From: a virus
Lineage: Duplodnaviria; Caudoviricetes
Reading direction: 5' to 3' (one strand)
Virus record (IMG/VR): IMGVR_UViG_3300042888_002988
Location: 128,001 to 192,000 of that record
DNA length: 64,000 bases
Positions within the stretch are counted from its first letter, which is position 1; every line of letters starts with the position of its first letter. Shown piece after piece: positions 1-64,000 of this stretch. A program made the position numbers and the translations under genes. A model generated the notes under the pieces. That model saw only the letters and a list, made by a program, of their open reading frames with translations. It was not told the origin of the DNA and ran no database searches.

Positions 1-10
1 GGCGGCGTCC

Positions 11-709
11 ATGATGTCCAAGGCCATGCTGCGCGAAATGGTCCCGAATGAGGACGCTGTCTTCGTGCCGGGTCTGCTGCGGCTGCCCCGGGTAGCCTGC
101 TCCGCCACGTTGCTCGGGCCCGACGAACATTCGTGGGCACACATCGACGGCTCGGTAGCCGGCGCGCAGGGTTTTACGACCGTGACGATCACGCGCATCT
201 CCGCTACGACGGCGCGGATCGAGACAAACAATGGCGCAACGGAGGTCAGTGCCTATTCGCTCACGCCCGTGTCCGGCGGCACGTTCCGGCTTCATGTCGA
301 AAACGCTAAAAAATACGGCATTTTCGCTGATTTCGGCGTTACAAGCTGGACGGGTAGCGCCTACTTGAACGTCGAGGTCCCGCCGACCAGGTTTCCGTTT
401 GCGGACGTGGTGAGCCGCCTGAGAACCGATCGCACCATGATGCGCCTCATGAATGCTGAGGGCACCCTGGCTACGTTCGAGGCATCGCCCAACAACCCGG
501 CGCTGCAGGTCGGCATGGCAGGCCTCGCCATCATACGCCGTATGCTCAAGTGGACGAACGAAGCGCAGGCCGGCTACACCGTCACAGCTGAGGACGGCAT
601 AGACTTGCGTGAACCACTGGATAAGGTTTACAAATTTGCGCCAGCACTGATCGAGGGTATGCTACCGCCCGCCACCGATCCGGCACAACCCATAGGATTC
701 GATGTCTGA
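11..709 (+). CDS. Hypothetical virion/tail-region protein (true start may lie upstream of the window)
   Basis: 232-aa ORF overlapping the next gene; structural-gene context only. Confidence 0.5.
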   Translation: MMSKAMLREMVPNEDAVFVPGLLRLPRVACSATLLGPDEHSWAHIDGSVAGAQGFTTVTITRISATTARIETNNGATEVSAYSLTPVSGGTFRLHVENAKKYGIFADFGVTSWTGSAYLNVEVPPTRFPFADVVSRLRTDRTMMRLMNAEGTLATFEASPNNPALQVGMAGLAIIRRMLKWTNEAQAGYTVTAEDGIDLREPLDKVYKFAPALIEGMLPPATDPAQPIGFDV

Positions 710-2186
710 AGTAACGACTGCCAAAATCTTCGCAACTGTCAATGGGGGTGAATACTCCGCTGAGGGACTGCGGTTTGAAATGGACGTCAACAGCTTCCCT
801 ATGGTGAGCGCCAACATCGCCGAGACCAACGGTGCGGAGTCGGTCAAGGTGCCGGTATCGTCCGAGGTGATCGAGCGCATCGGCAAGCTGCAGCAGCAGC
901 GTCTGGCGGGCCGCACGAAGCCGGACTTCAATGTCGAGGCCGACGACGGCACCGGCGGCAAGATCAGCTACAAGGGTTTTATCTCCTCACCAATTCTGGA
1001 GATCACCAAGGTCAGCACGATTGACAAGATCGCGTCAGTGGGCGAGGCGGCGTTGATCGACGCGCTGGACCTGAGCATCTACAAGGCGGGCTACGTGACC
1101 GAGCGGCTGGAGAACAGCAGCAACGGCGGCGGCGAGCAGCTGAAGCCCATCCCGGCGGCCAAGGACGGCGACGTGCCTGGCACACTACGGGAGATCACCA
1201 ACGTGCTGGTGGATAACTTCGCGGTCACGCGCAACAAGGAGTATCGCGCGCTGTCCAAGCAGCTGCTGGATATCCAACACGGCATCAACACGAACGGTCC
1301 GCTGGATCTGTGGCAGGAACTGCTCGGAGCCAGCGACGTGAAATTCGAGAGCTGGCCGGCCGCTCTGAAAAAAGTTCCGACGATCGCCCGACAGCTGTCG
1401 GAGAACGTGAAGCTTTCGCTGACCGCCAGGACGCCGGGATTCTGGAACACGATCCGCGCGCTCATGTCGAACTTCCAGATGTATTACGTGCCGGAGTTCG
1501 ACGGCGTCGGACGCTTCGAGCGTGCCGACAAGAAGACGGCCGATCCCGAAGTGACGATGGAAGTCAGCGTCTCCGGAATCAGCGTGGCAGACGGTAGCCC
1601 TCGCATCCTGCAGCCAGGCGGCGTCGTAATGATGGGGCCGGCCACTCCAGCTGAGCGCGCCGAGGCCGAAGCGAACCCGCAGATTCCGCGGATCGTAGCC
1701 TACGCCCCGGATCCGCTGCTGCAGGGTTTCATCGAGCAAGCGCCGATTCCATTCTGGTTGGTGCGCGAAGGTGGTATTCCGATCTTCGGCAGCGAGGTGG
1801 ATACCCGCGGGAGCACGGCGGCCGGCGCCGCGACCGGAGTCGATCTCAGCTTGCCCGCGCGCAACATCCGCAAGAAGAAGGGCCTAGCATACAAGCGCGA
1901 AGCCGACACCGTGTCGGAGGGCGTCATGACGGAACTCTGCGAAGTCATGTTCAAGGAGCTGCAGCTGCAGCATGCCACCGCCGGCCTCACGCTGCCGCTG
2001 GATTTCAAGCTGAACTCCAACGTCGGCAAACGCGCCACCATCAAAATCCGCGGCAAGGATGGTAAGGACGGCGGCAGTTTCACAGCCTTCGTGACCGGCA
2101 TCACACATAGTGTTGACCTCCGCGCCGGAAAGCAGCTCAATTCCTACACGCAGGTGCGCCTGAGCCACGCCAAATTCTTCAGCTGA
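702..2186 (+). CDS. Putative baseplate hub / late-control-D-like tail protein
   Basis: 494 aa; C-terminal ...FTAFVTGITHSVDL...SYTQVRLS pattern resembles the end of gp27/gpD-like hubs; tail context. Confidence 0.45.
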   Translation: MSEVTTAKIFATVNGGEYSAEGLRFEMDVNSFPMVSANIAETNGAESVKVPVSSEVIERIGKLQQQRLAGRTKPDFNVEADDGTGGKISYKGFISSPILEITKVSTIDKIASVGEAALIDALDLSIYKAGYVTERLENSSNGGGEQLKPIPAAKDGDVPGTLREITNVLVDNFAVTRNKEYRALSKQLLDIQHGINTNGPLDLWQELLGASDVKFESWPAALKKVPTIARQLSENVKLSLTARTPGFWNTIRALMSNFQMYYVPEFDGVGRFERADKKTADPEVTMEVSVSGISVADGSPRILQPGGVVMMGPATPAERAEAEANPQIPRIVAYAPDPLLQGFIEQAPIPFWLVREGGIPIFGSEVDTRGSTAAGAATGVDLSLPARNIRKKKGLAYKREADTVSEGVMTELCEVMFKELQLQHATAGLTLPLDFKLNSNVGKRATIKIRGKDGKDGGSFTAFVTGITHSVDLRAGKQLNSYTQVRLSHAKFFS

Positions 2187-2188
2187 CC

Positions 2189-5100
2189 ATGGACCAGGAC
2201 GAACAATTTCCAGAAGAACAGGACCGCCTCTACCGCGAGCGTGAGCGCCTGCGCGGCCAAGATCCAACGTGCGCTACTGGTGCTATCAATCTGCAGCCGG
2301 ACATTGCGCCCGTCATCGCGGTAGGTAAGTGTGACGAACCGACCGAGCCGCAGGTAGCCGTCTTCATCCCGCCCAATCCTCCGCCGCTCGAACCAGTCGA
2401 CCCGGACCTGCTGCCTCCGCCGATTTTGCTGTATAGCCGTGAGGCGTCGGCACAGTGCCCCGCTGAGCAGGCGGATTTAACGCAGCTACCAGGCAACCCT
2501 CCGGTGCCTGTCATCATCGCAGCCGGCGCCGAGGTGCAGGAAGTTTACCTGGATGGAATTCTCGATCCTGGCACCGGACAGCCAGTGATCCCGCAGTCCG
2601 AGTTGTTCCGCATCGCGGTCTACGGTGCGGAGATGCAGGCCTACGTCACGTCGAACCTGATCCCGGCGATCATCTCCGGTGCTTTCGTGACGTTCGAGGC
2701 AGGTTTCGCAACGCTTACCGGCCTGTCAGGTCCGCTGGTCACCGCGATCCGTGAGGCTTTGGTCACTGCGCAGGTGCTGGCGGATGACATTGCGCAAGCC
2801 GCGGCTGAGTCCAGCCTGCTTTGCGGATGGTACAACCGGGAGCTGTGGGTGGTGTGCGATCCGGATCCTAACGGTCCGGGTTACGAGATCAAATATGAGG
2901 AGCCGCCGCCACCGCCGCCCGATTGGGAGCGCCAACCAGCAGGCGAATACTCGTCCACGATCAGCCAGGCAGACGCCGACGCGCTCGCCGCTATCTACGC
3001 AGCCATTCGTTTGAACTGCCTGGTGCCGAACGATGAGCAGACTGCTACCTGCAGCAGCGAGGATATTCTGGACGAGACGACGCCGATTGAATGGCCGTCC
3101 GCGTGGTTGTTCCCAACGATCAATGGCACGACGAAAAATCCCGATCCGCATCCTCTGGAGCTGCAGAACATCGACTCGTGGGAGTTCGCAGAGTGGCAGA
3201 CGGCGGACACTGCGCTGAGCACCGTCCCACTCGACACTCTCAACGGGCAGGAGTTCCTGCAGGTGACGCAGGTCGGTATAGGTCTGCGCCGCACGTTGCG
3301 AACGACCGTAGTCGTTCTGGAGGCCACTCCGGCCGCCGCTGCGCGCACGAAAGACGAAGCCAACGCGATCGCCTACAACTTGGCCGTGTCGCAGCTGGAC
3401 TGCTTCTTCCCCAACCGCCCGCGCGTGATCTCGTGCATGACGGCGGATTACGGCAACCCTGAGGTAAATCTGCGGGCCGATGCTATGGGACGAGACGACG
3501 ACGTCGCCGGTAGACTCGCGATGTATGTGGAGATGCGCGGCGGCGATCCCGACGACTTCGGAGGACCGGCCTACACACGCTTCAACAGCGGCGTAAAGAA
3601 CTTCGCGGCGCCGAATGAACGAGCTGACGAACGTCTCGCGTTTGAAGTCCGCTTGTGGCCCGGGTTCTTTGCGGCCGACAGCGCCGCGGTGGTGGCGGAG
3701 CAGGCCTACCAATACAGCGCTGGTTACCTGCAGTGTGATTGGATATCCCCAATGCACACCTGCACGTGCATCACCGAATTCACCTACGACGTTTCACCGG
3801 CGGGCGGCCTACTGCACCAACAGGGCGAGCCTGAAGACGTCGCGGACTGGAGCGGCATTTACAGGATCGACCCAGCCGACCCGTCGCAGCTTTCAGTACT
3901 CGACCCCGAGACAGGCGAGCCGCTGAATGCCAAGTTGGATCGCTCACGCTCGGTCGACGAAAATGAGCTGCCTCGCGGGCTTATCTTCAGCAACACGTAT
4001 CCCAACGCAGCGCTCGGCTACGGAGGCGACTACGAGTGGCCTGATCTGCCGCAGATCTGCCAAAGCTCACTGCAGTGCCTGTTCGTTTCCTGCAAGATGG
4101 CTTGCTGCGAGCCACGCCCAGACGAACGTCCAAAGATCGTCAACGAAGCGCCGAACTTCGCTTCGACGAACGCTGCTTGGGCAGCCGGAAGACAGTCAAC
4201 CCAAGCGGACCACGCTTCCTTCATGGCGCGTTGGTGGGCCGCATTGTCGCTGCAGGAAATTGAAGCTTGCTCCCTGAGCGCCATCATCAAGTTTCTACCT
4301 AAGCAGTATGACGATTGCACACTGTATGACGGCGACGCTGCGACGGTTATCCTCCCGATCACCACTGTCGCCGACGGCGCGAAGCGCATCGTGCACCCAG
4401 GACCGAACAACGGCGACGGTCCTGGTATGCCGGCCCGCTTCAAGTTCGGTGGCCTGCTGAAATGGGGGCAGACCTGGGCGGAGCCATCAACGATCGGCAC
4501 CGGCGAGACGCCGGGCGATCCTGGCGGCTACACGCCAGGTGGCACCGATCCCGCGAGCCTGGACAACGTCGGCACTGTGAAGGGCTGCCATAACCAGGAT
4601 CCGAACGGACTAGGTTCCTTGGCATACCCGGATCCCTGGGGATTCTATCACTGCGCTGAGGGTGTCGCCGAGGGCTACACGCCCTTCGGGCTGGAGGATC
4701 AAGCTCGTAGTCTGGCAGTCGGCCGCCTAGACTGCACGCACATCGCCTGGCCTCGTCACCTAGTGCTGTGTCCTCAGCACAACCAGCGTCCTTGGGGTCC
4801 GGTATGGAATCTCAATGTGATGATCGAGGGGGCCACCACCGGTGACGCTGACATGACTTCCGAAATGATGCTGCTGCCGCTGCTGGAGTGCCGCGACATG
4901 CACAACTACATGCTGACCTACTTCAACAATCAGCTCACGCTGCCGGGCCCTTCGATGGCGGTGGTTGGTAAGGACGAGTGCCTACCGCTGGGCCTCAGCC
5001 AGGCGGTGCTTTACGAAACCTGCGGGGCGGAGACGGAAGCTGACACCGAGGACATCACTCAGTCGGGCAGCGGACACGTGATCGTTTACTCGGGTTGCTG

Positions 5101-5947
5101 CCCTGACGAACTGGTCAAGAAGTTGTTTTTGGCCATCGTGGAGGAACCGATTTCCTACAACGAGATCCGCGATGCCAAGCAGAAGGGTCAGCTGGGACTA
5201 CCATCCGGCGTAGCCGCCGCTGAGACTTTCCGCCAAACCGGTGACGATGCCAACGAGGTGTATTACATCGGTTCCTTCCTGGTGACTGACGTGGGCGGCG
5301 GACAATACGAAAGGATCACCGTGCAGGCGCACTCCGGCCCCGTGATTCTGTCCGACACGTGTTGCGATAGCTCAAGCAGTTCCGGCAGCGGCAGCAGCAG
5401 CAGCAGCAGCAGCAGCGGTTCCAGCGGTGACAGCTCCTCGGGCGGTAGCAGCGGAGGCAGCGGCAGCGGTTCCGGCGGTTCCGGCGGTTCCGGCGGTTCC
5501 GGCGGTTCCGGCGGCGGATCGGACAAGTCCACAGCGATCGTGCCGGCCTCGTGGCAGAAGCACGGCTTCACCGCCCTGTTCACGGTGGAGAGTCCTGAAG
5601 TCGTATTCCGCGACACGATCCGGGATATTCCGATCAAGAGCCGCCGCACACGCCTACGTCTCGATCGCCGCTTCATAGAAGTCTGCGAGCCGCATACCCT
5701 GCGCGTAGCCAGCGTTTCCGGCGACAAGGTGGTCAACATCGGCGCCGAAATCGACGGCGATTATGTCGTGCTTACCTTACCGCGATTCTACTTCCAGAAC
5801 CTACGCTCGCCGCTGGTGGTGCAGATCGACATCGTCGGTATCCGCAAGGGCTTCTTAGCTACACGCTTCCCGGCGCGTGACTTGGAGCAGTTCGAAGCAA
5901 ACGAAGTCACAATCAACTCCGCTTACCCAGGCAAAGACCTTTCCTGA
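2189..5947 (+). CDS. Large Cys-rich tail-associated protein with DUF5977-like motifs, poly-Ser/Gly linker and C-terminal chaperone-like domain
   Basis: 1252 aa; PAGEYSSTISQADADALA-type motif; Ser/Gly tract near 5370-5520; C-terminal ALFTVESPEVVFRD...GIRKGF...RF resembles intramolecular-chaperone domains of tail spikes. Confidence 0.55.
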   Translation: MDQDEQFPEEQDRLYRERERLRGQDPTCATGAINLQPDIAPVIAVGKCDEPTEPQVAVFIPPNPPPLEPVDPDLLPPPILLYSREASAQCPAEQADLTQLPGNPPVPVIIAAGAEVQEVYLDGILDPGTGQPVIPQSELFRIAVYGAEMQAYVTSNLIPAIISGAFVTFEAGFATLTGLSGPLVTAIREALVTAQVLADDIAQAAAESSLLCGWYNRELWVVCDPDPNGPGYEIKYEEPPPPPPDWERQPAGEYSSTISQADADALAAIYAAIRLNCLVPNDEQTATCSSEDILDETTPIEWPSAWLFPTINGTTKNPDPHPLELQNIDSWEFAEWQTADTALSTVPLDTLNGQEFLQVTQVGIGLRRTLRTTVVVLEATPAAAARTKDEANAIAYNLAVSQLDCFFPNRPRVISCMTADYGNPEVNLRADAMGRDDDVAGRLAMYVEMRGGDPDDFGGPAYTRFNSGVKNFAAPNERADERLAFEVRLWPGFFAADSAAVVAEQAYQYSAGYLQCDWISPMHTCTCITEFTYDVSPAGGLLHQQGEPEDVADWSGIYRIDPADPSQLSVLDPETGEPLNAKLDRSRSVDENELPRGLIFSNTYPNAALGYGGDYEWPDLPQICQSSLQCLFVSCKMACCEPRPDERPKIVNEAPNFASTNAAWAAGRQSTQADHASFMARWWAALSLQEIEACSLSAIIKFLPKQYDDCTLYDGDAATVILPITTVADGAKRIVHPGPNNGDGPGMPARFKFGGLLKWGQTWAEPSTIGTGETPGDPGGYTPGGTDPASLDNVGTVKGCHNQDPNGLGSLAYPDPWGFYHCAEGVAEGYTPFGLEDQARSLAVGRLDCTHIAWPRHLVLCPQHNQRPWGPVWNLNVMIEGATTGDADMTSEMMLLPLLECRDMHNYMLTYFNNQLTLPGPSMAVVGKDECLPLGLSQAVLYETCGAETEADTEDITQSGSGHVIVYSGCCPDELVKKLFLAIVEEPISYNEIRDAKQKGQLGLPSGVAAAETFRQTGDDANEVYYIGSFLVTDVGGGQYERITVQAHSGPVILSDTCCDSSSSSGSGSSSSSSSSGSSGDSSSGGSSGGSGSGSGGSGGSGGSGGSGGGSDKSTAIVPASWQKHGFTALFTVESPEVVFRDTIRDIPIKSRRTRLRLDRRFIEVCEPHTLRVASVSGDKVVNIGAEIDGDYVVLTLPRFYFQNLRSPLVVQIDIVGIRKGFLATRFPARDLEQFEANEVTINSAYPGKDLS

Positions 5948-5952
5948 CTACT

Positions 5953-8613
5953 ATGCCCCCGCCAGTTTCATACGGCAGCGCCAAGTCGTCCGGCTCTTCT
6001 GGATCGCCCAGCGGTTCGTCGATAGGTTCCAGCGCTGGTAGCTCTGGTAGCTCTGGTAGTTCTGGTAGTTCTGGTAGCTCGGGGTCCGGTGGGTCTGACG
6101 GTGGCGGCAGCGATGGTTCTGAAGGGCGTGGATGCTGTCCCGATCTCGGCCCGCTGATCACCATGCTGTATAAGGTCAACGGGCGGACGGATAAAGACTG
6201 CTTTGAGACGTCCCCCGAGCCGCAGTCCATAACGGTAGTAATGAACGGCACGGTCGGTCTACCGCCGTGTCCCGAATGCGAGAACTACTACATCGTGCGA
6301 TTCGGCATCGCCGGGCAATCACGGACGCAGAACCTGGGTATCGGCGGCACGTTCTTTGCGCACGAATTTACTATCGATCCTGCGTTCCCGAACTCGGACT
6401 ACCCGACGTTTGCCTGTATAGAGGTGCAGGGGTCCCCTCCGCCAGCTTTGAATTGCTACGAGGACATCGACTCGAATTGCTGTGTGCACGCGGTGTTCAG
6501 GTCGCCGGATTATTGCGAATTCAGCTCGTCCAGTGATTCATCGAGCGACAGCGGCAGCGGCGCGTGCTGCGTCCAGGTCGAATTTATATCGCCCGTCGAC
6601 GGGCACAAAGTTTGCGAGGAGATGTTCTACGGCGGAGGCGTCTATGGTTACGAAGATATTCAGCTGACGTGGAACCCGAACATTAAAAGATGGATCCTCA
6701 CCATCGGCGGGCCTGGTAGCACGGCTGTGATATTTACGGGCAACGAGTGCCCCCACGGTAATATCGAATACGAGGGGTTGTCGCTCAAGTTTGGTCCGTG
6801 TAACGGTTGCGGATCAAGCAGCAGCAGCGGTAGTTCTGACAGCGGCAGCAGTGCGGGTTCCGGCAGCTCCGCTGGTTCCAACTCAAGTAGCGGCAGCACT
6901 TCTGGTTCCGGCAGCTCCGCTGGTTCCAACTCAAGTAGCGGCAGCACTTCTGGTTCCGGCAGCGTCGGTTGTGACTGTATCCAGCTGCGGTTCATTCCGC
7001 AGGGAGACACAGAAGAGATTTGCATTGAGCTTACCGGGGCGCCGGGGGGCTTTGGTATCGACGACATTTTGTTCGTTATAGGTGAGGCTGGTGTATGGAC
7101 ACTGGCAATCGCTGGCGACGTTTGCACACCGCCCCCTGGCGGTGGTGGTAGTGGCGACTGTCCGGCCTTCGGGGTGTGGACCGACATAGACTTGGGCGAC
7201 ATTCTGGTTGGTCCTTGTGACGGGTGCGGTAGCAGCCCGTCCGACTCTAGCAGCTCCTCTGGCTCCGGCAGTGCTCCCGACTCAACCTCTGGCAGCGGCA
7301 GCTCCGGTAGCTCTGGTGTATCGAGCAGCGGCAGCGGATCTGGTGGCTCTGGTAGTGGGTCTGGCGGATCGGGCAGCGGCAGCTCTGGTGTATCGAGCAG
7401 CGGCAGCGGATCTGGTGGCTCTGGTAGTGGGTCTGGCGGATCGGGCAGCGGCAGCACTTCAGCGTGCTGCGTGCAGATCGAATTTATCTCGCCTGTAGAT
7501 GATCAACGCGTCTGCGCGGAGATGGCTTACGCCGATGGCGTTTACACGTACGAGACCATCACTGTTGAGCACAACGGCACTGCTTGGATCGGCATCTATC
7601 CGGAAGGGGCGAGCTTGATAACCTATGACCCAGATTGCCCCTACGGCAGTTTCTCCATGGGCTTCGCGGACGCGGAGCAAACCGTCGTTACGCTGGGTCC
7701 CTGCGTCGGTTGCGGTAGCAGCTCATCTGGCTCCGACAGCGGCAGCTCATCTGACAGCGGCAGTAACCCTGGCTCCGGCAGTGGCAGCTCATCTGACAGT
7801 GGCAGTAACCCTGGCTCCGGCAGTGGCAGCTCATCTGACAGTGGCAGTAACCCTGGCTCCGACAGCGGCAGTAACCCTGGCTCCGGCAGTGGCAGCTCAT
7901 CTGACAGTGGCAGTAACCCTGGCTCCGGCAGCGGCAGTAACCCTGGCTCCGGCAGCGGCAGTACCCCTGGCTCCGACAGCGGCAGTAACCCTGGCTCCGA
8001 CAGCGGCAGTAACCCTGGCTCCGGCAGTAACCCTGGCTCCGGCAGTAACCCTGGCTCCGACAGTGGCAGTAACCCTGGCTCCGACAGTGGCAGTAACCCT
8101 GGCTCCGACAGTGGCAGTAACCCTGGCTCCGACAGTGGCAGTAACCCTGGCTCCGACAGTAACCCTGGCTCCGACAGTAACCCTGGCTCCGGCAGCAACC
8201 CTGGCAGTAACCCTGGCTCCGGCAGCAACTTTGGCTCCGGCAGTAACCCTGACAGCGGCAGTAACCCTGACAGCGGCAGTAACCCTGGCAGTGGCAGTAA
8301 CCCTGGCAGCAACCCTGGCTCCGGCGGCAGCAACCCTGGCAGCAACCCTGGCTCCGGCGGCAGCAACCCTGGCAGTGGCAGTAACCCTGGCAGCAACCCT
8401 GGCTCCGGCGGCAGCAACCCTGGCAGCAACCCTGGCTCCGGCGGCAGCAACCCTGGCAGTGGCAGTAACCCTGGCAGCAACCCTGGCTCCGGCGGCAGCA
8501 ACCCTGGCAGCAACCCTGGCTCCGGCGGCAGCAACCCTGGCAGCAACCCTGGCTCCGGCGGCAGCAACCCTGGCTCCGGCGGCAGCAACCCTGGCTCCGG
8601 CTCCTACCCATGA
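5953..8613 (+). CDS. Ser/Gly-rich low-complexity virion protein with three Cys-bounded domains and a GSNP-repeat tail
   Basis: 886-aa ORF with codon structure (ggc/agc/tcc) fitting this frame; globular Cys-rich segments alternate with S/G linkers. Confidence 0.75.
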   Translation: MPPPVSYGSAKSSGSSGSPSGSSIGSSAGSSGSSGSSGSSGSSGSGGSDGGGSDGSEGRGCCPDLGPLITMLYKVNGRTDKDCFETSPEPQSITVVMNGTVGLPPCPECENYYIVRFGIAGQSRTQNLGIGGTFFAHEFTIDPAFPNSDYPTFACIEVQGSPPPALNCYEDIDSNCCVHAVFRSPDYCEFSSSSDSSSDSGSGACCVQVEFISPVDGHKVCEEMFYGGGVYGYEDIQLTWNPNIKRWILTIGGPGSTAVIFTGNECPHGNIEYEGLSLKFGPCNGCGSSSSSGSSDSGSSAGSGSSAGSNSSSGSTSGSGSSAGSNSSSGSTSGSGSVGCDCIQLRFIPQGDTEEICIELTGAPGGFGIDDILFVIGEAGVWTLAIAGDVCTPPPGGGGSGDCPAFGVWTDIDLGDILVGPCDGCGSSPSDSSSSSGSGSAPDSTSGSGSSGSSGVSSSGSGSGGSGSGSGGSGSGSSGVSSSGSGSGGSGSGSGGSGSGSTSACCVQIEFISPVDDQRVCAEMAYADGVYTYETITVEHNGTAWIGIYPEGASLITYDPDCPYGSFSMGFADAEQTVVTLGPCVGCGSSSSGSDSGSSSDSGSNPGSGSGSSSDSGSNPGSGSGSSSDSGSNPGSDSGSNPGSGSGSSSDSGSNPGSGSGSNPGSGSGSTPGSDSGSNPGSDSGSNPGSGSNPGSGSNPGSDSGSNPGSDSGSNPGSDSGSNPGSDSGSNPGSDSNPGSDSNPGSGSNPGSNPGSGSNFGSGSNPDSGSNPDSGSNPGSGSNPGSNPGSGGSNPGSNPGSGGSNPGSGSNPGSNPGSGGSNPGSNPGSGGSNPGSGSNPGSNPGSGGSNPGSNPGSGGSNPGSNPGSGGSNPGSGGSNPGSGSYP
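6856..6951 (+). repeat. Perfect 48-nt tandem duplication (GSGSSAGSNSSSGSTS x2)
   Basis: 6856-6903 identical to 6904-6951. Confidence 0.9.
7309..7452 (+). repeat. Perfect 72-nt tandem duplication
   Basis: 7309-7380 identical to 7381-7452. Confidence 0.9.
7740..8600 (+). repeat. Nested coding minisatellite (ggcagtaaccctggctcc-type units encoding GSNPGS)
   Basis: Dozens of agtaaccctggc/agcaaccctggc units in variable higher-order blocks. Confidence 0.92.
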
Positions 8614-8628
8614 GCGTAAGTTTTAGAC

Positions 8629-8657
8629 TTGCGCCGCGACCGGCCACTCAGCATATT
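8629..8657 (+). promoter_or_regulatory. Putative sigma70-type promoter upstream of the glycosylation cassette
   Basis: TTGCGC-17 nt-CATATT, 16 nt before ATG 8674. Confidence 0.4.
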
Positions 8658-8673
8658 CACTACGCAAACCACT

Positions 8674-9429
8674 ATGAGCACCAATAGCAAACCGCACCCT
8701 AAAACACCCAAGAAACAAGCAGCCAGCACACCAGCGGGGGAGATCAACCAAGAGCCCCAGCTACTGACTGACTGGTTCGACAAGGTTTTCATTATCAACT
8801 GCGCGCACCGCCCTGACAGGCTGCAGGCAGTGAAAGAAGAAATTGTGGGTAAAAAACTCGGGGACTGGGACAAGATCACTGTTTCCCCGGCCATTATCGG
8901 TGACTACACCACGCACCCTGCGGGATGGGGAGGGGGCCGCGGCGCATGGGGATGCCTACAGTCGCACAGGCGAATCATGGAGGATCTCATGCACATGCGC
9001 GATGAGCGCGGTGACATGAACTGGGAGCGCGCTTTGATACTGGAGGACGACGTATTTTTCTTGGACAACGCCTTGCGTGACCTGGGTGACTTCATGCGAA
9101 TTGTGCCAGACGGCTGGGGACAAATCTATCTCGGCGGGCAGCATCGTGGCACGCAGCCGGTGCCGGTAATTCCGGGGGTGTTGCAGGGTCACTCGATCAA
9201 TCGCACGCACGCCTATGCCGTCAGTCGTCAGTTTATCCAGAAGATCTACTGCCACATCTCCTACATGATGGATTACAACGGCAACAACAAGCACATCGAT
9301 CACCAGTTGGAGCTGGCGCATCAACGCAAGGACTGGCTAGTATATTGTCCGCCCAAGTGGATCTGCGGGCAACGCGCGGGCGCGAGCAACATCAGCGGCA
9401 AAACTCTCCCTGACCAAATTTGGCAATGA
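8674..9429 (+). CDS. Glycosyltransferase family 25
   Basis: FDKVFIINCAHRPDRL, GAWGCLQSH and LILEDD motifs; start taken at the in-frame Met after an A/C-rich leader. Confidence 0.85.
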   Translation: MSTNSKPHPKTPKKQAASTPAGEINQEPQLLTDWFDKVFIINCAHRPDRLQAVKEEIVGKKLGDWDKITVSPAIIGDYTTHPAGWGGGRGAWGCLQSHRRIMEDLMHMRDERGDMNWERALILEDDVFFLDNALRDLGDFMRIVPDGWGQIYLGGQHRGTQPVPVIPGVLQGHSINRTHAYAVSRQFIQKIYCHISYMMDYNGNNKHIDHQLELAHQRKDWLVYCPPKWICGQRAGASNISGKTLPDQIWQ

Positions 9430-9605
9430 AAACGTCCGTAATACCAGGTCTTATGTTGATGGCGCGCACCGACGCGTCGCCCGATTATCTGCACGCGTTC
9501 CTCAGTCACCATGGTGTCAAGTTCGAGTCTATCAGTAAAACGTCATGGATCAGGCAGTCTGATGTGCCAAAACTCGAATCTGTATCAAATGGAAAATCTG
9601 CATGA
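9426..9605 (+). CDS. Small hypothetical protein
   Basis: ATGA overlap with the GT25 stop; fills the gap to GT2. Confidence 0.35.
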   Translation: MKTSVIPGLMLMARTDASPDYLHAFLSHHGVKFESISKTSWIRQSDVPKLESVSNGKSA

Positions 9606-10299
9606 CAGGGTCACTGTGGTGATCAAGACGTTCATCCGTTATCAGACTTTGCGGCGCACCATACGCCGCATTAAGTCCGTGTGGCCGGGTCTTCACATAA
9701 TCGTTGTAGACGACACGCCGTTGAAATTACGCAAGCCTATCGCGATACCTGGCGTGACGTTCGTCGTGACCGAGCCGGACATCGGGCTGTCTGCCGGACG
9801 TAACCGCGGGTTTGCGGAGGCATCGACCGAGTATGTGCTATACACTGACGATGATGCCTTTCCGCATGCGAGCTCATCGCTGGCCGATCTGGAGCACCTA
9901 GTGAAGCAACTGGACGCGGGCCTAGCGGATCTGATTGGGTGGCGAGGATGGACCATCAACGAGAATGGCGGCAGGCTGTCGTTTCGAGGAGTCAGGCCCG
10001 GGGATCTGACGGTGTGTCAAGTCACGGAAAATGCTTACATCGCCAGGCGCGCTGTACTGGTGCAAAATCCGCACCCTGAGGAGATCAAGATTAACGGGGA
10101 GCACTTCTCGTTCTTCTACTTGCTCTACAAGGCCAAGGTAAAAGTGCGTTGCTCCAAGCTTCTGCGCTTCATCAACACCAAGGCCAGAAATCCTGAGTAT
10201 ACAGCTTATCGCAACCGGACGTATCGTAAGGCTGCCAAGCGAGCGACCGGTTACCAAGGCGCGCTATGGCAAGCTCCATCAGCAGACAGTGGATCATGA
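9589..10299 (+). CDS. Glycosyltransferase family 2 (GT-A fold)
   Basis: VTVVIKTF, IIVVDD, GLSAGRNRG and YVLYTDDD (DxD) motifs. Confidence 0.85.
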   Translation: MENLHDRVTVVIKTFIRYQTLRRTIRRIKSVWPGLHIIVVDDTPLKLRKPIAIPGVTFVVTEPDIGLSAGRNRGFAEASTEYVLYTDDDAFPHASSSLADLEHLVKQLDAGLADLIGWRGWTINENGGRLSFRGVRPGDLTVCQVTENAYIARRAVLVQNPHPEEIKINGEHFSFFYLLYKAKVKVRCSKLLRFINTKARNPEYTAYRNRTYRKAAKRATGYQGALWQAPSADSGS

Positions 10300-10889
10300 T
10301 CGTTACCGAGTTGAACCTAGTGTTCCTACACCCCAGTAAGACGGGAGGAACTTCCGTAGAGAAGGCCCTGCTCTCGGCCCTCCTGCGCGGCCCGCTCAGC
10401 GATCTGGAGCGCAAGCATTACGCCATATGGGACAAAGGCAGCTCGCAGCACTGGCCTTTGGCGCACCTGCTGCGCCGTCGCCCGGAGGTTGCTAACTACA
10501 GGCAGGTGATGACGGTTCGCCATCCATACCACAGGTTCGTCAGTGAGTTCAATTATCAAGTGGCTGGTAATCGCTACAAGGTATCCCCATTTGAGCAATT
10601 CTACCGAAGCAATGATGTCAACGGGGCCATCCTCAGCGGCGCCCTGTGGCAGTGCAAGTATCCATGGCACGGCGCCAAGCAATGCGATTATCTGGGGGCA
10701 ACGACCGAGATCATGCGGCTCGAGACATTGTCCCAAGACTGGGCTCGATGCTTTCCGGAATTCGAAGCGCTGCCGCACGAAATGAAGTCTCGGTCGGTCG
10801 TCACTGTCGCCGACTTGGACGACGAAGCGAAGGCGGAGCTAGTGAGGCGCTACGAGGAGGACTTTAGAGTGTTTAATTATGAGCCATGA
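10296..10889 (+). CDS. Sulfotransferase family 2-like protein
   Basis: 5'-PSB-like FLHPSKTGGTSVE and 3'-PB-like VRHPYHRFVSEFNY motifs; ATGA overlap with GT2. Confidence 0.8.
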   Translation: MIVTELNLVFLHPSKTGGTSVEKALLSALLRGPLSDLERKHYAIWDKGSSQHWPLAHLLRRRPEVANYRQVMTVRHPYHRFVSEFNYQVAGNRYKVSPFEQFYRSNDVNGAILSGALWQCKYPWHGAKQCDYLGATTEIMRLETLSQDWARCFPEFEALPHEMKSRSVVTVADLDDEAKAELVRRYEEDFRVFNYEP

Positions 10890-12138
10890 TCTAACTCTGC
10901 AGGCCACGCCGTGGCATATAATCAACCCGACGCACATACCAGTAGCGGCGACGGCCAACCTTGGAGACGCCATACAGAGCGCAGCTGCGCGGAAACTGTG
11001 GCCGACCACGAAGCTCGTACATCGCGATAAGCCGCGCTCGTGGCCCAAAGATGCGATAGTACCACTTGTTGGGTGGTATGGACATCATCGACAACCATTT
11101 CCAGCGTCGGCGAACGTCGTCATAGTAGGCTTTCACTGCAACCCAAAGTCGGCGCGCTGCCTGAAAAATCGCGCGGAATGGTTTAAGTCGCAGGTGCGCA
11201 ATCAGGGCTTCCCAGCGTTCTGTCGTGATATTTACACGCGGGACCTGCTGCGATCGGTCGGTGTTGATGCGGAGTTCGGTGGCTGCGTCACGCTTACGCT
11301 ACCTCCCCATACGGGCCCACGATCGGGGAGTATTGTCATCGATGTAGCCGGAGCCGATCCGCGAGAGTTGAGCACGCACGAAATCGTAGCGCTTAGCAAT
11401 ATCCGGGCAGAGCAGCGCCTGATAGAAGCGAACAAACAGATAGCGCAGCTGGGGAGCGCGTTGACTGTGCGGACCTCCCGCCTCCACGCGTGGTTGCCTA
11501 GCCTGGCCGCGGGAACAAACGCATCGTTGATATTTCCGCCGGCCGCCGGTGACGTCAGGTTCACCGGCTACAACATCAACGCCAAGACCCGGCAGGAGCT
11601 GTTTTCTCAGACGTCGCGCGCAGAGCCGCATCGTTACCGCCTCATCGAGGGGTGGTTTGACTTCGCAGATGTATACCGGGATATCGCCGATCGATTGCCG
11701 ACGGGCGGCACGTTTGTGGAGCTGGGAGTTTACGCCGGAAAGTCGCTTAGCTTCATGGTTGATTATCTGGCGTATCTAGGCAAGGAAGCGCGTGTGCTGG
11801 GTGTCGACCTTTTTGATCGGGTAGCCAAGCCCAAAGTAGAAAGCGCGCTGGGGGACGGCGCAGAGCTGCTGCAAGCTGATTCGGCGGCGGCAGCTGCAGC
11901 ATTTGCCGATGGTTCTGTGGACGCCGTGTTCGTGGACGCAAATCACTCGGCGGACGCCGTGGCAGCGGACATCCGGGCGTGGCTGCCTAAACTGTCCGCG
12001 ACGGGCGTCATTGCCGGCCATGACCTAAGTCCAGGTCACCCGGGTGTGCGGCGTGGGCTGTTGCGCGCTGGTATCCCGTATGAGCCAGTTTCCGCCGCCT
12101 GCTGGATACATGATCGCCGTCAATCTGAAGTTGACTAG
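10879..12138 (+). CDS. Fusion of polysaccharide pyruvyltransferase-like and class I SAM methyltransferase (Methyltransf_24-like) domains
   Basis: N-half NLGDAIQS, CRD, GCVTLTL, TSRLH; C-half FVELGVYAGKS, FVDANHS, GVIAGHD. Confidence 0.75.
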   Translation: MSHDLTLQATPWHIINPTHIPVAATANLGDAIQSAAARKLWPTTKLVHRDKPRSWPKDAIVPLVGWYGHHRQPFPASANVVIVGFHCNPKSARCLKNRAEWFKSQVRNQGFPAFCRDIYTRDLLRSVGVDAEFGGCVTLTLPPHTGPRSGSIVIDVAGADPRELSTHEIVALSNIRAEQRLIEANKQIAQLGSALTVRTSRLHAWLPSLAAGTNASLIFPPAAGDVRFTGYNINAKTRQELFSQTSRAEPHRYRLIEGWFDFADVYRDIADRLPTGGTFVELGVYAGKSLSFMVDYLAYLGKEARVLGVDLFDRVAKPKVESALGDGAELLQADSAAAAAAFADGSVDAVFVDANHSADAVAADIRAWLPKLSATGVIAGHDLSPGHPGVRRGLLRAGIPYEPVSAACWIHDRRQSEVD

Positions 12139-12165
12139 GTGGCCCCTCAGGATTAGCCATAGCTC

Positions 12166-12549
12166 ATGCCTCTTTCGCTGGTAGCGCTCATCGCCCTCAT
12201 CGTCCTGCTGGTCGCCGGCTGGACTGCCGCCTGGTTGTATTGGTTCTTCGAGGGTGATCTGCGTCACGCTCTGTTCGCCTTCGTCTTCCCAGAATCTTGG
12301 CGCGCCGATCGTCACAAGGAGGATCTGCTCACACTCAACCGGGAGGATTTTGAGATGTTCCTGGCTGCCGAATCCGCCGCGCCACCATTCGTCCGCGGCG
12401 TGCTGGGATGCCCTGGTTGCTTTTCCGCCTACGTGTCGGCCTCAGGCACTGCTCTGGGTGTCGCGAGTTTTTTCTTCCCCATCTTCCTGGTGCCGTTGAT
12501 ATGGGCATCGGCGGCATGGGCTGGCCATCGCCTTCTCCACAACACCTGA
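12166..12549 (+). CDS. Membrane protein with CxxC (DUF1360-like)
   Basis: Hydrophobic helices flanking VLGCPGCFSAY. Confidence 0.5.
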   Translation: MPLSLVALIALIVLLVAGWTAAWLYWFFEGDLRHALFAFVFPESWRADRHKEDLLTLNREDFEMFLAAESAAPPFVRGVLGCPGCFSAYVSASGTALGVASFFFPIFLVPLIWASAAWAGHRLLHNT

Positions 12550-12554
12550 GACCC

Positions 12555-12926
12555 ATGAATCGCAAACTCCGAATCTTCCGTATGATGGGTGACAAACGCG
12601 TCCCCTACACCATCGAGCTGGACGAACAGCTCACCGTCATCGCCGAATACGCCGACACCTCCGCGCTGGATCATGTGGCGATGGGGCGGAAGCCCGAGGC
12701 GGAAGCGTCGTCACCCGAGCGCAGGAAAGCCATGCTGGTCGCGCGCTGGACGACGCCGGCCGTGGACGTCAATCCGATCCCCGGCAGCGAGGAGCTCCGC
12801 CAGGAATTCTTCGAGGCGAAGCGGAAGTTGGACGAGCAGCACGGCGTCAAAGGTTGCCCCAGCTGCAAGCTCGGCCCGCTCATTCGTCAATATCGCGAGA
12901 AGCTGGAAAAGGCCAACCTGCTATGA
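12555..12926 (+). CDS. Hypothetical protein with C-terminal CPSC motif
   Basis: ORF in operon; ATGA overlap with next gene. Confidence 0.6.
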   Translation: MNRKLRIFRMMGDKRVPYTIELDEQLTVIAEYADTSALDHVAMGRKPEAEASSPERRKAMLVARWTTPAVDVNPIPGSEELRQEFFEAKRKLDEQHGVKGCPSCKLGPLIRQYREKLEKANLL

Positions 12927-13102
12927 GCATCCCGGGTATGTCGCAGTATCCGGACCTTGAGCAGAAATACCGCCATCAACTGGCCGACGCGCGCTCCCAG
13001 CGCTCCTCTTGCTCCTCCTGCGCAGTCAACAAGGTGCACGAGAAATTCAGGCGCTTATTAAGTGAAAGGCTCAAGCGTGACAAAGTGCTGAAGAAGCGGT
13101 AG
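12923..13102 (+). CDS. Small CxxC protein resembling the C-terminus of the preceding ORF
   Basis: SCSSCAVNKVHEKFRRLL vs GCPSCKLGPLIRQYREKL; ATGA coupling. Confidence 0.55.
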   Translation: MSIPGMSQYPDLEQKYRHQLADARSQRSSCSSCAVNKVHEKFRRLLSERLKRDKVLKKR

Positions 13103-13111
13103 AGTAGCCGC

Positions 13112-13840
13112 GTGAACCAAGATCTCCCGCCGGTAATTCCGCCAGAAACACCCGAGTCGATCTACGACGCGTGGCGTGTGGATCCCACCCCTGACAACCT
13201 GGGGCGGGTCGTGAAGTCCTTGGACAACACGATCAATTATAAGCTGTCCACCATGGGGATCGGGGACAACCCTCAGATGCGTCACCAGGCCCGCCTGTTT
13301 GCGGCGGACGCGGTCAAGAAGTTCGACCCAGCCTCCGGCACCAATCTCCGCACATGGACGCAGAGCCAGCTCCAGTCGCTGCAGCGCTACCGCCGGGAGT
13401 CGCAGGGGCCGGTGAAGATTCCGGACCGCGCCTCACTGGACGCCTGGACGCTGGAGAAGACCTCGCGCGAGCTGGAGGATGAGCTCGGCTTCGAACCCGA
13501 CGTGAAACAGTTAGCCGACCGTTCTGGGCTTTCGGTCAAACGGATCGCCGCCGTGCGCAAGATCACCCGACCGATGGCCGCCGCCGCGCAGATGTATGAC
13601 GACGGTCAAACGCCGACTGATTTCCTGGGGGAAGCGCTGGAATACATCTACGACACTTCCGACCGCACCGACCGCAAGATCATCGAACTCACGACTGGCT
13701 ACGGCGGCTCACCGGTGATGGCGAAGAATGAGATTGCTCTCAAGCTGGGCATATCGCCGTCGCAGGTCACCCGGCGCGCCGACAGAATTGGCTTCAAGGT
13801 GCAGGAGATGGATCAACAGATCGAGGGGGTGCACGCATGA
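13112..13840 (+). CDS. Phage sigma-70-family factor (FliA/SigB-like)
   Basis: Region 2 AVKKFDPASGTNLRTW, region 3 ELGFEPDVKQLADRSGLS, region 4 HTH NEIALKLGISPSQVTRR. Confidence 0.85.
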   Translation: MNQDLPPVIPPETPESIYDAWRVDPTPDNLGRVVKSLDNTINYKLSTMGIGDNPQMRHQARLFAADAVKKFDPASGTNLRTWTQSQLQSLQRYRRESQGPVKIPDRASLDAWTLEKTSRELEDELGFEPDVKQLADRSGLSVKRIAAVRKITRPMAAAAQMYDDGQTPTDFLGEALEYIYDTSDRTDRKIIELTTGYGGSPVMAKNEIALKLGISPSQVTRRADRIGFKVQEMDQQIEGVHA

Positions 13841-14136
13841 GAGGTCACGCGATCGCCAAGGAGGAAGACCGCACGCGTGCTTTCCAGGAGCACCGGCAGG
13901 AGCTGCAGGGGCGTCTACCCAAGGGGCCGTTCGAGTTCGCGGCAGATCTGGATTTCAAGGACATCAAGCCCGATGATAAGGACCCGCCTGTGGTGCGGCG
14001 TTTCAAGCTGGCTGTGGCGCGCGATGCGCGATACGCTGTGGCTTCAGGCCCCTACCTGCAGATCTTCGGTCTCAGCCAGGGCCTGCGGTCTATCTACGAC
14101 GGTGGTGCTCAAATCCAAGACGGCAGTGCAACATGA
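13837..14136 (+). CDS. Hypothetical protein
   Basis: ATGA overlaps at both ends. Confidence 0.6.
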   Translation: MRGHAIAKEEDRTRAFQEHRQELQGRLPKGPFEFAADLDFKDIKPDDKDPPVVRRFKLAVARDARYAVASGPYLQIFGLSQGLRSIYDGGAQIQDGSAT

Positions 14137-14534
14137 AAGCTATAAAAGTCATATTCGGGGGGGCCAACAAGGTGGCTATCGACTGGAACGGTTCAGTTGA
14201 CGGATTGACTGCGGTCGCGCAACGCGCCGGCATCTCGCTGATGACGCAGGAAGGCTCGGACAAGTTCCTGCCAGCGCGCGGCACCAACGTGTCGCGGGTG
14301 CTGTTCAGCTACGGCGCGTTCGATGTCATGGGAATGCAGCACGTGCTCAATTTCGGGGCGTTGAAAGCTCGCAGCGACATGCAAGCCTTCGACGAACCTT
14401 CCCGCGCGCCGGAGGACAGGGTCATCGCGATCCGCACGACGCTGATCACCGTGAAGAACAACGCCGCCCAGGTGGGCGTCACCGTATCCAACCAAGCCGG
14501 GCAGACGACCCGGGCCATCACTGAAATCGAATGA
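14133..14534 (+). CDS. gp25/GPW-like baseplate wedge protein
   Basis: 133 aa, TQEGSDKFLPARGT motif, directly upstream of the J-like gene. Confidence 0.55.
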   Translation: MKAIKVIFGGANKVAIDWNGSVDGLTAVAQRAGISLMTQEGSDKFLPARGTNVSRVLFSYGAFDVMGMQHVLNFGALKARSDMQAFDEPSRAPEDRVIAIRTTLITVKNNAAQVGVTVSNQAGQTTRAITEIE

Positions 14535-16282
14535 ACCTGAGCTTCACCCAAGAATACTACCCGTCCGTCGAGGAACTCACACCAGAGCAGATCACCGCTG
14601 CTCGCGAGCAGATTGTCACCGCCCTGCGGCCGTTCATGCCCGACGTGGACTTGACGCCCGGAACGCCGACGGGTGACTTCGTGGTCACGCCCATGGCGGT
14701 CTACCGCGCCGCAGCTGAGGAAGCCAACAATCGCCTGATGAGCGACCTGGACCTGGCGAACGTCGCGGACGGTCTGATCTACTCGTGCGAGTTCGTCAAA
14801 GCCTACCTCGGCAACTTCGCCGTCTACGATGTCGACAACCTGCGCGCCAGCGGGTTGGTGCGGTTGACTTTCACCAGTCCCCTCGCGAGGGATATCGCCC
14901 GCACCATTCGGTTCCAGTTCAACACCGAGGACGACTGGACGCTGATGGTGGCTGATCCGAATACCACAGTCATCAAGATCCTGCAGGCCGGCAGCGCCCA
15001 TAACGGCCAGCCGGACACCTACGTCCTCGCGCAGACCACAGCGAACACATGGGCCGTTGACGTGCCGGTGGAGGGAGTGCTGAGCGCGCCGATCGAGGCA
15101 GGCACCGCCGGTGCCGCCACCGAAATTGCCACGGATCTCGTCGGGATCGCCGCAGCGATCAAGTTCATGTCCGGCGTGCCGTCCGCGTCGCTCCCCGATC
15201 TGGCCAGGATGGCTCGCAAGATTGCATTCTCAATCACGGCCGGCTCGCGCGCCTCCACGAAAGCACTGGTGTATCGCAACTGGCCCGAGTCCAACATGGT
15301 GTCGCCGGTCGTTCCAGGCGACGACGAGATGCAGCGAATGGCCGCGCTGTCGCCACTGGGACTGCAGTCGCCGGCCGTGGATCTCTACTTCCGCTCGGCG
15401 CGCGACATGCAGCGTGTCACCCAGAACATCCGACTGGATTATGTGAACGCTGCCGGTGCGCCGGCCGCCAAGGTTTTCCGCGGCGTGCTGCCTCTCCTGC
15501 ACCGGCCCTCGCGCATCCTGGGCATCGAGTGGTCCGGAACCTCAACTGAGTCCAAGGTGATCAACTACCGGGTGTTCAGCAAATCCGAGCGCGCCGACCT
15601 TTTCGGAAGTTCGCACTGCGGCACCCGGTTCGAGTCACTGTATGCGCAACTGGTGCCGGTCCTTGACGGCTCCTCCACCCCGCTCATCCCGTTGAGTCAG
15701 GATGTCAACGGGCAATACGCCATCTTCACGATCACCTACGACTGCGACCCGCTGCTGGAGACGGTATCGTCGCTCCTTGAGTCGCCGGAGTATCGACCTG
15801 CGGGCGTGGATGTGCTGGTGAAATCGGGCCCGTTGGTTCTGTTCGAGGACCTGGCCATTACCTACGTCAAGAAACAGGGCGTGAAGACCACGCTCAACAC
15901 CGCGCGTGAACGCATCGTCGAGTATCTGCGCACAGCTGGACACCCGGACGACTTCCGGGTGACGGAGCTTTACGACATCGTCCGCAACGCCGGAGCCGAC
16001 AAGGTGCTGCAGCTGACTGCCTCCGGTCAGATCCTGGTATCGGCCGCGAACAAGCTGTTCCGTGCCGCGGTCACGTCACCGCTGGCGACCGCGAATTGGG
16101 ACACCCCGTCGGACTGGTTGCAGGTCATCCCATTCGTCGCCGTTGAAGAAGTTGCCGCTCCGGCGATCATCATCAACGGTCCCATGTCTCCCGGCGGCCC
16201 GACGGATATCTGGGCGGCCACCAATCGCACGGTGCGCTATGCGACAGACCCCTCAAGCGTGAGATTCATTGAAACCTCCTGA
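14531..16282 (+). CDS. Baseplate J-like (gp6/gp47-type) wedge protein
   Basis: N-terminal DLTPGTPTGDFVVTP; AGTAG and AGSRAS segments typical of J-like proteins; synteny. Confidence 0.6.
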   Translation: MNLSFTQEYYPSVEELTPEQITAAREQIVTALRPFMPDVDLTPGTPTGDFVVTPMAVYRAAAEEANNRLMSDLDLANVADGLIYSCEFVKAYLGNFAVYDVDNLRASGLVRLTFTSPLARDIARTIRFQFNTEDDWTLMVADPNTTVIKILQAGSAHNGQPDTYVLAQTTANTWAVDVPVEGVLSAPIEAGTAGAATEIATDLVGIAAAIKFMSGVPSASLPDLARMARKIAFSITAGSRASTKALVYRNWPESNMVSPVVPGDDEMQRMAALSPLGLQSPAVDLYFRSARDMQRVTQNIRLDYVNAAGAPAAKVFRGVLPLLHRPSRILGIEWSGTSTESKVINYRVFSKSERADLFGSSHCGTRFESLYAQLVPVLDGSSTPLIPLSQDVNGQYAIFTITYDCDPLLETVSSLLESPEYRPAGVDVLVKSGPLVLFEDLAITYVKKQGVKTTLNTARERIVEYLRTAGHPDDFRVTELYDIVRNAGADKVLQLTASGQILVSAANKLFRAAVTSPLATANWDTPSDWLQVIPFVAVEEVAAPAIIINGPMSPGGPTDIWAATNRTVRYATDPSSVRFIETS

Positions 16283-17811
16283 TGAAAGCAGACTACGAAC
16301 TTCGGCACAAGCTATACGGGCAGCAGGGATCCCTGTGGGAACGCCAAGTGGACGACGTGACTCGCGGTCGCATCCGCGCGATCGTGTCCGAGGCTGGCCA
16401 CGCCTCCACGCTGGCGACACTTGATCGAGTGGCGGCCGGCGCTGTGAACGAGGGCCAGGTGCTCGTGGAGGATACCTTTTTCCGCTTCGTGGACGGCGAC
16501 TTCGCAGTGGTCGGAAGACGCCAGCGTGATTACAACCACCGCAGTGTGGTGCTGTCCGACGGCTCGCGTGTATACGTGGGCTACCGAGCGGGCGCCGGCA
16601 GCTACAGCGCTGATCCGATCCCCACAATACTGGCGAACGTATCCGATGCTTTCCTGAGTTACATCGACGGCACTCGTATGGGCATCAACGGCGACGCGAC
16701 GCGGGACTGGTATCTCGTGCCGACGCCGTCGACGCTGCGACCCATCGTCATCCAAGGAAAGAACTTCGGTGAGTATCTCATCCAGGGCGTGGACTTCTTG
16801 GCGTTTGACGGCTACATCGCGCTCACCGACTCGCCGACCGAAGTGCTCCCGCTGGGGCTGGTGAAGGTGAACTCGGCCTACCGCAAGGTTTCGTCGCCCA
16901 ACAACTTCGTGCTCTCCGCGCCGGCCCAGCGCACAGGCCACAAGTGGATGGCCGAGTATGCCTACAAGACGCAATCGGTGGAAGCCTGCCGGCGCGCGGC
17001 AGCCGAGTATGCCGGCCTCTACGTTTTCGACGAAGCCGACGTGGCGCTGAGTGTCTATGACATGGGCGGCGTCGCGAGAACCTACAACATGGCCGTGGCC
17101 GGAGTGCTGGAGATCACCTACCCCCACACACCGCTGACGCTGCGACAGACGGTGGAAGCTGGCTTCGTGCTGTGTCGCCGTTTCGATCTGGTGTCAGCGC
17201 GACACCTAGCCGAAGACAACGCCCTGAGAAATGCAGCCAGCGGATGGGATTACCCTTTCGCGCTGGACGGTGTCCTGCCTGTCAACGGTCTCACTTGGGA
17301 CGGCGGCACGGTCACCATCGAAGCCGGCGCCACAGATCCCGGCACCGGTAAAGTGCATGCCCGCATGATGTTTGAAGGCGAGCAGGAAACGCTCGAGGCA
17401 CTATGGCGACTGACCGCCGCGCAGGAACTCGCCACAGGTGAGTTCCTGGTGGACACGCCGCTGCTCAGCGGTGGATTTCCGGGTGTGGTGGACGGGTGGG
17501 ATTTGTTCCAAACCTTCTACGGCTCGCAGCTGCTGCTGGCGCTCGCCTCAAGTCACGATCCAACGATCAACAGCCGGCTGTGGCGTTTCCTGTCCGAGCA
17601 TCACCCGAAGTCATGCAACCTGCTGCTCAGTATAGATCTCGCGGCGGAGACTGTCCCCGTCACCGGCGGCAGCGGCGAGCCGCTGGTGGACGAGGTGGGA
17701 GAGTATGTCGCCGCGCCGCTGATTGAACCGTGCGAGGAGTTCCTGCTGGCCGTCCTCGGTAACCCGCTGTATGTCGTCGGCAATCCGCTGACCTACACGC
17801 TATGCTCCTAA
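16282..17811 (+). CDS. Baseplate wedge-associated protein
   Basis: 509 aa; TGATG coupling to the J-like gene; synteny only. Confidence 0.5.
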   Translation: MKADYELRHKLYGQQGSLWERQVDDVTRGRIRAIVSEAGHASTLATLDRVAAGAVNEGQVLVEDTFFRFVDGDFAVVGRRQRDYNHRSVVLSDGSRVYVGYRAGAGSYSADPIPTILANVSDAFLSYIDGTRMGINGDATRDWYLVPTPSTLRPIVIQGKNFGEYLIQGVDFLAFDGYIALTDSPTEVLPLGLVKVNSAYRKVSSPNNFVLSAPAQRTGHKWMAEYAYKTQSVEACRRAAAEYAGLYVFDEADVALSVYDMGGVARTYNMAVAGVLEITYPHTPLTLRQTVEAGFVLCRRFDLVSARHLAEDNALRNAASGWDYPFALDGVLPVNGLTWDGGTVTIEAGATDPGTGKVHARMMFEGEQETLEALWRLTAAQELATGEFLVDTPLLSGGFPGVVDGWDLFQTFYGSQLLLALASSHDPTINSRLWRFLSEHHPKSCNLLLSIDLAAETVPVTGGSGEPLVDEVGEYVAAPLIEPCEEFLLAVLGNPLYVVGNPLTYTLCS

Positions 17812-17833
17812 CAACCCAAATACCCTCGAGCAC

Positions 17834-18427
17834 ATGTTCAAACTGATCAGAGACCAGACATCCATCGGCGATGTGCTGAGCAACCGCGGACTGTGGCCGG
17901 TGAGCTACTCTGCCTACTACACGGAGAACAATCAACCGGCCGCCATCTTCGTGATGCATTCATCACCGAGCCCGGATGTATTTGCTGACAGCTTTTCTTG
18001 CGTGGTCAGCGCCATCCAAATGACGGACTTGCCGGCGACGGCTCCGGAATTAGGGAGTCCGTTCTACAGGGTGTCTAGTTTCACCAAGCTTTTCCAGGAC
18101 GCCGTTTCCGCCGTCGCTTTCGATGAGAAGATCAAGGCCCTCACGCAGGACCTGGTAAATAATCTATACGCCGCGGGACAGCTGAGCGAAGTGCAGAACA
18201 CCGTATTCGAGCCTCTGGGCGGTGGTGGCACCGACGTCCCAGCCCCCAGCAGCGGATCTGACCCAGGCAGCGTCGGCAGCGAATCTGACTCTGGCAGCGG
18301 ATCTGACCCAGGCAGCGTCGGCAGCGAATCTGACTCTGGCAGTGGCTCCGACCCAGGCAGCGTCGGCAGCGAATCTGACTCTGGCAGTGGCTCCGACTCA
18401 GGCAGCTTCGGCAGCACGTCAGGCTGA
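17834..18427 (+). CDS. Hypothetical structural protein (paralog A) with Ser/Gly/Asp repeat tail
   Basis: N-terminal ~120 aa similar to 18475-18867. Confidence 0.7.
   Translation: MFKLIRDQTSIGDVLSNRGLWPVSYSAYYTENNQPAAIFVMHSSPSPDVFADSFSCVVSAIQMTDLPATAPELGSPFYRVSSFTKLFQDAVSAVAFDEKIKALTQDLVNNLYAAGQLSEVQNTVFEPLGGGGTDVPAPSSGSDPGSVGSESDSGSGSDPGSVGSESDSGSGSDPGSVGSESDSGSGSDSGSFGSTSG
18254..18410 (+). repeat. 42-nt coding tandem repeat (SGSDPGSVGSESDS) x3 plus a degenerate copy
   Basis: gacccaggcagcgtcggcagcgaatctgactct recurs every 42 nt. Confidence 0.9.
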
Positions 18428-18439
18428 CAGTCGCGCGTC

Positions 18440-18468
18440 TTGTATTTTCGATCCAACTCAAGTATCCT
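18440..18468 (+). promoter_or_regulatory. Putative sigma70-type promoter positioned for a leaderless mRNA
   Basis: TTGTAT-17 nt-TATCCT, with the ATG at 18475 about where the TSS is expected. Confidence 0.45.
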
Positions 18469-18474
18469 ACCGCA

Positions 18475-18867
18475 ATGTTCCGGCTGATCAGAGATGAAAC
18501 GACACCCACAGTAATGGTTGGCAGCCGCCATCAATGGGCCGTGCGCTTCACCGCGAGCCGCACCTTGAATTCTGCGCCCGCCGCGATCTTCGTCATGCGG
18601 AAAGCGCTGGCAACCGACGTGTTTGCTGACAGCCTCATCAGCGTCGCGAACGCGCTGCAGATGAGCGCACTGCCGATAGCTCCGCCAGATGTAGACGATC
18701 AGGTTTACCGGGCGAGCACCGTGACGCACCTCTGCCGCAGCGAAAAAGCCGCGGAAGAGTTCGTCAGCAAGATGGAGTTCGCCGTGCAGTATCTAGTCGA
18801 GGATCTCCACGCCGCCGACGGACTCAGCCAGCCGGAGGAAACACTAATCACGCCCGACAATGACTGA
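18475..18867 (+). CDS. Hypothetical structural protein (paralog B)
   Basis: MF(K/R)LIRD, PAAIFVM, DVFADS, QM..LP..P and YR.S shared with 17834 ORF. Confidence 0.7.
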   Translation: MFRLIRDETTPTVMVGSRHQWAVRFTASRTLNSAPAAIFVMRKALATDVFADSLISVANALQMSALPIAPPDVDDQVYRASTVTHLCRSEKAAEEFVSKMEFAVQYLVEDLHAADGLSQPEETLITPDND

Positions 18868-19387
18868 TTTCGCCATACCCTACCTGATGGAGATCGAGCC
18901 GCGGCGTGTTGACGGCATGCTGGTGCCTCCCATGCGTCAGGACTTCAACCTGCCTGGGATCATGGTGCTGCAACCGCTGCCGCCGGAATACGATACGGTG
19001 ACCATGGAGCGCGCGCCTTACCTGACCATTCTTGACCTGTGGGCTCGGCAGGGCGACACCTTCCTGTCCCGGGACATTGCTCGTTTCCTGCAGCCGAACG
19101 GCACGCCGGTGGCTGTGCAGTCGGCCCGCATGCAGATACGCCTCGCTGGCGGTGCGGCCCTCTACGAGTGGACCACCGAGGGCGTCAGTCCGAATATGCT
19201 CATCGGAGAGTCGGACAACCTTCTCACGCTGCTGCAGGTTGCGCCGGAAGTCACGGACCTGTGGGTGGCCGGACAGCATCGCTACGATCTCGAAGTGACG
19301 TTCGTGGGCGGGCAAGTATTGACTCCTGTGGGCGGTGCTTTTACTGTAGCCGAGGACGTTACCAACGATGATCCACCGACCCCATGA
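18860..19387 (+). CDS. BppU-like / tail-fibre adaptor protein
   Basis: C-terminal YDLEVTF..G.V.T.V.G.FTVAEDVT pattern. Confidence 0.5.
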   Translation: MTDFAIPYLMEIEPRRVDGMLVPPMRQDFNLPGIMVLQPLPPEYDTVTMERAPYLTILDLWARQGDTFLSRDIARFLQPNGTPVAVQSARMQIRLAGGAALYEWTTEGVSPNMLIGESDNLLTLLQVAPEVTDLWVAGQHRYDLEVTFVGGQVLTPVGGAFTVAEDVTNDDPPTP

Positions 19388-20226
19388 GCGACCCTATCGA
19401 AGTCATTGTTCAGGTTCCACCGACAGGCCCTCCCAGCCCGCCGTTGCGGATCGGCATTGGCCCGCCCGGACCTCAAGGGATCCAGGGTGTCAAAGGGGAC
19501 AAAGGTGATACCGGTGACACGGGGTCACAGGGAGCCACCGGACTTCAAGGGATCCAGGGTGTCAAAGGGGACAAAGGTGATACCGGTGCGCAAGGAGCCA
19601 CCGGCCAGCAGGGTATACAGGGGGAACAAGGGCCAGCGCCTTGGACTTTTGTCGGAGCTTACGACAATGGGGCTGACTATGGCTTTAATGCGGCGGTAAC
19701 TTATCAAGGCGGTTTCTACTACAGAACAGGTAACCCAAACAATCCGGGATACCCGCCGACGCCTGGAGCAATCAATGCATCGTGGACGCCTGTTGCCGAC
19801 AGGGGCGAGCAAGGTGCCACTGGTGATGTAGGTCCGCAGGGAGTCAAAGGCGACACTGGCGACATCGGTCCGCAAGGCGCCACTGGCCCGCAGGGTTCCC
19901 AAGGTGACCAGGGTGTCCAAGGAGAGCAAGGTGTCCAAGGAGAACAAGGTATCCAAGGCGACCAAGGCGGTCAGGGTATCCAAGGTGACCAGGGTGCCCA
20001 AGGAGAGCAAGGTGTCCAAGGAGAACAAGGTATCCAAGGCGACCAAGGCGGTCAGGGTATCCAAGGTGACCAGGGCGTGGCTGGGCCAAACGAATTGACA
20101 CAGTATACTTCGAGCGACGGCACTGCTACCTTGCAAATAGATACGCTGGATGCTAATCAAATGACAATAGGCGGACGAGCCGTATCTACCAAGAATTTTA
20201 CCATCGCAATGGCTATCGCATTATGA
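19384..20226 (+). CDS. Collagen-like (Gly-X-Y) fibre protein
   Basis: Long GXY runs around a small globular insert; near-perfect 81-nt duplication 19903-19983/19984-20064. Confidence 0.9.
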   Translation: MSDPIEVIVQVPPTGPPSPPLRIGIGPPGPQGIQGVKGDKGDTGDTGSQGATGLQGIQGVKGDKGDTGAQGATGQQGIQGEQGPAPWTFVGAYDNGADYGFNAAVTYQGGFYYRTGNPNNPGYPPTPGAINASWTPVADRGEQGATGDVGPQGVKGDTGDIGPQGATGPQGSQGDQGVQGEQGVQGEQGIQGDQGGQGIQGDQGAQGEQGVQGEQGIQGDQGGQGIQGDQGVAGPNELTQYTSSDGTATLQIDTLDANQMTIGGRAVSTKNFTIAMAIAL

Positions 20227-20807
20227 AAACACTTTGCCAGACCTATAGTCTGAGCGGATCAGAGCTAACGCTAAGCGTGACTTTTCCGCTCAATCAAGAA
20301 TCGATCTTGCTGATCACTGATGTCGATAATAACGACATTCTCTACAATTTTGCAGATCCAACACGCGGCGGCGTTTTGGTAGGCAACCTCATGATCTTGA
20401 ATTACGTCGGATTGGCAACCGGCACTACACGTTTGCAGATTTACTTGGACGACGGAAATGCACCAGCTTCCGAAGCTGGACTTCAGTCGATCACGAATCT
20501 GTCGACCGACACAAACGCATTACTCAATTCGCTTTCTGAAGCACTTAACGTACTCCAGAGGATCGCCAAAAACTTAGAGTCTCTGCAAGTCGTCGATGCC
20601 AACCAACGCCAGCGGGTGACAGTCGATTCCATCGCCGGCAGCTTGACGCTAGGAACCGTCACGACAGTAAGCACAGTCACCGCAGTCTCCGGAGTCGGGA
20701 GCGTGACGTCATTGAACCAGCTAGGCGGTGTTCCGACCATCTTCCTTCAAACCGACGTAGCCCGACAAGCCTTTGCCACTGGTATCCGCCGAAATCTAAC
20801 CTTCTAA
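20223..20807 (+). CDS. Tail-fibre-associated hypothetical protein
   Basis: ATGA coupling; Thr/Ser/Val beta-rich C-terminus. Confidence 0.6.
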   Translation: MKTLCQTYSLSGSELTLSVTFPLNQESILLITDVDNNDILYNFADPTRGGVLVGNLMILNYVGLATGTTRLQIYLDDGNAPASEAGLQSITNLSTDTNALLNSLSEALNVLQRIAKNLESLQVVDANQRQRVTVDSIAGSLTLGTVTTVSTVTAVSGVGSVTSLNQLGGVPTIFLQTDVARQAFATGIRRNLTF

Positions 20808-20813
20808 TAGAAC

Positions 20814-23669
20814 ATGTCATACACAAGCAATCTCAAAAAAGTAGTGGATCTTCCGGTCTGGGAGTGGATGCGCGTCGCTCCTGCCACAACCTCGGCGCTG
20901 ACCTGCCTCACCGCTGCAAACACCCTCAACAACCGTTATCTGTACTACCTGGCGACCAACACACTGTTTCGTTACGACACGCACACAGACTGCTGGCAAC
21001 AACTCGCAAGCTCGATCAACGTCAACATTACATTGATCGAGGCTGGCTACACGTCGGCCATGGGTCACCCGGGTCGCGCGATCGCAGGCGGTGCTTCGAC
21101 GATCACCTTGGCTGGACTTGGTGGTAACGCTCTCGTCGGTCAAAAAATTCGCATTACCGGCGGGACGGGCGCGGGACAAGAGCGGACTATCACAGCTGTC
21201 AGCGCGCCGACCATCCACGATCGCGGTATCGTCGTTGGTTCGTCGACATCCAGCATCATCGATTCCTCATCAGGTATCCTCACCAAGACCTGGCGTCCTA
21301 ACAAGTGGCGTGATTATCAAGTGCGCGTGTTCTTCGGTACGTTTTCCGGGTTGGTGCGTCCCATCCTACAAAACTCAGGAACGACCCTATTCTTCTCTGA
21401 CGCCGGCACGAATGTCATCAACGTGTGGAACGCGCCGACCGCATCAGGCACAGTCCCAGTGAACTCATTTTACCAGATCGAGTCCCACGTCGCAACGGTC
21501 GATTCGCCGTGGGACGTGCAACCTGACAGCACGTCTACGTTCATGATCATGTCTGGCGGGCTGTGGTCGATATCAAGCAATGCCGGCGGATTCTGCATCC
21601 ATTACTACGACGTGCTCGGTGATTACTGGTATCAGAAATCAAACGTCACTGGCCATCTGGGAGCCATCGGAACGGCGATTGCGTTCGAGCGTTTTACTGA
21701 ATCTGGAGGGGCAATTCTGACCGGCCTATCTGCCACTTCAGCTGCCGCAAGAACTCTAACCAATTCGTTAGCGAATATGGGGGTCAACCGTTACGCGAAC
21801 ATGGAGATCCGCATCACCAGCGGCATCGCAAAAGGACAGATCAAAACCATTCTGGCCAACTCACCCACCACATTCTACTTTGCCAGCCCTTTCAACGTGA
21901 CACCCAACGCGGACGACACCTACGAGGTGTGGCGTGACTGTGGAAAGCTACTCGTGGCTGGTATGGCTGGCGCGCCAATTCAAATGTATACTGCCGGCGA
22001 GGATCTCTGGGCGTCCGGTCGAATCTTTGATGTAGGTATTAGTCGCCCGGCGACTGTCACAGGCGCTGGGTTTGCTCCTATGGGTGTGGTCAGTATCACG
22101 AGGACCTCGAATTTGTATGGCGCAACCGCCATCAATCCTATTCCGTCCTCTGGCGGTACCGGTTATCAAGTCGGGCAAATGCTCACGCTCGGAACTCCGT
22201 CTGGAGGTGTCGGGGCCTCTGCGGTGATCACGGATGTTAGCTCCACCGGAGCGGTCACCGGCGTGGCACTCGTCGCGCCTGGCGCTCCTGCCGTCAACGG
22301 ATACATTACCGGTAATAGATCTACAACGGTGACGCCCGTCGGAGGCACCGGCTGTATCGTCAACGTCACGGCCGTCGGAGAAATTGCGACAGTGACATTA
22401 TCATCGAACGCGCCTTTTAAGCTTGGTGATTCTGTTACCATCGCCGGCGCAGTCCAATCGGACTATAACGGCTCGAAATCGATCATTGGTATACCGACTG
22501 CCACGACTTTCAACTTCTCGCTGGGAGTGGCCGCCCCAGTTACGCCAGCAACTTTCACCGCAATACAGTCCACTACGACCGTCGCAGACATTGCCAAGAA
22601 CTGGATTCCAAACGAGCACGTCGGTAAAATTCTGACACTCACGTCAACTGTCGGTCAAACCGTAGCGGCCACGCACCGTGTGATTGCGTCCAACACGTCA
22701 AATACGATCACAGTCGTCGGAACCAACTTCACACCAACAGTCGGTGTGTCGCAGTATTTGATTCAGGACATACGTTGCTTCGGTACTGAAATGTCGGTCG
22801 GCGCTCGCACCGGCGGCGGACGTTCGGGATTTGCCAGCGGCGGTTCCACCTCCACGCTTGTCGACGCGTCCAAAAATTGGCCACCAGCTTACTGGATTGG
22901 ACGCAAGGTCCAAATCGTCGCCGGAACCGGTATAGGTGCTATTCTGACAATCACTGCAAACTCCGCCACGACGCTGACCTACGCGACGCAGACGTTCACC
23001 CCTGACGCAACCACAGTTTACCAAATTCACGACTGCTTCGGAGTGGCGACCGGCGGATCAGGCACGACGCTGGTCGACACCACCCAGAACTGGGGCACCA
23101 ACATCCACGTCGGCAAGCAGGTCAAATACACTATTGCTGCTACCGGTGCGTGGGTATACGCTACCGTGACTTCAAACACATCGAACACGCTGACGTTTGC
23201 GACCGCAACAGCGCCTGATGCGACATCCGCGTATTCGATCCTAGAGTCTCAACTAATGGGCGCTGGTATTCACATGGACTGCGTTACCGGGTGCTCCGAT
23301 CCTAGCATCAACAATCGCTACCTTTACAAGTGGACCGGAGGAGGTTCTGCTCAGCTCACGCGCTATGACTTCACGACTGAGCAATTTGAGACATTGGTTT
23401 ATTTCCCTCAAGGTGAGACGCTAAACGCAGGGTCGATGTTTGCCTACGACGGAGTAGATCGTATCTACTTCACCAAGGACATCTCTGGGCGTGTGTTCTA
23501 CTACGACGTGGTTAAGAACCTCGTCGTGCCGTTCGGAGTCATTCCATACGGCATGGGAGTTGCCGTCATTGGTAACCGCATGGAAGTCATTGAGTCGCCT
23601 GACGGGGTGAGGTTCCTCTACATCATGCGTCACACCGGCGTTGAGATGTGGCGCGCCTTGATACCGTGA
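20814..23669 (+). CDS. Tail fibre / receptor-binding protein
   Basis: 951 aa, Thr/Gly-rich, repeated GTG.GQ.R.I..N motifs; termini look beta-propeller-like. Confidence 0.7.
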   Translation: MSYTSNLKKVVDLPVWEWMRVAPATTSALTCLTAANTLNNRYLYYLATNTLFRYDTHTDCWQQLASSINVNITLIEAGYTSAMGHPGRAIAGGASTITLAGLGGNALVGQKIRITGGTGAGQERTITAVSAPTIHDRGIVVGSSTSSIIDSSSGILTKTWRPNKWRDYQVRVFFGTFSGLVRPILQNSGTTLFFSDAGTNVINVWNAPTASGTVPVNSFYQIESHVATVDSPWDVQPDSTSTFMIMSGGLWSISSNAGGFCIHYYDVLGDYWYQKSNVTGHLGAIGTAIAFERFTESGGAILTGLSATSAAARTLTNSLANMGVNRYANMEIRITSGIAKGQIKTILANSPTTFYFASPFNVTPNADDTYEVWRDCGKLLVAGMAGAPIQMYTAGEDLWASGRIFDVGISRPATVTGAGFAPMGVVSITRTSNLYGATAINPIPSSGGTGYQVGQMLTLGTPSGGVGASAVITDVSSTGAVTGVALVAPGAPAVNGYITGNRSTTVTPVGGTGCIVNVTAVGEIATVTLSSNAPFKLGDSVTIAGAVQSDYNGSKSIIGIPTATTFNFSLGVAAPVTPATFTAIQSTTTVADIAKNWIPNEHVGKILTLTSTVGQTVAATHRVIASNTSNTITVVGTNFTPTVGVSQYLIQDIRCFGTEMSVGARTGGGRSGFASGGSTSTLVDASKNWPPAYWIGRKVQIVAGTGIGAILTITANSATTLTYATQTFTPDATTVYQIHDCFGVATGGSGTTLVDTTQNWGTNIHVGKQVKYTIAATGAWVYATVTSNTSNTLTFATATAPDATSAYSILESQLMGAGIHMDCVTGCSDPSINNRYLYKWTGGGSAQLTRYDFTTEQFETLVYFPQGETLNAGSMFAYDGVDRIYFTKDISGRVFYYDVVKNLVVPFGVIPYGMGVAVIGNRMEVIESPDGVRFLYIMRHTGVEMWRALIP

Positions 23670-23708
23670 CAACCCACTCCTACGAACCGCATACGATAGA
23701 TCAAAATT

Positions 23709-24038
23709 ATGGCTGAAATACTCATCCCAGAAGTAAAGGAAACGCCGCCTTCGGCAGCGCGCGTGGCTGCCGTAGACCTCCTGAAAGACCGGCGCGAGCT
23801 GGCCGTAGCGATTGTCGAAGGGCAGCGACGCCTTTTCGACCGCCTGTGGAAGTCACCGGATGCCACGCCCGAGGACATCCTCCGTGAGCTTGGCACTGAC
23901 GCCTCGGCGTTCTTCACAGAGGGAGGACTGCTCGTGGAGTTTCTGATGGCGACAAAGACGGTCCGGATGTCTGAGGCCGAATACGCCCCGCCAGTGGCTT
24001 ACACCGCGCACGACGACGGGACGGTGACGTTGAATTAG
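23709..24038 (+). CDS. Small tail-fibre-associated protein
   Basis: 109-aa ORF after the fibre gene, convergent with the next gene. Confidence 0.55.
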   Translation: MAEILIPEVKETPPSAARVAAVDLLKDRRELAVAIVEGQRRLFDRLWKSPDATPEDILRELGTDASAFFTEGGLLVEFLMATKTVRMSEAEYAPPVAYTAHDDGTVTLN

Positions 24039-24040
24039 TA

Positions 24041-26506
24041 TCAGCTGACCACGACCGTCACGTCTGGCTCTTGGCCGTAGAACGTCGAAATTGCCGGCAG
24101 CAGCCTCACCGCTGGCGACATGAGCTTGTCTCCTTCAATCGCTACCAGCGTGCCCATGTCGCGCGCCTCGTGCACGATACCGTCATGGTCGCGCTGCAGG
24201 TCACGCAGATCGATGTGGAGATCCTGCCCGTCGATGAGAGTGATGCGGCGGCCGGCCATCTCGTAGGGGATCTGCGCCAGGAGCTGCTCGAGCGCCGTGG
24301 GGGTCTGCTGCGAAATCGTCCAGTCGGTGAGTCCGCACACGTTTTCGATCAACCAGCGACCTTCCCGCAGTAATGAGCGGTGATGCGTCATCGCTGGGAT
24401 CTCACGGAAGGCGTCGCCGCCGGTGCTGAGGCACCAGTCGACCACGCGGCGCAGACAGAACTGAGCTGCTCGTCCGCCGGCCTCCGCTTGGATGGGATCT
24501 GGGTGCGTCGTGAAGCTGTAGCCGCTGTCGGTGAGATGCAGGAACGGCGTCTGGGATCCCACCGGCATGGCGTTCCTGGGGCCGGCGGCGAGCAGCGGAT
24601 AGCCGCAGACCCCTTCCACCCGGCTGCCGTCGCGGGCGTTGGCATTGAGCGCGTGGATCTCCTGCTGGCCCAGCGCTGTGCTGATACGGTCCAGCACCGT
24701 CATGGCCGCCGAACTTTGAGCGATCAGGATCGGTTGCGTCACGCACCGGCGGAAGTAGCGCACGCTGGAAGCCACCAGCATGGCGATCAAGTCGTGGCAC
24801 GATGCGTCCAGGTCCGGCGGGCAGCTGTCCGCCCAGGATTTCATGTCGATCGCCTTGTAGCGCGACAGCACCGGCACCGACGGGCACAGGATCTGGCTGG
24901 TGACCTCTGTGCCGTCCATGGTAGCCACGAAGCCGGGGAACGTGAAGGACTTGCGGTTCTCGCTCCAGCCGAGGATGTCGACGCCGCGCACGGGCCGAGC
25001 CTCGGCCGCCTGCTTCCTCAGGTATGGAATGATGTATTGCCGGAACTTGGTGACTTCGACCACCATCGGTATGCGGCCGGCGGTGGAGACTAGGTCGGCT
25101 ACGGTGATCTGCCGCTGCAGCTCCCCTTCCAGCGCCGACACGCGGTCGTTGAGCATGTTCTGCGGGAAGATGACCTCCATCACCGCCCGGCCGCACTGCA
25201 GCGTCGCCTGGCAATAACGATCGGCCTTGTGGTTCCGGAAGGTGACGTTGGACGTGATGCGGATCGTGAAGTTGGACAGCGACAAGCTGTCCGATCCGCG
25301 GACAACTCGATAATCGTCCGCCGTCTCCTTCACGGTCATGAAGCGTTCTGTGAGAATGTTCCTGTTGCGGGACAGGCGCTCGATGTCCTCCGCGAGCGCG
25401 ATTCGACCTCGCTTCTGGAACCTGGCGATCAGAGCGACAGCATCCTCGTGTCTGGTGCCGGTCTGCTCGAAAATGCTGGCCGCCGCCGGTGGCATCTGCG
25501 TCGCGCTCGGCGGAATCATTTTGGCGATCATCGCGTAGCGCATGGCCGCCCAGGACGGGGCATCCTGACGCGGACTGAGCTGCATGATGTGCTCGATGGG
25601 AAAACACTGCACGCTGCGCTCCAGCCCTGGGAACTGGTCGAGGGCGTGCTGGATGCGTACGATGTCGTCCGGCCCGAAGTATGACGGGTTGGCGTGCAGG
25701 TCGCAGTGGCGAGGGACGGCGGTCAGGAGGTGCTCCTGGACTTCCCATCGCGGGCAGGTGCCGCCGTTGTAGAGATCGAGGTGAATGCTGGCAACCTCCT
25801 CAGGTTTCCCCACTGACGCCAGGTCGTGCTGCATCTTCAGTGCGACATCCATGCCGGCCGCCATGATCCGAGGCTGCCCAGGCCGCAGCCCCAGTAGGGA
25901 GCACACGCCTGCCGCGTAAGCCCGCCAAACGATCTCCTCGCAGCGTCCACTGGCGTTCATCAGAATGATGCGGTCGATGGTGTGCGGGATCGTCTGCACG
26001 CAGAACGCCCGGGAAGCCCCAGGCGGATTTTTTACCCACGTGTCCGGGATCACCGCTCCCGTCGACATCGCCACGGTCACCAGTTCCTTCACCTGCTGGG
26101 AGTCGAGGACGATGGCCCCGAACCGGCTGTGGCGGATGCCGAACCCCTGCCGGTCCAGTCTGCCGACGATTTGCAGGGCCTCGTTGGTGGGCGGAGTAGT
26201 GCAGAACCTCACCCACGTATTCAGCACGAGGCGCTCCGCCGATCGCATGTGCGCCCTGGCCATATCGGGCACGCGCTTGTAGCGGGTCGCGAGCGCCTGG
26301 GCGGCCAGTAGGTGATTCCCGTAATGCTGGGCCAGCAGGTCATCCGATGAGGCTGCTTGGATCCGGCAGGTGGGGTTGAGGCACTGCAGGAATTCGCGGG
26401 AGGCCCAGGCGTCCTCGTGGCACCACGGGCAAATGAGCTTGTGCGTCCAGTCGTTGAGAGAGGATACCGGGATGCCGAGCAGGTCTATGGCGGTGAGGAT
26501 TCGCAC
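24041..26506 (-). CDS. Large hypothetical protein with N-terminal Zn finger
   Basis: 821 aa; CPWC...CLNPTC; GW....F.FPG segment weakly recalls DUF927-like domains. Confidence 0.6.
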   Translation of the reverse strand: MRILTAIDLLGIPVSSLNDWTHKLICPWCHEDAWASREFLQCLNPTCRIQAASSDDLLAQHYGNHLLAAQALATRYKRVPDMARAHMRSAERLVLNTWVRFCTTPPTNEALQIVGRLDRQGFGIRHSRFGAIVLDSQQVKELVTVAMSTGAVIPDTWVKNPPGASRAFCVQTIPHTIDRIILMNASGRCEEIVWRAYAAGVCSLLGLRPGQPRIMAAGMDVALKMQHDLASVGKPEEVASIHLDLYNGGTCPRWEVQEHLLTAVPRHCDLHANPSYFGPDDIVRIQHALDQFPGLERSVQCFPIEHIMQLSPRQDAPSWAAMRYAMIAKMIPPSATQMPPAAASIFEQTGTRHEDAVALIARFQKRGRIALAEDIERLSRNRNILTERFMTVKETADDYRVVRGSDSLSLSNFTIRITSNVTFRNHKADRYCQATLQCGRAVMEVIFPQNMLNDRVSALEGELQRQITVADLVSTAGRIPMVVEVTKFRQYIIPYLRKQAAEARPVRGVDILGWSENRKSFTFPGFVATMDGTEVTSQILCPSVPVLSRYKAIDMKSWADSCPPDLDASCHDLIAMLVASSVRYFRRCVTQPILIAQSSAAMTVLDRISTALGQQEIHALNANARDGSRVEGVCGYPLLAAGPRNAMPVGSQTPFLHLTDSGYSFTTHPDPIQAEAGGRAAQFCLRRVVDWCLSTGGDAFREIPAMTHHRSLLREGRWLIENVCGLTDWTISQQTPTALEQLLAQIPYEMAGRRITLIDGQDLHIDLRDLQRDHDGIVHEARDMGTLVAIEGDKLMSPAVRLLPAISTFYGQEPDVTVVVS

Positions 26507-26614
26507 TGGCGGGAGATTATCGCGATTTATTTAGGGAAGTCCACGCTAGGATTTGCGCTTTCAAAAATTGAAAGTAGGGGTTAAGGTGCGGCGAGCATCT
26601 ACGGTGACACGGCC

Positions 26615-27682
26615 ATGACACAAGATTATACCACAATCAACAATCCCCGCTTCCTATTTCGTGCAGAGATGCACCAGCCATTTCCGGACTGGGTTGTCTC
26701 GCAAGCCATGCCTGAAGCGGGGGAGTTCACGAAGAAGGCAGCATCCGCTTTTGCCGATCCGAAACGACGACTGCTGCCGATCTGTTCGAAGTCCGCTGCG
26801 TTCCATTCCGCCATCAACATCTTCGCCAAGCCTGACGACTATGATGAGGCCACGCTTGAGCGCGTCAAGGAAGCCTGCGCGTTCTACGGCATCGAGCAGG
26901 AGATCCTGCCGTATGCCGAACTGTTCAGCGAGGAGTTCTCCAAGTCCGCATCGCTGCAGGAACTCGCCGAGGGGCGATACGCCATCCACGATGTGATCAA
27001 CGGCGAAGAATTCAAAATGCTTCCCCTCAATGACTCGGACGACGTGCTGAGCTCTGCTTTCGATCTGGCCAAGATGGCGTCCGACAATCGCATCCACCTT
27101 CTGATGTTCGTGCCGGCCGCGCGCGAAATCATCAAGGCCGCCGCTGACTTCAACCTGGAGCTGCGGTTGCCTGCCCTTATCACGCGCTTCGGCGTGGAGC
27201 GATTCGCTGATGCTGAAAGTGCCGCGAAAAAAATTCAAGGCCGTGAGGATCTGTGCAAGAACGCCGCCATCCGCGCCCGCTTGGCAGCCGACTATCAGGA
27301 AGCCATCGCCAACGTGGAAGCCGATCCGGAAGATGCGATGGCCAAGATCGCCGCGATCGATCACGCCGCCGGCCTCGAGCCCAGTTACCGGCTGTCGTCG
27401 CTGGTGCCGAACCCGTTCGACATCGTCTTCGGCGGTGCGCTGGTCGCGGACGCCGAGAAGGCCGCGCAGGAGAATGTCATGGTGCGGGAGGTATTGATAC
27501 CGCTCGAGGCTGTGCAGAAGATCACGCCGCTGGACGCCGGCTACCGCCTGAGCAAGTCCGCAGCGGAGACGCTTACCAAGCTGCGTGACACGCAGGATGC
27601 CCGGGACCTTAGTCTCGCGATCGAGCATTGGTCGGAACGTGACCAACGCACCCTCCTCCGCCTGGCAGTCGACGCAGCCTAA
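26615..27682 (+). CDS. Hypothetical protein
   Basis: 355-aa ORF with typical codon usage. Confidence 0.65.
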   Translation: MTQDYTTINNPRFLFRAEMHQPFPDWVVSQAMPEAGEFTKKAASAFADPKRRLLPICSKSAAFHSAINIFAKPDDYDEATLERVKEACAFYGIEQEILPYAELFSEEFSKSASLQELAEGRYAIHDVINGEEFKMLPLNDSDDVLSSAFDLAKMASDNRIHLLMFVPAAREIIKAAADFNLELRLPALITRFGVERFADAESAAKKIQGREDLCKNAAIRARLAADYQEAIANVEADPEDAMAKIAAIDHAAGLEPSYRLSSLVPNPFDIVFGGALVADAEKAAQENVMVREVLIPLEAVQKITPLDAGYRLSKSAAETLTKLRDTQDARDLSLAIEHWSERDQRTLLRLAVDAA

Positions 27683-27697
27683 GCCTATTACCCAGAC

Positions 27698-28330
27698 ATG
27701 AGTATCGATGCGAGGGCACGAATTCCACTCAACGAGGGCGCCATCCGTAAGGCGCTCGGGGACTCGGACACGCCTGGGCTGGTCTTATTCACTATCGCGC
27801 TCTACGAGTTCGGACCGTCCGTAATGGGCGATGAGGACGAGGGCGTGGAGGCAATGGATCCAGCCGAGATGTGGGCCGAGCTGCACTCCCGCTACAACAC
27901 CTGGGTCACCGAGGAGGGCGAGAACAAACTCAACGCCATCGTCACCGGACTTACCGGCGGCAGCTTCTGGTATGACGTGGACATCTTCATGGCCGTCGCG
28001 ACCGCGTTGTTCGACGGCGATCTGGGCGACATGATCGACACCGGCTTCGAAAACCTCAGCGCCACCGAGATCATGTGGGCGGTGCTGGAGATGGGGCTTG
28101 CTTGGGACTCGGACGAGGAGCCGCAGTTCTCCCTAGACGTGCGCCAGTATGTCAACGAGGTGCTGTCCTACGAGCAGGAGGATCAGGATCAGAACGCCGT
28201 CGAGATTGAGAAGGTGTATCTGCTCATGCTGGATCAGATGCGCGAACTCGGAATCCCGGGGTCGTTCATCCGGGTGTGGGATGAGGAGTATGCGCAGGTC
28301 GTGGCGAACCTGGAAGACGGACGCCTGTGA
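27698..28330 (+). CDS. Acidic hypothetical protein
   Basis: 210 aa, D/E-rich. Confidence 0.65.
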   Translation: MSIDARARIPLNEGAIRKALGDSDTPGLVLFTIALYEFGPSVMGDEDEGVEAMDPAEMWAELHSRYNTWVTEEGENKLNAIVTGLTGGSFWYDVDIFMAVATALFDGDLGDMIDTGFENLSATEIMWAVLEMGLAWDSDEEPQFSLDVRQYVNEVLSYEQEDQDQNAVEIEKVYLLMLDQMRELGIPGSFIRVWDEEYAQVVANLEDGRL

Positions 28331-28357
28331 TGGGCGTGCAATTCTCAACGCTTCCGC

Positions 28358-28374
28358 GTCATAATGATTTGCTA
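28358..28374 (+). promoter_or_regulatory. Conserved promoter element, copy 1 (gtcataatgatttgcta)
   Basis: Identical 17-mer at 30452-30468; contains CATAAT, with gtgcaa 18 nt upstream. Confidence 0.6.
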
Positions 28375-28514
28375 AGGCCGTTCGTAATGCATTACGAGCT
28401 CACTCTACTTAGCACCGCGGCCAACTGCCAATGACGAATAATCACACCCCCGTGTTCTAATTTGTCTACGGCAGTTGGTCGCAACATCTATCGACTGTTT
28501 ACAAAATTTTTACC

Positions 28515-29054
28515 ATGCCCGACTGCACGTCACTTCACATTCACATCCTTCCCGAGGACGCCGCCTACTTCGAAGGTCTCACCAGCACTTCGGCGACCAG
28601 CACCAGGTTCCCTGGGCTGCTGGACATCGAATGCGAAGAGCTGGTGCCGGCGGATCTCAACGACTACTGCAAGCGGCCGTTCTTCGGTATGCACGGCAAC
28701 TACTCCGGCAGCTACCACGCGCAGTCGCTCTGCTGTCCAGGCAAGGGATCGGTGTTCACGCACGCCTGCGACGACAACGGCGCGCTCAGCATGTATGCCA
28801 CGGACCCGTGGTCCATCAGCAATGCGCCGCTGCAGATCGCGTCGTTCACGATGCAGTATCTGACGGTGGCCAGGCAGCTCGTCGCCGATATGCTGGACAA
28901 AGCTGCGAAGGCCATGGAAGTCAAGCTCAAGGAGCTCGAGTCCGCGACCGACACTCCGGAGTCTATCGCCGGCCGAGCCGCGAAGCTGTCCGGCGGCAAG
29001 ACCGCCAAGAAGGCGCCAGCGAAAAAGGCTGGACGCAAACCCAAGAAGGGTTAA
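28515..29054 (+). CDS. Hypothetical protein with Lys-rich C-terminal tail
   Basis: 179 aa ending KTAKKAPAKKAGRKPKKG. Confidence 0.65.
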   Translation: MPDCTSLHIHILPEDAAYFEGLTSTSATSTRFPGLLDIECEELVPADLNDYCKRPFFGMHGNYSGSYHAQSLCCPGKGSVFTHACDDNGALSMYATDPWSISNAPLQIASFTMQYLTVARQLVADMLDKAAKAMEVKLKELESATDTPESIAGRAAKLSGGKTAKKAPAKKAGRKPKKG

Positions 29055-29067
29055 GGTCAAATTTTCA

Positions 29068-45668: not shown

Positions 45669-47120
45669 ATGGCTGCGCTGACCAAAGAAATGACCCAGTG
45701 GCTCTCGGACAACCGGGACACCTACGAGTTCTACCTGCTGCACTCGATGTTTCACGACCCGCTCATGCGGGCTTCGATGCTCGGAGTCCCGGTGACGACC
45801 GACGACTTCGGGCTGGAGGAGCACTCGCTGGCCATGGGTGCGCTGGTCAACGCCACCAAGATCTCGAACCACCTTGGCAAGCAAGTGCCGTGTCCGCCGA
45901 CCTACGAGTTCCTCCGGACCTACCTGGAGGTGGCTGCGCGAACGGAGAGCTCAGACGATGAGATCGTCGGCCGAGCCGTGAAGATCATCCGCGAGCTGCA
46001 GGACCCGGCGTTCACGGAGCAGCACTACTGCGTGAAGCCCTACTTCGAAGCTTGGTACAGTGGTAACCGCGCGAAGAAGGCGGCCAAGATGATCATGCGC
46101 TATCCGGTGCCGGACGTGCAGGGTCAGATCGGGGAGATGCAGCGGGCGCTCAACTCGGCATCCATGGCGGTATCCGACGGCGAGGACGACCCGATGGACA
46201 GCTTCCTCACCGGCCAGGAGCTGGTGCGGGTGCTCCGCCGGCCCTCAGGTATCGGCGAGTTCGACACCTGTCTGAACGGCGGCTGGGGCCGCGGGGAATG
46301 CTACCTGCTGTTCGGCGGCACCGGCTCGGGCAAGTCGATCGCCGCCGGGCAGTTCGCCTGGTGGGAAGCGTTCGCCAACGACGGCTGGCCGCTGATCGTG
46401 ACCACGGAGCTGATGCCTCGCGAGTATGCTGCCCGCACGGTGTCCAACGCGGCCGGCATTCCGATCAACATCATCCAGGACTGCGAGAACATCGAGCAGG
46501 TGCGCCAGGACGTGATGAACAACCCGGCGTCCATGTATCGGATCAAGAAGGTCGACGAGGTGCTGGCCAAGTTCTCCGAGCGGATTCGGATCCACAAGGT
46601 TTCGCCGGAGGACGGCATGAACCTGAAGGACCTGCTGGAGCGCGAGTGCATGCGCTACGAGGCCAAGATGGGACGGCGCCCCACGTGGATCTGCCTGGAT
46701 TGGCTGGGAAGCGTCGCCGACGTGAACGGTGCCGGCGGCAAGGGCGGCACTTCGGAGCGAGCCCTAGCATGGGAGATGTCGGCCAACAGCGGTGTGCGGT
46801 TCGCAGACGAGTCCGGGATCCCCACGCTGATCTTGGCGCAGGCGGTCAACGACGCGCAGCTCAAGCGCATCCTGACCATTGGTGACATCGGCATCTCGAA
46901 GGGCATCGGCAAGAACATGGTGCTGGCCGTCGGCGTCACCAACTCGATCGACAAGGCTGGCATTCTGGCCGCCGAACGAGGCAAGGCCGACATGCCCCGC
47001 AGCATGATTCTGGAGAACCAGTTCTTCTGCGTCTGCAAGGCCCGGAAGGGTGAGGGACTCAACATACCTGTGCGCCGGGAGTTCCGGTTCCAGAGATTCA
47101 CATCAGCGCAGAGAGACTAG
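45669..47120 (+). CDS. dnaB: Replicative DnaB-like helicase
   Basis: FGGTGSGKS, TTEL, CLDWL, LILAQ, CKARKG. Confidence 0.88.
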   Translation: MAALTKEMTQWLSDNRDTYEFYLLHSMFHDPLMRASMLGVPVTTDDFGLEEHSLAMGALVNATKISNHLGKQVPCPPTYEFLRTYLEVAARTESSDDEIVGRAVKIIRELQDPAFTEQHYCVKPYFEAWYSGNRAKKAAKMIMRYPVPDVQGQIGEMQRALNSASMAVSDGEDDPMDSFLTGQELVRVLRRPSGIGEFDTCLNGGWGRGECYLLFGGTGSGKSIAAGQFAWWEAFANDGWPLIVTTELMPREYAARTVSNAAGIPINIIQDCENIEQVRQDVMNNPASMYRIKKVDEVLAKFSERIRIHKVSPEDGMNLKDLLERECMRYEAKMGRRPTWICLDWLGSVADVNGAGGKGGTSERALAWEMSANSGVRFADESGIPTLILAQAVNDAQLKRILTIGDIGISKGIGKNMVLAVGVTNSIDKAGILAAERGKADMPRSMILENQFFCVCKARKGEGLNIPVRREFRFQRFTSAQRD

Positions 47121-47125
47121 CAGCC

Positions 47126-47608
47126 ATGGATAAGAAGGAAGGACGTCGCAAACCAGGGCGGCCCCTGCTCGACGTCACGGACTTTCCGCACGCCGACTGG
47201 AGCCAGTCAGTGGAGCAGCTTCAGCAAGAGCTGGGCATAGGGCAGCGCGCGGCCTGGCGGCTTCGTCAGGAGGCACGCTCGCTGATCAGGCTACATCATC
47301 CGGAAAAGTTCAAGCCAGCGCGCCCTGGTCGCCGTGGGTATACGGTTGCGGATTTTCCGGGGGTGGACTGGACGTTACCGACAAGCGCGCTGGCTCAGAT
47401 TACCGGGTTGAATCGGGTCATCGTCTACCGTCTACTCAGAGAAGCCGGGGTTGACCCCGGGTCCCGTAAACAGCAACGCCAACACCAATTTCGAAAAGTC
47501 GACAGTCAAACACCAACACCAATCTCGAAAAGTCGACAGTTAAACACCAACACCAATCTCGAAAACCCGGGAGTAAACCACCAAAACGGACAACGCCAAT
47601 CCCGGTAA
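47126..47608 (+). CDS. Protein with two HTH-like repeats; 3' end reads into the iteron repeats
   Basis: DFPHADWS...ELGIGQRAAWRLR and DFPGVDWT...ITGLNRVIVYRLLR. Confidence 0.6.
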   Translation: MDKKEGRRKPGRPLLDVTDFPHADWSQSVEQLQQELGIGQRAAWRLRQEARSLIRLHHPEKFKPARPGRRGYTVADFPGVDWTLPTSALAQITGLNRVIVYRLLREAGVDPGSRKQQRQHQFRKVDSQTPTPISKSRQLNTNTNLENPGVNHQNGQRQSR

Positions 47609-47843
47609 AACGTATGGTGTTTGATTGGTGTTGGTGGTTTTTTGTATTGATTTACAGTGAGTTACAAAAACACCAATCCGGAAAACCCATTTCCTATAGT
47701 AAGAAAAAAAGAATAGACGCGTGCGCGTAGTGTAGGAATTGACTTTTCCGGATTGGTGTTGCTATAAACCCATGGTAATCAACGGATTAAAAAAACCACC
47801 AACGAGCAACACCATACATTTCCGCAGATTGGTGTTGGTGTTT
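47479..47843. other. Putative replication origin (iterons plus AT-rich spacer)
   Basis: 34-bp direct repeats (47479, 47513, partial 47547); CACCAAT in both orientations; 17-bp inverted repeat 47669-47685/47744-47760 flanking an AT-rich tract; lies between dnaB and primase. Confidence 0.7.
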
Positions 47844-48149
47844 CCTATTCGACGTAGTTCCCGGGCCAACAACCGCAAAGCGAAGGCGCCGATCCTCGGG
47901 AGAAGATCGGCGCCCCGTTGGCTGTTTTGAGGTATCCCCGGTGAAACACCGCACAATGCGACTCGTGCTCCTCGCTGGCAACTTTACTCCGCTACGGGAG
48001 CAGCGTCAACCTATAAAACCAACGGTATTTCATTAAGTTGAACAAACCGATTGACGGTCGACAGCGCCGCCGCTACTCATCTTTTGTTGACCGCGCGGTT
48101 TGGCTGCCGCGTCGGATTCACCACGAACCAACTATCACAATGCGACAAC

Positions 48150-49940
48150 ATGAACCAAACTTCACATGAAGCCCGGGCGTCAATGCTATCGGAGCTGCTA
48201 CTCTATCATGCCTTCTTAGGGAGAGGTTATATCTCCCCATTTCCAGTCACTCGCGGTATCGTATTCTCGTCCGCGACACCGGCCGACGCGCTCAACAATG
48301 TGTTCAGCGTCGAGGCTTTGTTCCACCGCTTTCACGAGCAGGCCATAGCCGAAGACAGGCGAGCGCTTGAGCAAGCCGAGAATCAGCCCGAAGCCCTCGC
48401 GGTGGTCACCGGCATGACCAAGGCCAAGCTGAAGGAGATGAAGGAAAAACTATCCAGGCGGTCACACACTGTGTGGACGGAGGACAATACGTTGAAGTCC
48501 ACGATCGTCGAACTGCTGAAAAACCATTACTATGGGGCGTTCACCTACCTTGACGCCACCGGTTCCCGGTTGGCCGGTAGCCTGGCACACCCGTCCAAGC
48601 TATCAGCTGATCTTGGTTGGCGGTCGCTGCTGGAGGGCACTACCGACGCGACGTTCATTCGGGCCGGCTCAACGGGCGGCGCGCTCATCCACTCGCTCGC
48701 CGGTATGAATCCGATCTTCAACTACTACTCGCATTGCATGGAGCCACAGTTGGAAAAGCTCATCGAGAAGATCAGGAACTCGTCGCAGGGCCAGGTAGGC
48801 CTGGGCACCTCGGTTGTCATCCGCGGACGCCCCGGTATTTTTAGCGGCACGTCGGTCGATACGCTCTACTCGCTGGTCACGCGGGTGTTTGCGCTCGGTG
48901 ATCAGCCGGAGGCAAAACGGGTGCGCGTCCGCTTTGCCCCGGGTCTGGAACGTGCGTGGCATGAGTTTCTCAACTGGCACCTGGGTGACCTGCTGGGTGA
49001 TCCAGATCCGCCGGCATGGCAGGTGAAGCTTGCGCAGGGAGCGCCAACGTCTCCCCGCGTTTCGGTCCTGTTCGCGGCTCGGGCGGCCATGGTGAACGCG
49101 TTTCTGCAGGCAGCGGAAGCCAACCCCGCCGGACCGCTGCGCGAGATCGAGTTGGACGACCGCGCGCTCATGACTGCGCAGGAAATGGCGAAGTTCCTCT
49201 ACCGCACTTCCAGCAACCAGGAGAGCTATGAGAAGCGACTCAAGAACCTGAAAGATCCAAAGGAGGTATTCCTCACTCCGCACAAGCTGGACATCGCCCG
49301 CATCGCAATCATGGAAGCGATCGAGCGTGCACCGCTGCGGAGGCTGTCGCGCGAAAACGTCCGACGTGAAGTGATGGGGGCCACGCTGGGGCTGCTGGAC
49401 GAGCTGGTGAGGCTTGGCGAGATCAACGAGCTGTGCGGCACAGAAGAGTGTCAGATGGGTAAAACCACGCGCGCCTACACACTTCCCAAGTTTGCTCCGC
49501 CTGGCAACATGCAGGACGCGCTGGTGGAATACGAGGAGGCTGTCGCCGACTTCGCTGAACGCCCGGAAGCTTTTCCGGACAGCGATGCATTGATTGCGGC
49601 GCAAAGGCTGCGTGAGAAAGCGGCGATCATGCGTGCGGATCATTTCCTGCCGGTCGTGCCACTGTCTCGGATGTCCAAAGGTGAGATCCGTTCGCTGCCC
49701 AAGGTGCTGGCTATGTTCCCCAGCTCGTTCCTACTCCGCGGCGATGCCACCGACATTCCCGAGCCGAAGGATTTGCTGGATGACGCAGACACTCCGCTGG
49801 ACCGCGGCGGTATCAATCTATGGGTGCGCTACAAACCCGGCGGCGGTGACTTCACTGACTGGCATCGCGCCAAGCAGATGCAGTTGGCACAATACTGGGG
49901 CGAGGATGATGAACAAGCGCCGGGCGTCGTTCCGGCTTAA
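48150..49940 (+). CDS. Hypothetical replication-region protein
   Basis: ~596 aa directly downstream of the putative origin; no motif confidently recognised. Confidence 0.65.
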   Translation: MNQTSHEARASMLSELLLYHAFLGRGYISPFPVTRGIVFSSATPADALNNVFSVEALFHRFHEQAIAEDRRALEQAENQPEALAVVTGMTKAKLKEMKEKLSRRSHTVWTEDNTLKSTIVELLKNHYYGAFTYLDATGSRLAGSLAHPSKLSADLGWRSLLEGTTDATFIRAGSTGGALIHSLAGMNPIFNYYSHCMEPQLEKLIEKIRNSSQGQVGLGTSVVIRGRPGIFSGTSVDTLYSLVTRVFALGDQPEAKRVRVRFAPGLERAWHEFLNWHLGDLLGDPDPPAWQVKLAQGAPTSPRVSVLFAARAAMVNAFLQAAEANPAGPLREIELDDRALMTAQEMAKFLYRTSSNQESYEKRLKNLKDPKEVFLTPHKLDIARIAIMEAIERAPLRRLSRENVRREVMGATLGLLDELVRLGEINELCGTEECQMGKTTRAYTLPKFAPPGNMQDALVEYEEAVADFAERPEAFPDSDALIAAQRLREKAAIMRADHFLPVVPLSRMSKGEIRSLPKVLAMFPSSFLLRGDATDIPEPKDLLDDADTPLDRGGINLWVRYKPGGGDFTDWHRAKQMQLAQYWGEDDEQAPGVVPA

Positions 49941-49951
49941 CCAAACAGCAC

Positions 49952-50215
49952 ATGCACACTGATAGAAAATTGATTTCCCTGCACGGGGGACACTGGAACG
50001 GTATATCCATTGAGGACTCCGGAACCGTAGTCGTGAAGCTCGGAATCGCATCCGCTTACGAAGACACACCCAACGGTCGCCGGCCGCTGGTTGGCGCCAG
50101 GGTAGGTCATGCGATCTACGAGTTCGCCAGCCGGTATGCCCGGGATGAAGCGTTTTTCCTAAGCAACCACTGGGAAGGTATTTGTGAGGGCATACAGGAG
50201 GTCGGCGATGAGTGA
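49952..50215 (+). CDS. Small hypothetical protein
   Basis: 87 aa, A/C-rich leader. Confidence 0.5.
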   Translation: MHTDRKLISLHGGHWNGISIEDSGTVVVKLGIASAYEDTPNGRRPLVGARVGHAIYEFASRYARDEAFFLSNHWEGICEGIQEVGDE

Positions 50216-51680
50216 CGACATCCGCACCAATGACAGCGCCGCCCACGCACCGGATGAAGTCCGGCGCTGGGCCAAGCGCATCGTGGAAGCGCAGGGATGC
50301 CCTGCGATTCTGGCCAAGGAAGTGAGTGGCTACCACCTCTACATCCCGTGTCCGGAGTGCCTGGTCACCCACGGCCGCCGTGAGCTGGACGATCCCAAGT
50401 ATGCGATCAACCTGAGCGTGCTGGCCGGGCTCGGCGAGTATCGCGACGAAACCGAAGGTCAGGCGTGGCGTCCCAACCTGTTCGAGGATCGGGAAGAGAT
50501 GCGCAAGAAGAAGGAGTTCGGGGCCGGAGTGTGCATGCGCACCAGGTCGTCGAGAAAACCGCACCTGGTGCCGATGGCCGATATCATGACCATGGGCACC
50601 GTCACGGAGCGTCACCCAGACATCCAGACGCGGGCTGACATGCGCGGCGGCGCTGCCTCTGATAACGTCGAGGAGATGTGGGAGGAGGATCCCGTGTCCG
50701 GCAAGCTGTGCCCGCCTCCTCCTGGAGAGGTGGTACCACTGGGTAGCCTGCCACCGAAGCACCCGGCCATCCAGTATCTGGTGAACCGCGGCTACGACAT
50801 CGCGGCGCTGGAGGACCAGTTCAAGATGGCCTTCTGCGTCAAGGAATACCCCTACGGCCAGAAGAACATCTTCTACCGCAAGATGCCGGGCGGCTGGAAG
50901 GACTCGCCGCAGCATCGGATCGTGTTCTACTCGATGGTGGGCGGGATGCCATTGTCCTGGCAGGCCCGCGTGATCGAGAAGCTGTCCGAGGACGAGCTCA
51001 ACAAATACATGCTGCATCCTTACGCCGGCGGGTTCTATCGCGGTAAGGACACCAGCAGCATCCTGCGCTCGTTCAAGAAGTCGTTCAAGATGGGCAGCGA
51101 CGGTGACAAGGTCCAGCTGGTGTGGGACGACGGCCGCAGCGGTTACTGGCTACACGTGTGGAGCCACACCCACACCAGAGCTAACCCCAAGGCCGCGTGG
51201 TTGCCGATGGCGCCCTACGATGAGATCGGCGAGACCGGGACATTCAAGTTCCGCCCGTCGAAATATCGCACGGCGAAGTATTCCCACCGGCAGTTGATGG
51301 GCTGGGATGCGGCACAGAAACGAGCCGCCAAGGACGTCGAGGAGCTGCGCTGGTGCGTGTTGTGCGAGGGCCCGTTGGACGGCGGTCGAATCGGTGCCGG
51401 CGGACTCCCGGTGACCGGGTCGTCCATCAGCATGGAGAACGCTGCCAAGGTCGTCAGCAACTACCACCTGGTCTTCATGGCCTTCGACGATGACGTGGCC
51501 GGCCGCGAGGCTACCGCCAAGATCACGTCGATCCTGCGGTCTCCGCACCACAAGTCGTCGATCATGCTGGATCTCGTGTTCTTGCCGCTGCCGCAGGGCC
51601 GGGATCCAGGTGACCTGACGCCATTCGAATACTCCACGATCTTCAACCGAGCTTTGAAACGCGCCAAGCGCGACCACTAA
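50208..51680 (+). CDS. dnaG: DnaG-like primase
   Basis: N-terminal CPEC...C Zn motif; TOPRIM LCEGPLDG and FDDDVAG. Confidence 0.82.
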   Translation: MSDDIRTNDSAAHAPDEVRRWAKRIVEAQGCPAILAKEVSGYHLYIPCPECLVTHGRRELDDPKYAINLSVLAGLGEYRDETEGQAWRPNLFEDREEMRKKKEFGAGVCMRTRSSRKPHLVPMADIMTMGTVTERHPDIQTRADMRGGAASDNVEEMWEEDPVSGKLCPPPPGEVVPLGSLPPKHPAIQYLVNRGYDIAALEDQFKMAFCVKEYPYGQKNIFYRKMPGGWKDSPQHRIVFYSMVGGMPLSWQARVIEKLSEDELNKYMLHPYAGGFYRGKDTSSILRSFKKSFKMGSDGDKVQLVWDDGRSGYWLHVWSHTHTRANPKAAWLPMAPYDEIGETGTFKFRPSKYRTAKYSHRQLMGWDAAQKRAAKDVEELRWCVLCEGPLDGGRIGAGGLPVTGSSISMENAAKVVSNYHLVFMAFDDDVAGREATAKITSILRSPHHKSSIMLDLVFLPLPQGRDPGDLTPFEYSTIFNRALKRAKRDH

Positions 51681-51689
51681 ACTACCCAC

Positions 51690-52460
51690 ATGTACAGCCC
51701 ATTCAATAAACTGCACCCAGCCCCGCACGAAAACGGGAAACGCTTACACTTCAACGTCAAGAACGCGAAGCTGATCAAAACCCGCACGGCAGCCTTCTCC
51801 CTGCCCGCGGGTTACACTTGCCCCGGAGCGAATGAATGTCTCGCCTGGGCAGACCGAAACGAAAACCGTTTAATTGAGGGACCTAACTCTAAGCATCGCT
51901 GCTTTGCTGCGTCGCTGGAGATTGCGCGAAAGTCTGTTCGTGTCTCCGTCGATCGTAACTTAGCAGCGCTGCAACAAGCGCGGACTGTGGAAAGGATGGC
52001 GGACTTGATCGATATGAATCTGCCTGCCGTGTTCTTCCACCACATCCGAATTCACGCTGACGGTGACTTCTACAACCAGGAGTATTTCCTCGCCTGGCTG
52101 GAAGCTGCTCGACGCAACCCCAGGCGGTTGTTCTACGCCTACACCAAGAGCCTGCCGATCTGGATCAAGTTCAGGGCGGCACTCCCCGAGAACTTCGTAC
52201 TCACGGCTTCTTGGGGTGGCAAATGGGACCATCTCATCGAGCCCAACGGACTGCGCAGCGCACGTGTCGTCTATCACCCGGAGGAGGCTGAGCGCCTCGG
52301 ACTGGAGATTGACCACGATGACAGTTGTGCTCGATCGAAAGACGGCAAAGACTTCGCCCTGCTCCTGCACGGCGTACAAGCAAAGGGATCGGAAGCATCG
52401 GAAGCTCTCAAGCGGATGAAACGCGAGAAGATCAAATTCTCTTACAGCCAAGAGGCATAA
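51690..52460 (+). CDS. GP88-like protein
   Basis: FSLPAGYTCPGA..C...C, RIHADGDFYNQEY, FYAYTKS. Confidence 0.78.
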   Translation: MYSPFNKLHPAPHENGKRLHFNVKNAKLIKTRTAAFSLPAGYTCPGANECLAWADRNENRLIEGPNSKHRCFAASLEIARKSVRVSVDRNLAALQQARTVERMADLIDMNLPAVFFHHIRIHADGDFYNQEYFLAWLEAARRNPRRLFYAYTKSLPIWIKFRAALPENFVLTASWGGKWDHLIEPNGLRSARVVYHPEEAERLGLEIDHDDSCARSKDGKDFALLLHGVQAKGSEASEALKRMKREKIKFSYSQEA

Positions 52461-52485
52461 CCAAACACACGCAAACCAAACTGAT

Positions 52486-53202
52486 ATGAATACCACCTGC
52501 ATTCCCACTGACCACAAAGACATGATCAACCGCCTGTTCAAGGGCGGAGACAAGCTGCTGCCGCAAATCATCGATCACGATGTGACGCTGCTGCACGCTG
52601 CCATCGGCATCGCCGGCGAAGCCGCCGAGTTGGAGAAAGCCGTCCTGCCCATGAGGTTGGATATGGCCTACAAGATGGCGCCGATGAAGCGCATCAACGA
52701 CGGCGTCAAGCACTCCCAGTGGGATGGTTACGACGGGTTTTCCGGCGTGCCGGTCGAGAACATCACTGAAGAGCTCGGTGATCATTTGTTCTATGAGGGA
52801 GCGCTGCGTATCGCCACCGAGCTGGAGGAACTGCCGGACGAGTTTCGTCAGCCGAAGCTATGGACAGCCTCCAGCCCGTTATCGCGCGCCAACCAAGGGC
52901 AGCCGCGCAAGCTGGTGCTGTGCGAGCTGATCAGTCTGCACTCGGTAATCGCCGGGGACATTCTGGACGTCGTCAAGAAGCGTGTCATGTATCGCAAAGA
53001 GCTGGACCGTGATAAGCTGACTCACTTGCTGGTGGATGACTGCTGGGTTGTGCAGGGCATCGCCGACATCCTCGGCATCAGCGAGAACGACATTCGCACC
53101 CACAACTTGAATAAGCTCGAGCGCGGCGCCAACGCCCGCTACAAGGACGGCTACTCGGACCAGGCCGCCCAGGATCGCGCTGACAAGAAAGGAGAGGAAT
53201 GA
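52486..53202 (+). CDS. MazG-like NTP pyrophosphohydrolase
   Basis: LLHAAIGIAGEAAEL, EELGDHLFY, NLNKL..G...RY. Confidence 0.72.
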   Translation: MNTTCIPTDHKDMINRLFKGGDKLLPQIIDHDVTLLHAAIGIAGEAAELEKAVLPMRLDMAYKMAPMKRINDGVKHSQWDGYDGFSGVPVENITEELGDHLFYEGALRIATELEELPDEFRQPKLWTASSPLSRANQGQPRKLVLCELISLHSVIAGDILDVVKKRVMYRKELDRDKLTHLLVDDCWVVQGIADILGISENDIRTHNLNKLERGANARYKDGYSDQAAQDRADKKGEE

Positions 53203-54932
53203 TGGACTTGGAAGCATTCATGCGTGACATGCTGCAGAAGGACATCAGCCACATCGAAGGCGCGGCGCCGGTCAACCGTCGCAAACGTGCGAGCGTGGAG
53301 GAGCTGCAGGCCAGGCTGGCCTACTACCAGAAGAACAACCCCGACTTCGAAGTAACGGAGGAGCATCTGGAGATTCTGCAGGCCATCTTCAGTGAGCACC
53401 GCAACACGCTCATCACGGGCGGCGCTGGCGTCGGTAAGACATCCTTCGTGCGGACAGTGCTGATCCCGGAGCTGGATCACCGGAACATGCACTGGGCGGT
53501 TACAGCCACCACCGGCATCGCCGGCAGCCACCTAGACGGGAAGACGATGCACTCGTTCTTCGGCATCGGGCTCGGGCCTGACTGGCCGGAGCTCTACCCG
53601 CGCAAGATGTCCGAATACCTCGAAGACATCAGCCCCGGCGACCCAGTTCCGCGTCCGCAGGACATGAGCGTCGAGGAGCGCAACGCTTGGTATCGGATGT
53701 TCTACGATGTGTGGCTGAACGGCCCCAAGGTGAAGAAGGGGCAGCGCAGCGGTGTCATGGCCCGCCTCCGATCGCACGAGATCGTGCTGATCGATGAGGT
53801 GTCCATGATGCACGGCGACGCCATGCTAGGCTATCTGGACTTCATGCTGAAGGAAATCCGCGGCAGCTCCGCCCCTTTCGGCGGTCTGCAGCTGGTGTTT
53901 ATCGGCGACTTCGCCCAGCTGCCGCCGGTGGAAGAAGGCGGCGACCCTGACAAGGCCGACTGGGCATTCATGTCCAAGGCCTGGGATGAGGGCCGGGTAA
54001 AGTGCATTGAGCTGACCAAGGTGTTCCGCCAAGGTGACCAACGGTTCATCCGGTTCCTCAACAATATCCGCAGCGGGCAGCTGACACCAGACGATCGACA
54101 ATACGCCGCGACCTTCGTGCGGACGGACCTGACGCTGGAGGAGACCAAGCACTACACCTTCCTGGTGCCCACCAACGATCAGGCGCGGAGGATCAACCTC
54201 GCGTCGCTGGATCAATACGAAGGTCCGAACTTACCGCTGAACGCCGAGTTCTACGTCTACCCAGAACTGCAGAGGATGAAGGACTGGGAAGCTAGGGACA
54301 TTGGTAAGGTCAAGGAAGAATTGACCAAGGCAATGGGGAGGAGGCTGCTCGCTCCGCGTCACTTCGTGCGGATCGGCTACCCGGTCATGTTCACTGTCAA
54401 CGACCACTTGGAAGGTCAGTTTGTCAACGGCACCAGGGGGTTTGTGCGTGAGGTCAATATCAACCCTCGGTCGGACGAGGTCGGATGGGATGACACTGAC
54501 AATATCGTTGTCGGGATCCCAGGCCGCAAAGAGGGAGATCCGGAGCGCCTGGTGACACTCACGCGTTGGGCCTATAGCCGGGAGCGGGAGCAGGACTCAA
54601 AGGAGCAGGTTGCTGTGGGCACCGAGTGGAATGCCACGCCGGGCAACCCGAAGCTGCCGGAATACATCAGCATATATCCGACGGTGAAGCAGTTTCCTCT
54701 GATCCCGGCCGTGGCCATCACCATCCACAAGTCGCAAGGCATGTCGATGGACAGCGGCATTCTGGCACTGGCTCGCACGTTCGCGGCGGGGCATGTGTAT
54801 GTCGGCTTGTCGAGGTTGCGATCTCCGGAGGGCCTGGTGCTCACGGACCGTGATTTCGATGTGCGTGTGGATCCTATCGTTATGGAATTCTACAGCTCAA
54901 TAAGAGAATCAATATGCCTGACAGTGCCCTGA
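53199..54932 (+). CDS. Pif1/RecD-like SF1B helicase
   Basis: TGGAGVGKT, IDEVSM, GDFAQLPPV, VFRQ, TIHKSQG, YVGLSR. Confidence 0.93.
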   Translation: MMDLEAFMRDMLQKDISHIEGAAPVNRRKRASVEELQARLAYYQKNNPDFEVTEEHLEILQAIFSEHRNTLITGGAGVGKTSFVRTVLIPELDHRNMHWAVTATTGIAGSHLDGKTMHSFFGIGLGPDWPELYPRKMSEYLEDISPGDPVPRPQDMSVEERNAWYRMFYDVWLNGPKVKKGQRSGVMARLRSHEIVLIDEVSMMHGDAMLGYLDFMLKEIRGSSAPFGGLQLVFIGDFAQLPPVEEGGDPDKADWAFMSKAWDEGRVKCIELTKVFRQGDQRFIRFLNNIRSGQLTPDDRQYAATFVRTDLTLEETKHYTFLVPTNDQARRINLASLDQYEGPNLPLNAEFYVYPELQRMKDWEARDIGKVKEELTKAMGRRLLAPRHFVRIGYPVMFTVNDHLEGQFVNGTRGFVREVNINPRSDEVGWDDTDNIVVGIPGRKEGDPERLVTLTRWAYSREREQDSKEQVAVGTEWNATPGNPKLPEYISIYPTVKQFPLIPAVAITIHKSQGMSMDSGILALARTFAAGHVYVGLSRLRSPEGLVLTDRDFDVRVDPIVMEFYSSIRESICLTVP

Positions 54933-55948
54933 TAGATACGCTGCTGAAACACCGCGAGGCAATGGACTGTGACTTAGTCACATTGCCTCGCATGGCCTTC
55001 TGGAACAACTCGGTCAAAACGGCCGAGCAGAAGGCTCACATCATTGATCGCGCCCAGACCCTGCAGGCCGGGATCAACCGGCCCTTCGAGGACAAGCTGC
55101 TGCACGCCCGCAAGGTCATAAAGCAGTCCCTGGAGGTGGCCGGTGTCAACTGGGCGGTCAGCTACTCGGCGGGGCGGGACAGCACTGCGCTGTCCCACCT
55201 GATGACGGAGGAGATCGGTATCCGCCACGTTCCGCACATCATGAGCAACACCCGGATGGAATATCCGGAGACGCTACAGATGTTCAAGGTGTGGAAGCTG
55301 TGGCTTGCCGAGCGTGGCGTGGAGTGCCACCAGGTGTTCCCCGAGATGCGCCCCAAGGAATTGTGGCCGCTGATCGGTGTGCCTCTGTGGAGCAAGCAGA
55401 TCGCCTACAAGTATCGTAAGTTCGCGGCATCCAAGAGCGACAAAATTCCGGCCCACACGCCGGAGGACCTGCACGATCAGTTCCGTCAGGCGAAAGCCGC
55501 GGGACTGAAGATCACCGAGAAGTGCTGCGACTACCTCAAGAAGAAGCCCATGAAAAAGTGGGACAAGGAAAACAACGTCCAGGGTCATTTCACCGGCGTG
55601 CGCTGCTCCGAGTCACGCGCACGCCGGCTGGCCTGGATCACGTCGGGGGCGCTATATCAGGCGGTGCACCACGGCGGCCTGTGGATATCGAATCCGCTGG
55701 CGTTCTGGACTGACGCGGACGTGGCACGCTACCTCGACGAGAGGAAGATCCACGTCCTGCGCCCCGACACGCTGAGCGGCGGATCGGGGTGTGTGACCTG
55801 CATGTTCGGCTGCCGTAGCCGGGCGCAGGAAGGGACACCCAACGCCATGCAGGACCTGAAGACCAGGAACCCGAAGATGTGGCAGACCGCCCTGGATGAC
55901 TGGGGCTATCGCGAAGTGCTTGATCAATTAGGAATACCATATGAGTGA
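54914..55948 (+). CDS. PAPS-reductase-family (CysH-like, PP-loop) protein
   Basis: SYSAGRDS, CCDYLKKKP, GVRCSES..R, NPLAFWT, GCVTCMFG. Confidence 0.85.
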   Translation: MPDSALIDTLLKHREAMDCDLVTLPRMAFWNNSVKTAEQKAHIIDRAQTLQAGINRPFEDKLLHARKVIKQSLEVAGVNWAVSYSAGRDSTALSHLMTEEIGIRHVPHIMSNTRMEYPETLQMFKVWKLWLAERGVECHQVFPEMRPKELWPLIGVPLWSKQIAYKYRKFAASKSDKIPAHTPEDLHDQFRQAKAAGLKITEKCCDYLKKKPMKKWDKENNVQGHFTGVRCSESRARRLAWITSGALYQAVHHGGLWISNPLAFWTDADVARYLDERKIHVLRPDTLSGGSGCVTCMFGCRSRAQEGTPNAMQDLKTRNPKMWQTALDDWGYREVLDQLGIPYE

Positions 55949-56210
55949 ATCTGAAAATGCAAAGTTAAGGGCAGCCCTCGAGAAGTTCGTGAGCTGCATC
56001 AACGTCACCGGCGGAATGCTGAAATACGAGTCAGGGAACATCGCCGGATGCGGCGGAGACCCGGAGTGGATCGACTTGTCGGATGCCTACGTGGTGGCTT
56101 GCGAGGCGCTGGGTATTGAGCCCAAGACCCAGCTGGTAGCTGACGACGATTACGAAGGCGGCACCGAGAGCATCTTGGATATAGTTTCGAAGGAGGCATC
56201 GGATGAGTGA
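55941..56210 (+). CDS. Small hypothetical protein
   Basis: Overlaps both neighbours. Confidence 0.55.
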   Translation: MSESENAKLRAALEKFVSCINVTGGMLKYESGNIAGCGGDPEWIDLSDAYVVACEALGIEPKTQLVADDDYEGGTESILDIVSKEASDE

Positions 56211-59200
56211 TCGACCACAGTCACGCCGGGGCATGACCCTGGAAGAACGGCAGCCCGATTACGAGGACCTGTCGAAGTGCCCCAAGACCCTGACGAAGAC
56301 ACGCCACATCGACGACGTGCTCTACGTCGCCGGCCGAGCCCCGATCGAAGGCCAGGCTGAATACGGCGTCATGTTCGTGACGTCGTCCGTCGAGGAGGAG
56401 GAAGCCACCACCGCTGCCAACTCAGTGTTCGGGATGCGGATCACCCAACCCGCGGAATACCTGAAGGGTGCCACCGGCATCATTAAGGACGTCGCACTGC
56501 GGGCTGGCATCGACCTCGACAAGTGCTACTACACCGCGTGCTGCAAATGGCTACTACCCCGGACGCAGCGGGCCAAGCCGGCGAAGAAGATCATGAAGTG
56601 GGGCATGCCGGTGCTGGAAGACGAGATCAAACGGGTGAAGCCGAAGATTATCGTCTGTCTGGGCAAGCACGTGTTCGACATGGTCAGCCCACAGAAGATC
56701 AGCTTCGACGACGCCCACGGCTGCTGGTTCTGGTCGGAGGACTACCAGGCCCACCTCTACGTGATGTATGCCCCCTTCACGCTGGTCGGCAAGCCCGAGT
56801 TCTACGAGACGTTCCGCGTCGACTTCAAGGAGGTCGCACGGCGGAAGGAGATCCTCGACAACGGTGGCTCGATTACCGGCCGACCCTTCCAGCACCAGGT
56901 CATCCGCGACATGGACGCTCTGGAGGACTGGCTCGACCACATCGAGACGCTTGTGGAGGAAGACCGCTGGCCGGGGCATAAGGACGAGAACGGGCACCCG
57001 CTGCTGGCGGTGGACTGTGAATGGCACGGTCGAACCCACGTCGACGGCAAGCTGCGCACGATCCAGTTCGCCTGGTCGGAGACGGATGCCGTGGTGATCG
57101 AGTTCCGGGACGAGAAGACGGAGTGGAGCTTTGAGATGGGTAGCTGCGAGGACCTGCCGCCGCTCGATCCGGAAAATCCGCTGGCCGTTAAATTGAATGG
57201 AATGCTGAGCGACCTGGATTTGGCGAACGTCGCGGATGGCCTGATCGACTCGCGTGATTTCGTTGAAGCCTACCTCGGCAACTTCGATCCGGAGCTGGAA
57301 ACGAAAAGTAGGAGCGATATTGACAACGGCAAATTGAAGCTGGGGAAGGAGTTCACGGTCCACATGATCACCATGGGAAGCGACACGTGCGCTGTCTGCG
57401 GCGAGGAAGAATGCGACCACCTGCGCGTGAATCGCAACGGCGACGCTATCGCCCCGGATGCGTTCCGGCAGATGCCACGCGGCCCGTCCGAGTATCAGCC
57501 ACCACCAGCCGATCGTATCGCCCAGCGCATGGCAGAACTGGAGCTGGAACACCGCGCCCGCTACAAGGCAATCGGCAAGCGTCTCAACCACACCACGGAG
57601 AAGATCAAAGCCCGTTACATCGGTCACCACTACGCGGCTGACGCCCCGTGGATGAGCCACACCCTGGGGATGGAGATCTACCAACGCTGCGAGCTGGACA
57701 CCGAGTTCGCCCAGCAGACCGTGGACGAGTCCAGCGAGCTGGGACTGGAGCGTGGCATCGCGATGAAGTACACGAACCTGGGTCGCTACGACTATGACCT
57801 GATGATGTGGAAGCGGGAGAACAAGGAACTCTGCAAGGGCGGCTACGGCTTCATCCCGTCAAAGATCATCCACCCATACGGCGCAGCTGACGTCATCACA
57901 CCATACCGGGCCTACCCGATGATCAAGCGGCAGCTGGAGGCCCAACGTCTGTGGGCCTACTACAGGGACATCTTCAACCCGTTCGTCACGGACGTCTTCA
58001 CCGAATTCACGATGACCGGGCTACCGATGGACGTGGACACGATGAACGACCTACGGGACCTGTTCACGTTCACGAAGGACCGCCTCAACAAGAAGCTGAA
58101 GCTCAGGATCGCCAAGGAGGCTACCCAGAAGCTCAAGCGCAAGCTCATGCAGACGTTCGGCGTGATGGCTGCCAAGGTCTGCTCAGTGACGATCGACGCC
58201 CGCAACGCCGAGATGCTCCGCAACACGGTGAAGCAGCTGCTGCTCGATACCGGCAAGCTGGTGGACGTCCCCAAGTGGAACAAGATCATCGCTCACTGGG
58301 AAGAGGCACCAGCGTTCAACATCCGATCCCCTGACCAGATGGCCAGGTGGCTGTTCGACTTCGAGGAGCTCATCCCGATCAAGTCCACCAACCAGAAAGC
58401 CAAGGGCCTTCCCAGCATGGCGTGGGAGAAGGTGCTGGAGCTTCCAGCCGACCGCCAGGCGATGTTCAAGCCGGCCGTAGACAAGCAGACGCTCGCGATC
58501 CTCTCGGAGCAGCTGCCGGCGATCGACGAGCTTCTGAATTTGAATGCCGTCGGCAACTTGTCGAAGGCATTCCTCAAGGAGCCGGACGTTTACGTCGACG
58601 AGGATACCGGTGAGGAAGTGACCGAGGAACACGGGCTGCATGCATGGCTCGCAAGTGATGGTAGGGTGCACGGACAGATGTCGGCCACGGAAACTGGTAG
58701 ACCTCGCAGTTGGGCCCCGAACACACTCAACTGGCCATCCTATGTCAACAAGAGAGTTGCTATATCGGTGGCTACTTGCGTGCAGGAAGCATTCGAAGAA
58801 GGTGACTTGCCGGAAAATCTACTGAAGTGGGTTGGAGCTACACCAGATGACTTGCCTTCTATCAGATCATGTGTTAAGGTGCCCGAGGGATGGATAGCCG
58901 TCGAATCCGATTATGCAACTGCGGAGATGGTTGCACTTGCTATCATATCAGGTGACAAAGACTTAATGCGTATCTTGTTCGATCCGGATCCTGAATGGGC
59001 CGTGTTAAAGCATAAGAAGCACGGAGCGTCGGTGGTGCGAGTAGCATTCACCGATCCAAAACTTTCAGGCGTCCCGGAGAGCGCGCGAAGCAACAAGTTC
59101 CTGATGCATGTGTGGGCGGCAGGTGAATGCCTTGGACCAGTGGATGATTCTGATCTGCTGCGGGACAATGACGGCAACATTGTGCATGCCAAGTATGACA

Positions 59201-59961
59201 TTCACTGGTCGCTGGTGGAGCGCACCTACGGCAAGTATCGCGAGATGATGAAGGCCAAGGTCGATCGCAACGCCGCCAAGGTCCTCAACTTCTCCAGTGC
59301 CTACGGTGCTTCTAGTAGTTCGCTGGAGCGCAAGATCGAATCCGACACAGGCGTCAAGCCCGAGGAAGGAACCGGCGAACGCGGACTGGAAGCCATTCGG
59401 GAACGCCAGCCCCGGGCGACAGAGTTTCTGGAGGAGATGGCCAAGGTGCCGAAGGAGCGCGGAATGTATCGCGCCGCTTCCGGTCGCATCCGGCACTGCC
59501 TGTCACACTCGGCAGGTAGCGGAGTCGGCTGGCGCCAACGCAACTCGATCGACAGCGCGCTGGGCCGGGAGATGCGGAACTTTCCCATGCAGGAGTCCGT
59601 CGGCGCCACGTCGGCTCGGGCGTGCAAATGGCTGCTCAAGGCCTACCGCAAGCTCAAGCTGCAGGCGCGCCCGCTGACCTGTCTCTATGACTCTGTGGTG
59701 ACGATCTGCCCACTGGAGGAACGCTTCTTGGTTGCCCGGCTTCACCAGCTATGCATGTCGGTCCACAACACCTGGGCCTACAGCGATGACTACGGGGATC
59801 GGACGCTGACCTATACGATCGACAACGAGTTCAATTACCGATGGTCCACCCGTCCGAGCGACGAAGACCAGAAGCAGTTGGATGACCGCACCTGGCACGC
59901 GCCGGACAGCAAGTTGACGTTCTTGGAGCAGCACGCAAATCTGTGGCAGTTGGTGTCATAA
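56203..59961 (+). CDS. polA: Family A DNA polymerase with N-terminal UDG-like domain and 3'-5' exonuclease
   Basis: UDG-like CYYTACCK and IVCLGK; Exo DCEW, HYAAD, YGAAD; Pol motif A SDYATAE, motif B AKVLNFSSAYG, RNFPMQ, motif C LYDS. Confidence 0.93.
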   Translation: MSDRPQSRRGMTLEERQPDYEDLSKCPKTLTKTRHIDDVLYVAGRAPIEGQAEYGVMFVTSSVEEEEATTAANSVFGMRITQPAEYLKGATGIIKDVALRAGIDLDKCYYTACCKWLLPRTQRAKPAKKIMKWGMPVLEDEIKRVKPKIIVCLGKHVFDMVSPQKISFDDAHGCWFWSEDYQAHLYVMYAPFTLVGKPEFYETFRVDFKEVARRKEILDNGGSITGRPFQHQVIRDMDALEDWLDHIETLVEEDRWPGHKDENGHPLLAVDCEWHGRTHVDGKLRTIQFAWSETDAVVIEFRDEKTEWSFEMGSCEDLPPLDPENPLAVKLNGMLSDLDLANVADGLIDSRDFVEAYLGNFDPELETKSRSDIDNGKLKLGKEFTVHMITMGSDTCAVCGEEECDHLRVNRNGDAIAPDAFRQMPRGPSEYQPPPADRIAQRMAELELEHRARYKAIGKRLNHTTEKIKARYIGHHYAADAPWMSHTLGMEIYQRCELDTEFAQQTVDESSELGLERGIAMKYTNLGRYDYDLMMWKRENKELCKGGYGFIPSKIIHPYGAADVITPYRAYPMIKRQLEAQRLWAYYRDIFNPFVTDVFTEFTMTGLPMDVDTMNDLRDLFTFTKDRLNKKLKLRIAKEATQKLKRKLMQTFGVMAAKVCSVTIDARNAEMLRNTVKQLLLDTGKLVDVPKWNKIIAHWEEAPAFNIRSPDQMARWLFDFEELIPIKSTNQKAKGLPSMAWEKVLELPADRQAMFKPAVDKQTLAILSEQLPAIDELLNLNAVGNLSKAFLKEPDVYVDEDTGEEVTEEHGLHAWLASDGRVHGQMSATETGRPRSWAPNTLNWPSYVNKRVAISVATCVQEAFEEGDLPENLLKWVGATPDDLPSIRSCVKVPEGWIAVESDYATAEMVALAIISGDKDLMRILFDPDPEWAVLKHKKHGASVVRVAFTDPKLSGVPESARSNKFLMHVWAAGECLGPVDDSDLLRDNDGNIVHAKYDIHWSLVERTYGKYREMMKAKVDRNAAKVLNFSSAYGASSSSLERKIESDTGVKPEEGTGERGLEAIRERQPRATEFLEEMAKVPKERGMYRAASGRIRHCLSHSAGSGVGWRQRNSIDSALGREMRNFPMQESVGATSARACKWLLKAYRKLKLQARPLTCLYDSVVTICPLEERFLVARLHQLCMSVHNTWAYSDDYGDRTLTYTIDNEFNYRWSTRPSDEDQKQLDDRTWHAPDSKLTFLEQHANLWQLVS

Positions 59962-59965
59962 TGAA

Positions 59966-60175
59966 TTGCACATGAACGACATTATTAAAATGTTACTATG
60001 CGCTCTGGGAGCTGCCGCGGGTGCGGCAGCAATCCTGGCAGGCCTTGGCCTGACAGCATCCGCCCTTGTGGCAATGTTGGCGGGAGGAGCCGGCTTCGCC
60101 GTTGCGGTGTTGCCGGCCTTGGCCTGTTTGGGAGGCGTGGCTTATGCCGCCTCTCGCACAGGATACGGCGGGTAG
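59966..60175 (+). CDS. Small hydrophobic membrane protein
   Basis: Ala/Gly/Leu-rich, two TM-like segments. Confidence 0.5.
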   Translation: MHMNDIIKMLLCALGAAAGAAAILAGLGLTASALVAMLAGGAGFAVAVLPALACLGGVAYAASRTGYGG

Positions 60176-60227
60176 GTTTTACCCGACTCAGGCATAAGCC
60201 AAAGACAAACACACGTCCGACCGAGGT

Positions 60228-60264
60228 GGCCGGGGCCGAGTGCCCCGGCCGATTCGGCTTCTTT
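60228..60264 (+). terminator. Putative intrinsic terminator
   Basis: ggccggggc/gccccggcc stem, then gattcggcttcttt. Confidence 0.5.
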
Positions 60265-60314
60265 ACCTGCCACTGAAAATTCCGTTGGACGGCGGTAGGC
60301 GGTTCTGCTGAATT

Positions 60315-60860
60315 GTGCCTGTGGATACCGATTTCAAACTCACACCGGAAACACTTGAAGCACTCCGACGCGTGACCGCCGCATCACCTTCGGAAATCAA
60401 ACTGACGCGCTACGAACCATGTCTCTGCGGTAAGCTGCTGGACGTGGCTCAGTGGGAGCGGAAGTGGCACAGTGGCCGGTTCCACAAGAGCCAGATGATT
60501 GAGCGCGGCATCAACTACACCGACCTGGTCTGCGAGGACTGCCGAAAGGAGTGGCGCGACTGGCCGCGTATTGTTTGCCTGGGCTGTCGGTCGCTCATGG
60601 GTTTCTACAAGCCTGGCAAGCAGGCGACTGGATTCGAATTCGAGAAGGGCCGGCATTATCACATCCTGGACTGTCCCCGGTGTAACCCGACCCGCCGCAG
60701 CACTCCGGTGCTGGAGCACGAGCAGTTCTGCAGGGCACACGGAATTAAGACCACGACCAATTACGATTTGCTTCAAGAAATTGAACAAAAAATCTTGCAG
60801 GCCGAAGACACAGCCGCTAGGTTGCGCGCGGAGTATGAATCCTCCGTAAAACAACCATGA
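60315..60860 (+). CDS. Multi-CxxC zinc-finger protein
   Basis: CLC, CEDC, CLGC, CPRC. Confidence 0.6.
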   Translation: MPVDTDFKLTPETLEALRRVTAASPSEIKLTRYEPCLCGKLLDVAQWERKWHSGRFHKSQMIERGINYTDLVCEDCRKEWRDWPRIVCLGCRSLMGFYKPGKQATGFEFEKGRHYHILDCPRCNPTRRSTPVLEHEQFCRAHGIKTTTNYDLLQEIEQKILQAEDTAARLRAEYESSVKQP

Positions 60861-61504
60861 AAGTTACACCACGTGCCACGCACTCCAGAGTAGTTGTGAA
60901 GCGGATCACCGCTCCCGAAACTAGGCCCGACCACAAAAGCGGTAAACGCATCGCCCTGCTGTCTTTCATCGACGGCGGGAGCTACCAGCAGCATTGCCCG
61001 ACCACGAAGGACTTGTTCCTATACGCGGCCGGCACCAATGAGATGGGCGAGATCCCGGACGGACTTGACCGCCTGATGCACCATCAGTTCATCGTGCACA
61101 AGAACGAGAAGGGGAAGGCGATTGGTTTGGACATCATCCCGAGCCGCTTGTATCGCTCTGGCGTTGTCCCGAAATCACAGGAGGGCGTCACCACGCTGGT
61201 CATTCAATACGATCTGGGCGGCGCAGTGGCACGTGTAATTCAGCGTCCGTTCAACATTCGCTTCGATCACTCCGCGGCGATTCTTCGCGAGTTGGACAGG
61301 TTGATCACTGCCGGCAAGCCGATCGCGACATCTGTTCGCCTCGGCAATCTGGCGCGCGTCGTATCCACCACGGAGAACACGGTCGAGGTCAAGCTGACCA
61401 ACAACGCCAGCGCACAGCCCACCAACAACGCGCAGAACACCTTGGACGCCGACGACCTGTCGGAGGAAGGGGACCTGTCCGAGGCGGGAGGCGGCGCGGA
61501 GTAA
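60857..61504 (+). CDS. Hypothetical protein
   Basis: ATGA coupling. Confidence 0.6.
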   Translation: MKVTPRATHSRVVVKRITAPETRPDHKSGKRIALLSFIDGGSYQQHCPTTKDLFLYAAGTNEMGEIPDGLDRLMHHQFIVHKNEKGKAIGLDIIPSRLYRSGVVPKSQEGVTTLVIQYDLGGAVARVIQRPFNIRFDHSAAILRELDRLITAGKPIATSVRLGNLARVVSTTENTVEVKLTNNASAQPTNNAQNTLDADDLSEEGDLSEAGGGAE

Positions 61505-61536
61505 ACGCCCGCCTGTCAGATTGAGGAATCTTTCAG

Positions 61537-61564
61537 GGCGGACCAATCCTGGTCCGCCATTTTC
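61537..61564 (+). terminator. Intrinsic terminator
   Basis: ggcggacca/tggtccgcc stem followed by attttt. Confidence 0.7.
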
Positions 61565-61596
61565 TACGAACAAAAAGCAAACCACCACACATCAAT

Positions 61597-63339
61597 ATGT
61601 CTAAAGTATTCACGCCCGTTGTCGATGCAGATGCCGTTTATGGCGAAGGAGATTGGAGGCCGTTGCTCGGCGATGCGCCGCGCAAAGCCGACTGGAAGCT
61701 CTACATGATCGGCAAGCAGTCGATCGAGCATCGACTCAAGGGGATCATCCTCCCCGCTTATGACTGGTCGTTGTCCATCGACGACAAGGCATTCGGCGAG
61801 TCCGTTGGCTCCTGCTGGAGCTCGGTCCCCGACAAGCGTCTCGGTCGTCACTTCACGCCGAACGCATTCGCAATCCCGCTGCTCGTTTACCCCTACATGG
61901 GTGAGCGCAAGGAGCACTGGATTTCCCCAGGCAACCGCCGCAACATGATCGGCGGCTCCGATATGGATCCCGAAGACGGCTCGGACGCATTCGACGATCT
62001 CAACAAGTGGATCCGCCGCAACAAGGCGTTCAGCGACCAGAAGAAGGATTTCTTCCTCAAGGCTCCCTCCATGAAGGAGGATGCTCTTGTCCCGGGACGC
62101 ACCATCCGCTACTTCTGCCTAGCTCGCTGCTACGACAAGGAGACGCCTTGGCACGATGCGGTTGTGGCCTACACGCCATCGGCCTACTCGTATATCATCG
62201 AGCAGATGCGCTGGGCTCACCAAGCACAGGACGGACCGCCACGCGATCCCAACTGGCCGCAATACATGCTCGGCGACCCGACCAGTCCGGAAGGGGCGAT
62301 CGAGTGGCACGTCGACAAAGTGCAGCTTGATGCGAAGGATCAGCACGACACCAACGTGCTGGTGTTCACCGAGCGCGCGGAGTTCCTGGATGCCAACCAG
62401 AAGACCGTCAAGCTCAGCCGCGACGACCTAGCTCGCCGGTTCCGCCTGCCCGATCCGGACAACTGGAACATCCCGACCTACGAGGAGCAGGTCGACTACA
62501 TGATGAACAACTTCGACGCGGCTATCACCGCCGAGATGATCCGCGCAGCCTGCTCCTACCGTTACCGCGGTGAAATCCCGGCTTCTCGCCCGGATCACAT
62601 CATGTCGACGGCGGGAGCGCCCAAGGACAAGTCGCCCGATGAAACGGAGGACTACAGCCGCAACAGCCGCAGCCGCACCAGCCGCGAGCCTGAAGGCGAT
62701 CCGATTGCTGCTGTCACCGGTGGTGGCGGTGGCGGTCGCGGTGCCCGCCTGACTCCCGACAGCGAGCCTCCGCTTCCAACCCGCACTGCTCCTCCCCGTG
62801 AGTCAGCAGCGCCGGCCCGCACGCCAGCAGCCGCTGTCGCCGCCACTGGTGCGGTCTTCTGGGCCGGTGCTACCGGTGAGAAGCCCACCAAGATGACGGT
62901 GCCGCAGCTGCAGGAGGTGGTCGACAAAGGCCAGCACGAAGGGTTCAAGGTCATGGTGGCTCAGAACGACTGGAAGCTGCTCGCCGAGTCCGGGCTGGTT
63001 GTGATCCCTGAGCCTCCGGTCGAAGATGAAGCACCGCCGTCCGTTCCGGACGATGATGCACCGCCTTCCGTGCCGGAGGACGATGCGCCTCCGTCGGTAC
63101 CAGCTGACGCACCCAAGGCTACCGCGCGTAGCGTCGATGCGCCCACGGCCGAAGGGCAGTGCACACTGGAGCAGATGAAGGAGCGCCTGTTCCCGGACAC
63201 CAACAGCTACAACAGCCTGTCCTCCGAGCAGAAGAAGAAGGCGGAGGAACTCGTGGATCGCGCCTGGAAGGGCACGAACTTCGGGGCCGAAACCGAGCTG
63301 CCGGATGATGTGGTCGACGACCTGCTCCAACTGGTCTGA
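61597..63339 (+). CDS. Hypothetical protein with disordered linker, GYF_2-like domain and acidic Pro-rich repeats (possible SSB-like factor)
   Basis: 580 aa; FW..A..E...MT..QL..V..G.....V.....DW.; DDAPPSVP x3; upstream of the recA-like gene. Confidence 0.55.
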   Translation: MSKVFTPVVDADAVYGEGDWRPLLGDAPRKADWKLYMIGKQSIEHRLKGIILPAYDWSLSIDDKAFGESVGSCWSSVPDKRLGRHFTPNAFAIPLLVYPYMGERKEHWISPGNRRNMIGGSDMDPEDGSDAFDDLNKWIRRNKAFSDQKKDFFLKAPSMKEDALVPGRTIRYFCLARCYDKETPWHDAVVAYTPSAYSYIIEQMRWAHQAQDGPPRDPNWPQYMLGDPTSPEGAIEWHVDKVQLDAKDQHDTNVLVFTERAEFLDANQKTVKLSRDDLARRFRLPDPDNWNIPTYEEQVDYMMNNFDAAITAEMIRAACSYRYRGEIPASRPDHIMSTAGAPKDKSPDETEDYSRNSRSRTSREPEGDPIAAVTGGGGGGRGARLTPDSEPPLPTRTAPPRESAAPARTPAAAVAATGAVFWAGATGEKPTKMTVPQLQEVVDKGQHEGFKVMVAQNDWKLLAESGLVVIPEPPVEDEAPPSVPDDDAPPSVPEDDAPPSVPADAPKATARSVDAPTAEGQCTLEQMKERLFPDTNSYNSLSSEQKKKAEELVDRAWKGTNFGAETELPDDVVDDLLQLV

Positions 63340-63357
63340 TCGACATTCGAACTGATG

Positions 63358-63392
63358 CAACGGGGGAGGCTAGTCCTCCCCCGTTGTCATTT
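63358..63392 (+). terminator. Intrinsic terminator-like hairpin
   Basis: 12-bp stem caacgggggagg/cctcccccgttg. Confidence 0.65.
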
Positions 63393-63418
63393 CGCTTTAC
63401 CTCTCACACACTTGAATT

Positions 63419-64000
63419 ATGTCCGCGAAGAAAACTACCCCAGCCGCCAAGAAGGCCGCCCCCGTCAAGAAAGTCGCCGCCAAGAAGGCCGCCGCCCCGC
63501 GCAAACCTGCCGCGCCAAAACCAGCCGCCGCCCCCAAAGAGGAAGGCAAGAAGAAGGCCCCACCCAAGAAGGGCAAGGTCGCCGAGCCAGTGAGACTGGA
63601 AGATCCCAACAAGCTTTCACCGCTGCTGTTCAAGCCGCGCGTGTCCGCCGCCGGCAAACCAGCGATGGTGACCGGGATGGTGGAGAACGTCCGCAAGAGC
63701 ATCAGCGTTCTCAACGAGCGCTCCAAGAAGAAGCCCGTCCAACTGTTCACCCCGGCGATGCTGCGGATGAACATCCTTCCTTACCCCGCGCTCTACTTCC
63801 AGCAGATGTTGGACTCGCTGGGCTTCCGTTATCCGTGCGCTATCGAAATCATCGCGCCGGAGCACCTGGGTAGCACCACTTTTGTGTTCGACTGGATCGG
63901 CCACCTGATCGACATGGGATGCTATGCCATCTATTGCGAGTGCGAGGGCAAGCAGATGCGCGACTCGCAGATTCTGCGCCTCATGGACCGTGACCCAAAG
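63419..64000 (+). CDS. RecA/UvsX-like protein, truncated by the window end, with Lys/Ala/Pro-rich N-terminus
   Basis: Manual translation MSAKKTTPAAKKAAP...LGFRYPCAIEIIAPEHLGSTT...AIYCECE aligns to RecA EIYGPESSGKTT...AFIDAE. Confidence 0.6.
   Translation, partial: MSAKKTTPAAKKAAPVKKVAAKKAAAPRKPAAPKPAAAPKEEGKKKAPPKKGKVAEPVRLEDPNKLSPLLFKPRVSAAGKPAMVTGMVENVRKSISVLNERSKKKPVQLFTPAMLRMNILPYPALYFQQMLDSLGFRYPCAIEIIAPEHLGSTTFVFDWIGHLIDMGCYAIYCECEGKQMRDSQILRLMDRDPK

Follow-up and report, generated by a model that had tools for sequence, protein, structure and literature searches.

Why does a segment of a phage baseplate gene recur, in frame, inside the DNA polymerase gene of the same phage? The question is raised by the window analysed here, a stretch of 64,000 nt taken from a virus record of 200,158 bp (positions 128001-192000) that is rated complete. 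A reading of these letters without database searches (hereafter the sequence-only reading) had reported a 26-aa/78-nt segment present in both genes, on the same strand and in frame, and had offered two explanations for it, namely molecular mimicry that lets the polymerase dock on a baseplate partner, or the tolerated scar of an ectopic recombination event. The observation itself is borne out, and the evidence assembled below favours the second explanation.

Extent and uniqueness of the repeat

The core of the baseplate copy (14741-14818) and that of the polymerase copy (57208-57285) are identical at 68 of 78 nt and at 22 of 26 aa, and both lie on the plus strand, in frame within long ORFs. The similarity is prolonged by 12 nt upstream of the core, so that the full repeat comprises positions 14729-14819 and 57196-57286 (77/91 nt, 85%); in the baseplate protein the core corresponds to residues 71-96 and the extended segment to residues 67-96. 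The pair is detected with an E-value of 1.8e-24 in a genome search and of 6.5e-21 when the whole 200,158-bp genome is compared with itself by blastn, a comparison that turns up just one other dispersed repeat, a terminal one of 181 nt connecting both ends of the virus record. The baseplate/polymerase repeat is real, unique in the genome and far beyond what chance would produce, and, present just twice, it does not belong to a regulatory repeat family.

Shuffle tests give no significance to similarity between the two genes beyond the shared tract (P 0.10 on the downstream side, 0.15 on the upstream side), and a longer homology suggested by MAFFT (DVDN..TFT vs DIDN..EFT downstream, DLTPGTP vs DLPPLDP upstream) was dropped on these values. 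A further resemblance (DPELETKS / DPLLETVS) to baseplate residues 406-413 was set aside as a chance match (15/24 nt, P 0.37).

Misassembly, which had been named as an outcome that would overturn the observation, is excluded, and in nature the patch is a real and stable feature. At least five contigs of JGI and NCBI assemblies encode precisely this polymerase protein, and in two NCBI assemblies the polymerase gene is identical base for base. Contigs from the runs of four lake or fresh-water studies (X3-X6; 2020-2025) match the patch without a single difference; the X3, X4 and X5 contigs span it together with both flanks, and in the X3-X6 runs the baseplate copy was assembled separately with flanks of its own.

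The donor and recipient genes

The labels given to the two genes in the sequence-only reading, baseplate J-like and DNA polymerase, were right in substance. The donor gene (P0001; 14531..16282, plus strand) encodes a 583-aa protein which, from fold matches and a weak PHROG match, is predicted to be a gp6/J-like baseplate wedge protein, of the class that includes gp6, gpJ and Mu gp47. Its AlphaFold model, built on 55 homologues (pLDDT 84.9), matches the baseplate wedge chains of Pa193, XM1, phi812, Mu, T4 (gp6; 5iv5 A/B) and AFP in Foldseek searches with E-values of 1e-10 to 1e-5 and a probability of 1.00, with TM-scores that are low (0.16-0.29), as expected of a flexible multi-domain protein. 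Because no Pfam family, Baseplate_J included, was detected at E-values up to 0.01, and residues 407-498 gave only a weak match to phrog_6 'baseplate wedge subunit' (E 3e-6), membership of the wedge class rests on fold and gene order. The gene is overlapped upstream by a gene for a 133-aa protein and adjoined downstream by one for a 509-aa protein, neither of which yielded a family match, and blastn and tblastn searches of the baseplate gene against 50,697 GenBank phage records returned no match.

The recipient gene (P0002; 56203..59961, plus strand) encodes a 1252-aa protein that combines a UDG-like domain, a 3'-5' exonuclease and a family A DNA polymerase in one chain, as identified by Pfam matches (UDG at residues 41-195, DNA_pol_A_exo1 and DNA_pol_A), by a match to the DNA polymerase family phrog_17 (E 1e-48) and by structural modelling. 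A model of residues 1-660 contains a match to a family-4 UDG (1ui1, TM 0.75), and the whole of this model matches the family A polymerase of phiLo (9qhs_A) in Foldseek with an E-value of 1.7e-7. Across 60 homologues the Exo residues D271, E273, D480, Y559 and D563 do not vary. Among SPO1-like and SP15-like phages, family A polymerases fused to a UDG and bearing large, poorly conserved insertions are already known, the SP15-like subgroup, described for phiLo and YerA41, being distinguished by Insert 1, Insert 2 and a C-terminal extension (Missoury et al., 2026, PMC13697223). The polymerase studied here shares with the SPO1-like and SP15-like proteins the domain order family-4-like UDG, 3'-5' exonuclease, PolA, and with the SP15-like proteins the presence of large, poorly conserved insertions, the phiLo match being at the level of the whole model. 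It differs from the known UDG-PolA proteins in that its sequence similarity to them is remote: against the 50,697 GenBank phage records only partial matches of 21-23% were found, including CP-51 and SP-10 at 21-22% over part of the protein, and there was no sequence match to the solved UDG-PolA chains.

The patch lies in a hypervariable spacer between Exo I and Exo II (57133..57561, plus strand; residues 311-453), which is delineated by length comparison and alignments. Among the 60 homologues this spacer ranges from 3 to 172 aa with a median of 18.5, and is 143 aa in the present polymerase, whereas the Exo segments on either side are near-constant in length (40-41 and 76-77 aa). Within the spacer, a block of 52 aa (57187..57342, plus strand; residues 329-380) holds the patch. 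Modelling of residues 1-660 gives pLDDT above 90 for the UDG and exonuclease domains and 27-42 for residues 331-393, a low value to which the shallow alignment at this lineage-specific block contributes and of which it may be the sole cause.

Direction of transfer and the donor lineage

Alignment of polymerase and J homologues had been proposed as a way of telling which copy is ancestral, and it identifies the baseplate copy. When 55 wedge-protein homologues, with identities down to 27%, were collected and aligned, residues 68-96 emerged as the best-conserved stretch of the entire protein, with R68, S71, D72, C86, V89, L93 and N95 invariant and most other positions more than 90% conserved. The polymerase family presents a different picture. 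Six IMG/VR polymerase relatives (46-75% identical) do not have the 52-residue block, which the window polymerase shares only with its nearest relative (P0004, on contig L016), and among the 120 polymerase homologues listed the baseplate-like stretch is confined to the window's own cluster. The insert, whose conservation among related polymerases had also been put forward as a point to check, is thus absent from all of these relatives outside that cluster. A search of IMG/VR with a degenerate DNA pattern for the motif recovered the three known baseplate relatives only and no second polymerase copy. Since the motif is present in all 55 baseplate homologues and absent from the other polymerases compared, the baseplate copy is ancestral and the polymerase copy derived.

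The donor can be placed more narrowly. Compared with the baseplate genes of its own clade (those of the window, L018 and L019), the polymerase copy shows 10-11 differences in 78 nt, against 16-21 in 78 for more distant baseplate genes, and its codon choices are common to the own-clade genes, which together identify the donor as the baseplate gene of the phage's own lineage or of a very close relative.

Replacement of a tract in the polymerase spacer

The nearest relative retains an alternative state of the site. The L016 polymerase is 88% identical to that of the window overall and near-identical around the patch: the DNA directly beside it is about 96-97% identical in the two, and the protein flanks are the same on both sides, yet the position of the 30-aa patch is occupied in L016 by an unrelated stretch of 31 aa. 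When the window polymerase is compared with both the L016 polymerase and the baseplate gene, the derived copy has a maximal extent of 57196..57286, of which the tract 57213-57280, of 68 nt as against 91 nt for the maximal extent (both on the plus strand), can be attributed to the donor alone; between collinear flanks this tract is unrelated to its L016 counterpart. The donor sequence is baseplate positions 14729-14819, outside which donor and recipient genes are unrelated. The tract can be delimited to within a few bases because the close relative keeps the alternative state of the same site. Elsewhere in the Exo I-Exo II spacer, the two polymerases differ by two further small blocks, each an indel or a replacement.

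At the ends of the tract, short sequences are common to the donor, the recipient and the L016-type sequence, namely AGCGA(C/G)CTGGA(C/T) at the left junction (57208..57219) and ACTTCG at the right junction (57281..57286), both on the plus strand. Donor and L016-type sequence agree at 11 of 12 positions on the left and 6 of 6 on the right, matches that constitute microhomology only if the L016-type sequence is the pre-event state. The matches are in frame, encoding Ser-Asp/Glu-Leu-Asp on the left and Asn/Asp-Phe on the right, and because they share codon phase in the two genes the event itself kept the reading frame, so that no conclusion on function can be drawn from the frame being shared.

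Being carried by just two lineages, the 52-residue block leaves polarity at the site unrooted, and two orders of events may be considered. The L016-type stretch may be the pre-event sequence, the end matches then being true microhomologies; alternatively, a baseplate-type patch may have stood there first and the L016-type stretch may have overwritten it, the end matches then being remnants of that patch. No support was found for deriving the L016-type stretch from an earlier copying of the baseplate motif (P 0.39). Under either order of events the transfer ran from the baseplate gene to the polymerase loop. Searches by blastn-short and tblastn for donors of the L016-type blocks elsewhere in the genome found none, and there is therefore no sign of a cassette system.

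Divergence and constraint since the transfer

The ten nucleotide differences between the cores consist of five purely synonymous codons, four amino acid changes (from baseplate to polymerase copy, Y>D, C>R, E>D and K>E) and, within the codon that gives C>R, one further change that is silent and at the third position. By the Nei-Gojobori method, copy and donor are separated by 6 synonymous and 4 non-synonymous changes (dS 0.44, dN 0.07, dN/dS about 0.16), and transitions make up 8 of the 10 differences. When polarised with the baseplate genes of relatives, all four amino acid changes and most of the silent ones fall on the polymerase copy. Two of them, Y84D and C86R, affect positions that are aromatic and Cys, respectively, in all 55 baseplate homologues; they are what is expected of a once-buried segment adapting to a solvent-exposed loop, and unlike what would be expected of a mimic.

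Across the whole polymerase gene, dS between the window and L016 is 0.36-0.38, which is comparable to the copy-donor value of 0.44. The event is therefore about the age of the window-L016 split and calls for no unusual mutation process; an apparent excess age of the patch over its flanks vanished once dS was taken over the entire polymerase.

The sequence-only reading had seen in the silent changes a hint that the peptide is kept at the protein level. An excess of silent change is indeed seen, but its significance is borderline, P being 0.016 in a neutrality test with equal transition and transversion weights and 0.06-0.14 with a transition bias like that observed. It is a hint of some constraint on the peptide and no more. 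The remainder of the spacer also evolves at low dN/dS between the window and L016 polymerases, so that some short-term constraint acts on the loop as well.

Origin of the patch

The patch is likely to be a tolerated, short-patch, ectopic templated replacement, of the SPDIR or template-switch type, derived from the phage's own baseplate gene. A single-stranded piece or nascent strand would have been copied from the gp6/J-like wedge gene, would have annealed at short matching sequences inside the polymerase gene, and would then have been copied or integrated during replication or break repair, overwriting about 70-90 nt of a lineage-specific surface insertion between Exo I and Exo II. The in-frame matches at the junctions would have kept the reading frame and left the polymerase intact. 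Subsequent drift would account for the 10 changes in 78 nt, including the conversion of two buried, conserved baseplate residues to charged ones, and the patch would not have been purged because the site tolerates almost any sequence and length. We infer the patch to be neutral or nearly so, and the molecular route to have been either SPDIR-like annealing or a replicative template switch, two routes that fit the sequence equally well. The recombination scar that had been suggested as one of two possibilities is accordingly supported, given an ancestral baseplate copy, a lineage-specific patch, replacement between matching flanks, probable microhomology at the ends and a hypervariable loop modelled with low confidence. 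A break made by a homing endonuclease was considered as the trigger and rejected, the LAGLIDADG domains of homologues being located after Exo II, about 200 codons downstream of the patch.

Docking or exaptation, in which the polymerase displays the wedge motif so as to bind a wedge partner (a second J-like copy, or the 133-aa or 509-aa neighbour) or a host factor, would couple replication to assembly or lead to packaging of the polymerase. It would fit the choice of the wedge protein's most conserved stretch as the piece copied, the lower modelling confidence of this segment relative to its surroundings in the wedge monomer (pLDDT 72-73, then below 50), as is often the case for interfaces, the preponderance of synonymous over non-synonymous change (6:4, P 0.016-0.14), and the persistence of an unchanged patch in lake samples dated 2020 to 2025. 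It is nevertheless decidedly unlikely, since the patch is found in a single lineage and in no other polymerase homologue listed, with unrelated sequence at the site even in the nearest relative, since the invariant Cys86 and the always-aromatic position 84 of the motif have been lost to charged residues, and since just 26-30 residues were copied, without the other N-terminal helices of the wedge protein, into a region of the polymerase that is modelled without confidence. With the patch so restricted and these residues lost, the docking proposal of the earlier reading is not supported; co-folding of polymerase residues 318-400 with the first 130 residues of the wedge protein, with those of the 509-aa protein or with the 133-aa protein gave a score of 0.00 and partner pLDDT of 30-37, values that tell neither way about binding. 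Also highly improbable is a non-neutral patch in which a variable arm of the exonuclease domain has acquired the wedge protein's core helix-turn-helix motif, since kept by purifying selection; such a motif could serve as a handle for a wedge partner, linking replication to tail assembly or carrying the polymerase into virions, or alternatively as an early-expressed decoy for a host sensor of the conserved structural motif.

Selection may instead have acted on the loss of the previous sequence, if the L016-type stretch was broken or was the target of a CRISPR spacer or of a sequence- or epitope-specific defence, and a variant that had been repaired with baseplate sequence evaded the attack and rose to fixation; fixation would then be adaptive instead of neutral, the mechanism still being the templated replacement described above. 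This is compatible with the complete exchange of about 30 codons between near-identical flanks, with the two additional block differences in the spacer and with the wild variation of the spacer across the polymerase family, but relaxed constraint alone predicts the same pattern, and the L016-type blocks have neither a genomic donor nor any sign of a cassette, such that we regard an adaptive sweep as unlikely. An origin by assembly chimerism, by chance or by programmed diversification is hardly credible. Superficially, two like repeats of about 80-90 nt in the same orientation recall the template/variable pair of a DGR or the product of assembler collapse; against this, there are 10 differences between the copies, each of which is set in continuous homologous flanks of its own, the independent assemblies are in agreement with the contigs of four studies, and an E-value of about 1e-21 argues against a chance match. 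A DGR is ruled out by the mutation pattern, only 1 of the 10 differences falling at an adenine in the baseplate copy and 0 of 10 in the polymerase copy, and by the lack of any match to the reverse transcriptase family PF00078 in the 200-kb genome.

Comparison with known mutational systems

The preferred explanation, templated replacement from the baseplate gene, has counterparts in several described processes. SPDIR is summarised in its source as the replacement of 3 to about 100 bp at microhomologies or mismatched extended microhomologies, and as having been defined experimentally in Acinetobacter baylyi from very rare, reporter-selected events (bioRxiv 10.1101/2023.11.22.568220). Like an SPDIR event, the polymerase patch is a short heterologous tract from elsewhere in the genome that has replaced a tract of similar size, with unrelated sequence outside it. 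Unlike those events, it is natural, occurs in a phage, is 13% diverged from its donor, is fixed in a wild population and is known here from sequence.

Large phages replicate in a recombination-dependent manner that resembles break-induced replication. During break-induced replication, switches of template from one sequence to a diverged one have been reported (PMC4215184). As in switching of the MMBIR type, copying of a short ectopic stretch followed by a return would produce a templated patch with microhomology at both switch points; the present case differs in that the sequence alone reveals no break or stalled fork at the patch.

In tailed phages, mosaic joints are classically viewed as the outcome of illegitimate recombination at short conserved sequences. 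The polymerase patch is like such joints, and like templated complex mutations, in that tens of bases have passed in frame between unrelated genes into a flexible or variable segment of the recipient. It is unlike these phage cases in the identity of its partners: a replicative polymerase received the sequence, and what it received is the best-conserved motif of an essential structural protein.

Significance of the polymerase patch

The patch is a further, unusually well-resolved case of a known type of mutation, and it opens no long-standing question. Its strengths as a case are that the alternative state is kept in a close relative, that the donor can be assigned to the phage's own clade and that its age can be set against the divergence of the flanks. 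It provides a clean natural example in which about 30 codons of an essential gene were rewritten in one step while the gene remained unbroken. For the annotation of phage genomes it carries a caution, namely that a peptide common to a structural and a replication protein need not mean a common function.

Divergence of the patch and other changes in the polymerase spacer

The 78-nt patch at 57208-57285, the derived copy of a baseplate wedge gene segment (14741-14818) carried within the family A DNA polymerase gene, differs from the baseplate copy at ten positions, eight of which are transitions. Read on the coding strand, six of the ten differences are C-to-T changes in the polymerase copy, a pattern that resembles deamination of single-stranded DNA, although ten differences are too few for interpretation. 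Besides the patch, the same hypervariable spacer of the polymerase contains two further differences (57460-57480 and 57575-57600) between the window and L016, the contig that carries the nearest polymerase relative. The first, an indel of 21 nt, has TTCCG-type direct repeats on its two sides and resembles the product of slippage, and the other is a replaced block in which the two lengths differ by 30 nt. A donor was sought for both the indel and the replaced block and none was found for either.

Polymerase homologues

In the L016 contig (region L016:12592-15571), the polymerase frame departs at approximately codon 820 and reaches a stop at 863, and 3′ of this stop are two genes encoding products of 458 and 443 aa with tyrosine-recombinase-like matches. 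Together, the break in the frame and the recombinase-like genes that follow it suggest insertion of a mobile element into the polymerase gene or a rearranged copy of that gene. Upstream on the same contig are HipA, AbiE, and HTH genes. Many homologues of the window polymerase (56203-59961) are 1400-2000 aa in length, including P0008, P0023, P0033, P0055, and P0057, and these long proteins contain a LAGLIDADG_2 domain at approximately residues 553-720, past the Exo II motif. Inteins or homing endonucleases are the probable identity of these regions, and the window polymerase itself contains no LAGLIDADG_2 domain.

Repeats and genes elsewhere in the genome

The ends of the 200,158-bp virus genome (1-181 and 199978-200158), which lie outside the window, constitute a mutual repeat of 181 nt (99.4% identity) that fits either an assembly closed into a circle or a terminal repeat, even though the class given in the record is 'linear'. 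A presumed fibre gene downstream of the baseplate genes contains long stretches of collagen-like Gly-X-Y repeats with a 9-nt period (19466-20093; repeat families D2 and D7). Upstream of the baseplate module is a gene encoding a 242-aa sigma-factor-like protein (13112-13840; phrog_351) with Sigma70_r3 and winged-helix HTH domains, which is separated from a 133-aa gene by just one 99-aa ORF and represents a candidate late-gene sigma factor. At 47475-47587 and 47647-47782, three 45-nt units (repeat family D15) are arranged in tandem, 34 nt apart, with an imperfect inverted repeat of 55 nt (I1; 75% complementary, 26-nt loop) after them. The tandem units and inverted repeat look like an iteron/origin or regulatory region.
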